Below, one piece after another: positions 1 through 64,000 of a stretch of DNA of 64,000 nucleotides. Origin of the DNA: Octopus bimaculoides (lineage: Eukaryota); the NCBI RefSeq assembly GCF_001194135.2, contig NC_069000.1, positions 7,869,087-7,933,086 of the forward strand, in the 5' to 3' direction. Every line of letters begins with the position of its first letter. Position 1 is the first letter of the stretch. Position numbers and translations under genes: made by a program. Under the pieces are notes generated by a model. The model saw only the letters and a list, made by a program, of their open reading frames with translations. It had not been told where the DNA came from and ran no database searches.

Positions 1-32
<32 letters not shown>

Positions 33-1665
33 ACAAATATATAAAAGGGTTTCTGGAATAAAAATTTTCTTTTCCCTTGAAATTAAAATTCAGGAAATAT
101 TTCCTGAAAAGTGGTTGTTTTGCTGATCAAAAACCTCTGAAGTTTTGATTTGCTTGCATGAATCCTTTCTTTGTCTAGTTTACAGAAAACTAAGAACAGG
201 TAGCAAAGCATTGCTTGAAAAATATGAACAATAAAGTTGTTGAGACTTTCAAAGACAAGCTACCTATCCTTAATGATACAGAGACTTGTTTTAAAATATT
301 GGCTACCCTTCATGAGATGTTAACAGTGATTGTTTTTAAACATGATCTACTCATAACAAGACATAGCACTATTTGAAACAGTTTGCCTGTAACAATGTAC
401 AATATTGTTTTAAAAAATATATTAACATAACATTAATAGTTTCCTGTTTCCTCTGTCAAAAATATTTGATATGTTGACAGAGCTTCATTTTTAATCCAGA
501 ATTTTCTCAAAACAATTTGTGGCAAGCATTGACAACCTCAGACAAGTTTTTTTTCCCCTTTAAGTTAAAAGATTTATCCAAGCAGGTTTACTGAAGACAG
601 TGCAACAACACACCTGTTCTATGTGTGCTGCAATACTAACACACACCAATACTATCACACACAAGTACTATCACACTCACACTAGTACCATGTGTGTAAT
701 AGTATTGGTGTATTATTATACATAGTACTCTAGTACTATTAGATGCTAATTCTATCAGAAACCAGTTCTATAACATAGTATGTATGTAGTAGCAATGATA
801 TATAGCTACACACCATTATTGAAGTGTACCAATCACTGAACACTCCATGCTGCCAACACATGACTGTCAAACATCAAACAAAACAACTTTCTCCCTAATC
901 TGAGCCAATAAAGAAGGGTTCAACTTGCTAAGAATAACAGCAAAATCCTCTGCACTCTCACTGTTTTAAATAAAAAGGAAGGAGATAATGGACAATGCAA
1001 TTCTAACTATAAAAAAAAAGTGGGCTGGTCATGTTTGGAGTGTCTTTGGGTTTGGAATGTCTTAGAGCTGAGCTGGTGATAAATAACTTATTCCTTTGAC
1101 TTAATGTAATCTCTCAGTTGATTGGTTGGTCATTTTTAATTACAAGGGAAATAATCATCTCACCAGGAACCCATAGGTTTTTTTTCTTCTTCTTTGTATT
1201 GAAATATATTAACCGTTTTTATTTCCCTCTAAATTATTCAATTACTTCTTTAATAAACATATTAATTAATATACCAATACTAATACAAATAGTTTTTAAA
1301 TAAATTCATTATATTTAATATTAACTCTATTTAAAATTATATTTACAACATAAATACTTTAAAATGGAGGTGTACTTGCTAGGCAAGTAATTTTATCTGA
1401 GACAGTCTGTTGAAACTAAAACAATTTCAGCATAGAAGACATATGTTAGCCATTCAAAAGCACACAAAGACTTAACTTCACTTAAGCAATCACCATTTGG
1501 TGTCAAGGTTTTCATCACACCAACTGCAACTTGGTCACTTATGTGATTCCACTGCGCAGTTTGTGGAATGAAAATTTTAACACCAAATGATGAATGTTTA
1601 AGTGAAGATAACAGTCATTGTGTATTTTTGAATGGATAACACGTCTTCCATGTTGTAAAATTATA

Positions 1666-1875
1666 TTGATTTCAAATTTTGGCACAAGGCCAGCAATTTT
1701 TGGGGTTGAGGTAAGTTGATTACACTGACCCCGGTACTCAAACTGGTACTTATTTTATCGATCCCGGAAGGATGAAAGGCAAAGTCAACCTTGGCAGAAT
1801 TTGAACTCAGAATGTGAAGACAGATGAAATACTGCTGAGCATTTTGTCCACTGTGCTAACCATTCTGCCAGCTCT
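1666..1875 (-). mobile_element. tRNA-derived SINE, family B (gagctggcagaa...ttctgagttcaaattc...gcctttcatcc)
   Basis: B-box-like GTTCAAAT; many copies in window; imperfect direct repeat atgttgtaaa..tatt on both sides (possible TSD). Confidence 0.8.
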
Positions 1876-2384
1876 TCCACCGTATGTTGTAAATATATTA
1901 AAATAGTTATCAGTAATGATCAGGTATTTATTGAAAACTTTCCACTTAAAAATTATTTCAGATGATTCCCAGACACTTTAGAAATTTATTTCCACCAAAG
2001 AATGGTCAGATATTTGTTTCTCTCTTCTATTCTATGAGAAATGTGTTTCCTTTTTTATTTTTTTGATAAAAAAAAAAACAAATTTGTTTTGATTTTCTTT
2101 TGTAATATCATCCCATTTAAAATAAATATTTCTGGTTGGTTTAGTCATAAACTCAATATTAAACAGTTATAAACGTTATCTGAATAGAAAGAAGAAGAAG
2201 AGAAGGATGTGAGGAATGTTGTTTATGATTTTTCTGCATTGTGTGTGTTTTGATAATGTGATTCACCTGATTAATTAATTTCAATTATTTGGAAATATTA
2301 ATTAAAAACATTCACAAGTCAAAAGGAGAAAGGAACCCCCTGCCACTTCACAATAATAATAATAATGATAATTTCTGACTCAGG

Positions 2385-2555
2385 CTCAGTGCCCATAATT
2401 TTGAGGGGATGGGAGTCAGTCTGGTACTTTATTTCATCAACTCTGGAGAGATGAAAGGCAGTTAGCCCTGGCAGGATTTGAATTCAGAATGTAAGAGCTT
2501 GGAACAAATACTGCAAGGCATTTTGTCTGGTGCTCTGATGATTCTGCTAATCCAC
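2385..2555 (-). mobile_element. SINE family B copy
   Basis: Similar to 1666-1875; (AAT)n flanks. Confidence 0.7.
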
Positions 2556-2562
2556 CATCCTC

Positions 2563-2594
<32 letters not shown>

Positions 2595-2639
2595 GAAGAA
2601 TAAACAAGACAAAGAATTTCACTTTGATAAATCACAGAT

Positions 2640-3090
2640 AAAAAGCTTAATTTCAAGCTATGAGAAGCAGCAATGGTGATACCATTTATAGGGTCACCTC
2701 AGCAGATAAAAAAGGGAGTAAACTCCAGACACAAAGATGTGTGTCTGTGAGAGAGCTTGAAGGGGGAGGGGGGATGAGATGGGGTACAATATTGTTGCAG
2801 AATAGGAAACATTTTACAGTTTACAGAATAGTTTAGTAAAAAATAGGGGTTTCTTTTTAAAAGTAATAGGGTTGAAAGTTATTTATAAGAGAAGTGACAT
2901 TCACTCTTTTCCCAGGAACTTTGGCAATGTCAAGAGAAATGGTTCCAAATTAGAACCAAAAATACAGCAGAAAATCGAAAGATTTCTTTGTTTGGAACAA
3001 ATGCCCCCTATTTTTTGCAGGGAGGGGTTATAGTTAAACGGTTCAGCTGTCATAACCCTGTAGGATTTAAAAGGCAAAATCAGCCTCAAT
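2640..3090 (-). mobile_element. Possible decayed Penelope-like element 3' end
   Basis: PFNYNPSLQKI resembles the PLE TYxPSL segment; followed by a decayed hammerhead-like CTGCTGA-GGTGA..TCACC at 2705-2675. Confidence 0.35.
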
Positions 3091-3354
3091 TTGATTTGAA
3101 CACAGAATGTTGAGACATCAAACTGGAAGCCATGGAGACTCTAGTTTCAGTTTTCTACCAACTAATGCAACCTTAACACAAATATATTACAGGCTACTAT
3201 TCACCATCTGTGAGTAAACGGTTAGTTAACAAGGGGCATTACAAAACCGTCCACCAAGCAACTTGAAAGACAAAAATTACCAGTTGACATATGTAAACTA
3301 TTAACTAAGTAACCAACAGTTAACAGGAGAGTGTTCTTGAATATCTGACAGTCA

Positions 3355-3670
3355 GTTAACAAAGGACATCAGTGAACATTGATGAATGTCTGACAGTCAG
3401 TTAACAAGAGGAATCAATGAGTGTTCATAAATGCCTGGTTATCAGTTAACAGGAGACACCAGTGAGTGTTCATGGATGTCTCACAGTCCGTTAACACAGG
3501 ACATCAATGAACGTTGATGAACGTGTCACAGTCAGTTAACAGAAGAGATCAGTGAATGTTCATGAATGTCTGATATTTAGTTAACAAGAAACATCATGTG
3601 ACTGTTCATGAATGTCTCATAACCTGTTAACAAAAGACCTCAGTAAATAACCATCATGTATTCAAGAACT
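3355..3670. repeat. 45-bp minisatellite, about 7 units
   Basis: GTTAAC at 3355, 3400, 3445, 3490, 3535, 3580 and 3626. Confidence 0.9.
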
Positions 3671-4350
3671 TCACAGAATTATGTGCATCTAGTGTTATTT
3701 TAGCTGCTATAGTTAACTAGTAAAACAAAGGACATGTACCCCAAAACAGTGAACATGTAGCACAAAATGGTGAACATGTAGCCCAAAATAAACAAGAGCC
3801 ATTGGATGGCTTCATTAATGATGGAACAGAACAGAAAAGAGGACATAATTTTGCAAAATAATCTTGATTCAGATCAATGATTATAAAATGGTCGCTTGAA
3901 TATGAAATACACACACATACACCAAATCTGCAACACATACAGCAATCATATACAAACACACAGACAAGCAAATATCTGAATGTACATACACATATAATAT
4001 GTAAATGTCTATATATAGATGTATGCATGCATATATATATATTTATATATACATAAATAAATACACATACATATATATACATACATATATATTACACACA
4101 CACACAAACATATATATATATACATATATATATTTATATATATATATATACATATATATANNNNNNNNNNNNNNNNNNNNNNNNNNNNNNNNNNNNNNNN
4201 NNNNNNNNNNNNNNNNNNNNNNNNNNNNNNNNNNNNNNNNNNNNNATATATATATACATATTATATATATACATATATGCATGTATATATGTATGAGGGG
4301 GTGTGTGTGTTTGTATATACATATTTATATACATATATACACACACAGAT

Positions 4351-4382
<32 letters not shown>

Positions 4383-4489
4383 TTATACACAGACACACAC
4401 AAAGTGAATATTGTATATTGACACAGAACTGTGGGCCCTTCAATCAATGCAGCTTTTTGGCAAATAATATATATGAATCTATGTGCCTG

Positions 4490-4522
<33 letters not shown>

Positions 4523-4828
4523 ATAGAGAGGAATACAGACAGATATAAATTTAGATATAATTTATCATAAACAATTTCTTTAAAAGCTACTTATCCAACC
4601 AAAACTTCCTTCTAATCAATGAGATCCATGGAGATTGATTTAAATAAATTATATTTATTCTCTGCTTCTATAGTCTATATTTACTGAGTCCTTATTGAAA
4701 ATGCAGGCTAATTCAGCAGTTGTTTATAATGCATATGTGTGTGTGTATATATGTATCTATATGTATGCATATCTCTTTCTCTCTCTCTCTGTACACACAC
4801 ACAAACATATATATATATATATATATAT

Positions 4829-4878
<50 letters not shown>

Positions 4879-5159
4879 TGAGAGAGAGAGATCTACACAC
4901 AAATATACATACATATATATATATATATATATATTCAAAATAATATTTAATACATAATACATACACACATATTCAAAAATTATATACATATATATTACAT
5001 ATATATATATAATTGCCTGCATCCATTATATGTATTTTTGATATGCTTTAATCCATTATGTGTGCGTGTGTGTGTGTGTGTTTGTTCTTAGGCTTAGTTA
5101 CAATAAAGACGATTTTACATTAATCTGAGCAGTTACCCTATACGTTTGTCAAGTACAAG

Positions 5160-5165
5160 TTTATT
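5160..5165 (-). promoter_or_regulatory. Candidate poly(A) signal (AATAAA) of SLC29A4
   Basis: First canonical AATAAA I found on the minus strand after the stop, about 500 nt downstream. Confidence 0.5.
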
Positions 5166-5494
5166 CTCCAACAAAAATGTTGTTGACAGTAACTTCGAAG
5201 TTTTGTCCAGTTAAACAATCATCTGATGATAGCTCAACTAGTTGAAACTTTGAAGCCACACTGTCAACAATATTCTTGTTTAAAAATAAACATATTACAT
5301 ATATACATACATACATACATACACACACACATATATATACATACATACATGCATACATGTGTGTGTGTGTGTGTGTGTATTTGGATATTAGCTTTATGTG
5401 AATTATATGGATGTGTATATGTAAATATGCATGCATATATATGATATATACATATATATATATTTATACACACACACACACACACAAGTTCACA

Positions 5495-5525
<31 letters not shown>

Positions 5526-5667
5526 ACACCCTCACATGCTGTATTAATGCTATATGTAAATAAACCAAAGATATACATAGAAGTTTGATTAAATAAGAAA
5601 AGCTTCTCCCTTGTTCTGTTTGGCTTCACAATCTGTGCCTTATGCCAGTGAAGAGACCCATCTTGCG

Positions 5668-5900
5668 CTAGTTGACGGAGAGGTTAGTAAAGTTTGATAG
5701 AATGCTTGTAGCATTCAAAGAGGCTGGTATTGACGGTGCCATGTGGTGTCCCGCAATGTTGGTGAGGGCAGGATGGTGGGGGTGGACAGCTGCGTTGCAA
5801 ATCGACTCCACCGAGTTGGCACCGATGAAGTAGTCAAGGATGTAGGCCCCAATGCTGCCGGTAGTCATTCCAATGCTGTAGGAAAACATCATGATGTTAC
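5668..5900 (-). CDS. SLC29A4: SLC29A4 coding exon 8 (GNIMMFSYSIGMTTGS...NLSVN*)
   Basis: ttccag| acceptor; 233 nt to TAG; TM11 motif GNxM...GxxxGS; total CDS 1701 nt. Confidence 0.93.
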
Positions 5901-5989
5901 CTGGAAAGAAGAAGGCAGAAGAAGATGGAAGGCTATACCAAGACAACAACAACAATAACAACAGATTAATAATCAGACAGTAAAATTAA

Positions 5990-6450
5990 AATAACAGAAG
6001 CAGAAATCCAGGGAAATTATTGTGATGATGATGATGATGGTGGTGATGGTAATGTTGGTGATAATAATGATGATGGTAATGTTGATGATGATAATAATGA
6101 TGATGATGATTATGAGATTCAGTAAAATACAATAATGGAAGCAGAAATCCAATGAAACTATTCTGATGATGATGATGATGATAACAATGATGACGAAAGC
6201 TTAGATCTGATGAAACTATTGTGATGATGTTGATGGTGATGAATGAGGATGATGCTAATGCTAATGATAATAATGATGACAATTATGTAAGACAATAAAA
6301 TACAATAATGGAAGCAAAGAAATCTGGTGAAACTATTGTGATGATGATGATGATGATGACGATGACAACGGGGGATGATAATGAGGATGATGAGAATGAG
6401 GAAGAGAATGATGATGATGATGATGATGATGAAGACGATAATGTGTAATG
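5990..6450. repeat. Compound (GAT)n repeat with a recurring aatacaataatggaagcagaaatc..gaaactattgt module in the last SLC29A4 intron
   Basis: Module recurs at about 5990, 6123, 6203 (partial) and 6296. Confidence 0.75.
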
Positions 6451-6766
6451 TATACTGTTTCACTCAGACCTTCAGATCCGCAGCAGCAGTAGCATTGTCA
6501 CAATCAGCATCATCATCATCAACATCAGTATTGTCATTATGATCTTCGTACCCTCCCACCCTGCAATCACCACCACCACTACCGCCGCCACCACCACCAC
6601 CNNNNNNNNNNACTGCCGCCGCCGCCACCACCATCACCACCACCACCTGAATTATCGCCTGGTTGGTCATAGATGGAACACCTTAATCACAGGCTTCAAG
6701 GATCAGGGCTGCCCTATGGCTAAGCAACAACAACATCAAAAACAGTGGTGGTGCTGCTGTTGCTGT

Positions 6767-6800
<34 letters not shown>

Positions 6801-6866
6801 GCTACTACTACTGCTACTACTACTACTACAAAGGGAGAAAGAGAGAGAGATGAAGGAGAAGTATAC

Positions 6867-7107
6867 CTGTGATTTCCTTTTTCTCACTGGAGACTTTCAT
6901 TGGTGCCAAGATCATGGGAACACTGCCAAAATATCCATTGGTGACCCCTAATAAGAGAGACGCTAAGACAGCATATCCCTCACCATTTAGTGTTGGTTTG
7001 TGTACTGGCAGGACACACATCATCATCATGGGAACCAAGAGAATTCGGAAACAAGTAAACAGGATAAGACGACCTCGGGGCCAGTCATAAGGAATCGCAG
7101 CAATTAC
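6867..7107 (-). CDS. SLC29A4: SLC29A4 coding exon 7 (VIAAIP...LLGVTNGYFGSVPMILAP...KEIT)
   Basis: ttgcag| and |gtatac; 241 nt, phase 0->1; ENT TM10 motif GxTNGY. Confidence 0.95.
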
Positions 7108-7409
7108 CTGCAAAGCAATCACAATTTAATTACTTTTTAATTACAATTAAAAATTTTATTAAAATGTTCTATAAAGGTGTTACCTTTTTTTTTAACAATG
7201 AAGATTTAAAATACATTTTTTCCATGAGTAGAAGAGAGGAGAAATCATCACTATCATTGTCATCATCATCATGAAATGTCCCCTTTTCCATGCTGGCATG
7301 GATTGGACAATCTGACATGAACTGATAAGCAAGAGGGCTGTGCTAAGTGCCAATGTCCGCTTTGGCATTAGTTTACAGGACATTTATAAAGAAAAAAGAT
7401 ATAGATATA

Positions 7410-7457
7410 GTCTTACAGCTGTTTCTGGGATATTATGGAAATCCCTTCATCAGAGAC
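7410..7457 (-). ncRNA. Minimal type-I hammerhead ribozyme motif with intact core
   Basis: GTCT-CTGATGA-A-GGGAT-ttccataat-ATCCC-A-GAAAC-AGCT-GTA^-AGAC: 4-bp stem I, 5-bp stem II, palindromic stem III. Confidence 0.8.
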
Positions 7458-7762
7458 GATGTGAGATGGTTAAATAGAGGTAAATATTTGAGTTTGAAAT
7501 AAGGAATCATTATGGAAAAGGAGGAGATATTCCCTATCACAAGGCTTTGGTTAGACCGAGACTATAGTAGAAGACATTTGTCCAAGGTGCCACATAATGG
7601 GACTGAACCTAGAACCACTTAGTTGAGAAGCAAGCTTCTTACCACACAGCCATGTCTGCACCTATATAGTAGACCAGCCACCAACTGAGCTACTTCAGCT
7701 TGATTAAATCGAGCCATTCTAGTAAGACCTTATTTAGAAAGAGAGAAATAGGTGAAACTTAC

Positions 7763-7950
7763 TTTGCCAATGAAATCAAATAAATTAAATATAGCCATTA
7801 GAATGACTGGTGTCCAGCTTCGGAGTCGACAGCTGATGATTTGAGATTCAACACCGGGAAACAGAAGCAAGGTTACAAAATAAGCCATTCCAAGAGAAAT
7901 CATATAAGGCCAGACACATTTTGTTGCTTCCCACCGCAATAACAGGGCTC
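7763..7950 (-). CDS. SLC29A4: SLC29A4 coding exon 6 (RALLLRWEATKCVWPYM...FNLFDFIGK)
   Basis: ttccag| and |gtaagt; 188 nt, phase 1->0; ENT motifs YFVTLLLFPG and FNLxDFxGK. Confidence 0.95.
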
Positions 7951-8235
7951 CTGGAAGATAAGAGATGCTTGTTAGATATTACAATCATGTTCAGAGTTAC
8001 AAATACTGTTGGAACTCCTAACCTAAAATTTGAAGTTTTATCAACAGTTTGGTTCAAGAGATATATTTTCAACGTACATTCAGGCAATATGTCAAACAAA
8101 ACACACACACACAAACACAAACACATGTACATGTGTGCGTGTGTGTGTGTGTTTAAGTATATATGAGCATGTCTAGATGTGCAAGTATATGCAAGAGAAG
8201 ACATACATAAAACAAAACATACAAATCTGCATGTA

Positions 8236-8269
<34 letters not shown>

Positions 8270-8490
8270 CACACATACAAAAATACCCAGCTGATGCTAT
8301 TGAAATTCCAATGAAGGAGTCTTGGATGTAGGTTAGAAACTGGTTTTTTTCTCTATTGGCAAGAAATCTTGAAATAAAACTGAACACACACACACAGTGT
8401 ATATCACAACCTGTCTTTATATCTACATCTCTATATTAACCACCCCACTCCTCACCCTTATGATATATATTTGCAGTTTTTTTTACTTAC

Positions 8491-8734
8491 TTTTAACTGA
8501 TGACATTTTCGGAACTTGAACTTTGTAAATGTGACCTTTATATTTGACCTCTTGTTCATTGATTTTAGTCAGTTCTGTTGCTGTGGCTGGTTTTATTTCT
8601 GGATTGGTTGGTGTTGTAGGGGTCACAGGTGCTGATCCTGTCAGGAACTCCTGCTGTATGCTGGCAGATGTTGGACTCTGAATCACCAGAACGCCGTAAC
8701 TACCTCGTTGACCAGTGTGGTCCATTATGTCCAC
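8491..8734 (-). CDS. SLC29A4: SLC29A4 coding exon 5 (large cytoplasmic loop, VDIMDH...MSSVK)
   Basis: ttccag| and |gtaagt; 244 nt, phase 0->1, open and phase-compatible with both neighbours; low-conservation loop. Confidence 0.85.
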
Positions 8735-9256
8735 CTGGAAATGGTAAAAAAAAAAGAAAAAACGACAACAACAAAAAAACAAATTTCAGAAATAACAATC
8801 TCCTTCGTCATTAAACATTTCTAATTAATTGTTGCAAAATAAAGACTTTGAAGTGGGGTGTTAAGGGTGGGGAGATAGAAATCCTGTAAGGTTCCAGTCC
8901 AACCTGATCATAATGAAAATGGGCTTGATGATGGTGATGATGATGTTGATGGCAATGATGATGATGATGGCAAGTGGGTGATAATGAAGATGACAATGAC
9001 AATGGTAGTGATGATTAGGAAGGACTATTATAGATGCATTAGATTAATACTTAAAACAGAGCTAAATACAATAAATAAAGCAGGCATTAATACTCCAGCT
9101 GTTCCAGTTAAAAGTTACAGTTTTAAAATTCTCAGTTGGATATTAAATGAACTAAAAAGACTAGAGAGACGAACAAGGAAAACGACACACACACACACAC
9201 TCACACACACACACACTCACACACACACACACACTCACACACACTATGTATATCAA

Positions 9257-9355
<99 letters not shown>

Positions 9356-9490
9356 AGTTAGATAGATAGATATAGATATATATAAAACACTACCAAAGTG
9401 ATCACACACACACATAACACCTTCAAAGTAATCACTCACATACATATATAGCATTACCAAAGTAACCATACACACACCACACACACACAC

Positions 9491-9523
<33 letters not shown>

Positions 9524-9705
9524 AATAAATAACATTCTCATTTCCTTGTCTCTATTCTGCTTCATTGCAGAATCCACACTCTCTCATGGATTAATTAATG
9601 AATAAAACTGATCAAAGACCCTTTTATTGACTTTAAAAACTCCCCCAACTAGGATAAGCTTTTGATGAGCATCTATGAAATAAAAACACAGCTTACTAAG
9701 CTTAC

Positions 9706-9956
9706 TTCCTCGGTGAAGGGACCAGATGCTGGATTAGGGTTGGCAATTCCTCGCTGTTCTTCTGCCACACCGGCCATCTCACATTGGCTGACATAATAAC
9801 GTACAAACTGACTGCGTCGCACCACATGGAACAGGACGAAACAGAGGCAGACGATTGTCAGTGAAATTGTGAAGAAGATGATCGTGTTTGTTCTCTGGTT
9901 GTGTAGCAGGGCTTTTGTGAGGATACGATTGCTTGAGATGACTAAACCTGCTGCAC
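9706..9956 (-). CDS. SLC29A4: SLC29A4 coding exon 4 (SAAGLVISSNRILTKALL...GPFTEE); not the frame shown in the ORF track
   Basis: Hand translation; aaacag| and |gtaagc; 251 nt, phase 1->0; aligns by eye with ENT4 TM5-6 (AGVMISLSRILTKLLL...VRRSRFV). Confidence 0.92.
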
Positions 9957-10081
9957 CTGTTTGCGGAAGGAAAAAAAAATGAGAAAAATAAACATAGACA
10001 TAAGCAACAACAGTTACAATGATGATGATGATGATGATGATGATGGTGGTGGTAGGGCCTCGAGGACAGTATCAAAAGGTA

Positions 10082-10330
10082 TTCATCATCATCATCATCA
10101 TCATCGTTTAATGTCTGCTTTCCATGCTAGCATGGGTTGGACGATTTGACTGAAGACTGGCGAACTAGATGGCTGCACCAGGCTCCAATCTGATTTGGCA
10201 GAGTTTCTACAGCTGGATGCCCTTTCTAACGCCAACCACTCCGAGAGTGTAGTGGGTGCTTTTACGTGTCACCAGCACGAAGGCCAGTCAGGAGTTACTG
10301 GCAACGGCCATGCTCGAAATGGTGTATTTT
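10082..10330 (-). mobile_element. SINE family A ((GAT)n-tailed) in SLC29A4 coding intron 3
   Basis: (CAT)n-cgtttaatgtctgctttccatgctagcatgggttggacg...ctggatgccc...ccactccgagagtgtagtggg; similar copies at 7255-7385, 38518-38700, 40739-40922 and 41271-41600. Confidence 0.85.
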
Positions 10331-10434
10331 ACTTCAAAAAGGTTCAGTTAAGAAAGAAGAAAGGGAGACGGTGAGAAAAGGGAGGGAAATGAAGAGACAG
10401 ACAGTGAGGGTAAAAGAATTTAAATAATACTTAC

Positions 10435-10509
10435 TTTCTCCTGTCATGACAGCTTGTGTGTAACGATGAGGTAGCATACTGGTGTAACCATAGAAACTGG
10501 ATTGTTGAA
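10435..10509 (-). CDS. SLC29A4: SLC29A4 coding exon 3 (IQQSSFYGYTSMLPHRYTQAVMTGE)
   Basis: ttgtag| and |gtaagt; 75 nt, phase 1->1; near-identical to the ENT4 signature QQSSFYGYTGMLPKRYTQGVMTGES. Confidence 0.96.
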
Positions 10510-10544
10510 CTACAATGGAGAGATAATGATCAGTTGGTGAGGAA

Positions 10545-10810
10545 GAACTAGTGGGAATATAGGACAGAATGATAAGAATACAGGACATAGTGGTGGGAAT
10601 ATAGGACAGAAGTGATGAGAATCGAGGATAAAACTGGTAGCAATATAGGACAGAATGGTGGGGATATAAGACAGAGTGGTGGGAATATTGGACAGAATAG
10701 TGGAAATATAGGATAGAACTGATAGGAATATAGGATAGAACTGATAGGAATATAGGACAGAATGGTGGGGATGTAGGGTAGGGTAGTGGAATGTAGGGCA
10801 GAGTGCTGAG
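10545..10810. repeat. About 21-bp minisatellite (ggtgggaatataggacagaat)n
   Basis: Roughly 12 degenerate tandem units. Confidence 0.85.
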
Positions 10811-11174
10811 AATTTATTGACATATCTGGTAATAGAACAGCAAAAGGAATGTTTAATTTGCTATAAACATAGAAAGTTAATTAGGTTTGATATGGTGACG
10901 GGTGAGTCAAAATGATGAGTCAATAGAATTCTTGCAATTTGGCTTCCGATCAATATTTTGTAAAGAAATAATTTAGTTGATTTGAATAACCTTTGATTCT
11001 GTGGAGGAGAAAAAGAGAAAACTTGGCCCCGGGGCAAAAATGAAACCAGGCTGGAGTTTATCCAATATCAAGAAGTAAATAATCACTATACTTTGTTATA
11101 TAATTCAAAGTATAGGGCAGACATCATGATGTCACAGTTAGATATGTTGGCACGATTGGCATATATATGTTCAT

Positions 11175-11755
11175 AAACTGACCATTATTGTGTCAGCTGT
11201 TAGCCTGACCACAACTGCCTTATCTGGTACACTGACCATTACTATCTCAACTGACAAACTGACTGCAACTGTCTCAATTTACTGTTACTATCTTATTTGA
11301 TAGACTGACCGTTACCATCTAAACTGGTGAACTGAATATTACTGTCTCAACTGATAAACTGACCATTACCATCTTGGCTGACAGACTGACCTTTCCATCT
11401 CAAATGAGAGGTTGACCATTAATGTCTCAGTTGATAGACTATTATTGCCTTAATTGATAGACTGACCACAAATGTTTCAATTGACCATTACTTAGTTGAT
11501 AGACTGATCAGTACTGTCTCAACTGATAAACTGACCATTAGTCTCAGTTATTAGACTGACCATTACTGCCTCGATTGATAGACTGACCACAACTGTTTTA
11601 GTTAACCATAACTGTCTCAGTTGTTAGACTGATCAGTACTGTTTCACTTGACAAATTGACCATTACTGATACAATTGATAAACTGACCCTTAGTCTATTA
11701 CCATCTCAGTTGATAGACTGGACTATACTGTCTCAGCTGGTAGACTGAAAATTAC
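11175..11755. repeat. About 27-bp minisatellite (actgaccattactgtctcaactgatag)n
   Basis: Roughly 20 degenerate tandem units in SLC29A4 intron 2. Confidence 0.9.
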
Positions 11756-11996
11756 TGAATAATTTGGAAGAATCTTAAAATGTCATAGTATTTACTAATG
11801 AAGTAAAAGTTTACATTTTACTTCATAGACAAATGAAGACAGACATAGGTCAAGTAATATATGTTTTACAAGTAGCCAGTCAGTTTGAGCAGTGATTCCT
11901 CATATTTGGATTATAAATGAAAGCAGTGGCAACCATTTGTTCGTAATGATTTTGATGTTCTGGGACATGACAAAATATTTGACTGGCTCAACTTAC

Positions 11997-12252
11997 TTGT
12001 TGATCCAACAGCTACCATACCGACTGCCATTAGGGTGATGCCATATGATGTTTCTTTGGAAAACATTTCCAGCCAAATGTCGCAGATGGTAACTAGCAGC
12101 AACACTGAAAATGCCACAATGTAACCAAATGTAATCCGGAGTTTCAAGCTGAATGTTTCGACAAGCACGTTTGTAGCGACTACGCTGAAGAAAGCAACCA
12201 CAATATAGGTGAGACTCATGTCAAATTCAATGGTTGTCCTGGGGAATCGGTC
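11997..12252 (-). CDS. SLC29A4: SLC29A4 coding exon 2 (DRFPRTTIEFDMSLTY...AVGST)
   Basis: ttgtag| acceptor and |gtaagt donor; 256 nt, phase 0->1; resembles ENT4 TM2-4 (FDMSLTY, ICDIW). Confidence 0.95.
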
Positions 12253-12503
12253 CTACAAGAGAGAGAGCAACAACAAAATTGAACAATTTCCTTTCAAAAA
12301 TGAAAGAAGACACAAAATACAACAAAACAAAATATTTGTTAATTGTACAGAGTTTACAATAAACTGAGTTGATAGTTGCAGTAACATGAACACTTCATTT
12401 TCATATCTGGTTTGCAAGATTCTTTATGTGAATTCATGTGTTGAAACAAATTTTGTTGAGTCAAGGGAGAGTCATTATGCCAATATTATTCACACACACA
12501 CTT

Positions 12504-12720
12504 AAGGCAGTGAGCTGGCAGAAGCATTAGCATCCCAGGCAAAATACTTAGCGGTATTTCATCTACCAATACGTTCTGAGTTCAAATTCCACTGAGGCTT
12601 ACTTTACCTTTCATCCTTTCGAGGTCAATGAAATGGGTACCAGTTATGCACTGGGTCGATGTAATTGACTTAATCTCTTCCCCCAAATTGAGGCCTTGTG
12701 CTTCCAGCAGAAAGGATTAT
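12504..12720 (+). mobile_element. SINE family B copy in SLC29A4 coding intron 1
   Basis: ggcagtgagctggcagaa...ttctgagttcaaattcc...gaggccttgtgc. Confidence 0.8.
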
Positions 12721-13381
12721 TAACACATACACTGGTTCAATTCCACTCCTTTATTATTAGTCAATTAGTTAAATATCTAACTAACTAATCAGTGACTTTC
12801 CAGTGACTTTTCTCTTAGTCTGTCACAGAGGCTGCATTACAAAAACAATCGATTAGTTAGTTGGATTTTTAACCAATCAACTAATAATTGAACTAGTGCA
12901 TGTATTAATAATATCGTCATAAAGACTCTCACAAGACACAGCAAGATAAACATGGCTACATATAAATGATGTTTAAGGAGTTTCTCATTGCCTTTTCCCA
13001 ACACTTTGCACTTCAAAGTAATAAAACATTATTTATGTACTTTGCTCCCTCTCTTGCCATGTTCCACAGTAAACTACTATGCCCTAAGTTGCCTATTTAC
13101 TGTAAGGCAACCGGAGTGACCCAGATTGAACTATCCTTTTCAGAGACAGTATATTGCCAATGAAGTGAGAGGAGGGAGACCAACTGAAACATTCTACCTC
13201 AGCTACAAGTGTCTACAAGAAGAAAAACTATAATAACAAAAATGTAAAGACACCCACCATCCCACTTGCTTTATAACAGGAATCAGGCAGAATTATAACA
13301 TACCCAGTGTACATGAAGGTTCTGCCAAATCCACCACCACCACAAACAACAACAACAACAAGTGATTAATTAATTAATTAC

Positions 13382-13594
13382 CTGATAATAATCAACAGCT
13401 GTAATAAAACTGTTGTACGGCAGCAGGAATCCAGCTCCTGACATCACAAGAGCAAGGTAAATACAACTGCAAGGATCCCTGGGTGGTTTCATTTTCTCCT
13501 TAGCTGTCTGGGGTCTAAATGACCCTTCAGCTTTCCGGTGGTCGACTGGAGAGTCCTTCATTTGACAATAACCATGGCTGAATGTATCATCCAT
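13382..13594 (-). CDS. SLC29A4: SLC29A4/ENT4 coding exon 1 of 8 (MDDTF...GAGFLLPYNSFITAVDYYQ)
   Basis: ATG at 13594 (aaaATGG); ENT TM1 motif GxGFLLPYNSFIT; ends CAG|gtaatt, 213 nt, phase 0. Confidence 0.93.
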
Positions 13595-14104
13595 TTTTCA
13601 CCGCCAACAGAGCAAATTTCTAAGACGTATGACAACTGGGGTATTTCAGAGTCTGTTTGCAGTCTTGTGATTTTGGTACAGAATAAATATATTTCCTTTA
13701 TTTCATACTATATGCTGTGTGTGTCTATATGTGTATATGTTGTCAGTAAAGATATATGCGTGTGTGTATGTTTGTGGATGTATCTGTTTGTCACTGTAGA
13801 CATGTAAGCATGAGTGTATCGATTTGTGAATTTGTCAATGTGTAATAATACAAAAATAAAGAGCTTTCTTCAATATTTCTGTGTGTCGTTTTTAAAACTC
13901 AATAATCTGAGCTCAATAAAGTTTAGTGGAGTCAATTGTTTATTTGTTTTAGTCTGTGATAATAAATCTTGGAAAAACTCAGCCAGTTATTAAGTTTGGT
14001 GATTAAACCAGTTGTGATGTGTCATGATGTTCTGGTGCCCTGCAATGCATAAAGAAATATAACCATTTATAACAGCTGGCAATATTATTGAAGAGACATA
14101 AAGC

Positions 14105-14975
14105 AACAAGCTGGCAGAATTGTAAGCACATCAGGCAAAATGCTTGGCAGTTTTTCACCCATCTTCACGTTCTGAGTTCCAATTCTACTGAGGTCAACTT
14201 TACTTTTCATCTTTACCTTTTCCAATTCCACTGAGGTCGACTTTACCTTTTGGAATCAATAAAATAGAACGAGTTGAACACTGAGGCCTATGTAATTGAC
14301 TTACTCCCCTCTCCTGAAATTGCTGGCTTTGTGCCAAAATTTGAAATCATTATTATTGAAGAGATACAAGGTGGCAAGTTGGTAGAATCATAAGCACGCT
14401 GAGAAAAATGCTTAATGGCATTTCATCCATCTTAAAACGCATCTATACATACATACATATATATACACATATATATATATGTATATACANNNNNNNNNNN
14501 NNNNNNNNNNNNNNTAAACTTATTTGGGAATGGATGTGTCACGTTCAATTAAATAAGTTCATAATATGATATCATCATCATCATTATCATCATTTAATGT
14601 CTGCTTTCCATGCTAGCATGGGTTGGACGATTTGACTGAGGACTGGCGAACCAGATGGCTGCACCAGGCTCCAATCTGATCTGGCAGAGTTTCTACAGCT
14701 GGATGCCTTTCCTAATGCCAACCACTCCGAGAGTGTAGTGGGTGCTTTCACGTGCCACCGGCATGAAGGCCAGTCAGCCGATACTGGCAACGGCCGCTCT
14801 CAAGCGGTATTTTGTCTGCTGTTACATTCTGAGTTCAAATTCCACCGAGGTTGACTTTGCTTTTCATCCTTTCTGGGTCGATAAATTAAGTACCAGTTGC
14901 GTACTGGGGATCGATCTAATTGATTGGTCCCCTCCCCCAAAATTTCAGGCCTTATGCCTAGAGTAGAAAAGAATG
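14105..14975. mobile_element. Cluster of family B SINEs (+) with a family A SINE (-, 14571-14790) among them
   Basis: B copies at about 14105-14345, 14370-14430 and 14795-14975; A copy begins with a (CAT)n tail. Confidence 0.75.
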
Positions 14976-15044
14976 ATAAAGAAGAAAACATTCTTTGAAA
15001 TCCTCTAAATCTAGAAAGATGACGTATTTGAAAAATGAATAAAT

Positions 15045-15080
<36 letters not shown>

Positions 15081-16184
15081 ACGCACAGACTGAAAATAAT
15101 AAAATAGAAACATCTGGTTATGAATATTAATTCTGCCAATTGTTTTGAAGGATTAATAAAGACATTATGGCAGAACAAAAGGCGTTGCTCATAACAACAT
15201 ATCATAGAAATAAGCTGGTCAAGTGGACAAGATGTGTAACCACCTGTTCTTCACTCTTAGCTTGTTACCAGTTCAAATCCATATGTAGGTGATTTTTTGT
15301 CACCATCATCATCTTCCAGTAGAGTGACTTGTCTAGGCCTAGACAAAGACAGCTCTTCCAGGTTGGATGTTTCAATTGAGTAATGCAGTATGAACATCTA
15401 GGCTGGGTTTTGGTTCATTATTGTTCTTTTGTTAGCTGAAATACCTCATCTACACATACTGTAATTACAGATAACAGCAGTTATCTGTTATGAAAGAAAT
15501 CCTTTTAGTAAGGGAGCAGAAGGTTTGAGCACAGTAACTTCAGAACTACATGATGCACAAAATCATCTTTCAGTTTGGATAATAGCCTTATGAATGTTAT
15601 TTTGCTGGGTAAATGTCACCCTGTTTTGGGGGAGTGGGTGACTTTCATCAAACATTGTAGGCCTTGATTTTAGTTTGAATATATCTTCAGCACATCTCTA
15701 TGTGAACCATTTTAGGACCTGAGGCATTGAAATTTTGTGGTGTGCAAAATGTGGAGACATGACTAGAAGGATAATTTCAGGTACCCACCCCCTAGATATT
15801 TTTGATGGGTCAAGAGAAATACATATGTTGCCAGAGGTGGTTGGCATAAAAATGGCAAAGCTCCAACCAATTGGTTGATTTGCCATAGTAAAATGGATTG
15901 TATAAGCTTTTTACAGTGAAATGGTAAACAAATTAATAATGACAAAAGTTGTAAATTTACTTTATACATTGCAAGTTAATGACTTCCCTGTGCTTGGTGA
16001 GATCGCATTTTATTTTATTAACCATTATCATGTATAATATAATTACATCAATGCTGCCATTGCCACCACTACCACCACCACCACCACCACCACTTGTTGA
16101 TGGTTTAACTAGCAACAACAAGATGGTTGAACAATAAATTATTTGCTTTCATCTGTCAGTTTTAAGTTCAAATCTCACCAAGAT

Positions 16185-16355
16185 TAGAGTAGGAAGATGG
16201 TTGATGAGGAAGAGATTGTTAGAAAAGATGGTTACTAAGGAAGGAGGTTGCTAAGGAAGATGGTTGTTAAAGAAGTTGCTGAAGAAGTTGCTAATTTGAT
16301 AGCTGCTAAGAAAAATGATAACTAAAGAAGATGGTTGCTAAAGAAGGTGGTTGCT
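16185..16355. repeat. About 16-bp minisatellite (aggaagatggttgcta)n
   Basis: Degenerate tandem units. Confidence 0.7.
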
Positions 16356-17944
16356 ATTGCCTTAGATAAATTACAGACAAAAGAATAATATTATAGCTGA
16401 ATGTTACTTTTGTCTCAAGAGGGTTTTAAGGGCCAGTATTGAGTCCAAGTTGAACCAATTCAACACTGATTGAATAGGAGAAGAATGTATTTTTTACATA
16501 GATATTTCACTAAACATCCCATAATTCCTGTATTGGGAAATAAACCACAAAATACAGAGTATATTCTTGTTAGAAAAATGGTGACAAGAAAAATTTAAAT
16601 GCAGAAAATGAGACAGAAGTCTCCCACCAGATTTATGTCTCATTTTCGTAAATGCTCTATCATTTATGAAAATGATAGAGCATTTATGAAATGCTCTGTC
16701 ATTTCATAATGATAAAACATTGGCTAAACTGGCAATATGACCATCCCCAAATACAACAACAAAAATATATAAACGGGATGAAACATTTCATTATGAAAAA
16801 ATAGAGCATTTCATAATGAAATGCCATATCACAGTAAACATTCCCAGGTGATCTATTCTTGACAAAGGAAACCTGAATTACAAGTTCTGCTTGTGACCAA
16901 TAGATTTGAACTCACAACCTATGGAATAATAGCCCACTACCTTATTCATTCAACCATCTTTACCTGTACACAGCAAGGAGAGAAAGTATCCCTTTCTCTA
17001 CAATAACAGACACTTCCTGGTCCCTCTATAACTGACACAAACACCACCATACAGCAATGCTGTGCATACATCAGGGAGAGGACAGCAGCTGTCACACAAA
17101 ACATTTAAGATGTGTTCTATTTTTTTCAAATTGGGATTCATTGTTGTAAGATATTCAAGAAAACCTGACGTTTTTTCACATACATGGCTTGTGATATTAG
17201 TGACATGTGGTGGCAGTATGTGTGTCAGTGTGTCTGTGGCATGGATAACACTTTGCGAGGAAGAAATGCAGAAAAAAGATGGAAAAGTTAAAAGTTGGAA
17301 TATTTTAGACGGCATCTGAAAGATAGCCACCTCTACCCCCACCACCATCCAACAATACTCTGCAGCCATTTACCCACTTCCATGTTATATCCCTCTGTTG
17401 TCCCTTCTACTGCTACTACAACAGTTTCTATTATTCTAAGGAGACATAGAAGGATATGTAAACAAATAAATAAACAAGACAAGATAAATGTATATATATT
17501 CTGAGATGATAAAGTATGGCCTAGACGTCGCGGGCTTCCCTTCCCAACTTGAGACTAGACCGACAGTATGACAGTTTTCCTGTTCTATAGCGATAGACCC
17601 CTCATATGGGATGCCACATGCTGTGACACCTTCTCCAGTGTCAACACGGTGGGTTCATATATATATATATAGGCTATGAGCGATAGTGGTGTTAATTAGA
17701 CCCAGAGGTTTCAGGTAATGCTGAGTACGTGCTATGGATAGACCACAGTTAAGCTCCAGGTTCGGTGGTTATGGAAATAAGGGGTCCAACGTAGCTCTGA
17801 ATATAAGGATTTACTTTTCGTAATGGGATAAAAAATAAAAAAAAAGACTGCGTATAATATAGAACATTTATAAATGTTCTATATTATACACAGCCTTGGT
17901 TTTTTTAAAAATCTCATTACGAAAGTTAAATCCTTTATATATGT

Positions 17945-18233
17945 TGTTGTTTATCCTTTTTGCTCCTTGTGGAGCATAGGGCCGGTTTCTCGGTTTCCAT
18001 GGCGTATGTGTTCCCCTCTAGCTGGATGGGACGCCCGTCCATCGCAGCTTTACTCAAGAAACAGGAAGAAAGAGTGAGAGAAATTTGGGGCGAAAGAGTA
18101 CAACAGGGATCGCCACCAACCCCTGCCGGAGCCTCGTGGAGCTTTTAGGTGTTTTTCGCTCAATAAACACACACAACGCTCGGTCTGGGAATCGAAACCG
18201 CGATCCTCCGACCGCGATTCCGCTGCCCTAACC
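17945..18233 (-). mobile_element. CpG-retaining (probably young) tRNA-derived SINE, family D
   Basis: Minus strand reads ggttagggcagcg...ggtttcgattcccagaccg (A/B boxes) and ends in a (caa)-like tail. Confidence 0.75.
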
Positions 18234-18852
18234 AGCCTCGGATCTCTCTTTCTGTCCACTTCCTTGCTAAAGAAAAGACGTACCTTTTCCTGTCTCCTCA
18301 TGGCTCGTCTACCTAGCGTTCATAATAATTTTTCTATCGTTTTGGCTCAACAGCCCGTACCGTTTGTTTTTACTGTCTTGTTGTCACTGTCCTGTTCTTG
18401 TTAACACTTTCACCCTCCGCAAAAAATCCCAAATTTTATTTAATTTGTTTTGCGGGAAGGACTGTTTCACGAAGTCGCCTATTGTCCTTGCCTTCGAAAT
18501 GCGGAGTAGATGAAACAGAGTCAACTGACGAAGGGGTGTACTCTTTATGTTGCATGTCTCGTGTCTGTTTTTTTTTTCGTTGTTCGAAAAAAGTTCGTTT
18601 TCTACGTTTTCGTTTTTATATTTTCGTTTCTCATTGTGTTTAACGTTTTTTTTAATGTCCTGTACCCATATATGCATGTATGTATACATATAGATGTAGG
18701 TATGTACATATATGTATGAATATATGCATATATTTATATATTATTTATATTATATGATAGAACGCCACGCATCCTTATAGATAGATAGATAGAGAGAGAG
18801 AGAAAGATAGACAGATAGATAGAGAGATAGATAGATAGATAGATAGAGAGAG

Positions 18853-18897
<45 letters not shown>

Positions 18898-20712
18898 GAT
18901 AGATAGAGGCTGCTAGTTGAACAATAAAAAGTACAGATGCACACAGATACATTTACATCACATAGCACATACACGTACATATAAATATATCACGCATACA
19001 CATAAAAACATCTCACATACACATTATCACACATACTGACCATAAGAATAAATATTTCCGTTATAACACACCCAACTACCCCGATATACGACATACAGCG
19101 GAACAGGAGATAACGGGGTAAGTGAAGGTTTATAAAAGAATAATTGCTTAGATTGTACCTTATTACAAGTCTGTCATCGCCAACGTGTGAGCTAGAATGA
19201 TTGATACAAAATCGCATTTCAATAAACCCTGTTATGTTCGTCGCCTTGTACCTTAATAATTACTCAGATACTGCAGTCATGTCGTTAATAGCTTCGAAAA
19301 AAAGCATGAATGCAACAACTTCTATTATTCCATTTCGTAGATTAAAGAAAACAGGAACTAACTGAGGCACAGGAACTAACTGAGACACACAGGCACTCTT
19401 AATCCACCTCTCTCTCTGTCTCATTCGTTTTTTTTTTCTCCACCTCTCTATCTCTCCCCGCTCCCTCGCTTGTATGTGTCTGTGTTTGTATATTTGTGTT
19501 GTTGCATGTCTGTGAATGTATATGTGTTGTGTATTGTAACATATCCGTCTGTTGTGCAACAAAGTATATGTTTATGTGTATATGCATCAACGGTGATTAA
19601 CCTTTGGGCAGCCCCGATCGAGAGGGAACCTTTGACATATCAGCTATGACCATCCCGTATATCTATAACTGGATTCTTACCTTTTGTTTAGGACAGTCGT
19701 GTGATTGGAAGGTGTTTTGGCCGCTATTTCTAGTCGGTGTAACCACAGTCTTAAGGATACGGGGACCAAAGATAAAGGGCAATCATTTTAGAAAATCCTG
19801 AATCTTATTTCCAAGGTACTGTCATTGGGTTGTAGTCACTAATACTGGTCCCTGGAAAGGAATTGGCGATAGTGACAGTGGGTCTTTCTTTGGGGCAGAG
19901 AATCATAACATCAAAAAGCCATGGGTCGTATGTATGTATGTATGTATGTATGTATGTATGTATGTATGTATGTATGTATGTATGTATGTATGTATTTATG
20001 TATGTGTGTTTGTTTGTTTGTGTGCGTGTGTGTGTATAAGTGTTAAGTGTTTGAGTGTTGGTACATCTATGTTTTTGTATATATGTGTGGATACATGTAT
20101 GTCGTAGAGAGAAGGAAGACCAGTGTTAATGTGTATGTCTGTGAAAATTATGTGTGTGTGTGTGTGTGCGTGCGCGCGCGCGCATAGAGTTGGAGGGATG
20201 AAATGCATCAGCGCGTACGTGTATGCATGTATGCACGCATGTGTGTGCGTGTTTAGCAAACAAATCTGACCAACAAGTTGCCAATGATGTCATGCAGCTA
20301 TTTTCGAAAGCGAAAGTAAAATGTACGCGCTTGTGGATTTCTGTATACGTTTGTATGAATACAAGTGTATGTATGTATGTATGTATGTATGTACGTATGT
20401 ATGTATGTATGTATGTATGTGTGTGTGTATGCGAATGTGTGTGTGTGTGTGTGTACACTAACACAATTCTATGCAACAGCACCTGCCGTGTTATTGTGTC
20501 TAAGAAAACAGTAAAAAAAATGGTTGCATCCCTATATCTGTCTGTTTGTCGCTATAACAGCACCACCACCATCACCACCACCACCACCACCACCACCACC
20601 ATCACCATGCGCATCATTGTCTGTGTGTCTCCAGTTTTCTTTCACCTGTAACATCATCACTCAACTTATTAAATTCTTCATCTTTGTGTTTAATTAAAAC
20701 AACGCATCCCTA

Positions 20713-20743
<31 letters not shown>

Positions 20744-22339
20744 TGTATTCATGCATGCGTTTATAGTGGTATTGCGACGTTTTGATATATGCCTTCAGAC
20801 TATATATGTATATATGTGTGTATATATAAACATCTAGGTGTGAAGCTTCGCTTGTATGTATGTATGTATGTATGTATGTATGTATGTATGTATGTATGTG
20901 TGTGCGTGCGTGTATGTGTGTGTGTATGTGTGTCTGTCTGTCTGTATGTATGTATATGTGTGTATATAAACATGTAGATATGAAGCTTTGCTTGTTTGCA
21001 TGCATGTAACATGTATATATATATATTTCGTTTTGGAATATATATATATATATATATATTTATATGTGTGTGTGTGTGTGTGTGTGTGTATGAGTGTATG
21101 TGTGTGTGTATGTGTATGTATGCATGCATGTTTTCACTTAAGATATTTGAGTATATCATCATCATCATCATCATCATCGTCATCATCATCTTCACCACCA
21201 CCACCATCACACAATGTTAGCGTCAGAGCCTGTATTCGGTCGTTGAACTTGCTTACAAAATACAACCAAATTTCCCTAAAATTGCAGCCTCTCGTCTCTA
21301 AAATAAAGAGTACTTTAGACATTGAAGTCCCCTGGTCTACAGACCAACAAACAGACAGGGTGGTCACTACCGAAAGACCTTTGATCAGAGCTGACCTGAA
21401 CCTAAACACCACCTCCACCACCACCACCATGAAACATCAAACAGAATTGAACCCTCTCTCTCTCTCTTTTCCTTTCTCTCCTCACAGAATCCAAAAAAAC
21501 ATAAAGGGAAGCTGGGCCAACCTTTGTGTCCACCACACTCTAAGTGGTCAGTGTCTTCCTTTCTGTTAAAGTGGATGGATACTGCTCCTACGGATGACCC
21601 TGTGTATGTGACTCTCTCTCTCTCTCGTCTTCCAATGACGGACAACAGACTTGTTCTGTTGAAGCTAAGATAGCATGACGCACCGATTCTACATGGTTTT
21701 AATTAAATATGAAAGACTGGTGTTAAGAGAGACAGCAGAGAGCGAGTAGTATGTGTGTGAGGGTGAGAGGGAGAGCAAACAAGGAGAAGAGAGAGAGAGA
21801 GAGGGAAAGAGCAAAGGCTATGAGAGAGAGGGAGGGAGAGCAAGTAGTGAGTAAAACGGAGAGCTAGAGGAGGTAAACGCTGTCAGAGAGAAGAGCAAGC
21901 ATTGAGAGAGAAGGAGACCAGAAAGAAGGAGAGAGGGAAAGAAAGGAAAGCAAACGTGGGAGAGAGAGGAAAGAAGGAGAGAGGGAGAGTAAGCACTGAG
22001 AGAAGGAGAGAGGGAGAGCAAAGATTGAAATGAGATAGGGGAAAAAGCAGTGAGACAGAGAGAGAGAGAGAGAGAGAGGAAGAGAGTAAATATTGTGAGT
22101 GAGAGAGCAAGTAGTGAGGGAGAGGAGAGAAAAGGAGAGGGAGAGAGCAACCAGTGTGCGTGTGTGAATGTGTGCGCGTGCGTTGTGCATGCGCGCACAC
22201 GCTTTCTTGGCGGTTGCGATATGAGAGGGGAGACAAGAGAAACAGAAAGCGTTAGAAATATAGTGATAGAAAAGTGTGTATCACACAGAAGGGAAGATAT
22301 AACGCCGAAAGGGAAGAGAGATTACTGTAATATGTGTAC

Positions 22340-22385
<46 letters not shown>

Positions 22386-23573
22386 GGAGTGAAAGACAGA
22401 GAGAGAATGCGAGAGAGGAGGAGTGAGATGGAGAGATAAAGTAAAAGTGAAAGTAATGAATGAGAAGTAGATTGATAGATATAATACGAAGGAAGGGGTG
22501 AATGTTTGAGAGAGAGGTAGAGAGAGAACGATAGAGACAAAGAAGAAGATGCTTATGAAAGGGGAGCTGTGAGAGCGGTCAGTTTGCTTTGTTGGTATTG
22601 TTGTTCACTTCCGATTCATCCCTGAACAAGCTTTCACGATCTTGCAGCCATAAAAGCATCCTCTATTTGTCTATTAGTATCTTCATTAAATTTAATGTAT
22701 CCTTCTTTACTAAAAAAAAAAGAAGATGACGTGTAGTTTGAGGGAGAATTAGCTGCTACTTCTAGCAGGTCGAGCGACTACGTCGAAGCTCTCGCGCTTC
22801 TGAAAGAGAAAGAGAAAGAGACAGACTAAACGAGTAGAGAATGAAGGAGGGGAGGTAGCCTGTGACGTCATGCATAATTACAATAAGTGATCTAAGGGAA
22901 ATAACTCAAGTACAGTAATTGATTTAATTTAGCTAATTTAAGATGTAGGTGGCGTTGTACTCAGTGACGAAACAAAATTCTCGAAGAATTGGAAATTTCC
23001 TTCCAACTAGAGAAAGAAAACAAATTCCTGAGGTCAACTAATAAATAGCAACATTGATGATTTCGAGAAATTAATTTTTAACTTCACAGAAATTTTTTCA
23101 CATCGGGGGAAAATCTGATCTCTGTAGACAAGGGGGACAACTGTGGACATGATTCGATTTTATTTTAGCTCATCAGGGATGTATCCTAATTACGAATCGA
23201 ATTAAATAGTAGAAATAAAGTATTGCTTGGTTTCAAGTGACTACTGAGGGGAGGTACAGCTTATAAGCTGGATTGTTTCTGTTCTTAGCGATGATGATGA
23301 TAATGATGATAAGAGTGGTAGTGGTGGTGGTAAGAGCAATGATCTGAGATGAAGCACATGCAGTGGGTTTTTGAGAGGAATATATAAATGCTATTACGGT
23401 AATATTTGTGTCCTGTGAAGAGACAGCCAAACAGATACTGTTACAAAGATAGAGTGAGTTTTAGGGAGAAAGAGCCAGATAGAGAGACGATTATATATTC
23501 AAATACACACACTATATGTACATACACACACTATTTGTACATACACACACTATATGTACATACACACATAAGA

Positions 23574-23621
<48 letters not shown>

Positions 23622-23759
23622 TTAAATAAGAGCTAAAAACTGATCCATTGAAAATACTTTATTATGATGACCTATGATCATTTCGATGCAATATCCAGAT
23701 CGATTCATGCATATTATAAAATATGGGATACTGCATCTCCTCAGGGTCTTATTAGTAGA

Positions 23760-24085
23760 AGAATGCTTAGTGGCATTTCATCGGTCTTATTGTTCTGAGT
23801 TCAAATTCCACAGAGGTCAATTTTGTCTTTCATCCTTTCGAGGTCAATAAAATAGGTACCAGTTAAATATTGGGGGTCAATGTCTTCGACCTCCCCCTCC
23901 CCCACAATTGATGGCCTAGTGCCAAAATTTGAAATCAGTATTATCACTTTTATTATTATGATATTTCTGCCGATGTCGACTTTGCCTTTCATGCTTTCGG
24001 AGTTGATAAATTAAGTACCAGTTGAGTACTGGGGTCAATGTAATCGACTTAACCCCCTCTCCCAAAGTTTCAAGCCTATAGAAGA
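23760..24085 (+). mobile_element. Two tandem family B SINE copies
   Basis: Two successive ttgcctttcatc...aagtaccagtt...ggggtcaatgt blocks. Confidence 0.75.
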
Positions 24086-26325
24086 AAAGATCATTATTAT
24101 TTTTATTATTATAAGTAGTAGTAGTAGTAGTAGTAGTAGTTGCAGTAGCAGCAGTTGCAGTAGTGGTGGCGACCACAGTGGCAGCAGCAGCAGCAGCAGT
24201 GGTGGTGACAGCAGTTGTAGTCAACAATACTACAAGGTGTGAAATATGGGCCCCACTTTCAATACACACACACACACGCACACACACACACACCACTAGA
24301 ACATGGATTATCCAGAATGTTGCAACTGTAGCTATTTTTTTTCAAGGATTTGATTGGCTGATCCAGAACTCACATATATATGAATAGAACTATGCAACAA
24401 CTACCACCACCACCACCACCACCACCACCACCACCACCACCACCACTACCACAACAACAACAATAATATAAGAGAATGAACGAAGTAATACCAGATGAGT
24501 TTGAACTCACAACGATTATTCTAGTGTACAGCACTCTCCTCACTGTGTCACAACATCTGCTCAAGTCAATATCATCTTTGTAATGTAGAGGAAATGGATA
24601 ATTGAATAAAAATATGTTATCTTCGAAGTGGCACCATTCCAAAGCAAGACGTTCCATTAGGGAACAATTAGAGCAATAATTCCACTCTTTAGATAAACAT
24701 GGCTGCCAGATAAGCCATTTTTGATTCTCATTATATGATCTCGGGAGAAATACGGCTTAGAATTGATGGAAATTCTGTTTCAGTTGAATGGTTGGCTGGT
24801 CTGATGGAATCAAATAAAAATACTGCAGAGGAAATAAAAACATAATTTTATTATCAATAAATATGTCTGTTGTACAAGAATTAACATTTTGTGCAGTACT
24901 GTTACAAGTAAAGATAAGACATCTGTGTGGTAAAGCAGCCATTTTGGTATGAAGTGGAGCCTAGAACATGACTGATTGTGGTTGTATTAAGTTGTGCTAA
25001 CTAATTCTATTTGAGTTGACCTTTAATATTTCCAACTGTGGTCCTCTCATCTTGAGTGTGGGGAATGTTTTTCTAAAATGAGGAGTGAGTCTGTTGAAGG
25101 AGATTGGCTACTATATTAAGCATGTCAAGCAAATTCAGGTTACATCTTTGTTATCTGGTGGGCTATATAGCAAAGATATCAGATGTATATTGAGGGAGAT
25201 TTAGATTTAGATTGAGGGAGATTTAGATAGATTGTCCCTAGGTTGTCCCTTATTCAGCAGATCTAGGATAAAAAGTGTTCCAACCAGGACCAACTTGGTT
25301 CATGATGTCTAGGAATACATTATCCAAAGTAGTCTGTCTCTCTTTCAAAATGATAAGATGTGAAAGGAGGGGGGATTTGGCTGCTATTTCTAGTAAGGTG
25401 AGTGGCCATGTAGAGGCTTGTTTTTTGGCTCATATAAAACTGGGTTTTAGCTGTTGTTTACCAAAAGTACTGAAACAGTGTGAACAGAACATTAAAAATA
25501 TGGCAAATGGGATTATTATTTTATAGGTTAAAACAGTGTCATACCGTGTTTATAAATAGTGACGAAAATATAGAACAGATGGCAAAAAATTGTTGAGAAA
25601 ATATCTAACTGTAAGTGCTAAAATAACAACATATCCCTGCAGAAGAACTTTAGTGTTCCTATCATGTCCACAAACTCCCATGGTAGTACAAGTGGTGCCC
25701 TCTCAGTTTTGCTGGTAATATATTGTTATAATAATTTATAATGAAATGATGCGTTCATGATATCAGAAATGGAGTGAGAGCTGTATTTTAGCCAATGTAT
25801 TTAGAAAAATTTTCCAAATAGTGTTTCTTTCTAATATGACACAACACCTCAAATTTGGGAGAGGTTCAGCTAGACTGACATCATAACTTGGCTGGTATTT
25901 TATTTTATCAAACCTGGAGGGATGAAAATATAAAGAAATTTCAAAGGGTTTTTTTTTTTTATAAAGTTGGGTGGAATATAAGTTTCCTATTTACAAATTT
26001 AAAGAAAATAGATTTCCATGAATCTTACTGGTACAATGATACAACAATAATTTCATTTGGCTTGAGAACACTGGTTAAATATAGAAATCAAGTCCAAAAA
26101 ACCTCCAAATATTAAATTGCAATTGTTTACATGAAGGATTTGTAAAAATGCACATTGTTAAGTCAATTAGATAACTTATGTTATAGAAATACTTTGGATA
26201 ATGTACAGAAATTTTCTTTTTTTCTGTGTGAATGGGATAATTTGCATTGTAAAGTTAAATGTGTATAAACAGATAAATAGTCATTGTTCAAAGAATTGTC
26301 ATTTGAAAATGCCCTTCATATTTGA

Positions 26326-26406
26326 GGCTCTGGTGAAGCTATAAGATCTTGCTCAGGCAGTCAACTGTGGGTCCACTGCATCTTGTAGCAGAAACAGCTT
26401 TAAGCT
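26326..26406 (+). ncRNA. Degenerate hammerhead ribozyme motif (core CTGGTGA; TTA triplet)
   Basis: ggct-CTGGTGA-A-gctataagat..32 nt..atcttgtagc-A-GAAAC-AGCT-TTA-agct; 10-bp stem II. Confidence 0.6.
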
Positions 26407-26539
26407 GACAAAGTTCATGAGAAAATCATTTGTTCCTTTGTCATCTTATTTCCTTATTACCACTCTGTACTCAACTAACACTTTGTTCCGAAGCATATGT
26501 ATATCGAGTTCCATATCAGGTCTTTAGTCTGGCAATGCC

Positions 26540-26795
26540 TGAGCAAAATGGAGGCAATGACCAAGGCCTTTGGCATTATGTTGTGCTTGAGAAAACCCAT
26601 CAAGCCGAGCAAAATTGCAGTTGTGGCAGATACCGGTGTCACACAAATGGCACCTGTGCCGCTGGCATGTAAAAGCACCCATTACATTCTCAGAGTGGTT
26701 GGCGTTAGGAAGGGCATCAAGCCGTAGAAAACCATGCCAAATCAGACTGGAGCCTGGTGCAGCCTCCCAGTTGAACCATCCAACCCATGCTTGCA
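26540..26795 (+). mobile_element. SINE family A copy (plus orientation)
   Basis: taaaagcaccc...gtggttggcgttaggaagggcatc...ccaacccatgc; similar copies at 49195-49540 and 63320-63512. Confidence 0.8.
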
Positions 26796-27309
26796 TGTAT
26801 GTATGCGTGTATGTACATATGTATATGTAAATGTATGTATGTACATGTATATATGTAAATGTGTGCATGTATGTATGTATGTATGTATGTTTGTATGTAT
26901 GTGTGGGTGTGTATGGGAAAGAAAGTCAGAACTTCATCAATTGGTTATCAACCATAGACTAGGAATAATAGGACACTCCCAACTGGAATCCTGTTGTTTG
27001 ACTCAGTGAAAGAACTGAGAGTATGGAATGGTGCCAAAATCAGAGATTGACTTGCAGTGTGCAGATAGCAGATGGCATCTTTGTGTATGTGTGTGTGTTG
27101 TGTTGTGTGCATATGTGTATACACTGTGTGTGTGTGTGTGTATACAGGCACAACAATATGGTTGAGTTACTACATATGTGAGACTGTGTTTATAGTTCAC
27201 AGAATACTCCTCTGGGGATTTTCTCTGAAGTATATTGTTTATATACATAATTAGCAGCATTGCATCTTTTCCTCCTTTTCTCTCTCTCTCTCTCTCTCTT
27301 TATATATGT

Positions 27310-27354
<45 letters not shown>

Positions 27355-27770
27355 NNNNNNNNNNNNNNNNNNNNNNNNNNNNNNNNNNNNNNNNNNNNNN
27401 NNNNNNNNNNNNNNNNNNNNNNNNNNNNNNNNNNNNNNNNNNNNNNNNNNNNNNNNNNNNNNNNNNNNNNNNNNNNNNNNNNNNNNNNNNNNNNNNNNNN
27501 NNNNNNNNNNNNNNNNATATATATATGTATATATATATGTATAATCTTTTACTTGTTTCAGTCATTTGACTGTGGTCATGCTGGAGCACTGCCATTAGTC
27601 GAACAATTCGACCCCAGGGCTTATTCTTTGTAAGCCTAGGACTTATTCTATTGGTCTCTTTTGTTGAGCCGTTAAGTGGGGAGGACATAAACACACCAGC
27701 ATCAGTTATTAAGCAATGGTGGAGGGACAAATACATACACAAATAACAAATACATACATACACACATACG

Positions 27771-27801
<31 letters not shown>

Positions 27802-28939
27802 GATGGGCTTCTTTCAGTCTCTATCTACCAAATCCACTCACAAAGCTATAGTAGAAGACACTTAGCCCCCGTGGGCAATAAAGAAATAAATATTACATAA
27901 GCATTTTATAATGTTTCTTTCTTTTCTGGAAACTCGCTGCGTACTGGCAGCTGATGGCTCGCAGACTGGTACCGGTCCGCAGACCACCATTTTGAGTAGC
28001 ACTGCAGCAGAGTAAAATAGGAACCAAAGGAGTTCATAAGTAAAAAATGGTTGGGGACCACTGCTTTAGTAGAACCTGCTCTGTTGCAAACATTCAGGTT
28101 AGTCTCTGGTCTTGGGATAACTTCCCCCGGCCAATTACAGAGACACTGCCCCCATACACATACCAGTTCATCCTCTGACAAAAATGTTAAATAAATGAAA
28201 TAATTGTATTAAAAAAATGTTTTATCTGATGTTGGAATCACATGTTTGGATTGTTTAAATGTAAATTCAGTAAAAGTTTGTGTCAATTCCAGAAACTCGT
28301 TGGAGCAGAAAGACAGAATATGAGTGAAACAATAAAATATTTAAAAAATTGTTTCCATCATTTTAAAAGGAAGGAAATGTTTTAAATAGCTGACACAGGC
28401 ATCAATGAAAGAGTTCATAGAGGAAAATGAGTGGGTATGCCTGTATGTGTGTGTATGTGTATACAAATACATACACAAAGGCTTGTATGGATATGTGTGT
28501 GTGAGCAAGTAGCTTATATCTGCAAGTGTTTTGAATCTGTGTTAACATAAGCAGCCTGGGCTAGAATAAAGATAAAGTGTGAGGGGGAAGTAGCTAAAAA
28601 AACATGTTGTTGAGTGTGTGTGTGTGTGTGGTTATTGTTGTTGATGTGTTTAATATGGAATTTAGTCAGTTCGTCCTTTCATAGAAAATGTCAGATGTGG
28701 AAAAGTGAGATGAACGGAAAACAGGATTGGACTGGTTTTGTATATTTTAAGAATTTCAAATGTGGGAAACAGGTTCCTGTGCTATAATTATGGTAACTAC
28801 GTGACATAGATTATAAGACTCAACATTTAACTACAGAAATCTGTATTAGCCACAAATAAACTGTACTTTAATAGTTCAGGAATAGTGAACTACATATTTG
28901 TACACATCATTTCACTCTAGTATCAAATATTAAACTAGT

Positions 28940-29440
28940 TATGTACCACTTCACGATAAGCCAGGTGCTTCTGTTCACCAAATACCAGATGCACCGTTTC
29001 CTCATATATCAGATGTTCCTGTTCACCACATACCACATGTACCAGTTCACCATATACAAGATGTACTTGTTCACCATATATCAGATGTATGTTTGCCATA
29101 TACCAGTTCACCATACACTAGATGTGTTTACCATATACCAAATGTACCATTTTATCATACATCAGATGTACCAACTCACTACATACAAGATGTTTCTGTT
29201 CACTATACACCAGTTGCATCTATTTACCATAAACCAGATGTACCTGTTCACCATATATCAGATATATGTTTACTGTATACCAAATGTACCTGCTTATCAT
29301 ATACCAGATGCACTATTCATCATATACAAGGTATACCTGTTCACCACACTCCAGAAGTTTCTGTTCACCATATCTGAGAAGCAGCAGTTCACCATATATT
29401 ATTCACCACATATGAAATAATACCCATTCACCATTCACCA
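28940..29440. repeat. 24-bp minisatellite (atgtacctgttcaccatataccag)n
   Basis: About 20 degenerate units; consensus is stop-free in all three plus frames. Confidence 0.9.
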
Positions 29441-30793
29441 GTTTAATAGTCTTTACAAAAGGCTGCCATTTCTATCACTCAGTCATAAATCCGTTTCTTG
29501 TAAGTCACACAGAGTGAAGTTGAATTATGTAACAGTAAGGTGGTTATTTAAATATTTGAGGTAATAAACTTAGAAGTTTTAATTAGAGTTATATTTCCAA
29601 TGATGAGAACAACCGTAAAAAAAAAAAAAAAACAGGAGACAACCCTAAAATTAATCATATATGGAATGCTGTGGGGGCGATAGACAACAGAATAGATGTC
29701 ATGGTACCTGAGGTTGGGAATCAATTTAACATCACTACTATGCGGATGGTGCTATCTTCCTGGTATATCACAAATAAGAATTACTTTAGTAGATTGTCAT
29801 CATCATTTAATGTCCAACATTCCATGCTTGCATGGATCAGATGAAATTTATTGAGGCATATTTTCTATAGCTGGATGCTCTTCCTGACACCAACCCTAAC
29901 CCTAAACCGTCCAACCCATGCCAGCATGGAAAGCAGATGTTAAACGACGACGACGATGATGATGATTATCACGTATGGCTGTGAAGTGAAATATTTACAC
30001 ACAACCAAGTCACAGATACACCAAAGGCCAACCTCTATGTTAATCTTTCAACCCGATACAAATAACAGTACGTTAATTTCAAATATGACATTTAGCCAAC
30101 TTGTACCATACTAAAAGAGAAAGCAGGGAGAAGCTGTATAATCATTCAGTCTGCAAGAAAAAGCAGTCAGGTCTTTCTTAAATCCCTGATCCTAAATACA
30201 ATATTTATGCAAAGCCTGGATAATCAAAGCTGACACTGGACTGACCACTACCACCACTACTGCTTTGCTGTAAATCTACACAACTTGATGTAAACAAATA
30301 AAATTAAGCTATGTAATAATATAAAATCACTGGCACTCCATCGGTTATGACGACAAAGATTCCAGTTGATCTGATCAACGGAACAGCCTGCTTGTGAAAT
30401 TAACATGCAAGTGGCTGAGTACTCCACAGACATGTGCATCCTTAATCTAGTTCTCAGGGAGACTCAGTGTGGCACAGAATGTGACAAGGCTGGCTCCTTT
30501 TGAATTACAGGTACAATAATTTTTTACCCGCTGAGTGGACTGAAGCAACATGAAATAAAGCACCTTGCTCAAGGACACAATGCACCACCAGTTTTTGAAC
30601 TCACGACCTTACATTATGAGTCGAATACCTTAATCACTTAGTCATTTGCTTTGCTCCAGCATGGCCCGCAGTAAAATGGCTGAAAAGAATATCTCTTACA
30701 TATGTATGTGCTTTTCCCATTGGTAATGCTTTTCTATATATATATATACATAAATGTAAATGTTTTCCTAAATAAATTGCACTTCATGTATGA

Positions 30794-30876
30794 AGCTCTG
30801 ATGAAGCTAGCTAAAGTGATAATCAGGCACTCAATTATGAGCACATTGCACCTTATAGCCAAAACAGCTGTAAGCT
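30794..30876 (+). ncRNA. Degenerate hammerhead ribozyme motif (G12->A)
   Basis: agct-CTGATGA-A-gcta...tagc-C-AAAAC-AGCT-GTA-agct; flanks homologous to the 26.3 kb copy. Confidence 0.6.
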
Positions 30877-31659
30877 AATGGAATTCATAACAATTGTATA
30901 TTTCTTTTGTCATCTCAAATTCTTATATGATATACATACCAGAGTGTTACCTGTTATATGTTGTGTAATTTTGGAAGTATACTCTTGCCACTATGGGTAA
31001 CATCAGGAAACATGGCAGTCATACAATAATTGGAATTTAACTTTCAACAAATTTCTTGGTGCTTATACAAAATAATGAAAAGAATACAAATTTTCAAAAG
31101 AAAAAATATTTATTACTTTTAAAATAAAATTAAATAAAACATTTCTCATTTGTAAACTCCTCTCATAACTATAATTTACTCCCTCTTTTCCGACAATGTT
31201 TCTATCTCTGAGTCTTTCTCTCTTACTGAATGTGTGTGTGTAGAGTATTCTTTTACTCATTTCTAGTCACCAAGCTTACGATGTGCACTCATTCTGTACC
31301 TTTTAATTTGGTATCTTTCTTTTACTCTCTCTCTCTCTACTCCCCAATCTATATGATGTAAAGTGTGACAGGAGAAATCAACCAACCAACCAACTTTTAT
31401 ATTGGCTATTATTATATTACAACATAAGGTGACAAGCAGGCAGAATTGTTCCAAGTTCAAATTCTGTCAAGGTTGACTTTACCTTTTATACTTTCAGGGT
31501 TAATAAAATAAGTACCAGTTGAATACTGGGATTGTTGTAATTGACTTATCCCTTCCTTTAAAATTGCTGATCTTCTGCCAAAATTTCAAATCATTATACG
31601 TGTGTGTGTGTGTGATATAGATTCTACATATCGTTATTAACACCATTTGAATAAAATCA

Positions 31660-32020
31660 GTGACTGTGTGGCAAGAAGCTTGCTTCCCAACCACATGGTT
31701 CTGGGTTCAGTCCCGCTCCTTGGTAACATGGGCAAGAGTCTTCTACTATAGCTTCAAGCTGACCAAAACCTTGTGAGCGGATTTGGTAGATGGAAACTGA
31801 AAGAAGCCAGTTGTGTGTGTGTGTATGCCATTGTGTCTGTCCCCCACCACGAATTGATAACCCCGTAATTTAGTAGTTCAGCAAAAGAGACTGATAGAGA
31901 ATAAGTACTAGGCTTAAAAAAAAAAAAAAAGCCCTGGGGTCAGTTTTTCTGACTAAAACCCTTCAAGGCAGTGTCCCAACATACCTGCAGTCAAATGACT
32001 GAAACAAGTAAAAGAATATG
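31660..32020 (+). mobile_element. SINE family C (ggctgtgtggtaagaagcttgcttcccaaccacatgg head, ...gactgaaacaagtaaaaga tail)
   Basis: A/B-box-like head; related pieces at 7545-7660 (-), 27545-27870 (-), 43125-43310 (+) and 47147-47310 (+). Confidence 0.75.
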
Positions 32021-32675
32021 AAAGAAATTATTTACATTCACCAGTACACAAAAAACCTGACATTTCAGTGGTGTTACATCAGTTTCAACCTAGAAGCACC
32101 ACCATCCTCATCATCACCAGAGGAATAAAAACATTGTACTTGAAGAACAAAGACTGCTGACAGAAAGGCATTCAGCTGTAGAAAGGCATGATATTTTCCA
32201 GCATAAAAGTTGAATTTTTCGGATCAAAATTTACAGTGAAAAAAAAAAGGTAGGTTGACTAATATACCAAGACGACTTTGGAGGACTCAAACTTCCACGT
32301 GAAATGCAACAGGATTTGGAAAGATAGTGACAATGTTTCAATGTTTACACTATATACCATGTTGACTTGTACGCCAGAAAATACGGTACCTTAATAAGTC
32401 TTGTCTAACTCATACCAGCATGAGAAAGCAGACATAAAAAGGATGATGGCCCAGTGATTTAAGCCTTTATAGCTCTTCAATATTAGGTTGTGAGTTTAGT
32501 TCCAGTTCGTTGTGTCCTTGAGCAAGAGGCTTCATTACAGTGTTTCATGCTCATCAGATAGTAATGAGCACCAGTCCAGTGCTAGTGCAGCCTCCTCTTC
32601 TTCCAGTTACCACATCCACTGGGTCAAGTGGGGTGAGAAGGTGTCTATATTTGGTCATGAGCCCATAGACACCTA

Positions 32676-32718
<43 letters not shown>

Positions 32719-33017
32719 NNNNNNNNNNNNNNNNNNNNNNNNNNNNNNNNNNNNNNNNNNNNNNNNNNNNNNNNNNNNNNNNNNNNNNNNNNNNNNNNNN
32801 NNNNNNNNNNNNNNNNNNNNNNNNNNNNNNNNNNNNNNNNNNNNNNNNNNNNNNNNNNNNNNNNNNNNNNNNNNNNNNNNNNNNNNNNNNNNNNNNNNNN
32901 NNNNNNNNNNNNNNNNNNNNNNNNNNNNNNNNNNNNNNNNNNNNNNNNNNNNNNNNNNNNNNNNNNNNNNNNNNNNNNNNNNNNNNNNNNNNNNNNNNNN
33001 NNNNNNNNNNNNNNNNN

Positions 33018-33085
<68 letters not shown>

Positions 33086-34687
33086 TGTGTGTGTGTGTGT
33101 GTGTGAGAGAGAGGGGGTTACTGACAAACGTCACACGAGAATGTGAAATCAAGGACAGGACGATTGATGTTCACAAGAATTGGTTTGGTTTAGAAATAAC
33201 TGGGGAAAAAAGACAAAAATATAAAAATGGGTAGAAAAATATTTGTCAAATATTTTAATAACAACAACAATATTTTTGATTTCTTACACAAAGCACCTCA
33301 GATCGATAAACGTGTGACCATCATGCCTCTCCAAAAAAGGGGTCAAGGAAGAATTAATATTGGTCACAGTAAAAAATGTTTCGTTAGCACCAAGACTGTG
33401 TTGAATTCTGAACGAACAGACGGATTTATAGGAAGGAACGTGAATCAATGATGTTCATGCCTTGCCAACAGTAAAATCAAAAGCAGGTTTAAGTTTCCAT
33501 TTACTGATTTCCTAACAGCAACAGCAGGCATGTATTGCAATGACTGAGATGTGGTGTTCATACGCTTAATTAGATCACTTGTGTCCCACGACAGAGTAGA
33601 ATCGTGGTCACTTTAATAATTCCATAAAACCACCCGTTGTCGGGAGGCGCAAAATATTTAAATTAACGTTGGTCAAAATAACATTTTTACAAAAAATATC
33701 ATCTCACCCGATCCTCACTCCCACGTACCAAAGTTGTTTAACTTCGAGTCAACTGTAATCTAGCAGAACTATGATGAAAGATATTCCAACCGTGGTCATC
33801 TCGTTAGGGATAGTCAACCCCAAAACTATATTATTCCAATGTGTCCTCCCTTTTTCAAGACAACAGGGTGTAATTTGAGAGTGACTTAGCTGCTCTTTCT
33901 AGCAGGCCGAACGACCACGTAGAGACTCTAGTGCACTCGAGGAGGAAGTATTTCTTTACAGAAGTAATGGTAACGTCCTCTCTCGTTTAGCATGGGCGGA
34001 AGGTATATCGATCAACACACCTTAATTTCTGATAATGAACAGGTGGAGGAGAGAGATAGAGAGAGACTAATTAAGAATTCTATTCTGTAACAAGAATGTG
34101 TGAATGAATTGTGGCGTTCACCCATTTCCCACTAAAACTTGTGAGAAGAGAGAGGGTGGGGCTGGAATTAAAAGGTAGAGCTTGGTGAGTCACGAGGGAA
34201 GAACTCAAAAGATGAGGCATCAATAGAATTGCCATCAACCATCAGATGCCTGGCTCATTTATAAACAAACTTCCTGTTAATTGCTAATGGAAATATAAAA
34301 CGATTTTTTTTTAACAGAGGTTTATATAAAGTCAAATATTTTGAGGCAAATTTAAACTTTCTTAAATATTTATTATTTAACTTAGATGTGGGTTGTTTTC
34401 TTTTATAAAATTCGACTCTTCAGGTTTTAATTTTCATTTCCATATAGTGTTTTTCGGAACTAATTACGTATAAATAAAAAGTTGCACATCACACAACCAT
34501 ACACACAGACGTACATGTGGATCTATATACATACACATTCATATGTATTTATTACGGGTGGGAGTGCTAAGCAGTGGTGTGTAAAAATGCAATGTTATTA
34601 CCAGTGGCAGATTCGAACTCATTCACACAGTGAATGGCTTGCTTACGAGTTCGAATCTGCCACAAGCATAATTGAACTGGTGATAAC

Positions 34688-34728
<41 letters not shown>

Positions 34729-35279
34729 NNNNNNNNNNNNNNNNNNNNNNNNNNNNNNNNNNNNNNNNNNNNNNNNNNNNNNNNNNNNNNNNNNNNNNNN
34801 NNNNNNNNNNNNNNNNNNNNNNNNNNNNNNNNNNNNNNNNNNNNNNNNNNNNNNNNNNNNNNNNNNNNNNNNNNNNNNNNNNNNNNNNNNNNNNNNNNNN
34901 NNNNGATAATTCGGAAAAAAAAAACAACAAAAAAACAAACGATACATTATTTCTAAAATTTTAAGTGCTGTCACTAAAACAAATTAAAAATCTGAAAGAA
35001 AAATATACTAAAAAACAAACTTAATCTTAACAAAATCTCTTGACATTTAACTGTTATAATTCGCCTAAACATGAAGACTACTGATAACAGTCCGAGAATG
35101 TGAAATCTCAATATTTCGAAGATATAAAATCGAAAATTATCAAAAAATAAGTTTTAACAAATAAATACTAGAAACGTTGGTTGCATTCTTGTCGAACTCC
35201 CAACTGTCTTGAAGGATTGTATTTTGGTGGTCTTTCTTGTCTTCCATACTTTTCAGACGGTTGTTATGCATTTCCACTA

Positions 35280-35310
<31 letters not shown>

Positions 35311-35845
35311 TTATATATATATAATTCCCACTGGTGTGTATATATTTCCATTGGTGTATATGTGAGCATATATAATATACATATTTGTGTGTGTTTTTGA
35401 AATTGTCTCAGTAGCAAAGAAGAGTTAATTCCAAACGATAGAAAAGAAAAAAAATTAAACCAAAACCAGTGGTTCGATAATTAATCGATACTGGTTCTGG
35501 TTGTTATTATTGTATAACAGTATTGCTCTCCACAATGAAATGTTACTGCAAACAGAGAAGGCACTGAAGTGTGAGTGAGATTCATTGACAATTGGTGGTT
35601 GTTGGCGCAGTTGTGAGATTCTGATGGGGATTGAACCCGTTACCGTTTGGTTTACCTCAATGGAGACATTTCCTCGACCTCAAAATCTGGAGTGTGTGTA
35701 AGAAAAATCCTTATCATCGTTATTAGCGAAACCGATTTTGTGTGTCTATATAGAATGGTTGGAGCCGTTTTTTGTTGTTAAAAGATGAACAACTTTGCAG
35801 AGAGAAAAAAAAGCAGAAAGGGACTGGCATGGCAGGAAGGGTTTC

Positions 35846-36592
35846 TTAGTTACCGAGGAAGGAAAAAAGGGTAACAGAAAGGACGAGTAAGAAAAGGTGG
35901 AGAAAGATGTAAGGCAAAGGTCTGATGGTAGAACCAATTAGTTCTTCACCGCCAAGATGTTTCGATTGTGGTACATAATGATTATTCAACACTTGACGAA
36001 TGTCTCCGACCATTTTTAGCAGACCCACAGAAATATTCTCATCAGGTAGGAAATGTTGCCCGGCCTTTTCGGTAATTTCCTTGATTAGTTCCAGTGTAAG
36101 AACCTTGCGTGCCGTTTTACCACTGTAGGTCAGTAAAGTATTGTCATCTCGAGAATAGAATAGAATGATTCCTTCCTCGCATCGTTCTTCGTTGAACGAC
36201 CAACGTTGGTCGAGCGAAGAGACAAAATTAATGGCATTGTTCAGTATCGCAATTTGGCTGGTATTGCTGCCTGTCTCGATCTTCTTGGCCAAAATAACTG
36301 AAGTATAGTAGCCTCCAGAGTTGTTCTCACACACCCAGGCACTGCAAGGGCATAGCGTATACTTAACGTTCATTTCTTCCAGCACCAAATTTAGAATGTC
36401 TTTTGCGTTGTTGTCCAATAAACCGTCCGGATCGCACAACCATTCTGGTTTGTTTTGTTTACACAGGACATATTGATTTCTCGGGTGAGGGTAGTTGTCC
36501 GCTCGCCAAACTGGGATGTCTGCAGATAAGAATGTAGGAAGCAGGATCAGGTAAATTCCAAGATGGGCCAGCAGCATCGTAGAGTGTGGCAT
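35846..36592 (-). CDS. MOLO1 (modulator of levamisole receptor-1)/TPM-domain family protein, 248 aa, single coding exon
   Basis: Signal-peptide-like N-terminus; W-x4-YP-x-P...C...W-x-CDPDGLL motif, CPC and later Cys typical of the MOLO1 family; C-terminal hydrophobic tail; ATG in gagccATG context. Confidence 0.8.
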   Translation of the reverse strand: MPHSTMLLAHLGIYLILLPTFLSADIPVWRADNYPHPRNQYVLCKQNKPEWLCDPDGLLDNNAKDILNLVLEEMNVKYTLCPCSAWVCENNSGGYYTSVILAKKIETGSNTSQIAILNNAINFVSSLDQRWSFNEERCEEGIILFYSRDDNTLLTYSGKTARKVLTLELIKEITEKAGQHFLPDENISVGLLKMVGDIRQVLNNHYVPQSKHLGGEELIGSTIRPLPYIFLHLFLLVLSVTLFSFLGN

Positions 36593-38350
36593 GGCTCTTC
36601 CTCTGTCACAAGGTTACAAACACAACCAAAGGTAGAAGAGATACGAAAATGTCTAGTATTGTTTAGAGAGAAAATGTAGGCTGTAAAGGAGTGTTATTGT
36701 TTTGTGTGTGGGAGAAATAAATAGAGGAGAGACAGTGTGTATATGTGTTATCTGGTCCAGTAGTGAGCAAGCAACTAGTCAGGCAACAACTAAACACATG
36801 TTGCCATACATGGTATTTCCTTTCTGCAATTACTTCCTTCGCCCACCGTCATCTCTCGTTATAACGAGAAAACTTTACAACTAACTTTTTTTTTTTCCTT
36901 CTTGGTTTTATTATGACATTAGGACAATTATAATACAGGGCAATCGAGAAGCAAAACTTTTAAAATACCGTAAACAAAATATTATTTTGGATTTAGTAAT
37001 GACTCTTTTCGTCGTGAGTTCAAATCTCGTTAAGGTTAACTTTACCTTTTAGAAGAAGAGTGGGAGAGGTTTAATAATAAAAGTACCTGTCAAGTACTGC
37101 AGATCTATTCAACCGATTAGACCCTCCCTCAACATTCATGGCTGTGATTCTCTTAGAAATAATAATGTCAATTATTTGTCTTTGTTGCTATTTGTCCTAT
37201 AAAGTATCACAAAGTTAACACTAATAACTATGAGAGACCATAAACACTATTAAAAAAAAAAAAGCAACAGAATTACCGAAAGAAAACGAATTTACGAATA
37301 TGGTTCACTCGAAGAAATAAAACAACGCAATCTTTTTGTATTTCCTTAATTTTATTCTACAAACTATTTCAAAATCAGATTTGTTGCATATTGGAGAAAT
37401 GTTACAAAAAAAAAAGGTTTTTCTGTTGGCCATCCGTAGATAAAAAAAAAAAACGAAATGTCGCCGATCGAACAAAGAGAAACTTTGTTTACTCGATACG
37501 CTAAACGATTATTAGTGTGCATTCATTATTTAGTTGCTTTCTAAATGATAAGTATAAACTGGGAAGAAGCAGCTTAATTAAAATAATGAACAACAGTAAT
37601 AGGAACGTAAATATTTAACTTGGATTTCTTGACTTGCCGAATCGAATTAACTTTTTCTTGTCAAAAACCCGATGAAAATTGTAAGAAATAAACGAGTGGG
37701 GCACAATGAGGGTTTTTTTTTACTGCATTTTTGAATTTAGGACAAAGTATATTTTTTTTACAAATGTTCTGGCCTTTCTTAAATGCATTAAAAGCATTAT
37801 AACATAATCTGATCACTATTTCAGAAAATTATCACCGTTCTTGAGGACATAAAAGACAAATTTGTCTGGGGCAAAATGAGTAAACGAATATAATGTAAAT
37901 TTGCTGCTTCAATTCTCTCGAAAACAAACTCATACACATCAATATTCACCCCTAGACATCAGAATAAAAAAAAAAAATCTAGGTCAATTGAAAGAGTATC
38001 ATGGAAAAATGGCACATGGTATGAAATTAACGAAACTCGACTACATTAAATAAACTCAACATAAAATATTCTCTATAGTTTCTTAACGATCTGCTGGAGA
38101 GTCCTGTTCGTGATATATTTACACACTATACAATTGAAAAGAAGAAATTTTTAAAAATTAGTCATTACTCATTTTACCCCATTTAGTCATTTTTTTTTTT
38201 TAAACTTGAAAATTATCAAATTAGATATTAGTGTGCGGAAAATCTGACTTAGAATCCAACTGAGAAAAGAATATTGATTGTTAAGCACTAAAAATTATCC
38301 AGATATTTTATTAACAACCTGTATTACAATCAGGTCAAAGTAGAGGAAAA

Positions 38351-38517
38351 ATATATACCTATTATTTTAAGGAAATTAATTCCCCCAAAATACAAGGTAT
38401 TGAACCAGTATTTCCTTGGATGAAACCATCCCTTCTTGAGTTTAACACAACCTCTAATCGAATATATATACCTTGTATTTTGGGGGAATTAATTTCCTTA
38501 AAATAATAGGTATATAT
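38351..38517. mobile_element. MITE-like element with perfect 50-bp terminal inverted repeats
   Basis: 38351-38400 is the exact reverse complement of 38468-38517; 67-nt spacer; TA-rich termini. Confidence 0.75.
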
Positions 38518-39135
38518 CATCATCATCGTTTAACGTCTGTTTTCTATGCTGGCATGGGTTGGACGGTTCGACTGGGGTCTAGGAAGTCAGGAGGTTGCAC
38601 CAGGCCCCAATCTGATCTGGCAGTGCCACCAGCCACAGGAACTGGCATCGACCACGATCGGATGGTGCTTTTTACATGCCGCTGGCATGGAAGCCAGTCA
38701 AAGTATATAAAAACATATACTTTATATTTATATAAAAGAAGAAAAAGAAAATGGAGATTGGAAAGTTAATAATTGCTTATTATTAACAGCAAATTAATCA
38801 TTATCCCTTACAGTTGTTTCAAATTAATACTCAGTAAATATTAAATTTATATGACCTGAGCATAATATCTTCAGAGGGAAAAAATATATATATAACCTTA
38901 AAAGCCGCCTGATAGGGTGGATTTTAAGGTAGTTCCTGTGGAGGGCTCTTTCGCCATGATAAATTGCTAACCACTACACACATTTTTTTTCTCTCCTTGT
39001 TCCTTTCTGTGGAAGAGCGTAGGCTCGAAATGTTAAAGACTTTTTCAATTCCTAAGCGTTATACTAAAACATGTTTGTTTTCTACACCACCTGTCTTCGT
39101 CTTTTGTTTTTTTGTGAATTCTCCCTATATATATC

Positions 39136-39180
<45 letters not shown>

Positions 39181-39839
39181 GGATTGCCGGAAATGATTCA
39201 AAGTGGCCAGTAGTATGTACTTGGATAACATAAACAAACTACTGGTATGTCAGATGTCATACAACAAAAATTCTTGATCCGCTAAAACTATTTCCACCTC
39301 TAGTGGATGCGTCATAATTACCAAATAACACTTGAGAAAGGGAGATAAGCTTAAGACACAAGCATTCTCTAAAACTGATGTGCCTTTAAGGAAAAGGAGA
39401 GGCCAGTTGTCAGGAGAGGAGATGGTTTTAGTTTAGTAGATCCAGATTTTTTGTTGTATAGTATTTGACACACAGGTATTTGTCTATATATTTAGGAAGC
39501 TAGGGCATGCACTCCACCCTACCCTGCCCACTGGGGTTGGGAAGGAGGGATTTCGAAGTGTTCCACCATCCCCCATTTTGTGTGAAAAGTGTATTATATA
39601 TGCTTTGAGATATGTGGAGTCTGAAAATGAAAATAGTTTCTCTTCTATGATGCACCGTTTTGAAGTAGTTAGTAAGACACGAGAAATGTACATATACTTT
39701 GGAAATGCCCATTTAATTGTTTAAGCATTGTACTGGATAAATTGCGAAAATAACTGAAATAGTTCAAATACTAAAAAATAAGCATACTCAATATGATTTA
39801 TACAAAATAATTTACAAACATGAATGGGTTATTTCCCTT

Positions 39840-39874
<35 letters not shown>

Positions 39875-40921
39875 NNNNNNNNNNNNNNNNNNNNNNNNNN
39901 NNNNNNNNNNNNNNNNNNNNNNNNNNNNNNNNNNNNNNNNNNNNNNNNNNNNNNNNNNNNNNNNNNNNNNNNNNNNNNNNNNNNNNNNNNNNNNNNNNNN
40001 NNNNNNNNNNNNNNNNNNNNNNNNNNNNNNNNNNNNNNNNNNNNNNNNNNNNNNNNNNNNNNNNNNNNNNNNNNNNNNNNNNNNNNNNNNNNNNNNNNNN
40101 NNNNNNNNNNNNNNNNNNNNNNNNNNNNNNNNNNNNNNNNNNNNNNNNNNNNNNNNNNNNNNNNNNNNNNNNNNNNNNNNNNNNNNNNNNNNNNNNNNNN
40201 NNNNNNNNNNNNNNNNNNNNNNNNNNNNNNNNNNNNNNNNNNNNNNNNNNNNNNNNNNNNNNNNNNNNNNNNNNNNNNNNNNNNNNNNNNNNNNNNNNNN
40301 NNNNNNNNNNNNNNNNNNNNNNNNNNNNNNNNNNNNNNNNNNNNNNNNNNNNNNNNNNNNNNNNNNATATATATATATATATATATATAATTCAAAGAAT
40401 ATATATACATGTATACACACATATATGTACATACTTACATCTACATGTGTATATATATGCATATCAGGGTACAGGACGTTAGAATAATGAACTACAGACA
40501 ACGGAACGAACACATAGGAAAACGGAAAGCCACTTGGAATATTCCTTCATCAGCTGCCTCTATTCTAACCTGACGTTTCGAAGATAAGACAGAACGTACT
40601 CTAGAATAGTCTCTTCCTGAGTAGTGGATCAACCCACTACACAGAGGATTCCAAGGTGGCAAACACAAACCAAGACAGGAAAAATTGGACAGTGAAAACA
40701 ACATTCAAAAGCCGTACGGCTTTTATATATACACACACATCATCATCATCGTTTAACGTCCGCTTTCCATGCTAGCATGGGTTGGACGATTTGACTGAGG
40801 ACTGGTGAAACCGGATGGCAACACCAGCCTCCAATCTGATTTGACAGAGTTTCTACAGCTGGATGCCCTTCCTAACGCCAACCACTCAGAGAGTGTAGTG
40901 GGTGCTTTTACGTGTCACCTG

Positions 40922-40968
<47 letters not shown>

Positions 40969-43077
40969 CTATATATATACACGTAGGTTTCGCTTTATGA
41001 GTGATCTCCAGGAACAATTTAACCTGTATATCAAGGCATTACTGTACTTTGTACAATACTGGTCAAACTATAAGCATTATCAACCTCATGATAAGCATTT
41101 GTGTTTAGCACACTGACAGGTTTTACAATAATGAATCTATGCAACCCACTGATGAGTGTAAAGAGATAATAATCATATATAAATAATTAGATTCTTCAAA
41201 CTTTTAGGTACTACAAGGGTAATACAACAGATATTACCTTTTGCAAATCTAATATTGTTTTGTGTATCAACATCATCATCATTAAACGTCCATTGTCCAT
41301 GCTGGCATGGGTTAGATGCTTTGACCAGAGCTGGTCAGCTGAGGTGCTGCACCAGGCACTAGTCTGATCTGGCATGGTTTTCTATGACTGGATGCCTTTC
41401 CTAACACCAACCACTCCGAAACTGTAATGGGTGCTTTTACGTGCCATTTACATGATACCAGTATCTGCCATGACTGCTATTTTACTTGGCTTGGTGGGTC
41501 TTCTCAAGCATGGTATAATGCCAAATGCCTCAGTCATTTGTCATTACCTCCATAAGACCTAACACTTGAAAGGTGCTTTTCACATGCCACCGGCATTGGC
41601 CATTTTGCCTCCATTTACATTTGTAATTTATTTTGTATTCTTGTTATGGTCTTAAAAACAAATTTATGAAATTTTAAAAAAATTATTAATATTGTTAATG
41701 GTTATCACCTCAATTAAGTATTACCCATCTTGATTCTTAATATCACTTTAACATGTCTATTGAGTATGTGTGTATAATTTCTTGTCATTTTTTGTGTCTA
41801 TTTTATTTATAATAATTTATGGTATCGTATGCTGGAACGAAAACAATTGCAGTGTGTAAGGTGTTTATAAGCAATTTAAGAAACACACAAAAACTGTTAG
41901 ATTCACTTCAACATTTAAATTTAATTTGCCAAAATATTTTTGTCGTTTTGAGACTGCGACCTGTTCACTGAAAAAATTCTGTGCTGCATCTCTCTCTCTC
42001 TTTCTATATATATATATAATATACGGCAATAAGAAAATGGAGGGGATCAAGAGGTGGTATTCATCAACTTTTAGACATTATATTATGTCTATTTATTTTT
42101 TAAAAACAACTTTTTACTCTCACCCATTTATTACATTCAGTAGTGTAATTGCCATGCAATGAAAAAACACTTGTGTATTAATAATTGGGTATTCTACCAG
42201 CAGTATATTGGATAGATATTATCGCTTAGTTGGTTGGATTCACAACCTCTAAGTCTCTTGGAATTAAATATATATCAGAGGCAACTCTAGGTCATCAGCG
42301 TTACTCGGGCGCATTACAGATTTCATCACTTTGGCTCAGCAGAGATTTTGCATAAGACACATGCCTGCTTGAAGAATTTCACGTTTTTATACAATATTTC
42401 TAGCTCCAAATGGCTTATTTTCTATATCTATGTCTTTCTCCATTTCTAGGTTAAGGGTAGAAATGAAGCAATCCTGCAAAACGTAACTGATCTTTACACA
42501 GGCGCACAGAATAACAACAATCAAATGATGACAGCTGAGTGCACAACAAACATCTGCAATCTGACTGCTGCCTGTATTCTTGGTAAGAGATACCAGTTAG
42601 TCTTCTACACCTTCCAGGCTTGTTCGTATTAGCTTGAGTTGCTGGATAATTTTTTGTCCTTTTAAGAATATTGTAGAACAGAAACTTTTCATAGATTGGA
42701 ATTTAAATCCTAATCTCTATAGAAATTTATTGTTTCAAGAAAACATTGAATTCAGATTACTTTTAATTTTTACAATTAAAAATAACGACTCTGGCTGTAA
42801 CTTCTGAGCCCGAGTCAGGCGCGTGTGAACGATGTTGAGAGAACACCTGCTACGAATGATTCTTTTTAACACAGGGCAGCTCTAAGATGACTGCCAGACA
42901 CTGAATGAAAAGAAATGAACTGTGACCAAGCTCAATAAAAGGAGCCTGAGTTATTGGCCGCAGTTACATACTTGAAGTCAGAGTTGGCAGAGATTAAATC
43001 AGCTTGCAAATACATGTTTCAGTTTACTAAATTTATACTTGGGCTAAGCCCGAACAGCCCGAGTGGCAGAGTTGCCA

Positions 43078-43113
<36 letters not shown>

Positions 43114-43558
43114 CATATATATACCTGTGTGTGTCTTTGTCCTCTACCACCATTTGACAACTGATGCTGATGTGTTTACGTCTCCGTAATTTAGCAATTC
43201 AGCAAAAAACTTAAGTACTGGGGTTGATATATTTGATAAAACTTCTTCAAGGCAGTGCTCCAGCATGGCCACAGTCCAATGATTGAAGCAAGTAAAAGGC
43301 AAAAGATATGCAACGTGACAGTGTGAATTAAAGTTATAACAATAACTCTTGATGGAGATAAGAAAAACAGAACAAGAAAATGGTTTTCAGAGTATATTAT
43401 ATAAAAATCTACCTATTTTACACATTTGATATTCAAATTCTAAAAGTTGTTGTCAATAATATTCTTGTAACATAACAAAATCATGTAACATAGCTTAAGA
43501 TAATATATCATGTACAATAGATTCTGTTATTAACAAAAGAAATGAAATAATTGCTTAA

Positions 43559-43775
43559 CCCTTTACCATTCAAATTATTCGGTCAAATGTAATGCTTTTT
43601 CATTCATTGTTTTTAATTAATCATGCATTGCATCATAGCTTTGAAAGTTTGATGAGGTGGTTGTATATTTTGTAATGGCAATGAAGGGTAGGTGTGATAG
43701 GCTGGATCTGGTTGGCCAGAACATACAATGGGTAGCAAATTTGGGCCGGATATGGTTGGTTTAAATGCTAAAGGG
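43559..43775. mobile_element. piggyBac-type non-autonomous element (TTAA TSD)
   Basis: TTAA|CCCTTTACCATTCAAA...TTTAAATGCTAAAGGG|TTAA; 14/16 TIR match. Confidence 0.75.
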
Positions 43776-45397
43776 TTAAAGTGACTGATATCAGTAACAT
43801 ACAAAATATTTGTTGCATTAAAAAATATATAATATAGAATTCAACAAGGCTCTAAATACTCCTTACTCTTGATTTAAGGAAGTATTTCTAGATCAGTGCA
43901 TTTGCAGGTTAGTAACTGAAAGATGTGTTAGTTATAGAGTGTGTGACTTAGTGATAAGGATGTTCAACTCATGATTATAAGATCAGGATCAGCAGTAGCT
44001 TGTGTATAGGAACTGCAGAACCCCCTAATTCTTTTTTATACTTGTACATTATATAACCCTCAATGTCAGTAGCTATCCCCTAGTTTATGAAAAAAAAAAA
44101 TAATACAAAAATCCTTGTATAGAACTGTGCCTTTTGCAGTTCTAGCAACGTGGAGTTTGGCTGTTGCGTGTATGCTCACATATCTAAGATAGGAAGCTGC
44201 ACGTTAGGGAGAGAGGGCACAGTGGTTCATGCAGTGCCGACCCCGGTGTGCTGGTGAAAGGTAGCGTTTCTTTTTGATTGTGTGTGTTGTGTTTAAAAAC
44301 GTGTTTATATTCTTGAATGTGATAAAGTGTAGACTTAGTTTATTATCCTGCTTCCAGCTACGTTGTCGCTGCCAGGATTTAAAATAAAAGGGCAGATTTT
44401 CTCACCTTATTTTGTGATTTAGGGGGTGATTTTTGAAAAATAAGGGAGAGTTTGCGGCAGTATTCAGTGAACCAATTAAACACACTACCCGGCAGTGGCT
44501 AAAATGCAAACCGATCAAGTTTATGTATAAATATTCTATTTATATGTTTGTTTCCTTTTACACAATATTAAAACAACAGCTGAACATTTTCTGAAGCAGT
44601 ACCCCTACTAATTTTATCTACAAGTTGCCACTGGTCAGGATTGATTCCCAGCAGTGTATTGTGTTCTTGAGCAAGGCACTTCATTTCATGTTGCTCTAGT
44701 CTAAAAACTGAGTTTTACCTGTAATTCAAAGGGTCAATCTAGTCCCATTCTGTGTCATACAGAACCTCCTTGAGAACTGCATTATATGTACTCATATATG
44801 TGAAGTGCTCAGCCTCTTGCACATTAATTTCATAAGCAGGCTGTTTCATTGATCAAATTCAATTGGAATACTCATACTACAGGTATTGATGTGTCATTGA
44901 ACAAAGGTGAAATATATAAAAAAAAAACAAAAAAAAAAAACGAACAGAACTGAAAGATAAATCAATTACTGTTAACAGTAGAAAAATTAGTTGGAAAATG
45001 AAACTAATAATCGACTTTCAAAACAAAGTTTAGGATATCACAATCACTAGCTTTTTTCAATATGGTGATAAAAATATAAAAAAGTGTCTGTGTGTCATTG
45101 TGAGTAAAAGAAATTGAAAATATATGTTTGTGGTAAAATCGGAATCTGACTAGCAGTCAGTTACACTATATTCATACCATAACCAAATATATTAGACATT
45201 TTAAGCCTGTATTATTATTATATTTCGGCTTACAAATTAAAAAAAATAATAAATAATGGAGTTCTCGTTTCAACACACCATATAACAGCATTGTTTTTTT
45301 TATATATATATATTTTTTGGAATTTTCCAAAAACTTTTGCGCATTTGTGTNNNNNNNNNNAAAAAAAAAAATGGTATTTAGTTCATCAATTTCACAA

Positions 45398-45429
<32 letters not shown>

Positions 45430-45497
45430 TACTAGCGAGAATCGTAACTGGAGCAGTCGAAGCTCTCTCACCTGTGTACCACAGGGTACGTGATACC

Positions 45498-46697
45498 TCA
45501 ACGGAGGGTGGAGTTCAAATACCAACTCTTTTCTAAGGCAAACTCGGTTATTGGGTACTGCGATACATCAGGATATTTCTTGGTTATATTTCCTCTAACC
45601 TTTATCAACATATCTGTAATAGACATGTGCTTAGAACACTCACCGAATACACTGACAATTTCTTTGATGAATACAGAGCCTTCTTTAGGGTCCCTAAGGG
45701 AAACATATCCTGGTGATGTTGAATAAGCGATGACTACATCGGAGCGAATAGCAGCTTGGTGATAAGATTCCTTCGAAATTTCATCTCGACATGCCTGGAT
45801 AATGAATAACTTAGGTTTGCCAACCAAAGCAGCACAGTTTTGGGCATTGAAGTAAGCAAGTACATCGTCTAGATTAATGACATTTCCATCAACTCCTACC
45901 AACTGATTTATGTTTTTGCCATGTGTAAGAATGGCAACAACGCAACAATTAGCTTTTTCTAATAATGACATCTGAGAAAATCCCCATAAAGCAAGTTTCA
46001 TATCGATAGCACCTACATTTTCTTTTTTTTCACAAACGAAATCTAATTCCGAGAATAAATTCATCAAATCAATCATATCTTTTTTAGATCCATTGCGGTT
46101 GAAAGAGGCATCTTTAAATGTATCGTTGTTTATAACATAAAACAAACCTTTTGGTTCTGACGACATCTTATAACACGCCAAATGACCGACGGTTGGACCA
46201 CTTTCCTCGCTATTTTCATAACTGGGATCATTCTCTTCATAAAAATAACTGCAGAGTGACTGAGTTTCCTCTTGGGGCGAAAAAGTTATTTCATAATTGT
46301 TTTCATCAAAGTTTTCCGTTGGAGAAATCGGTGAGTTTGATAGTGTCAAATTAGATATACTTTCGTTAATACGTTTATATTCATTTGTGCTCAGTTTGGG
46401 TCTATTTGTTTCTATAAGTTTGTAGACACATTTCGCTATATTATCGGCAATATGTTTCTGTTCGGAGTAAGAGAGACACTGTAAGAATGATACAAAGTGT
46501 TTGTCAGAGCGACGAGGAAGTATATCAATTAATTCTCTAATCTGGGCAGTTCTGTGAGGTTTGGAATCAATTATTTCAATTTGACTAATCGGAAACACGT
46601 TCTCTTCTATGAGAAAATCTCTCAAAGTCGAATATTCGATATTGCGCACGAGAAACACTCGATTTTTGATCAGTGCTTCCATATAAATATGGTTCAT
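45498..46697 (-). CDS. CARD-containing initiator-type caspase (caspase-2/9-like architecture), 399 aa from the first ATG, uninterrupted ORF
   Basis: N-terminal CARD-like helices; p20 with RNGS, THG and QACRD; p10 with YSTSPGYVSLRD and GSVFI. The ORF-track start at 46724 is TTG; first ATG is at 46697. A pyrimidine tract plus AG at 46727-46726 suggests an upstream exon. Confidence 0.9.
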   Translation of the reverse strand: MNHIYMEALIKNRVFLVRNIEYSTLRDFLIEENVFPISQIEIIDSKPHRTAQIRELIDILPRRSDKHFVSFLQCLSYSEQKHIADNIAKCVYKLIETNRPKLSTNEYKRINESISNLTLSNSPISPTENFDENNYEITFSPQEETQSLCSYFYEENDPSYENSEESGPTVGHLACYKMSSEPKGLFYVINNDTFKDASFNRNGSKKDMIDLMNLFSELDFVCEKKENVGAIDMKLALWGFSQMSLLEKANCCVVAILTHGKNINQLVGVDGNVINLDDVLAYFNAQNCAALVGKPKLFIIQACRDEISKESYHQAAIRSDVVIAYSTSPGYVSLRDPKEGSVFIKEIVSVFGECSKHMSITDMLIKVRGNITKKYPDVSQYPITEFALEKSWYLNSTLR

Positions 46698-47391
46698 GGT
46701 TGTTGTTTCATTTTCTAACGTCAAACTAGATTAAAAAAAGGTAACTTATTCGTAAACACCACTTCACGGTTCCTCATGGAAGAATAGAGAGTATTCTTTA
46801 GGGTCCCAGACGGGAACATTTGATATTTTTTTTATCACTCAGTGGAATTTTAATTTAGCGTGACGAAATCTTTTGCTTCGTACTTAAACATACTGTACCA
46901 ATGATAATAGTAATTCCGGGAATTTCATTTCATATAACACCGCTTTACGTCATGATCCACTTTATTCGCTTAGCTCATTGCATGACTTTTAGGGTTTTCC
47001 CCCGAAATATTTATAAGTCACAATGTGACTTAAATATATAATGATATAAGTTGGTATGTGACTATACAGGTGATTTAAATTATAGTAAGTACTCTGATTA
47101 TAGGCCAGTGAATTGCTAGCGCCTACATTAAATGCCTAGTGACTTTTAGCTGTGTGGTAAGCAGTTTGCCTCCCAGCCACAAGGTTCTTGGTTCAGCCCC
47201 ACTGCGTGGCACTTAGGGTAAGTGTCTTTTCCTAGACTCGGGCCAAGCAAAAGCTTTGTGAATTAATTTGGTTAATGGAAACTGAAAGAAGACCGTTATA
47301 TATATATAATTAATAATATCGAAGGGTAATTAGGAATATTAGAAATTTCTACTAGCATGTAAAAATTTAGTCCATAGACTATATATAATTC

Positions 47392-47653
47392 ATATAAATA
47401 CAGTGTACATTTAAACACACAAGAGGTATCCATCATAGGATTCCCCTCACGCTAGAAAGAACAGCTAAGTTCCAAACCACTATTAGGGATAAAATTTCAA
47501 AGGGAATGAAAAATAAATGGTAAATGTTTTTATTTTTCATTCCCTTCGAAATTTTATCCCTAATAGTGGCTTGGAACTTAGCTGTTCTTTCTAGCGTGAG
47601 GAAATCCTATGATGAATACCTCTTATGTGTTTAGATGTACACTGTATTTATAT
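47392..47653. mobile_element. Foldback/MITE-like long palindrome (126/125-bp arms, 11-nt loop)
   Basis: Arms 47392-47517 and 47529-47653, about 6 substitutions and 1 indel; internal TA|CAGTG...CACTG|TA resembles Tc1/mariner-type ends. Confidence 0.75.
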
Positions 47654-50600
47654 ATATATTGGCAATATATCATATATCCGAATAAGAAGCACATTCTTAA
47701 GTGTAGAGCAGTAAAGTATTAAAGCAATAAAGTTAAAGTCTGGTCATAGACTGATCAATGGTTTCGCATCCACGAAAGCCGCAGGCCAAGGAGATAGCCG
47801 TATTTTCCAAATTGGCTCGTCTAGGGGAGACAACCCGTCCTCGCCAACGCCGGAACTTTTATTCACCGATGATCTTTTGTCAAATTGACCGTAACAATTT
47901 ACTATCTCGGAGAATTGTTATTTAAAAACTCTTTGTAGCTTAGTTACGGAAGAATTAGATAATACATGTAAACATTGACCATACAATTTTTATGTCGTAA
48001 CTCTCTACGACAGTCTTCTTTTGACTGATAAAAATATACTGTAAATATTAAATGTACGTAAATAAATTAATTTAGTAAATGATTTCTTTATCTTCATTGC
48101 TTCAACCTATTGATGAAATTTATTTCTGTAACTATTGAAACTGTTATTATAACGTTCAGCGTGCTGGTGTATATAACTCACCATAGCATTTATGTTGTCT
48201 GAGCTAGAATTTATGTATGGTGATAAATACATATAATTAAGTTATAAGTGACGAATTTATCACCACAGGTTCTTGCTAAATAAATAAATAAATATATTAA
48301 TTATATTTTCAAGTCGAACACGTTATAAACAGATTAAATTATCTAATTGTTATAGGTAATTTTCCACCATTATAAATTGCCACTCGTCATAATNNNNNNN
48401 NNNNNNNNNNNNNNNNNNNNNNNNNNNNNNNNNNNNNNNNNNNNNNNNNNNNNNNNNNNNNNNNNNNNNNNNNNNNNNNNNNNNNNNNNNNNNNNNNNNN
48501 NNNNNNNNNNNNNNNNNNNNNNNNNNNNNNNNNNNNNNNNNNNNNNNNNNNNNNNNNNNNNNNNNNNNNNNNNNNNNNNNNNNNNNNNNNNNNNNNNNNN
48601 NNNNNNNNNNNNNNNNNNNNNNNNNNNNNNNNNNNNNNNNNNNNNNNNNNNNNNNNNNNNNNNNNNNNNNNNNNNNNNNNNNNNNNNNNNNNNNNNNNNN
48701 NNNNNNNNNNNNNNNNNNNNNNNNNNNNNNNNNNNNNNNNNNNNNNNNNNNNNNNNNNNNNNNNNNNNNNNNNNNNNNNNNNNNNNNNNNNNNNNNNNNN
48801 NNNNNNNNNNNNNNNNNNNNNNNNNNNNNNNNNNNNNNNNNNNNNNNNNNNNNNNNNNNNNNNNNNNNNNNNNNNNNNNNNNNNNNNNNNNNNNNNNNNN
48901 NATATATATATATCATCACACACACACAGAGCTCCTTCAAGCAATTTACCTGAAGATCCAGTGGGTGCCTATAGGTAAACTCAGAATAGCAAGAAGATGG
49001 TTTGACCAAAGTAATACAAACATATATAGATACAGGGTGCAGGGAATAAATTGCTATGAAATTGCTGCTCCTGTGGTGCAATTTGAAAGCGTTACTAGTA
49101 CTGTTATGAAATATCCACAGGGGCTGTAATTTCATAACCTTACAAGTAACGGTCTTCTATGTTCCTCTCTCAGCCAAGAGGTCTTTGTCTTGAGCGCTTA
49201 TGGGTGCTGGTGTCACATAAAAAGCACCTATGCTGGTGGCACATAAGAGTGTCTAAGCTAGTGCCACATAAAATCACCTGTGTTGGTGTCATCTAAAAGT
49301 GCCCATGCCGGTGCCACGTGAAAGCATCCATACCAGTTCCATGTAAAAGTGTCTGTTCTGGTGCCGTGCACCCAGTTCACTTTGAGAAGAGCTTGCTATT
49401 AGGTAGGGCATCCAGCCACAGAAACGATGCCAAAACAGGCAATTGGAGCCTGGTGCAGCTCTCTGGCTGGCCAGCTCCTGTCAAACTGTCCAACCCTTGC
49501 CAGCATGGAAAACAGACGTTAAAAGATGATGATGATGATCTATCAGTTTGAAAATGAATCTATAATACTGGATGCTTTGGTTAAAATACACACATACACA
49601 TGTATGTATGTGTGCGCGCGCGTGTTCGTCCAATTTGAGAAACCCTGCCAACTTGTTATCTAGCCATGCAACGCTGTCATAGCGCCATTTTCTAAGTTAT
49701 AGAGTTGCATAGCAACACCCTATTAGATTAATTTGAAACGACCTAATTATATAGGGTGTATAAAGCTTCAGAGTTTTAGAAAAAGTTTCACTGAATATCT
49801 ATCTTTCTCTTTAAATTTAAATTTAGAATCGATTGATTTTTAACATCAAGAAATATCAAATTTGTTTGTAGTCTGCTAGAATCATAGAAGTGAGAACCAT
49901 ACATCCAGAATTACCTCCCTTGCCTCTCTGTTACCGCCATTTTCTAATTGTAGAAAATATTTCTTCGAGTCAAATCACAAATCAATTCTTAAATAACTTC
50001 ATCACTTCATGTTTATAATTATAAACAAGAACTTTCTCTTTCGTTGCTTCTCGAATCACTTCGCTGGTGTAACACTGACTGATGCTAAAGCTAGAATAAC
50101 CTCCCTTATTCTAATGCCATCGCCATATTTCTTTCCAAATCTGCGACTTTCGTGCGATGCCGCCGAATTTTACATGTTGCATCCTTTATAAGTATCATGT
50201 TGACACATATCAGGTATTATACATCGTTTCATTATTTAATAACTACTTATACATTTCAGTACATATGAAATAATCTTTTTTTCTTTTGTATGTATGAAAT
50301 AATGTTTAATATGGTCTTCTTTTGATTTGTGTTTACACTCTTTCGTAAATTTAACACAAAATGTTGATGTTTACTTTTTTCAAGTCACTATATATTTTGT
50401 GTTTTTATGTTCCAGCTAATTAGAATTTATTGATACCAACTTTAGAAATTTAGATGGATATTCTGTAGCGACGAACGAAAGTAATCTAATGTTTATATGA
50501 TCAACCGAACATTACTGATATGAAAAATTAAATATTTTTTGTTTCTCTTCTTAATCCAAGTCTACCTAGATGTACCATTGATAAAACTCACGTATTTGAC

Positions 50601-52535
50601 AGTGCTGCTTCTACTTACCTATGGTATCTATAAACATGTTAGGAGATTTGAGTCGGCCAAAATATCGTCTTGCTCGGCAGTCTGACTTGTGTTTTTACAT
50701 TTTAAAGTGAATGTTATCAAGAAACTTATTGAGTAACATAAAGAGAAGACATACAATAATGATAATAAATAGATAAATAAATATATCTTGTGAAAAACAG
50801 CACAATTTACTAAGGTAAATAGTAAGAAAATGGTTACAAAAAGAGTAAAAACAGGCAGGAAAAGAAATCAGTAAATAAACAAAATACAGAGGTGTACACA
50901 CATCCTCAATTATACATTGTACCTGAGAACTGCGGCATTATCTGCAGATTATGACAAAACTGAGATACAGAATTAACCAAGCATTACGGATATTTTTCTA
51001 AGTCTGGATGTTAATAAAGTCAAAAGTTCCTTGTCAGTGTTTCAGCTCCTCAGAACGTCTTAAAAGGCTGGAAAATGTAATTTAACAAAAGGTTATAGTA
51101 TTTCAGTGCCTTGTTCAGGATATTTGTCACTTCTGCTACAATATTAAGGGTATCTGATGGAGGAAATAAACTATGCTGGTAGTGGCATCCCATTTGAAAC
51201 ATCTGCTTCTATCGCCCCCCCCTCCCAACCACCACAACAAGTTAAATTCTTTTTGCCCTGGGACAATAGTTGCCCACTGGCTCCATAGTTAAAGGGTTAT
51301 TTACTCCGACTAGGATTTGTTTTATCACTAAGTTTATCTTGTGGCAACCATAGCGACCTGCATTCAGTTGATGACAATATATGAAGCTTAGCAAGAGATT
51401 GGCAGTGCAAACACCTTATTCTCCCAGATTATCTCAGCTCAGAATCTGAGGGTGATGGAGATACAGAGTGCATCTGGGCTAAGTAAACCACAGGCAAATT
51501 ATCAATCTAATCATCAGAAAATTTGGCAGTTGCAGAACAGTGCTTCTCTACGAATTTTTGCCTATGGACCCCTTGATTCCTATTGTACTCAGGTGGACCC
51601 TCATAGCCATTTGATGTCAAAAAGTCTACCTTGGCAGAATTTAATAATGATAAACCAGACATAACAAAAATAGTTAAGGTAAAGAGAAGCTGCTTACTAA
51701 TTGACTCATCATGTCTGTTTGATGCCAGGATTGAAGAGAAAGAGGATGGGAAACTAAAAAAATACAATCCCTTCTGTTGCTGATTAAATTAGGAAAGGTA
51801 GATTGTTTTGTTTCTATTTTAAGATAATTCCTTAACTCATTCAGGGCTAGTTTTAAATTTGTTTTCAATTTACAACTGTGTCTTATCATATAAGACATCA
51901 AATATGATAATCAGATGAGGCAGACAATATTTTCACGTTATAAGAAAAGACAAAAAAAAAAAATGTTTGATGCTTTATAAGAAAAGAAAGAAAGAAAACT
52001 GTTTCATATAATTATCTGTTGATTGGTGCCTCCCCCTCTTTGTTTCACATCATAACTTATTGATTGATGCCTCCCCCTCCCTGATTTCCTGTCACATTTC
52101 TCTGTTGTGTATTTATTTTATTTATTTATTTATTTTCAGAATATCCTGATAAAACTGCTCATGGCCACTTGAACTATGCAATGGAACTGGTGTTATTCTT
52201 CAATATTACATCAATTCTGACTGTTGAATCTGTTTCATAAGAGTTGTAATGTTCATGGTTGGACAACTGAAGCACTACCACCCACAATGGTAAAGCTTTA
52301 CTCCTGCCATGTCTTCAGATTCTAATAGAAATATCTACTGACAGTTTGATGATGATGATGATATGTGGATATTTATACATGGATTAAAGCATAGTCAAAT
52401 CTCTACAGAGAGACCTGCTATGAAATAGTTTAATAATTACTTTGCACTCGCACGTTCCTATCTCTTTGTCTGTGTGTCTATCTTCCATCATCATCAACAA
52501 CATCAGCAGCACATTTTTGTAAGGTATTTTCCAAA

Positions 52536-54569
52536 ATGGCTGAAAACTTCCAATGTAAATATTGTAATGAAATATTTACATCTTTGGCTGATCTTTCACA
52601 GCATAAAAAAATTCATACTTTCTCGTGTGACATTTGTTCCACTGAATTTTTGTACAAATCTTTATTGTCAACACATCTGAGGACACACCTGAAGAAGCCT
52701 TTCAAATGTGCAATATGTTGTCGCAACTTTGCCAAATCAGTGCAGTTCAATGCACACATGAAAACACATGAGACTGTCCCTTGTTATAAATGCGGTTTCT
52801 GTAGCCTCACTTTCACCACAGCTAGCAATATGCTTTGCCATATTGAAGAACATCTGCGTACCCGGTATCAGTGTGGACTCTGCTCCAAAGGGTTTGAGTT
52901 ACTTGATGACCTTTCTGAACACTTGCGACTGCATTTCAAAATAAAATCTCTTGGACAACGCAGTAAAAGACCAACTGTTGTTAGCAACAGTAAAGAAACT
53001 GTATCGGACCCAACCTCTACGTCAACTGTTGCTGATGTCTCTAAGACGTGTGATCCTAATGAAGATAAAAATGGTGATATCACAACTCTGTCTAAGGATT
53101 GCAACGAAGCAGCTAAGCGCAGTGCTAAAGTGCACCAGTGTGAATACTGCAATGCCACATTTAAACGTAAACATCTGTTGACCACTCATCGGAGAATCCA
53201 TACTGGTGACCGGCCATATAAGTGTAGTTATTGTGATAAGAACTTCAGTCGTTATTATGCAATGGTGGCCCATGAAAGACTCCACACTGGAGAACGTCCG
53301 TATAAATGTAACCAATGTGATAAGTCATTTACTGTCTCTAGTCACTTAAATGTTCATTTCAAACTAAAACATATTGGTTTAAGGCCTCATAAATGTGACA
53401 GATGTGACAAAGCTTACCGTAGTCCAGGAGAGCTTCGCATTCACATCCGTTCTCACACTGGGGACCGACCTTTTTCATGTGAGGTCTGTGGGAAAAACTA
53501 TGCAACCCAATGTTCACTGACCATTCATAAAAAGACGCACTCACCAGACAAAAAACCTTACATTTGTGAATTGTGTGGTCTCTCTTATAAGCAGCCGAGC
53601 AGTTTAAGTGTCCATATGCGTACTTCACATGGAAGTGACAAAGAGAAGAAACATCACTGTGAATTCTGTCAAAAGAGCTTTCATATTGCCGGAAGCCTGC
53701 TGCGGCACCGGCGCATCCACACAAACGAAAGACCTTATTTATGTGATCTTTGTGATAAGTCATTTCGGGAATCTTCAGCTCTCAAAACCCACAAAAGGCG
53801 ACAACATCTTGGTGAACGTCCATATCATTGTGATTGTTGCGACAAGTGTTTCTGTACCCAAACGGATCTTACTAGACACAAAAAAACCCACAAAGGTCTT
53901 GCTGTTCTTTCATCTCTGGCAGTTAGTATTGCTGAAAATAAGCTGAAAGATGTACCTACTTCTCAGTCTCTCTATTCAAAACCTACTGAGGAAATCCAAT
54001 TAACTACTTCACAGCTACCAGTAACCATAGCTCAGCCCGTTGTGTCTCCTCTGACTGTGTCTATCCCACAACAAACAATGTCTCCTTTGACTGTTTCTGT
54101 TACACAAGAAGATCCATCTTCCCTAGCAGTACCCATCACTTCTGTATCGAGCTCTCTAGAAGAAATGTATGTGGTACCTCAAACCCCAAATGAAATAACT
54201 TTGTCTCATGATATTTCATTACACCCCGAAGAAACTTGTGAAATAACTGCTTCTCACGCAGTGCAAATATCTGAACAGTTACAAGATGTGTCGGCTGATG
54301 TGTCAATGCCCACTGTCCAGGATGTGACCTTATCACATGACTCTATGGTGGTTGTCACTGACCAGCAGTCACCTGCTATTGGTTCAATGACATTAACATT
54401 ACCTGTCTCCTCTATCCATCAAACTCTTCCCTTACAAAGTGATGTGGCCCTACATTTTTCACCTCAAATGTCTCTGACCATCCCTAACAGCGTTACTTCG
54501 TCACATTCTGTTGTACCAACCACTTCTCAGACAGTAGCTCTCTCACAAGTGGTCCACTCCCTTACGTAG
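52536..54569 (+). CDS. C2H2 zinc-finger protein, 677 aa, 14 fingers (5+9) plus S/T/P/Q-rich C-terminal tail, single coding exon
   Basis: 14 C-x2-C-x12-H-x3/4-H units counted, with TGE/DRP-type linkers; aaaATGG start; putative acceptor tattttcag ending 52139; AATAAA at 55169-55174. Confidence 0.95.
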   Translation: MAENFQCKYCNEIFTSLADLSQHKKIHTFSCDICSTEFLYKSLLSTHLRTHLKKPFKCAICCRNFAKSVQFNAHMKTHETVPCYKCGFCSLTFTTASNMLCHIEEHLRTRYQCGLCSKGFELLDDLSEHLRLHFKIKSLGQRSKRPTVVSNSKETVSDPTSTSTVADVSKTCDPNEDKNGDITTLSKDCNEAAKRSAKVHQCEYCNATFKRKHLLTTHRRIHTGDRPYKCSYCDKNFSRYYAMVAHERLHTGERPYKCNQCDKSFTVSSHLNVHFKLKHIGLRPHKCDRCDKAYRSPGELRIHIRSHTGDRPFSCEVCGKNYATQCSLTIHKKTHSPDKKPYICELCGLSYKQPSSLSVHMRTSHGSDKEKKHHCEFCQKSFHIAGSLLRHRRIHTNERPYLCDLCDKSFRESSALKTHKRRQHLGERPYHCDCCDKCFCTQTDLTRHKKTHKGLAVLSSLAVSIAENKLKDVPTSQSLYSKPTEEIQLTTSQLPVTIAQPVVSPLTVSIPQQTMSPLTVSVTQEDPSSLAVPITSVSSSLEEMYVVPQTPNEITLSHDISLHPEETCEITASHAVQISEQLQDVSADVSMPTVQDVTLSHDSMVVVTDQQSPAIGSMTLTLPVSSIHQTLPLQSDVALHFSPQMSLTIPNSVTSSHSVVPTTSQTVALSQVVHSLT

Positions 54570-55917
54570 TGTGGAAACGAGTTATAAATCTTGTAATTTT
54601 GGCTACTGGATGTTTAGCAGGTACTCCAAATGTCATTCAAGCCTGACAAGTATTGTAATGACAAACCTGACGTAGATATCTTGTTTTGATGAAAAACCTG
54701 ACCTTGATGTCGGTAACATGACACTATTAATAATAACTGTTACCATGGTGATAGTTACATCAGTCTACTTAGCATTGACTCTCTATTTAGCGTTGATTCT
54801 ACTTAGCAGTGACTCTCAACTCCAATCTGGGTCAGCTTAAAAACCTTCTGCATTAATTTTGGATTTGTAAATCAATCCAGTTGTTGTCGGTGGGTCAAGA
54901 AGAGATCATTAAATAAGGAGAGAGGAAATGATACCTTCAATGAGTTTGTTGTTATAAATGAATGTAAGTTGTTCTCATTAATTAGTTTTTCTGTTAATTA
55001 AAGAACACAAGAAATCCATTCAGCATCTAATTAAACCCACTCCCCTCACTTCAAAAATCACGTTCAGTTATGTTCAGTTTGTGGAAACAAGGAAGAATTC
55101 CAATTAATTTATTTATTTCAATTTCTATTTTCAATCATTGAACTTTACATAAATGTTCAATTTTGAGAAATAAACAGCAATTTTATATTTTTGACATCAT
55201 GTTTTATCTCATTTCTTTCTTGATTTGGTTTAATCTTGGTTGTTTTTTTTTTAATGTTGGTCAGTTATTTTTAGTGTTTTGACAGAAAAAAAGTCATTGT
55301 AAAATCGTTTTTTAATGTAAGCATGCCCAAACAAGTCGAATGCTTACACAGAGTAGGTTTTACAGCCACATCATCCAAACCGACTGGGTGAAACTGGGCT
55401 TAGCTGCTAGTATATATATATATATATATATATATATTTTATATATTGATATATTGATATATATATTTATGTTTATATATATTTATATATATATATAGAT
55501 AGATGTCNNNNNNNNNNNNNNNNNNNNNNNNNNNNNNNNNNNNNNNNNNNNNNNNNNNNNNNNNNNNNNNNNNNNNNNNNNNNNNNNNNNNNNNNNNNNN
55601 NNNNNNNNNNNNNNNNNNNNNNNNNNNNNNNNNNNNNNNNNNNNNNNNNNNNNNNNNNNNNNNNNNNNNNNNNNNNNNNNNNNNNNNNNNNNNNNNNNNN
55701 NNNNNNNNNNNNNNNCTCTCTCTCTATATATATATATATATATTTATATGTATTTATATATGTTTATTTATCTATTTATAATGCACTAATACCTTGACAT
55801 CCTTGTTACTTATTTGCTTTTTATTCACCTAACTTCATGCTGTGCATACAATACCGGACTGACTTGGTGCCTCAACCTAAGTGCCTAATTCAACTGAATC
55901 TGAATTATTTCTATATG

Positions 55918-56127
55918 GGTGCAGGAGTGGCTGTGTGGTAAGTAGCTTGCTTACCAACCACATGGTAAAAGCACCCACTACACTCTCAGAGTGGTTGGCA
56001 TTAGGAAGGGCATCCAGCTGTAGAAACTCTGCCAGATCAGATTGGAGCCTGGTGCAGCCATCTGGTTCGCCAGTCCTCAGTCAAACCGTCCAACCCATGC
56101 TAGCATGGAAGGCGGACGTTAAACGAA

Positions 56128-56128
<1 letters not shown>
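55918..56128 (+). mobile_element. SINE with a family C tRNA-like head joined directly to a family A tail
   Basis: ggtgcaggagtggctgtgtggtaagtagcttgcttaccaaccacatgg|taaaagcaccc...gttaaacga. Confidence 0.75.
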
Positions 56129-56175
<47 letters not shown>

Positions 56176-56559
56176 AAACATGTATCAGAAAGAAGCAGAC
56201 TCGAAGAAAAAGAGCAGTAATTATTACAACAAAATTTTTCTATATAGAGTTACCCTAGGTTTCCTACCCACAAAGCCAAAGCCTTGTGGACAGCTTGTCA
56301 GACTCCATATGAATACAAAATTTGAAATATCTACATTGCAGACGTGAGGAAACGCTCAGAACTAGAGGAATACGATTAAACGTTAACGAGGATGGATTAT
56401 TTCCCCTTAATCAGAGGTGGGGGGACCTTAGGCTTAACGAGCAAACAAGGAGATCCAATTTTCTAGTAAGTAGTACTTAAAGCGGATGCATTTAGAAAAC
56501 ACTTCTTTACAGCTGTTTAATGCACCAGGCTTCTAAAGAATTTTGGTTCTCTCCGTGAT

Positions 56560-56800
56560 GCAGGATTTGAATTCTTAGTGTCTTTAGTCCATTTCTCTAT
56601 TGTCTCATTCTCCTTGAACTTGTGGGAAATACCGATATTAAACCCTTCTTAGTTATCCAGCTGTTGTCAGACAGGCGGGGAAGGGGTGTCTTGTGCCTTG
56701 CCCATGTCCAGTGCAGAGTCAGAGGTATATTATTATCAGCACCATTCAAACGTGATCGATGCCAGTACTGCCTAACTGGTCCTCGTGCACGCACGCACCC
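56560..56800 (-). mobile_element. Possible RTE-clade LINE fragment
   Basis: WTWARH...RLSDNSWITK resembles the RTE RT C-terminus WxWAGHxxRxxDNRWTK. Confidence 0.35.
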
Positions 56801-57099
56801 AAGTAGTCTCTTGCCAAATTACTTAAGTTACCTCCCTTGCATATTCAGCGCGAGTTCTGAAAAGGAATTAGTTCCCTTCACATTACAGAAGCCACAACTT
56901 TCTTATGTAAATAAGAGTCATCTCCCTTACATAATTTCTTCTAATGTTTTGAGTTCAAATCCCACTGGAGTCAACTTTGCTTTTCATACTTCTGGGTCTA
57001 TAAGAACCGCGATCGATGTAATTGACTAAGCCACCCACCTCACTAAAATTACTTAATATTTAGATGAATATGAAAATAATTTTGTGTGTCGAAGAGATG

Positions 57100-58660
57100 T
57101 AGACAAGTTCCACAACCAAACTGACACTGTTTCTTACACCATACCAAATTGTAATTCCTTTACCACAATATAGTCATCTCACTAGACATCTCACCCACCA
57201 CACCCCGAGCTTTTTGATCTAGTCACCAATTAGTGTGGTCACACTGTGGAGAGCTTTTACTTTCCTAAACATCTCTTGGTTGGAACTTGTTGCACTTTGC
57301 TACTTTTATCAAAGCTATGGACAAGAGCAATTCTGTGAGCACTGTATGCAATAAGTTCATTATATATATATTATATTAAACCACTTTGCAACTTCTTAAT
57401 CTCTTGAAAACACTAACTTGTATCCTCCTTTCCACAACCATCAACCAGGTCATCCATTCACCATGTACTCTTACCACCAACACCTACTTCCATATGCCTA
57501 ACAAATCTCATCAACATTTATCTCCACATCCAATTGCTTCGTCAAATTCATGGTCCAAATATCCAAGTTCTTATTCTTGCTTCCACTCCTCTTCTCATCA
57601 AACACCCGATAAAACAGCCATACCTTTCACTGGCCCACCACAGCTCTTTTTCACAATGGATGTTAAGTTCTGCCATCATTGCTATGGTGATTAACTTTCA
57701 ATGCTCAAATTAATCCATTGTACTCAGCATCTCAACTTCACCTTCAACTTGTGCCATCGAGTTACAGGAGTGACCACACACATCAGCTGAGTTAATCTGA
57801 TTTGGGTCAAGTGGAGGATAGCAAGAGCTCTGTCCCGAGTTGTATAGACTCAGAGCTGGTTTCCTAGTTTCTGTGGCACCTATATTTCCCCTGGACAGGA
57901 CGTCAGTCCACCAATTACTCATTTTTGCCAGCTGGATGGACCGGAGCAATGTGATATGAAATGTTTTGTCAAAGAATACAATACATTGCTCAGTCCAGGA
58001 ATTGAAATCCCAATGTTATGATCATGGACCCAACACCTTAACCACCAAGCCATGCACCTCCATGGTAAAGTGGAGGCCTCAGAGTCCAGCAACTCACCTC
58101 AGAGCTATAAGATCATTAAAGTGACCACTGTTTCAGTGTCACCTTCAAACACCTTTCTTCCATATTCACTTCTGTCACCCCTGCCAACTTCCCAAACACC
58201 TCTGCCATTCCTGTCAGTTTCGTAAACACCTCTGTCTTTTACAAATCTCCTGACTCCCACTCCTACCTCGATTTTACTCCATTCCAACCTAATTATCACA
58301 AATGGCCATTCCTTCTCACAACACATCCACTCCTGCAGTCAACACCGTCTTTGATGTCCAGTCACACTACACGATCTATTTTTTTACAACAATATGGCTA
58401 ACCCCAACCTAATGGCAATGCTATTTGCTGTTATACTTTCAATATTGATCAACCTACACCCTTTTGTCTCTCCATCACCAGCCATCTTCACTTCCTCTTC
58501 ACCTTCCCTCCCACCAACCAACATTTCCAGAGCATCAACCCACACAACTTCTGTCTCTTCTAATGTGACCCTACCACTGTCCACGTCTTATCTACCTTCA
58601 CTCCACTACTTCCTGTCTAAAATTAAAACTGGTTTCGACTTCTTGATGAAGGACCATTGT
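57100..58660 (+). mobile_element. Heavily decayed CR1/L2-type LINE reverse-transcriptase remnant interrupted by a SINE
   Basis: Broken frames give MDKSNSVSTV (resembles LDxGxSVDxxYLDF) and GPPQLFFTMDVKFCHHCYGD (resembles GPLLFxxYINDL..YADD); by-eye similarity only. Confidence 0.4.
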
Positions 58661-58929
58661 TCAAAATATTGATTTATCTTTGTTTGCAACACATTACATT
58701 AGCTTTGATGTGTCTGATCTGGATATAATGGGTAACAGAGACAATATTTTCCTAGTTCTAGTATATTTAGAGGAGCAGGATTTGCTGTGCATTGCCAGAG
58801 ATGTGTGATATTGTAATCTGGACGATACAGTTGGCAATTTCTGGATCTATTTAATGTGATAGTCATTTAAAACTTTGCCTACAATGGGACTCACTGTGAC
58901 TCCCCACACTACTTAGACCCCCTTTGGTC

Positions 58930-59250
58930 ATGACTGACCATGGGATTGCACCTAGAAAGTTACCCTTCCAAGGCACAAGTCTGGGCAAGGTTGTTTATGG
59001 AAGACCAGCAGTCACCCATGCATACCAGCTTCCCCTCTTCACACCACTGTTATCCAAGGGAAAGGCAAAGGCTGATACAGCTTGGCACCTGTGACGTCGC
59101 AACTCATTTCTACAGCTGAATGAACTGGAGCAATGTGAAGTAAAATATCTTGCTCAAGAACACAACATTCAGCCCGGTCCGGGATTCAAACTCACAGCCT
59201 CACGATAGTAAGCTCGACACTCTAACCACTGAGCCATGCGCCTTCACTGA
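58930..59250 (-). mobile_element. tRNA-derived SINE family E
   Basis: catggctcagtggttagagtg...gtttgaatcccggaccg...tcttgagcaag; related copies at 30300-30650 (-), 44630-44900 (+) and 57770-58072 (-). Confidence 0.7.
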
Positions 59251-60199
59251 GCCATGTGGCTTCACTCCCCACACTATGCTCATAATATAGTATGAGAGTC
59301 ACCAGTGACTCCCAATGGTGAGGCTTTTTTTTTATGAAGCCTCATATTATTGTGGTTCAAACTACATTATCTGAATTCTAGGAAATATACAGAACACATG
59401 TTTCATATTTCTTTTAGATGGTTTTCCATTTGAAATAACAGAAGCTGAGATAGGACCTGGTAGGAAGGATGAAAGTCACTGTCATCTCCATTATTGGAAT
59501 TCTGCTCTCCATAAAACAATGCTTTTTTGAAAAAGAAACTGAAATATAATGTATTGAAAAAAAAAAAAAAAAAAAAAAAAAAGAAAAATAGAATAAATGA
59601 AAAAAAACAACCCCAAAACAAAAAAAAAACAATCCATAAATGCAGATATAATGGACATTTTAACACTTTTAACTTGTGTAACACTGGTTAACTCCTGCTG
59701 TACAGAATGACTTTAATATTCGTTCTATATGCATGCTATAAATCAATGTGGTAGTTTATATAGTGAACTAGAAGAAATATATGGCTAAAAAATTTAAAAA
59801 GCACATAATTTATAACAAAATTAGAGTGTTGGTGCAAAAAGAAATATGGCACAAAATGGATTTGGTAGACAAAGTGTTAACAGGGTTCAAAATCCAGAGT
59901 TCACCTTGTTTTCTCTGTTATGCATTCTGCTTCTTCTTCTTCTTTATTGATCATGAATAGGTCCAGTTTTAATAAAATTTGAAACTGGTAGCCTCATATA
60001 TCATTCTTAATCATCAAACATAAAAAAATTTTATTGCTATCTCTTGGCTTCCTTTTACTGACCAACTTCTAAATTTGAACACGTGATGTGCCCTTGGTGG
60101 TTAACCATAACAGGGAAGACAATCTCTTCTAGATTAAATTGACTTTAGACAGATTTGAAAATTAGATCAAAAACCAAAGGTGTACGGAGCATATACATT

Positions 60200-61320
60200 T
60201 GATATATTTTTTTTTTACACAATATAAAATTCTTATATTTGAGTTTTTCTCTCCAAATTTTGCAGTGGGGCTCTGAAGAGAATTGGTTCTATGTATGACT
60301 TGTGAAGCTATAAGATTTGAGTGTAGTTACACTGGTCCCATCTTTTGTTATGGGATGTTGATCTTCAGTTAGCATTCTATGGCAACCTGTACTCACTTAA
60401 ACGGCTGTAGTGTATGCTATGTCCAATACGAGGTTGCTCCCCACTGGGCTTGAGTAACCAATGTACAGCTTCAGTTCCAGATTGGAGATGTAAATGGTTG
60501 GTTGGAATAACCAAGTGTAATGATGTGTGTGACTCATTTCTATCTTTTCCTGGAAATTCTGAGTGTTTTTCTAACAGCGAGGGGTGGGAATGGGTAACAA
60601 TGTTTTCCACTCTTGAAGGGTTGCTTTGGTCCTCTTTAAAGTGGGCCTTGAGCCTCTTGCTAATGATAACCATAAAGAGGCCCACAGGGGAGGGGGGATG
60701 TAGAGTCTGACATGCTTACCACATGTCTGTGCCCTGTACAGCACAAATTCAATCTGGTTGGTGTTGCTTCAACAGAGGATTTGGGAGTATATAATCTTCT
60801 GTAGAGACTGGATGTTATAAAGAGTCAGCACACAGTCTTACTCCCTGAACAAGCCATACAGTAACCTTTTTCAGATATTCATTGAACCAGTAACAGACCA
60901 GCAAAAGACAAAAGTACCATACAGATTTGCCTGTCTTGTTTTTGTACACTTCGACGATGTTAGCATGTTTTCCATACTGGAGAATATATTTCCTTGTTGC
61001 CTGCTTCTCTTATATAAAACTCTTGTACATAGGCAACCGTCCTCCTACAATATCTCTGTTGGAATATTGTTGGCTTAGAAGATTTCTTGTTTTTAAATTT
61101 TTCATGGCAGCAAATGTAGTGGTGGTTGGACACTTCACAAAATTCCTCCAGGATTTCTGAATAACCTGGTTGAAGTTTTCTCCCAAATTCTCTGCTGCTG
61201 TCGACTGGTCTTTCAGTAGAAATGTGCAGTCTGCTGAATGGTGCTGTGGAAATGATCCTGGTACCATAGAATATCTTCTGGTACCATAGAGTATCTTGCA
61301 TCATAGGAATTGTGCACACA
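60200..61320 (-). mobile_element. Possible decayed Penelope-like element (GIY-YIG region)
   Basis: Frameshifted fragments FPPLAVRKTLR (resembles PLxAFRRxxNLR) and GPV*LHSNL (resembles PVAxHFN); weak. Confidence 0.3.
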
Positions 61321-61947
61321 CATTATTCAGTAGCAACAAATATACTGTTTTACTGACGAGGCATTGTTTGCAGAAGTGTGAGAACTTTACACTTATCTCT
61401 CCCGAGTGAGGCATAGAACAAAAGCTTCATGGTTTCCATGAACCAGAGTGGGGCAACAGCTGACATGCTCAGGGAGAGAAATGCTCCCTTCAACAAGTTT
61501 AACCCACAACTCCTATAAAGCTAATCAGTCTATTTTACGTACATGCTGAGTGCAACTATTCATCAAATGTTATTAAACAAATGCATGATGCATCGGGGGA
61601 GTGGGGTTGGGGTCTCCTCTCATGAAACAAATAGATATAGGGTGGAAGACATGCACAACTAGACACTCACCGCAAACAATGGAAAAAATTAACTTGCAGA
61701 AGGGAGACAGATACAATCTGGGTTAACCAAGAAATTTCATAAATTATTCAATAACAATATAAAAATTAAACTATTTCTCTAAGAGAAGTAACTTCACTGC
61801 CAAACCACAAAATCCATCAATATTTACAAACCGAAGAGGAAATGTCTAGAAATGTTGAAACTCAGAGTTGCGCCCCTTAGATAAGTTGTCTATCATATAC
61901 GAAGAAATCACAAAGGAAAATGTTTGGTAAGACTGTTTCACATCAGT

Positions 61948-62143
61948 CTAATCCGTTAGCCTTCAGATTATTGCCAAATGTAATGCTTATTTATTCAAAT
62001 CGTTTTGAATCAATCATGCATTATCTCATAGCTTTGAGATTTTGATGATGTAATTGTTTATTTTTAGAACATACATCGTAGGTTTGAGAGGTCCAGATCT
62101 GGTTGGTTTGAACATAAAACAAGTTCAAATGTTAAAGGGTTCA
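61948..62143. mobile_element. Second, more decayed copy of the piggyBac-type element
   Basis: Internal similarity to 43559-43775 (aaatgtaatgctt, aatcatgcatt, atagctttga, gatctggttgg, aaagggtt). Confidence 0.6.
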
Positions 62144-62439
62144 GAAACTTAACTTCAGATCCGGCTTTACGAACATACGCGCTCTTTCGTCCCCCACCCC
62201 CTTAGACATTGTCACTCCGTTCAGAAACACTGCAATCAATAATGAACAGGAAAACGCAACTGATCAACTTGCAGATATATTATCATATATTTTGTTTTCT
62301 CTTTCCAGAACATTTAATGCAGAAACATTGCACATCATTGTGACACGTCACCATCTTGTCTTTTGCCTACCATAAAAGTTTGCTATGTATAAATTTTTGG
62401 TTTCCTGCAAGTTACACTATAGCAGTAACTACTGGCTCT

Positions 62440-62474
<35 letters not shown>

Positions 62475-64000
62475 GAGGGGTGGGCAAAAGTAGGTACACA
62501 ATTGCTTAATATGAGTGGAATGTTCTTTACATTTCTCTATTTCTTTTATAAACCTAAGTGGTTCATCAGTTGACTAATGATTCTGTGGGAGAAGCCTAGT
62601 TCATTGGGAGCACTACTTTTTATTTCTGCTGATTTTGAGTGAATGCTTAAGCCACAAGCATTTCATTTTTCACTATATCTACCCTCCACCCTTGTCCACC
62701 ACCCATATCTCTGACCTCTTCTACTTCTATCATTATATGTCTTTCATTCTCCCACTCTTGCACTCTTTACTCACCAATCCCTGCCTGTCATAGCCCTATC
62801 TCTCATCTTTCCTTTACCTCCTACTGTTTTATTATTATTCATCCTTCTCTTCATCCTTTCTCTAATGCCAGTCATCACCTCCTCACCCTTGAGTCACTTC
62901 TATTGATATCCATTCCTCATTCTTATCATCTTCCCTCAATTCATATTTACTATCGACCATTCCTCCACCCATGTTCACCGTTCATTGCATTTACCCTTAC
63001 ATTCTTCTCTAACCATCCTTTACTTACCTCACAGACTCTTTCAACCATTACTCACTCACTCCCCCTTCCTGATCTTCTGTCCCACATCATTCTCTTCTAT
63101 TCACCTTCTTATACCTTGAGTTCACAGTCTGACACCTCACCATTACCATCTCTATCTCCTTCAGTTACTTCACCCACACTTATACAATGTAAGGCAACCA
63201 CATAACTCCTCTACAGCAACAAAACTGTTCTTGTTCTTTCTTTCATTCTCTAACAACGCCACCTCCCATTGTGCTATACCCCCACTCAGTTGAGGGGCTT
63301 TTTAGTGATGATCTCACTTATAGTGGTGCCATGAAAAATACCCCAGTACGGTTTGTAAAGTGGTTGGCATTAGGAAGGGCATCCAGCCATAGAAACCATG
63401 CCAAAGGAGACATTTGAATACAACACATCCTCCGACTTGTCAGTTCATGTTGAACCATCCAACCCATGCCAGCATAGCAGACGGATGTTAGAGGATGATG
63501 ATGATGATGATGATAATGATACACACACACACACACATGTATGTAAGTATATATGTGTTTACATATGTACACACACACACACACACAATGTATATCTGAA
63601 TATATATATGTCTCTATGGGTGTGTGTGTTATTTGGTATTGTTGGTAAATTTATTGTAAAACAACAAAGCATTGACTGATGGTGGGATTCTATTCATTTA
63701 GTTGAGTAGAAAATCTTATTGTTAATATTGGATTGACTGGGGCTTCAAGTTTCACCTTTAATAGCTTATTCAACCAGTCGCCTGACTGAATAAGCTGTTG
63801 AAAGCAAAACTTGAATACCCAGTCAATCCATAGTTTATACACACACACACACACACACACGTAAACATACAAAGATGCACGCACAAATGCATGTACACGC
63901 ACACACAAACAAAACATGCATGCACACATACACACACACCACATACACAGCATGCCATTTCTAATGTGTATATTATGTACATCTTTCAATAAAGATTAAA

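Follow-up and report, generated by a model that had tools for sequence, protein, structure and literature searches.

A solitary minimal hammerhead motif in intron 6 of the Octopus bimaculoides ENT4/SLC29A4 gene, probably a drifting relic of a mobile element

Thousands of minimal type-I hammerheads have been described in metazoan genomes, and most of these copies are solitary and "probably related to truncated PLEs", i.e., Penelope-like elements (Cervera & de la Pena 2014, PMC4209133). The same class of motif was treated by Lunse, Weinberg & Breaker (2017), as cited in PMC6765202 and PMC7761336. PLE hammerheads combine a type-I topology and a helix I of 4-5 bp lacking a defined loop 1 with a long helix II, which is closed by G10.1-C11.1 and preceded by an extra nucleotide between A9 and G10.1, and a 2-bp helix III, the palindromic tetraloop of which permits a double hammerhead. 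Their sequences are highly variable, the stems of copies in one genome are compensated, and the copies are mostly solitary and dispersed. Single minimal hammerheads showed no detectable cleavage in vitro, while dimers and trimers showed low cleavage, mostly at non-physiological Mg2+ (PMC4209133). An insertion bias of PLEs toward microsatellites has been reported (PMC8557442). Regarding cephalopods, O. vulgaris harbors 31 recently active PLE families as well as an older PLE expansion at a JC distance of 0.2 (PMC13282606), and 235 Rfam Hammerhead_1 loci were counted in the giant squid genome (PMC6962438); we found no published description of hammerheads in Octopus.

Besides PLEs, type-I hammerheads occur in metazoan non-LTR retrozymes (Cervera & de la Pena 2020, PMC7229834), which are short AT-rich non-coding repeats with scattered and often intronic monomeric derivatives, and which are thought to be derived from PLE pLTRs (Li et al. 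2026, bioRxiv 10.64898/2026.07.22.740005). Retrozymes consist of 170-400 nt units that are repeated in tandem and give rise to circular RNAs, and those of invertebrates are described as having hammerheads with a stable helix III and efficient monomer cleavage (PMC7229834, PMC7761336). Families of 51-972 bp with a variable share of monomers, approximately 43% of them intronic in Xenopus, have also been reported (bioRxiv 10.64898/2026.07.22.740005). The hammerheads of newt satellite 2 and other amphibian repeats have an unstable, short helix III and are active only as a double hammerhead of two units (Forster et al. 1988, as cited in later work); they have canonical sizes of helices I and II with loop-loop contacts, and their arrangement in long tandem arrays guarantees each a partner in cis. 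Sense motifs of mobile-element origin are also found in introns of protein-coding genes, namely, the amniote hammerheads HH9 and HH10 (de la Pena & Garcia-Robles 2010; Garcia-Robles et al. 2012; both as cited in PMC7761336) and the HDV-like ribozyme of CPEB3, for which self-cleavage has been demonstrated (PMC10274809). An effect on mRNA biogenesis has been proposed for these intronic ribozymes, which are reported to be highly conserved across amniotes or mammals.

In the present study, we analyzed a window of 64,000 nt from Octopus bimaculoides (GCF_001194135.2, contig NC_069000.1, 7,869,087-7,933,086 of the forward strand), which contains a complete but minimal and genuine hammerhead motif, referred to here as c7k (Table 1). 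Read on the minus strand from 7457 to 7410, it is GUCU-CUGAUGA-A-GGGAU-UUCCAUAAU-AUCCC-A-GAA-ACAGCUGU-A/AGAC, the slash marking the predicted cut. The core sought was C3 U4 G5 A6 N7 G8 A9 ... G12 A13 A14 A15.1-U16.1 H17 at a three-helix junction, and CUGAUGA, GAAA, the A-U pair, and GUA are all in place among three helices in c7k. Helix III consists of the pairs A15.1-U16.1 and C15.2-G16.2 closed by AGCU, which makes ACAGCUGU an 8-nt palindrome. Stem I is not extendable beyond its 4 bp, the next pair being C.U. The anatomy given in an earlier note on this DNA, namely, the core, 4-bp stem I, GUA triplet, cut at 7414/7413, and palindromic helix III, was confirmed by reading the sequence. The 5 bp that it assigned to stem II are paired, and they are followed by a U.U mismatch and one further pair; since A-U occupies this position in O. 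sinensis and O. vulgaris, giving a stem of 7 bp there, stem II of c7k is preferably regarded as a 7-bp stem interrupted by a single U.U mismatch.

Table 1. Positions of the hammerhead copies, their parts, the host intron, and associated features (window coordinates unless a locus is named)
Feature	Position	Strand	Remarks
c7k, minimal type-I hammerhead motif	7410..7457	-	sequence reading
c7k stem I, 4 bp, GUCU/AGAC	7454-7457 with 7410-7413	-	
c7k first core box CUGAUGA	7447-7453	-	
c7k extra A after first core box	7446	-	
c7k stem II, GGGAU/AUCCC	7441-7445 with 7427-7431	-	
c7k loop 2, UUCCAUAAU	7432-7440	-	
c7k second extra A	7426	-	
c7k GAA	7423-7425	-	
c7k helix III and loop 3, ACAGCUGU	7415-7422	-	
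c7k H17 = A	7414	-	GUA site, predicted cut 7414/7413
c23k, unrelated family, intact canonical core	23669..23748	-	GACC-CUGAGGA-12-bp stem II (G10.1-C11.1)-GAAA-UGAUCA-UA-GGUC
c26k, c7k family	26326..26406	+	GGCU-CUGGUGA-A-10-bp stem II-A-GAAAC-AGCU-UUA-AGCU
c30k, c7k family	30794..30876	+	AGCU-CUGAUGA-A-GCUA..UAGC-C-AAAAC-AGCU-GUA-AGCU
c38k, degenerate relative	38804..38879	-	UCCCU-CUGAAGA-...-GAAAC-AACU-GUA-AGGGA, irregular stem II junction
ENT4 coding exon 7 (VIAAIPYDW...KEITG)	6867..7107	-	Pfam Nucleoside_tran, match to ENT4 isoform X1
ENT4/SLC29A4 intron between coding exons 6 and 7, 655 nt	7108..7762	-	GTAAGT...TTTGCAG ends
ENT4 coding exon 6 (...FNLFDFIGK)	7763..7950	-	Pfam Nucleoside_tran, match to ENT4 isoform X1
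3' part of second SINE family, then (ATG)n tail, downstream of c7k	7244..7368	-	
3'-truncated SINE copy, just upstream of c7k in RNA sense	7537..7669	-	
Orthologous intron 6, O. sinensis	L124 16814-18285		compared with window 7108-7762
Orthologous intron 6, O. vulgaris	L126 17851-18924		compared with window 7108-7762
c7k orthologue, O. sinensis intron 6	L124 17079-17126	sense	intact
c7k orthologue, O. vulgaris intron 6	L126 18116-18163	sense	intact
Element on metagenome contig L112	L112 1-2574		compact 2.57-kb element, 702-aa ORF between identical direct repeats

The traits listed above for PLE hammerheads recur in c7k, including the extra nucleotide between A9 and G10.1 (A7446, followed by the pair G7445-C7427), which agrees with the likeness to minimal type-I PLE hammerheads acting as dimers that had been pointed out previously. 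One A after A9 and one A ahead of G12 are unpaired in c7k; the latter departs from the trait list of PMC4209133, and an unpaired nucleotide between C11.1 and G12 is also found in two related copies of the window (A in c7k and c26k, C in c30k). Also unlike PLE hammerheads, c7k has no demonstrable PLE ORF or pLTR next to it. It shares with retrozymes the type-I hammerhead, the short AT-rich non-coding repeat, and the scattered, often intronic monomeric state, and differs from them in being a single unit and in lacking a stable helix III. With the amphibian hammerheads it shares a short, unstable helix III, but not the canonical helices I and II or their contacts, and with HH9, HH10, and the CPEB3 ribozyme its sense position in an intron; unlike the latter, it is conserved only as well as its neutral surroundings, within one genus, and has no stable monomeric fold.

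Regarding the host gene, c7k had been placed in sense in a 655-nt intron 6 of SLC29A4, and this position is borne out by the intron ends, Pfam, and the mapping of exons of ENT4 isoform X1. The gene has the Nucleoside_tran domain (PF01733, 1.3e-21). A 402-aa exon concatenate used as a query had its best match in O. sinensis (96% identity), its top matches in O. sinensis, Argonauta, and many other animals were named equilibrative nucleoside transporter 4, and O. bimaculoides ENT4 isoform X1 is in the same 90% cluster as these matches. The X1 protein maps onto eight minus-strand coding exons, with the c7k intron between the sixth and seventh. Judged by these protein matches, the host gene is ENT4/SLC29A4. 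Two short-exon protein queries retrieved fragments from distant species only, while the 402-aa concatenate retrieved Octopus orthologues; a locus obtained with a short-exon query (L003) was dropped as a comparator because it was too diverged and its introns were too long. From the predicted cut in c7k, the donor is 348 nt upstream and the acceptor 306 nt downstream.

Besides c7k, four further hammerhead-like copies are present in the window, two of which (c26k and c30k) are of the same family. The kinship with these copies at 26.3 and 30.8 kb that had been noted previously holds: c7k, c26k, and c30k have the common architecture CUGAUGA-A, a stem II closed by G..C, N, and GAAAC-AGCU-GUA, with the shared GAAACAGCU box and a 16-nt identity, CAGAAACAGCUGUAAG, and the sequences of stems I and II differ between them while pairing is kept. 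Across the five copies, the stem I pair 1.3-2.3 is A-U, C-G, C-G, G-C, and U-A, four Watson-Crick forms, so that compensated stems, as in a consensus family with covariation, are seen in this small sample from one window. Since the A..A flank of stem II in c7k, which the earlier note had suspected of inactivating the motif, is also present in c26k, with A..C in c30k, it is a family trait and not a private lesion of c7k. The core changes in c26k (A6G and G16.2U) and c30k (G12A) are at invariant positions and, by the consensus, kill the core. These two copies are homologous over approximately 154 nt at 71% identity, and the PLE expansion at a JC distance of 0.2 fits their divergence of approximately 15% per copy. 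The core of c23k is intact and its helix III is the palindromic AUGAUCAU; it abuts a truncated antisense SINE approximately 10 kb upstream of the ENT4 start codon. c38k sits directly downstream of a (TA)n run. For three of the five copies, such a run with n of at least 4 occurs within 60 nt, compared with 10.4% of the window (binomial estimate, p ~0.01). The window also contains ten N runs (e.g., 39875-40366 and 48394-48901), mostly inside (TA)n/(CA)n microsatellites.

A strict descriptor (exact core, stem I of at least 4 bp, stem II of at least 4 bp, short helix III, H not G) had two matches in the window, c7k and c23k (23748..23669), both of which also carry an 8-nt palindromic helix III, a feature outside the descriptor. 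On 400 first-order-Markov windows it had four matches, or 0.01 per window. The copies c26k, c30k, and c38k were added by a one-mismatch relaxation of the core and by reading the 26.3-kb region. None of the Rfam models Hammerhead_1, 3, II, HH9, and HH10 had a match in the window at the gathering threshold. At E<=10, no hammerhead was among the 150 matches listed of the 179 for the whole window, and none matched 7380-7490 alone (111 nt). A search with c23k also returned no hammerhead match; since Rfam misses this canonical core, its negative result reflects insensitive models and is uninformative on c7k.

Taken together, we consider it probable, at approximately 0.8, that c7k is a solo, drifting relic of a PLE or of a non-autonomous derivative, one without appreciable influence on the expression of ENT4. 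Neighboring copies within the parent element would have paired two by two via the palindromic helix III into a double hammerhead, which would have processed the multimeric transcript of the element itself. The sense insertion of c7k in intron 6 of ENT4 probably predates the separation of O. bimaculoides from the lineage of O. sinensis and O. vulgaris, and c7k has probably drifted at the neutral rate of the intron since. In the pre-mRNA, a lone c7k would rarely adopt the active fold, would have no partner, and would be removed with the intron, and it would hence leave ENT4 expression essentially unchanged.

The surroundings of c7k bear on the identity of the parent. Its flanks are SINE fragments and exons, and not a pseudo-LTR of an element encoding RT and a GIY-YIG endonuclease. 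Other window copies of the SINE family found upstream continue with ...GGAAACTGAAAGAAGCC, and the family found downstream has about 10 copies in the window; ARAGORN run on the intron detected no tRNA-like gene in the SINE head. The segment bearing c7k, 7369-7536, has no second copy in the window, and the flanking sequence common to the hammerhead copies consisted of microsatellite and SINE matches only, except for the approximately 154 nt of c26k and c30k. No RT/EN-like ORF of at least 110 aa was found in the window, and no RT or GIY-YIG ORF adjoins any of the five copies. PLE parentage hence rests on resemblance and literature; since most PLE hammerhead copies are solitary according to the literature, the missing RT/EN ORF is compatible with such an origin. 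A candidate degenerate tandem copy upstream of c7k was rejected because the shared TTTCCATAAT was not significant (116/500 shuffles).

Considering the same evidence, the parent may instead have been a short non-autonomous element, such as a retrozyme monomer or a hammerhead SINE like Sm-alpha of Schistosoma, and not an autonomous PLE. We hold this alternative, which departs from the relic reading in the identity of the parent only, to be possible but the less probable one. It agrees with the short shared region of c26k and c30k, with the block of only approximately 97 nt around c7k that is common to three Octopus species, with the lack of an adjoining RT/EN remnant, and with the size range, variable monomers, and intronic share of the retrozyme families cited above. 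Heavily 5'-truncated PLE tails, however, would look identical; no head-to-tail tandem of a 170-400 nt unit, nor any other tandem arrangement, was found in the window, and the stable helix III and efficient monomers of invertebrate retrozyme hammerheads are unlike c7k (PMC7229834, PMC7761336).

As separate observations, c26k and c30k have the same orientation and are 4.47 kb apart, a spacing typical of pseudo-LTRs; inspection by eye of the interval between them showed SINEs, microsatellites, an assembly gap, and a tandem-repeat ORF, with no RT/EN seen. When metagenome contigs were scanned for CUGAUGA..GAAACAGCUGUA, 124 matches were obtained; most of these are due to chance, and 12 fold as hammerheads. 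One contig (L112) carries the compact element listed in Table 1, each repeat of which has a hammerhead in which stem I has 11 bp, stem II is AUC-UUCG-GAU, and GAAACAGCUGUA is present. Its ORF has YRDD, a Cys-rich linker, and a GIY..YIG-like motif; since it had no Pfam or PDB match, it is PLE-like by motif reading only.

The relic reading was further examined in the ENT4 loci of O. sinensis (L124), O. vulgaris (L126), Argonauta hians (L125), and Sepia pharaonis (L127). As to whether other cephalopods retain the motif, which the earlier note had proposed as a check, it is present in O. sinensis and O. vulgaris, while no hammerhead was found in the unalignable ENT4 introns of Argonauta hians and Sepia pharaonis. 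Its presence in three Octopus species makes c7k at least as old as their split, which has been dated to 13-33 My (PMC13282606). None of the three species has lost the core or any pair of stem I or helix III. The O. sinensis and O. vulgaris copies each differ from that of O. bimaculoides at two loop-2 positions, and the cleavage triplet is GUU in O. vulgaris and GUA in O. bimaculoides. The alignment pair 43-51 is A-U in O. sinensis and O. vulgaris and U.U in O. bimaculoides; as far as pairing indicates, one substitution weakens stem II in the latter.

The number of variable columns among the three species is 3/48 in the motif versus 26/434 in the remaining alignable intron. It had been stated beforehand that decay like that of its neighbors would mark c7k as an inert remnant, and decay at this pace is what the orthologues display; by these counts, c7k changes at the background rate of the intron and appears to be drifting neutrally. 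With 10/282, the neighboring 3' segment, which contains SINE sequence, varies even less, and, thus, conservation is not specific to c7k. Purifying selection, as a rate slower than that of the flanking intron, was not detected in this comparison of three close species, the power of which is low, and no covariation was found among the three orthologues, which are too similar to one another. The hammerhead consensus formally allows each of the three substitutions (p roughly 0.04-0.07 under neutrality), which makes weak constraint possible, but is too weak a result for a claim.

Intron 6 is 655 nt in O. bimaculoides, 1472 nt in O. sinensis, and 1074 nt in O. vulgaris, and the gap in size is due to lineage-specific SINE insertions just downstream of c7k and a deletion of approximately 100 nt upstream. 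The ENT4 gene spans 7.9 kb in O. bimaculoides versus 18.5 kb in O. sinensis. For c30k and c38k, no counterpart was found in the syntenic O. sinensis and O. vulgaris loci, the intervals of which are broken by large indels, so that insertion and deletion are indistinguishable. The synteny anchor was a single-exon gene of 248 aa with a MOLO1 domain (PF17175) at 35846-36592 (-) of the window, with annotated orthologues in O. vulgaris and O. sinensis. Separately, O. sinensis and O. vulgaris have an inverted pair of hammerhead-like motifs (CUCUG-CUGAUGA-...-GAAACAAUUUGUU-CAGAG) at a distance of approximately 2.3 kb upstream from the ENT4 ATG (L124 518-592 (-) and 690-764 (+); also L126 and L128), with no counterpart in the window; it resembles inverted arrangements reported for PLE insertions.

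A more consequential possibility is that c7k is an active, co-opted intronic ribozyme, in which two nascent ENT4 pre-mRNAs pair via ACAGCUGU, with stem I also formed in trans. We judge this to be unlikely, and likewise the proposed consequence that the double hammerhead cuts intron 6 before splicing and mRNA output falls when transcription is dense. The sense orientation and complete core of c7k are in line with this possibility, as is the intactness of the motif in three Octopus species, in which the three substitutions avoid the invariant core; expression-tuning intronic ribozymes are also known from CPEB3 (PMC10274809) and from amniote intronic hammerheads (cited in PMC7761336). Cofolding of two c7k copies yielded exactly the double hammerhead (-25.9 kcal/mol versus 2 x -9.1 for the monomers), with a predicted 8-bp intermolecular helix III and stem I also in trans.

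The remaining evidence argues against an active ribozyme. c7k accumulates substitutions as fast as the intron around it, the neighboring SINE fragment is better conserved, stem II is weakened in O. bimaculoides, the triplet is altered in O. vulgaris, and the motif is absent from the ENT4 genes of Argonauta and Sepia. In the predicted minimum free energy fold of the 48-nt monomer (-8.5 kcal/mol), stem I is lengthened and the core CUG is paired with the CAG of helix III, which is a misfold. The predicted occupancy of the hammerhead fold is 1.6e-3 for isolated c7k, 6e-6 with 30-nt flanks, and 7.5e-8 with 100-nt flanks, and the O. sinensis and O. vulgaris orthologues showed a like predicted folding behavior. 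The predicted Kd of the homodimer is approximately 3 uM, and since pairing requires an identical stem I in the partner, the only suitable partner would be another ENT4 transcript; no second c7k copy was found within the gene. Because stem I is open and has only 4 bp, c7k has no loop-loop tertiary contacts, and PLE minimal hammerheads cleave poorly even as dimers (PMC4209133). Nearest-neighbor folding leaves out tertiary contacts of the core and protein chaperones, and the energy models hence argue for weak activity without proving it; on these models, c7k is probably inactive in vivo. The earlier proposal that c7k cuts the pre-mRNA and lowers output was not supported, considering the background rate, the lack of a partner in cis, and the predicted misfolding of the monomer. 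It is also very improbable that c7k is a concentration-dependent switch exerting burst-dependent negative feedback on the monoamine/nucleoside transporter ENT4, and equally so that nascent transcripts at a busy gene reach a micromolar local concentration, form the double hammerhead, and cut intron 6.

A chance match to the hammerhead consensus in an AT-rich intron is effectively refuted: although 0.01 matches per 64-kb window, scaled to an octopus genome of 2-3 Gb, give hundreds of expected chance matches to the descriptor, and Rfam had no match, the window holds two exact-core and three near matches, the palindromic helix III lies outside the requirements of the descriptor, c7k, c26k, and c30k share the 16-nt identity and the A..N flanks of stem II, and the stems are compensated among the copies.

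As a relic, c7k adds one example to the view that PLE-rich animal genomes are littered with minimal hammerheads, many of which are intronic and missed by Rfam. Since Rfam missed every copy tested, including c23k with its canonical core, Rfam counts of cephalopod hammerheads are probably underestimates. Were c7k to cleave in vivo, a retroelement ribozyme would be acting on a host pre-mRNA, which is rare among invertebrates, and hammerheads that function only as dimers would be shown to work between separate transcripts.

Regarding the remainder of the window, the two abundant SINE families present at 7537-7669 and 7244-7368 occur at approximately 10 other sites each and fill introns and intergenic DNA, and a third SINE family with the GAATTTGAACTCAGAAC motif has approximately 10 copies (e.g., 23762-23944). 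A 408-aa ORF with a caspase-like QACRD motif (45498-46724, -) and a 677-aa multi-C2H2 zinc-finger ORF (52536-54569, +) each look like an intronless gene or a long exon.

Follow-up and report, generated by a model that had tools for sequence, protein, structure and literature searches.

The Locus and Its Gene Product

In the analysed window, i.e., the whole 64-kb stretch of Octopus bimaculoides DNA to which the positions in Table 1 refer, an uninterrupted reading frame on the minus strand, situated in the genome at CM046620.1:7914584-7915783, encodes a CARD-caspase. According to the sequence and the list of open reading frames, its start ATG lies at 46697 and its stop at 45498-45500, and the deposited gene model covers the same 1200 bases in one exon, in agreement with the single uninterrupted CDS of the original prediction. 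The N-terminal sequence MNHIY/MDEIY is common to the octopus protein, its orthologues and bivalve caspase-2.

The helices of the CARD were modelled at a pLDDT of 80–90. The domain is separated from the protease part by a spacer, which is probably disordered, judging from the model, and carries an ENFD/ENVD/ENLD motif at residues 128–131 that is kept in three Octopus-type sequences, but not in Argonauta. The AlphaFold model of residues 162–399 reached a pLDDT of 92.4 and a pTM of 0.90. Like the other AlphaFold models used here, it is that of a monomer, and Foldseek gave TM values of 0.83–0.91 between the modelled domain and caspase-7, CED-3 and caspase-9, with zymogen and active conformations mixed in the match lists. 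The top matches of a PDB sequence search were caspase-9 (first, 93 bits), CED-3 and caspase-2. By both its C14 profile and its fold, the product of the octopus locus is a true caspase. The 64-kb window was also examined for a tandem array, but neither a further caspase nor a further CARD was found in it, and there was no Rfam match anywhere in it.

Table 1. Features of the octopus CARD-caspase gene (positions in the window)
Feature	Position	Strand	Basis
Complete single-exon CDS, CARD-caspase P0001, 399 aa + stop	45498..46697	-	ORF list, sequence, deposited gene model
CARD, residues 8-87	46437..46676	-	Pfam PF00619, E 4e-12, 46.3 bits, cut-off 23.9
Acidic Ser-rich spacer from CARD to protease domain, residues 121-172	46182..46337	-	pLDDT below 50
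Caspase (Peptidase_C14) catalytic domain, residues 187-390	45528..46139	-	Pfam PF00656, E 1e-43, 150 bits, cut-off 21.4
RNGS, residues 201-204; R201 = caspase-3 R64 (P1 pocket)	46086..46097	-	Alignment; invariant among family sequences aligned
THG, residues 258-260; catalytic His259 and Gly260 = caspase-3 H121, G122	45918..45926	-	Alignment
QACRD, residues 301-305; Q301, catalytic C303, R304, D305 replacing Gly	45783..45797	-	Alignment
Intersubunit linker EISKESYHQAAIR, 13 residues, 306-318	45744..45782	-	Alignment; Cys-to-P1-Arg distance
SLRD, residues 333-336; R335 = caspase-3 R207 (P1 pocket), Leu replacing W206	45690..45701	-	Alignment
GSVFI, residues 340-344; V342 replacing caspase-3 W214 (S4 subsite wall)	45666..45680	-	Alignment
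ITEFAL, last beta-strand at dimer interface; contains E385 = caspase-3 V266, caspase-1 E390	45534..45551	-	Alignment

Catalytic Residues and Substrate-Binding Groove

Caspase-3 numbering was taken from an alignment to human caspase-3, the reference being identical to PDB 7xn4_A at every residue. The equivalents of R64, H121, G122, Q161, C163, R164 and R207 are all present in the octopus protein, and the catalytic His and Cys and both P1-binding Arg residues recognised earlier are thus confirmed. The Arg/Gln/Arg pocket for P1 Asp (R201, Q301, R335) is intact. Both the catalytic dyad and the residues of this pocket are invariant in 5/5 octopod sequences and in the decapodiform members aligned.

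Two other positions differ from caspase-3: G165 is replaced by Asp and W214 by Val. The resulting motifs QACRD and GSVFI, correctly read in the original prediction, are rare in the comparison set of 130 caspase domains from 119 non-family representatives, where the pentapeptide ends in Gly in 122/130 and W214 is retained in 95/130. In the cephalopod family, by contrast, the fifth residue of the pentapeptide is D, S or N throughout, and V, I or L occupies the W214 position in every catalytically intact member. The atypical motifs are real, but they are family-wide and their uniqueness to the octopus gene was overstated. Moreover, DEVDase activity has been measured for an oyster caspase whose pentapeptide is QACRS (PMC11543851), so the pentapeptide Gly is a consensus feature rather than a requirement. 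D305, the G165D equivalent, is two residues from the catalytic Cys, which is a point against the reading as an active protease. In the literature library searched, "QACRD" occurs in no caspase paper. The loss of the conserved Trp from GSW(F/Y)I also stands, but it is not the whole change, since the second groove Trp, W206, is replaced too, by Leu. The latter position varies widely and is occupied by W in just 45/130 related domains.

The Intersubunit Linker

The linker, modelled by AlphaFold as coil with a pLDDT of 76–83, is only about half as long in the alignment as that of caspase-3 (25 residues). The lengths of 9 and 21 residues reported before express the same 12-residue deficit with another boundary. 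The distance from the catalytic Cys to the P1 Arg is 32 residues, in comparison with 44 in caspase-3 and 68 in caspase-9; in the 130 related domains it is at least 38, with a median of 60, and the linker is devoid of Asp in 1/130. Thus, neither short linkers nor QACRD are common in these relatives.

In decapodiform members of the family, the linker is 38–48 residues long or longer and contains the conserved motif MRLxSxDLSS. The short linker is kept across octopods, but its Asp-free state is not: O. vulgaris and O. sinensis read QACRD-D, the linker of Argonauta has ITPD, and that of O. bimaculoides itself is without Asp only when D305 of the pentapeptide is left out of the count. Of the short, Asp-free linker proposed originally, only the shortness therefore holds for octopods in general. 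Residues 310-311 are Glu-Ser in O. bimaculoides, O. vulgaris and a third octopod, Gln-Ser in O. sinensis and Asp-Thr in Argonauta. Because of the Gln in O. sinensis, a conserved non-canonical cleavage site at 310-311 was rejected, and comparison of the aligned octopod linker sequences revealed no conserved Asp or Glu cleavage site.

Relatives, Origin and Selection

The octopus protein shares 82% identity with its orthologues in O. vulgaris and O. sinensis, 75% with that of another octopod and 49–54% with that of Argonauta. The O. sinensis orthologue has already been published as "OsCasp2" (PMC9389742). At least five octopod genomes or assemblies, and several decapodiform species, carry the ORF intact and at full length, and the flanking DNA is collinear with that of O. 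vulgaris. Short Enterobacter peptides sharing a 90% cluster with the O. vulgaris protein are unrelated in sequence and were discarded as a database clustering artefact.

A family search gave just four 50%-identity representatives, at 439–672 bits, the next match being at 299 bits. Outside the family, the closest proteins come from bivalves and bear the name Caspase-2; their own matches include vertebrate caspase-2. In NJ trees, built by distance methods only, the cephalopod family was recovered in 286/300 bootstraps, and the octopus gene was placed on a long branch beside bivalve and gastropod caspase-2. Judging by these comparisons, the family, which is intronless and confined to cephalopods, probably branched off from the molluscan caspase-2 lineage.

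The CDS is intronless at five cephalopod loci, i.e., those of O. bimaculoides, O. vulgaris, O. sinensis and Argonauta and that on a 68-kb contig with the decapodiform-type P0005, and in the three Octopus genomes 1200 bases span the 399 aa. Bivalve caspase-2 genes, on the other hand, consist of about 7 coding blocks over 9.7 kb in Pinctada and about 10 over 23 kb in Dreissena. The suggestion of a retroposed origin is supported by this difference, but the event would be an old one: retroposition prior to the octopod-squid divergence is the most probable origin of the family. Downstream of the stop codon, nothing but an A/T-rich tract and a gap of 10 N was seen; a poly(A) remnant or target-site duplications are not expected to survive in so old an insertion. 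A Pinctada caspase-2 query gave no cephalopod match for a multi-exon parent, in a search that needs shared 5-residue words and does not prove absence.

Run-level Logan contigs were found neither for the O. bimaculoides, O. vulgaris and O. sinensis protein nor for the neighbouring MOLO1 control, and because of the latter result their absence is uninformative on transcription. Two octopod contigs, L005 and L006, run collinearly with the genome and terminate in dispersed repeats, so that they may be genomic. Contigs of decapodiform members were found in 97 sequencing runs and showed no splice or poly(A) signature by which RNA could be told from DNA. For these reasons, Logan contigs were not accepted as transcript evidence.

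Purifying selection on the gene is evident from dN/dS values of 0.36 (95% CI 0.25–0.53), 0.52, 0.37 and 0.23, with 0/2000 bootstrap replicates reaching 1; a ratio near 1, considered at the outset, was thus not observed. The CARD is the most constrained part (dN/dS of 0.12–0.27 vs 0.22–0.60 for the caspase domain). When the three Octopus-type sequences are compared, dN and dS are both highest in the spacer, although its dN/dS is about equal to that of the caspase domain. Between Octopus and Argonauta, dS is above 1.3 and amino-acid divergence in the caspase domain is about 45%. The octopus locus is a real, selectively maintained, intronless gene and not a pseudogene.

One member of the same family, P0250 of the squid Euprymna scolopes, has lost the equivalents of R64, H121, G122, Q161, C163, R164 and R207, all of them, and hence catalytic residues do decay in the cephalopod family when they are dispensable. 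As such, P0250 is a control from within the family for the catalytic residues kept in octopods. On the other hand, P0250 has a 16-residue linker, and 245/300 NJ bootstraps place it with the octopod clade; the short-linker lineage may therefore be drifting toward a non-catalytic role. The dead squid relative and the intact octopod gene form a matched pair for studying the change from enzyme to pseudoenzyme.

Possible Modes of Action

Caspases are textbook zymogen proteases, which are switched on by cutting the intersubunit linker, and the need for this cut has been argued mainly from engineered mutants. The identity, conservation and gene structure of the octopus locus are established by the comparisons above, whereas its activation mode, specificity and platform are inferred. 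In our opinion, there is about an even chance that the octopus protein is a caspase specific for Asp that is recruited through its CARD and activated on dimerisation, with no cut in the linker. In such a mechanism, the CARD would carry the protein to an oligomeric platform, and proximity-driven dimerisation would order the active site with the linker left uncut. The invariant E385 at the centre of the dimer interface would pair with R304 beside the catalytic Cys, like E390 and R286 in caspase-1, and would keep the linker out of the interface, like V266E in procaspase-3. Cleavage would take place after Asp, and the preferences at P2–P4 are predicted to be unlike those of caspase-3, since the octopus protein lacks both groove Trp residues as well as part of loop L4.

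Glu was found at the V266 position in 14/14 scorable family sequences and in every catalytically intact family member, in comparison with 4/85 non-family domains. It is known that V266 of caspase-3 is equivalent to E390 of caspase-1, that a Glu-Arg salt bridge stabilises the active site of caspase-1, that the V266E substitution makes procaspase-3 active without chain cleavage and that dimerised initiator procaspases are already active (PMC2805924). According to modelling in the same paper, the wild-type caspase-3 linker is barely long enough for the loop bundle in the uncleaved active state (PMC2805924), and with 12 residues fewer the octopus protein may not be able to adopt the same active geometry.

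A more radical version of the dimerisation mechanism can be proposed only tentatively from the sequence comparisons, and we are inclined to doubt it somewhat. The protein would be a natural, obligately uncleaved, single-chain true caspase, in which the linker is a bare crossover and the caspase-1-like Glu-Arg interface pair replaces cleavage. Such an enzyme would be switched on, reversibly, by conformational change alone, control via a cleavage-generated N-terminus, such as IAP binding, would not exist, and evolution would have arrived at an equivalent of the engineered V266E procaspase-3.

Of the two roles first suggested, a single-chain protease or a CARD-recruited decoy, the protease is favoured, because the dyad and P1 pocket are invariant, dN/dS in the caspase domain is low, P0250 demonstrates decay and the Glu at the V266 position is invariant. 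It is rather unlikely that the protein is a regulator or decoy with a caspase fold, recruited by its CARD and locked by the short linker and G165D in a zymogen-like state with little activity or none. It would scaffold or compete on a CARD platform, as c-FLIP(L), caspase-12 and CARD-only proteins do. A Cys-to-Arg region shorter than in any of the 130 related domains, the lost Gly of QACxG and the grouping (82% of NJ bootstraps) with P0250, a true pseudocaspase with a short linker, are consistent with such a role, and the stronger constraint on the CARD than on the protease domain means that a scaffold or regulator also fits. On the other hand, the catalytic and P1-pocket residues have stayed invariant across octopods in spite of the extent of synonymous and amino-acid divergence given above, while known decoys such as c-FLIP, and also P0250, lose theirs. 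The invariant Glu points to an active conformation, and, as weak negative evidence, octopods seem to have no other family member to regulate. If the protein is nevertheless inactive, it would be a decoy of an unusual kind, with all its catalytic residues preserved over a very long time.

Conventional processing, in which the short linker is cut by the protein itself or by an upstream protease and a p20/p10 heterotetramer forms, appears improbable. The candidate sites are after D305/D306, after E310 (Dronc-type Glu cleavage) and after ITPD in Argonauta. They are suggested by QACRD-D in O. vulgaris and O. sinensis, by ITPD-T in the Argonauta linker and by the aligned Glu-Ser in three octopods, and caspases do cleave after Glu at low efficiency. 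However, none of the acidic positions is conserved throughout, the Glu being Gln in O. sinensis, and loop L2 would probably be destabilised by a cut 2–3 residues past the catalytic Cys. After cleavage, L2 and L2' would have only about 7–8 residues each, presumably too few for the canonical loop bundle.

The last explanation, a non-functional retrocopy, i.e., an untranscribed or decaying processed pseudogene with a frame open by chance, agrees with the intronless CDS and with the lack of transcript contigs for Octopus (shared by the MOLO1 control), but it is effectively refuted by the dN/dS values and the conserved ORF, and the kept synteny with O. vulgaris, the recurrence of decapodiform members in sequencing runs and the identity of the squid member P0027 with EsCasp2_X2, a sequence taken from the E. 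scolopes resources on which PMC9389742 drew, also make it extremely improbable.

Returning to activation by dimerisation without cleavage, the octopus gene combines a full catalytic set, almost no linker and Glu at the V266 position, and with a natural caspase of these three properties, cleavage-independent activation could be tested directly by evolution. Molluscs have no Apaf-1 (PMC10959488), and cephalopods (squid, octopus) were reported to be without RAIDD/CRADD (PMC9389742), by which caspase-2 is recruited in a PIDDosome. Both losses count against the proposed mechanism, and the gene bears on the initiation of cell death in cephalopods.

Comparison with Known Caspases and Related Proteins

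Krasovec et al. 2023 (PMC10959488) reported two divergent CARD-caspases of O. bimaculoides, Y1 and Y2, as lophotrochozoan 'caspase-Y', and both lie apart from the main clade of CARD-caspases. The octopus gene could be one of them, although the NJ trees obtained here put it beside molluscan caspase-2. Like caspase-2, the octopus protein has an N-terminal CARD with an LPRR/LPKRGP-type motif followed by a C14 domain. It shares a residue other than Trp at the W206 position with vertebrate caspase-2 (Leu in octopus, Met in caspase-2) and a C-terminal LxKxWYLNP motif and a short L4 loop with bivalve caspase-2. Unlike caspase-2, it has QACRD instead of QACRG or NACRG, has lost W214 and has a linker of 13 rather than about 45–55 residues. 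The octopus CDS is intronless, whereas bivalve genes have about 7–10 coding exons over 10–23 kb, and Glu stands at the V266 position, where bivalve caspase-2 has Ser or Gln. The octopus family is also set apart from caspase-2 by its long branch and by the score gap from 672 to 299 bits.

c-FLIP(L) and P0250 resemble the octopus protein in having a death-fold domain and then a caspase-like domain with an unusual linker. However, they are devoid of the catalytic Cys and His, and the octopus protein retains both, together with the whole P1 pocket.

With initiator caspases, the octopus protein shares the concept of activity on dimerisation, for which cleavage is not strictly needed (PMC2805924). 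Caspase-9, reported as deuterostome-specific (PMC10959488), has a CARD prodomain too, and its L3 motif RDPKxGS is identical to that of octopus. It differs in a long linker (Cys-to-Arg distance of 68) with Asp sites.

The centre of the dimer-interface strand is occupied by Glu, with Arg beside the catalytic Cys, in the octopus protein as well as in procaspase-3 V266E and caspase-1. In contrast to procaspase-3 V266E, the octopus protein is natural and has a much shorter linker; in contrast to caspase-1, it has no Arg391-type insertion. E124 of caspase-3, which neutralises R164, is not conserved in octopus, where K261-N262 are found.

MALT1 and metacaspases are uncleaved single chains with a death-fold recruitment domain, activated by dimerisation or by a change of conformation. 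Their acidic pocket accepts Arg/Lys, whereas the Arg/Gln/Arg pocket of the octopus protein is suited to an acidic P1, and all sequence and fold matches of the latter are to C14A caspases and none to paracaspases or metacaspases (C14B). The octopus protein is not a member of the MALT1/metacaspase group, but it may work like them.

Gene and Neighbourhood

The protein encoded by the caspase gene (P0001) matches the Pfam profiles for a CARD (residues 8–87, 46 bits) and for a caspase domain (residues 187–390, 150 bits). It is identical to the deposited O. bimaculoides gene product (GCA_001194135.2, CM046620.1), whose model comprises exactly the same 1200 bases; the gene has been annotated before, and a published tree includes its O. 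sinensis orthologue, "OsCasp2" of PMC9389742. No further caspase or CARD sequence was found within the 64-kb window, and a search of it against Rfam gave no RNA family. Run-level contigs were found neither for the Octopus caspase gene nor for a neighbouring control gene, so that their absence is uninformative on expression.

Two more coding features are a zinc-finger ORF on the opposite strand, some 6 kb upstream of the caspase, and a MOLO1 ORF; together with the caspase ORF, they make three intronless coding sequences within about 20 kb. The dispersed repeat just upstream of the caspase gene also occurs at the 5' end of an octopod Logan contig (L005) and at several sites of the O. vulgaris locus. 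The caspase stop codon is followed after about 140 bases by a gap of 10 N. Another gap, of 508 N, lies about 1.7 kb upstream of the ATG and leaves the likely promoter or 5' UTR region partly unsequenced.

Features of the window around the caspase gene
Feature	Position in window	Strand	Details
Caspase ORF	45498-46697	minus	ATG 46697, stop 45498-45500; 399 aa, uninterrupted single frame
Multi-C2H2 zinc-finger protein	52536-54569	plus	Uninterrupted 677-aa ORF; gene in deposited annotation
MOLO1-domain protein (modulator of levamisole receptor-1)	35846-36592	minus	Single ORF, 248 aa, 83.5 bits
Dispersed repeat, possibly SINE-like	47032-47205; also 31661-31722, 7598-7652, 55928-55962		
Tandem repeat, period 25/50 bp	49205-49326		About 4.8 copies, 64-74% matches; adjoins 508-N gap
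Ten N runs (assembly gaps)	4161-4245, 6602-6611, 14490-14514, 27355-27516, 32719-33017, 34729-34904, 39875-40366, 45351-45360, 48394-48901, 55508-55715		

Catalytic Residues, Linker and Fold

In an alignment with human caspase-3 (sequence identical to PDB 7xn4_A throughout), P0001 retains R64, H121, G122, Q161, C163, R164 and R207. G165 is replaced by Asp (QACRD), W214 by Val (GSVFI) and, a change absent from the original prediction, W206 by Leu. The linker from the pentapeptide to the first small-subunit strand has 13 residues (EISKESYHQAAIR) versus 25 in caspase-3.

The comparison set for these features was 130 caspase domains, belonging to the 119 closest representatives outside the family in a library of 1.84 billion proteins. 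The distance from the catalytic Cys to the P1 Arg is 32 in P0001, against a minimum of 38 and a median of 60 in the set; the fifth pentapeptide residue is Gly in 122/130 domains, and a linker devoid of Asp occurs in one. Trp occupies the W214 position in 95 of the 130 and the W206 position in only 45. By these figures, a linker this short and the absence of the Gly are truly unusual among relatives, the GSW-to-GSV change is uncommon, yet not rare, and the W206 position is simply variable (Met in vertebrate caspase-2). QACRD, GSVFI and the short linker, all noticed in the sequence originally, are confirmed and not due to chance. The absence of Asp from the linker, also stressed then, is not a conserved property, since Asp immediately follows the pentapeptide in the O. 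vulgaris and O. sinensis orthologues and the Argonauta linker contains ITPD.

The open literature searched contains no caspase paper with "QACRD", nor does it describe the minimal linker, the interface Glu shared throughout the family, the intronless origin or the squid pseudocaspase relative. QACQP or QACRS was reported in squid CARD-caspases (PMC9389742), activity is on record for an oyster caspase with QACRS (PMC11543851), and divergent O. bimaculoides CARD-caspases "Y1/Y2", of which P0001 may be one, were noted by Krasovec et al. (PMC10959488). Many bivalve caspase-2-type proteins (P0029, P0174, P0035, P0038 and others) have NACRG for QACRG, with Asn for the P1-pocket Gln (caspase-3 Q161).

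Among solved structures, P0001 matched caspase-9, CED-3 and caspase-2 best; caspase-7 and caspase-3 came next. Residues 162–399 were predicted by AlphaFold (65-sequence alignment) with pLDDT 92.4 and pTM 0.90, the linker being modelled as coil (pLDDT 76–83); a Foldseek search with the model gave TM 0.83–0.91 to caspase-7, CED-3 and caspase-9. The full-length model has a helical CARD and a spacer predicted to be disordered at 121–172.

Family and Origin

A profile search that did not rely on a word index gave scores of 439–672 bits for only four representatives at 50% identity, with the next match at 299. This cephalopod family consists of an octopod and a decapodiform-type clade. Outside it, the closest proteins are bivalve ones named Caspase-2 (Pinctada, Dreissena, Potamilus) and a Haliotis CARD-caspase, and the Pinctada protein as a query in turn matches vertebrate caspase-2. 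In neighbour-joining (NJ) trees, the family (bootstrap 286/300) adjoins the same bivalve and Haliotis proteins. Distance trees are also the basis on which the octopod gene would be orthologous to the squid paralogues. Four Enterobacter hypothetical proteins of 48–51 aa, clustered with the O. vulgaris orthologue (P0002) in a 90% clustered database, are unrelated in sequence and represent a clustering artefact, not contamination.

The bivalve Caspase-2 genes are split, that of Pinctada into about 7 coding blocks across 9.7 kb and that of Dreissena into about 10 across 23 kb, whereas the cephalopod coding sequence is undivided in O. bimaculoides, O. vulgaris, O. sinensis, Argonauta and a 68-kb contig with the decapodiform member P0005. 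This contrast supports the retroposed origin suggested at the outset. The data support a retroposition that predates the octopod–decapodiform split, an age that accounts for the lack of visible poly(A) or target-site remnants at the caspase gene. In the Pinctada gene, tblastn blocks end at about residue 312/313, apparently an exon boundary right behind the pentapeptide, and therefore the linker is seemingly on a separate exon.

Throughout the family, D, S or N stands in place of the pentapeptide Gly and V, I or L in place of W214, whereas the very short linker is octopod-specific among its catalytically intact members; decapodiform linkers have 38–48 or more residues. Within these otherwise variable long linkers, a motif MRL(M/E)S(L/F)DLSS is conserved (P0005–P0008, P0027). 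It resembles a conventional Asp processing site and is probably such a site or a binding motif; the segment carrying it is exactly what octopod linkers are without.

A query consisting of the latter half of the published squid model EsCasp2_X1 retrieved a 465-aa E. scolopes protein, P0250, from Logan contigs. Its CARD is of the family type, and its caspase-like domain has a 16-residue linker; His-Gly and the P1 Arg region are gone, and QVPDN replaces QACRx. Although its branch is long, 245/300 NJ bootstraps place it with the octopod clade. EsCasp2_X1 (591 aa, reported pentapeptide 'QANSV'; PMC9389742, supplementary file 3) apparently joins a reading frame that encodes only a CARD to P0250. EsCasp2_X2 (368 aa) equals P0027 (413 aa), an E. 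scolopes member of the decapodiform clade, apart from a 45-residue gap including the R64-equivalent region. Both published models look like gene-model errors.

Mode of Action and Selection

The original prediction offered a single-chain protease of altered specificity or a CARD-recruited decoy or regulator, and it is partly supported. In our opinion, there is about an even chance that P0001 is a CARD-recruited, Asp-specific caspase activated by dimerisation without linker cleavage. The CARD would recruit the protein and dimerisation would activate it with the linker uncut; as it lacks both groove Trp residues and part of L4, its P2–P4 preference would be changed. Apaf-1 is absent from molluscs (PMC10959488), and CRADD is reportedly absent from cephalopods (PMC9389742).

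A zymogen-locked regulator or decoy is rather unlikely, but P0250, which combines a short linker with the loss of catalysis, keeps this reading of the octopod gene alive. The same protein shows that catalytic residues can decay in the family where they are not needed; octopods have kept theirs although such decay occurs, which strengthens the case that they still use them. Conventional processing at a variable non-canonical site is improbable.

Amino acid identity to P0001 is 82% in O. vulgaris and O. sinensis, 75% in a third octopod and 49–54% in Argonauta hians, and the flanks of the O. vulgaris locus are collinear with those in O. bimaculoides. By the Nei–Gojobori method, dN/dS between O. 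bimaculoides and O. vulgaris is 0.36 (bootstrap 95% CI 0.25–0.53); it is 0.52 and 0.23 for O. bimaculoides against the third octopod and Argonauta, respectively, and 0.37 for O. vulgaris against the third octopod. None of the 2000 replicates reached 1 in any comparison. Constraint is strongest in the CARD (dN/dS 0.12–0.27), and among Octopus-type sequences dN and dS both peak in the spacer, where their ratio is about equal to that of the caspase domain. The gene is fast-evolving but clearly under purifying selection; this and a frame open across a synonymous divergence above 1.3 rule out a pseudogene and make a dead retrocopy barely credible.

Uncleaved activation of P0001, as proposed here, would have a parallel in better known caspases. 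E385 (ITEFAL), which the original prediction did not mention, aligns with V266 of caspase-3, in the middle of the strand that forms the dimer interface. Glu occupies this position in all 14 scorable family sequences versus only 4 of 85 non-family domains, and R304, equivalent to caspase-3 R164, is invariant in the family. The corresponding E390 of caspase-1 is salt-bridged to R286 (caspase-3 R164) on loop L2, and the V266E substitution makes procaspase-3 active without chain cleavage, the linker being kept out of the interface (PMC2805924). By analogy with V266E, the family-wide Glu suggests that an interface no longer needing a linker cut may have arisen first, and that the linker may have been lost later, in octopods.
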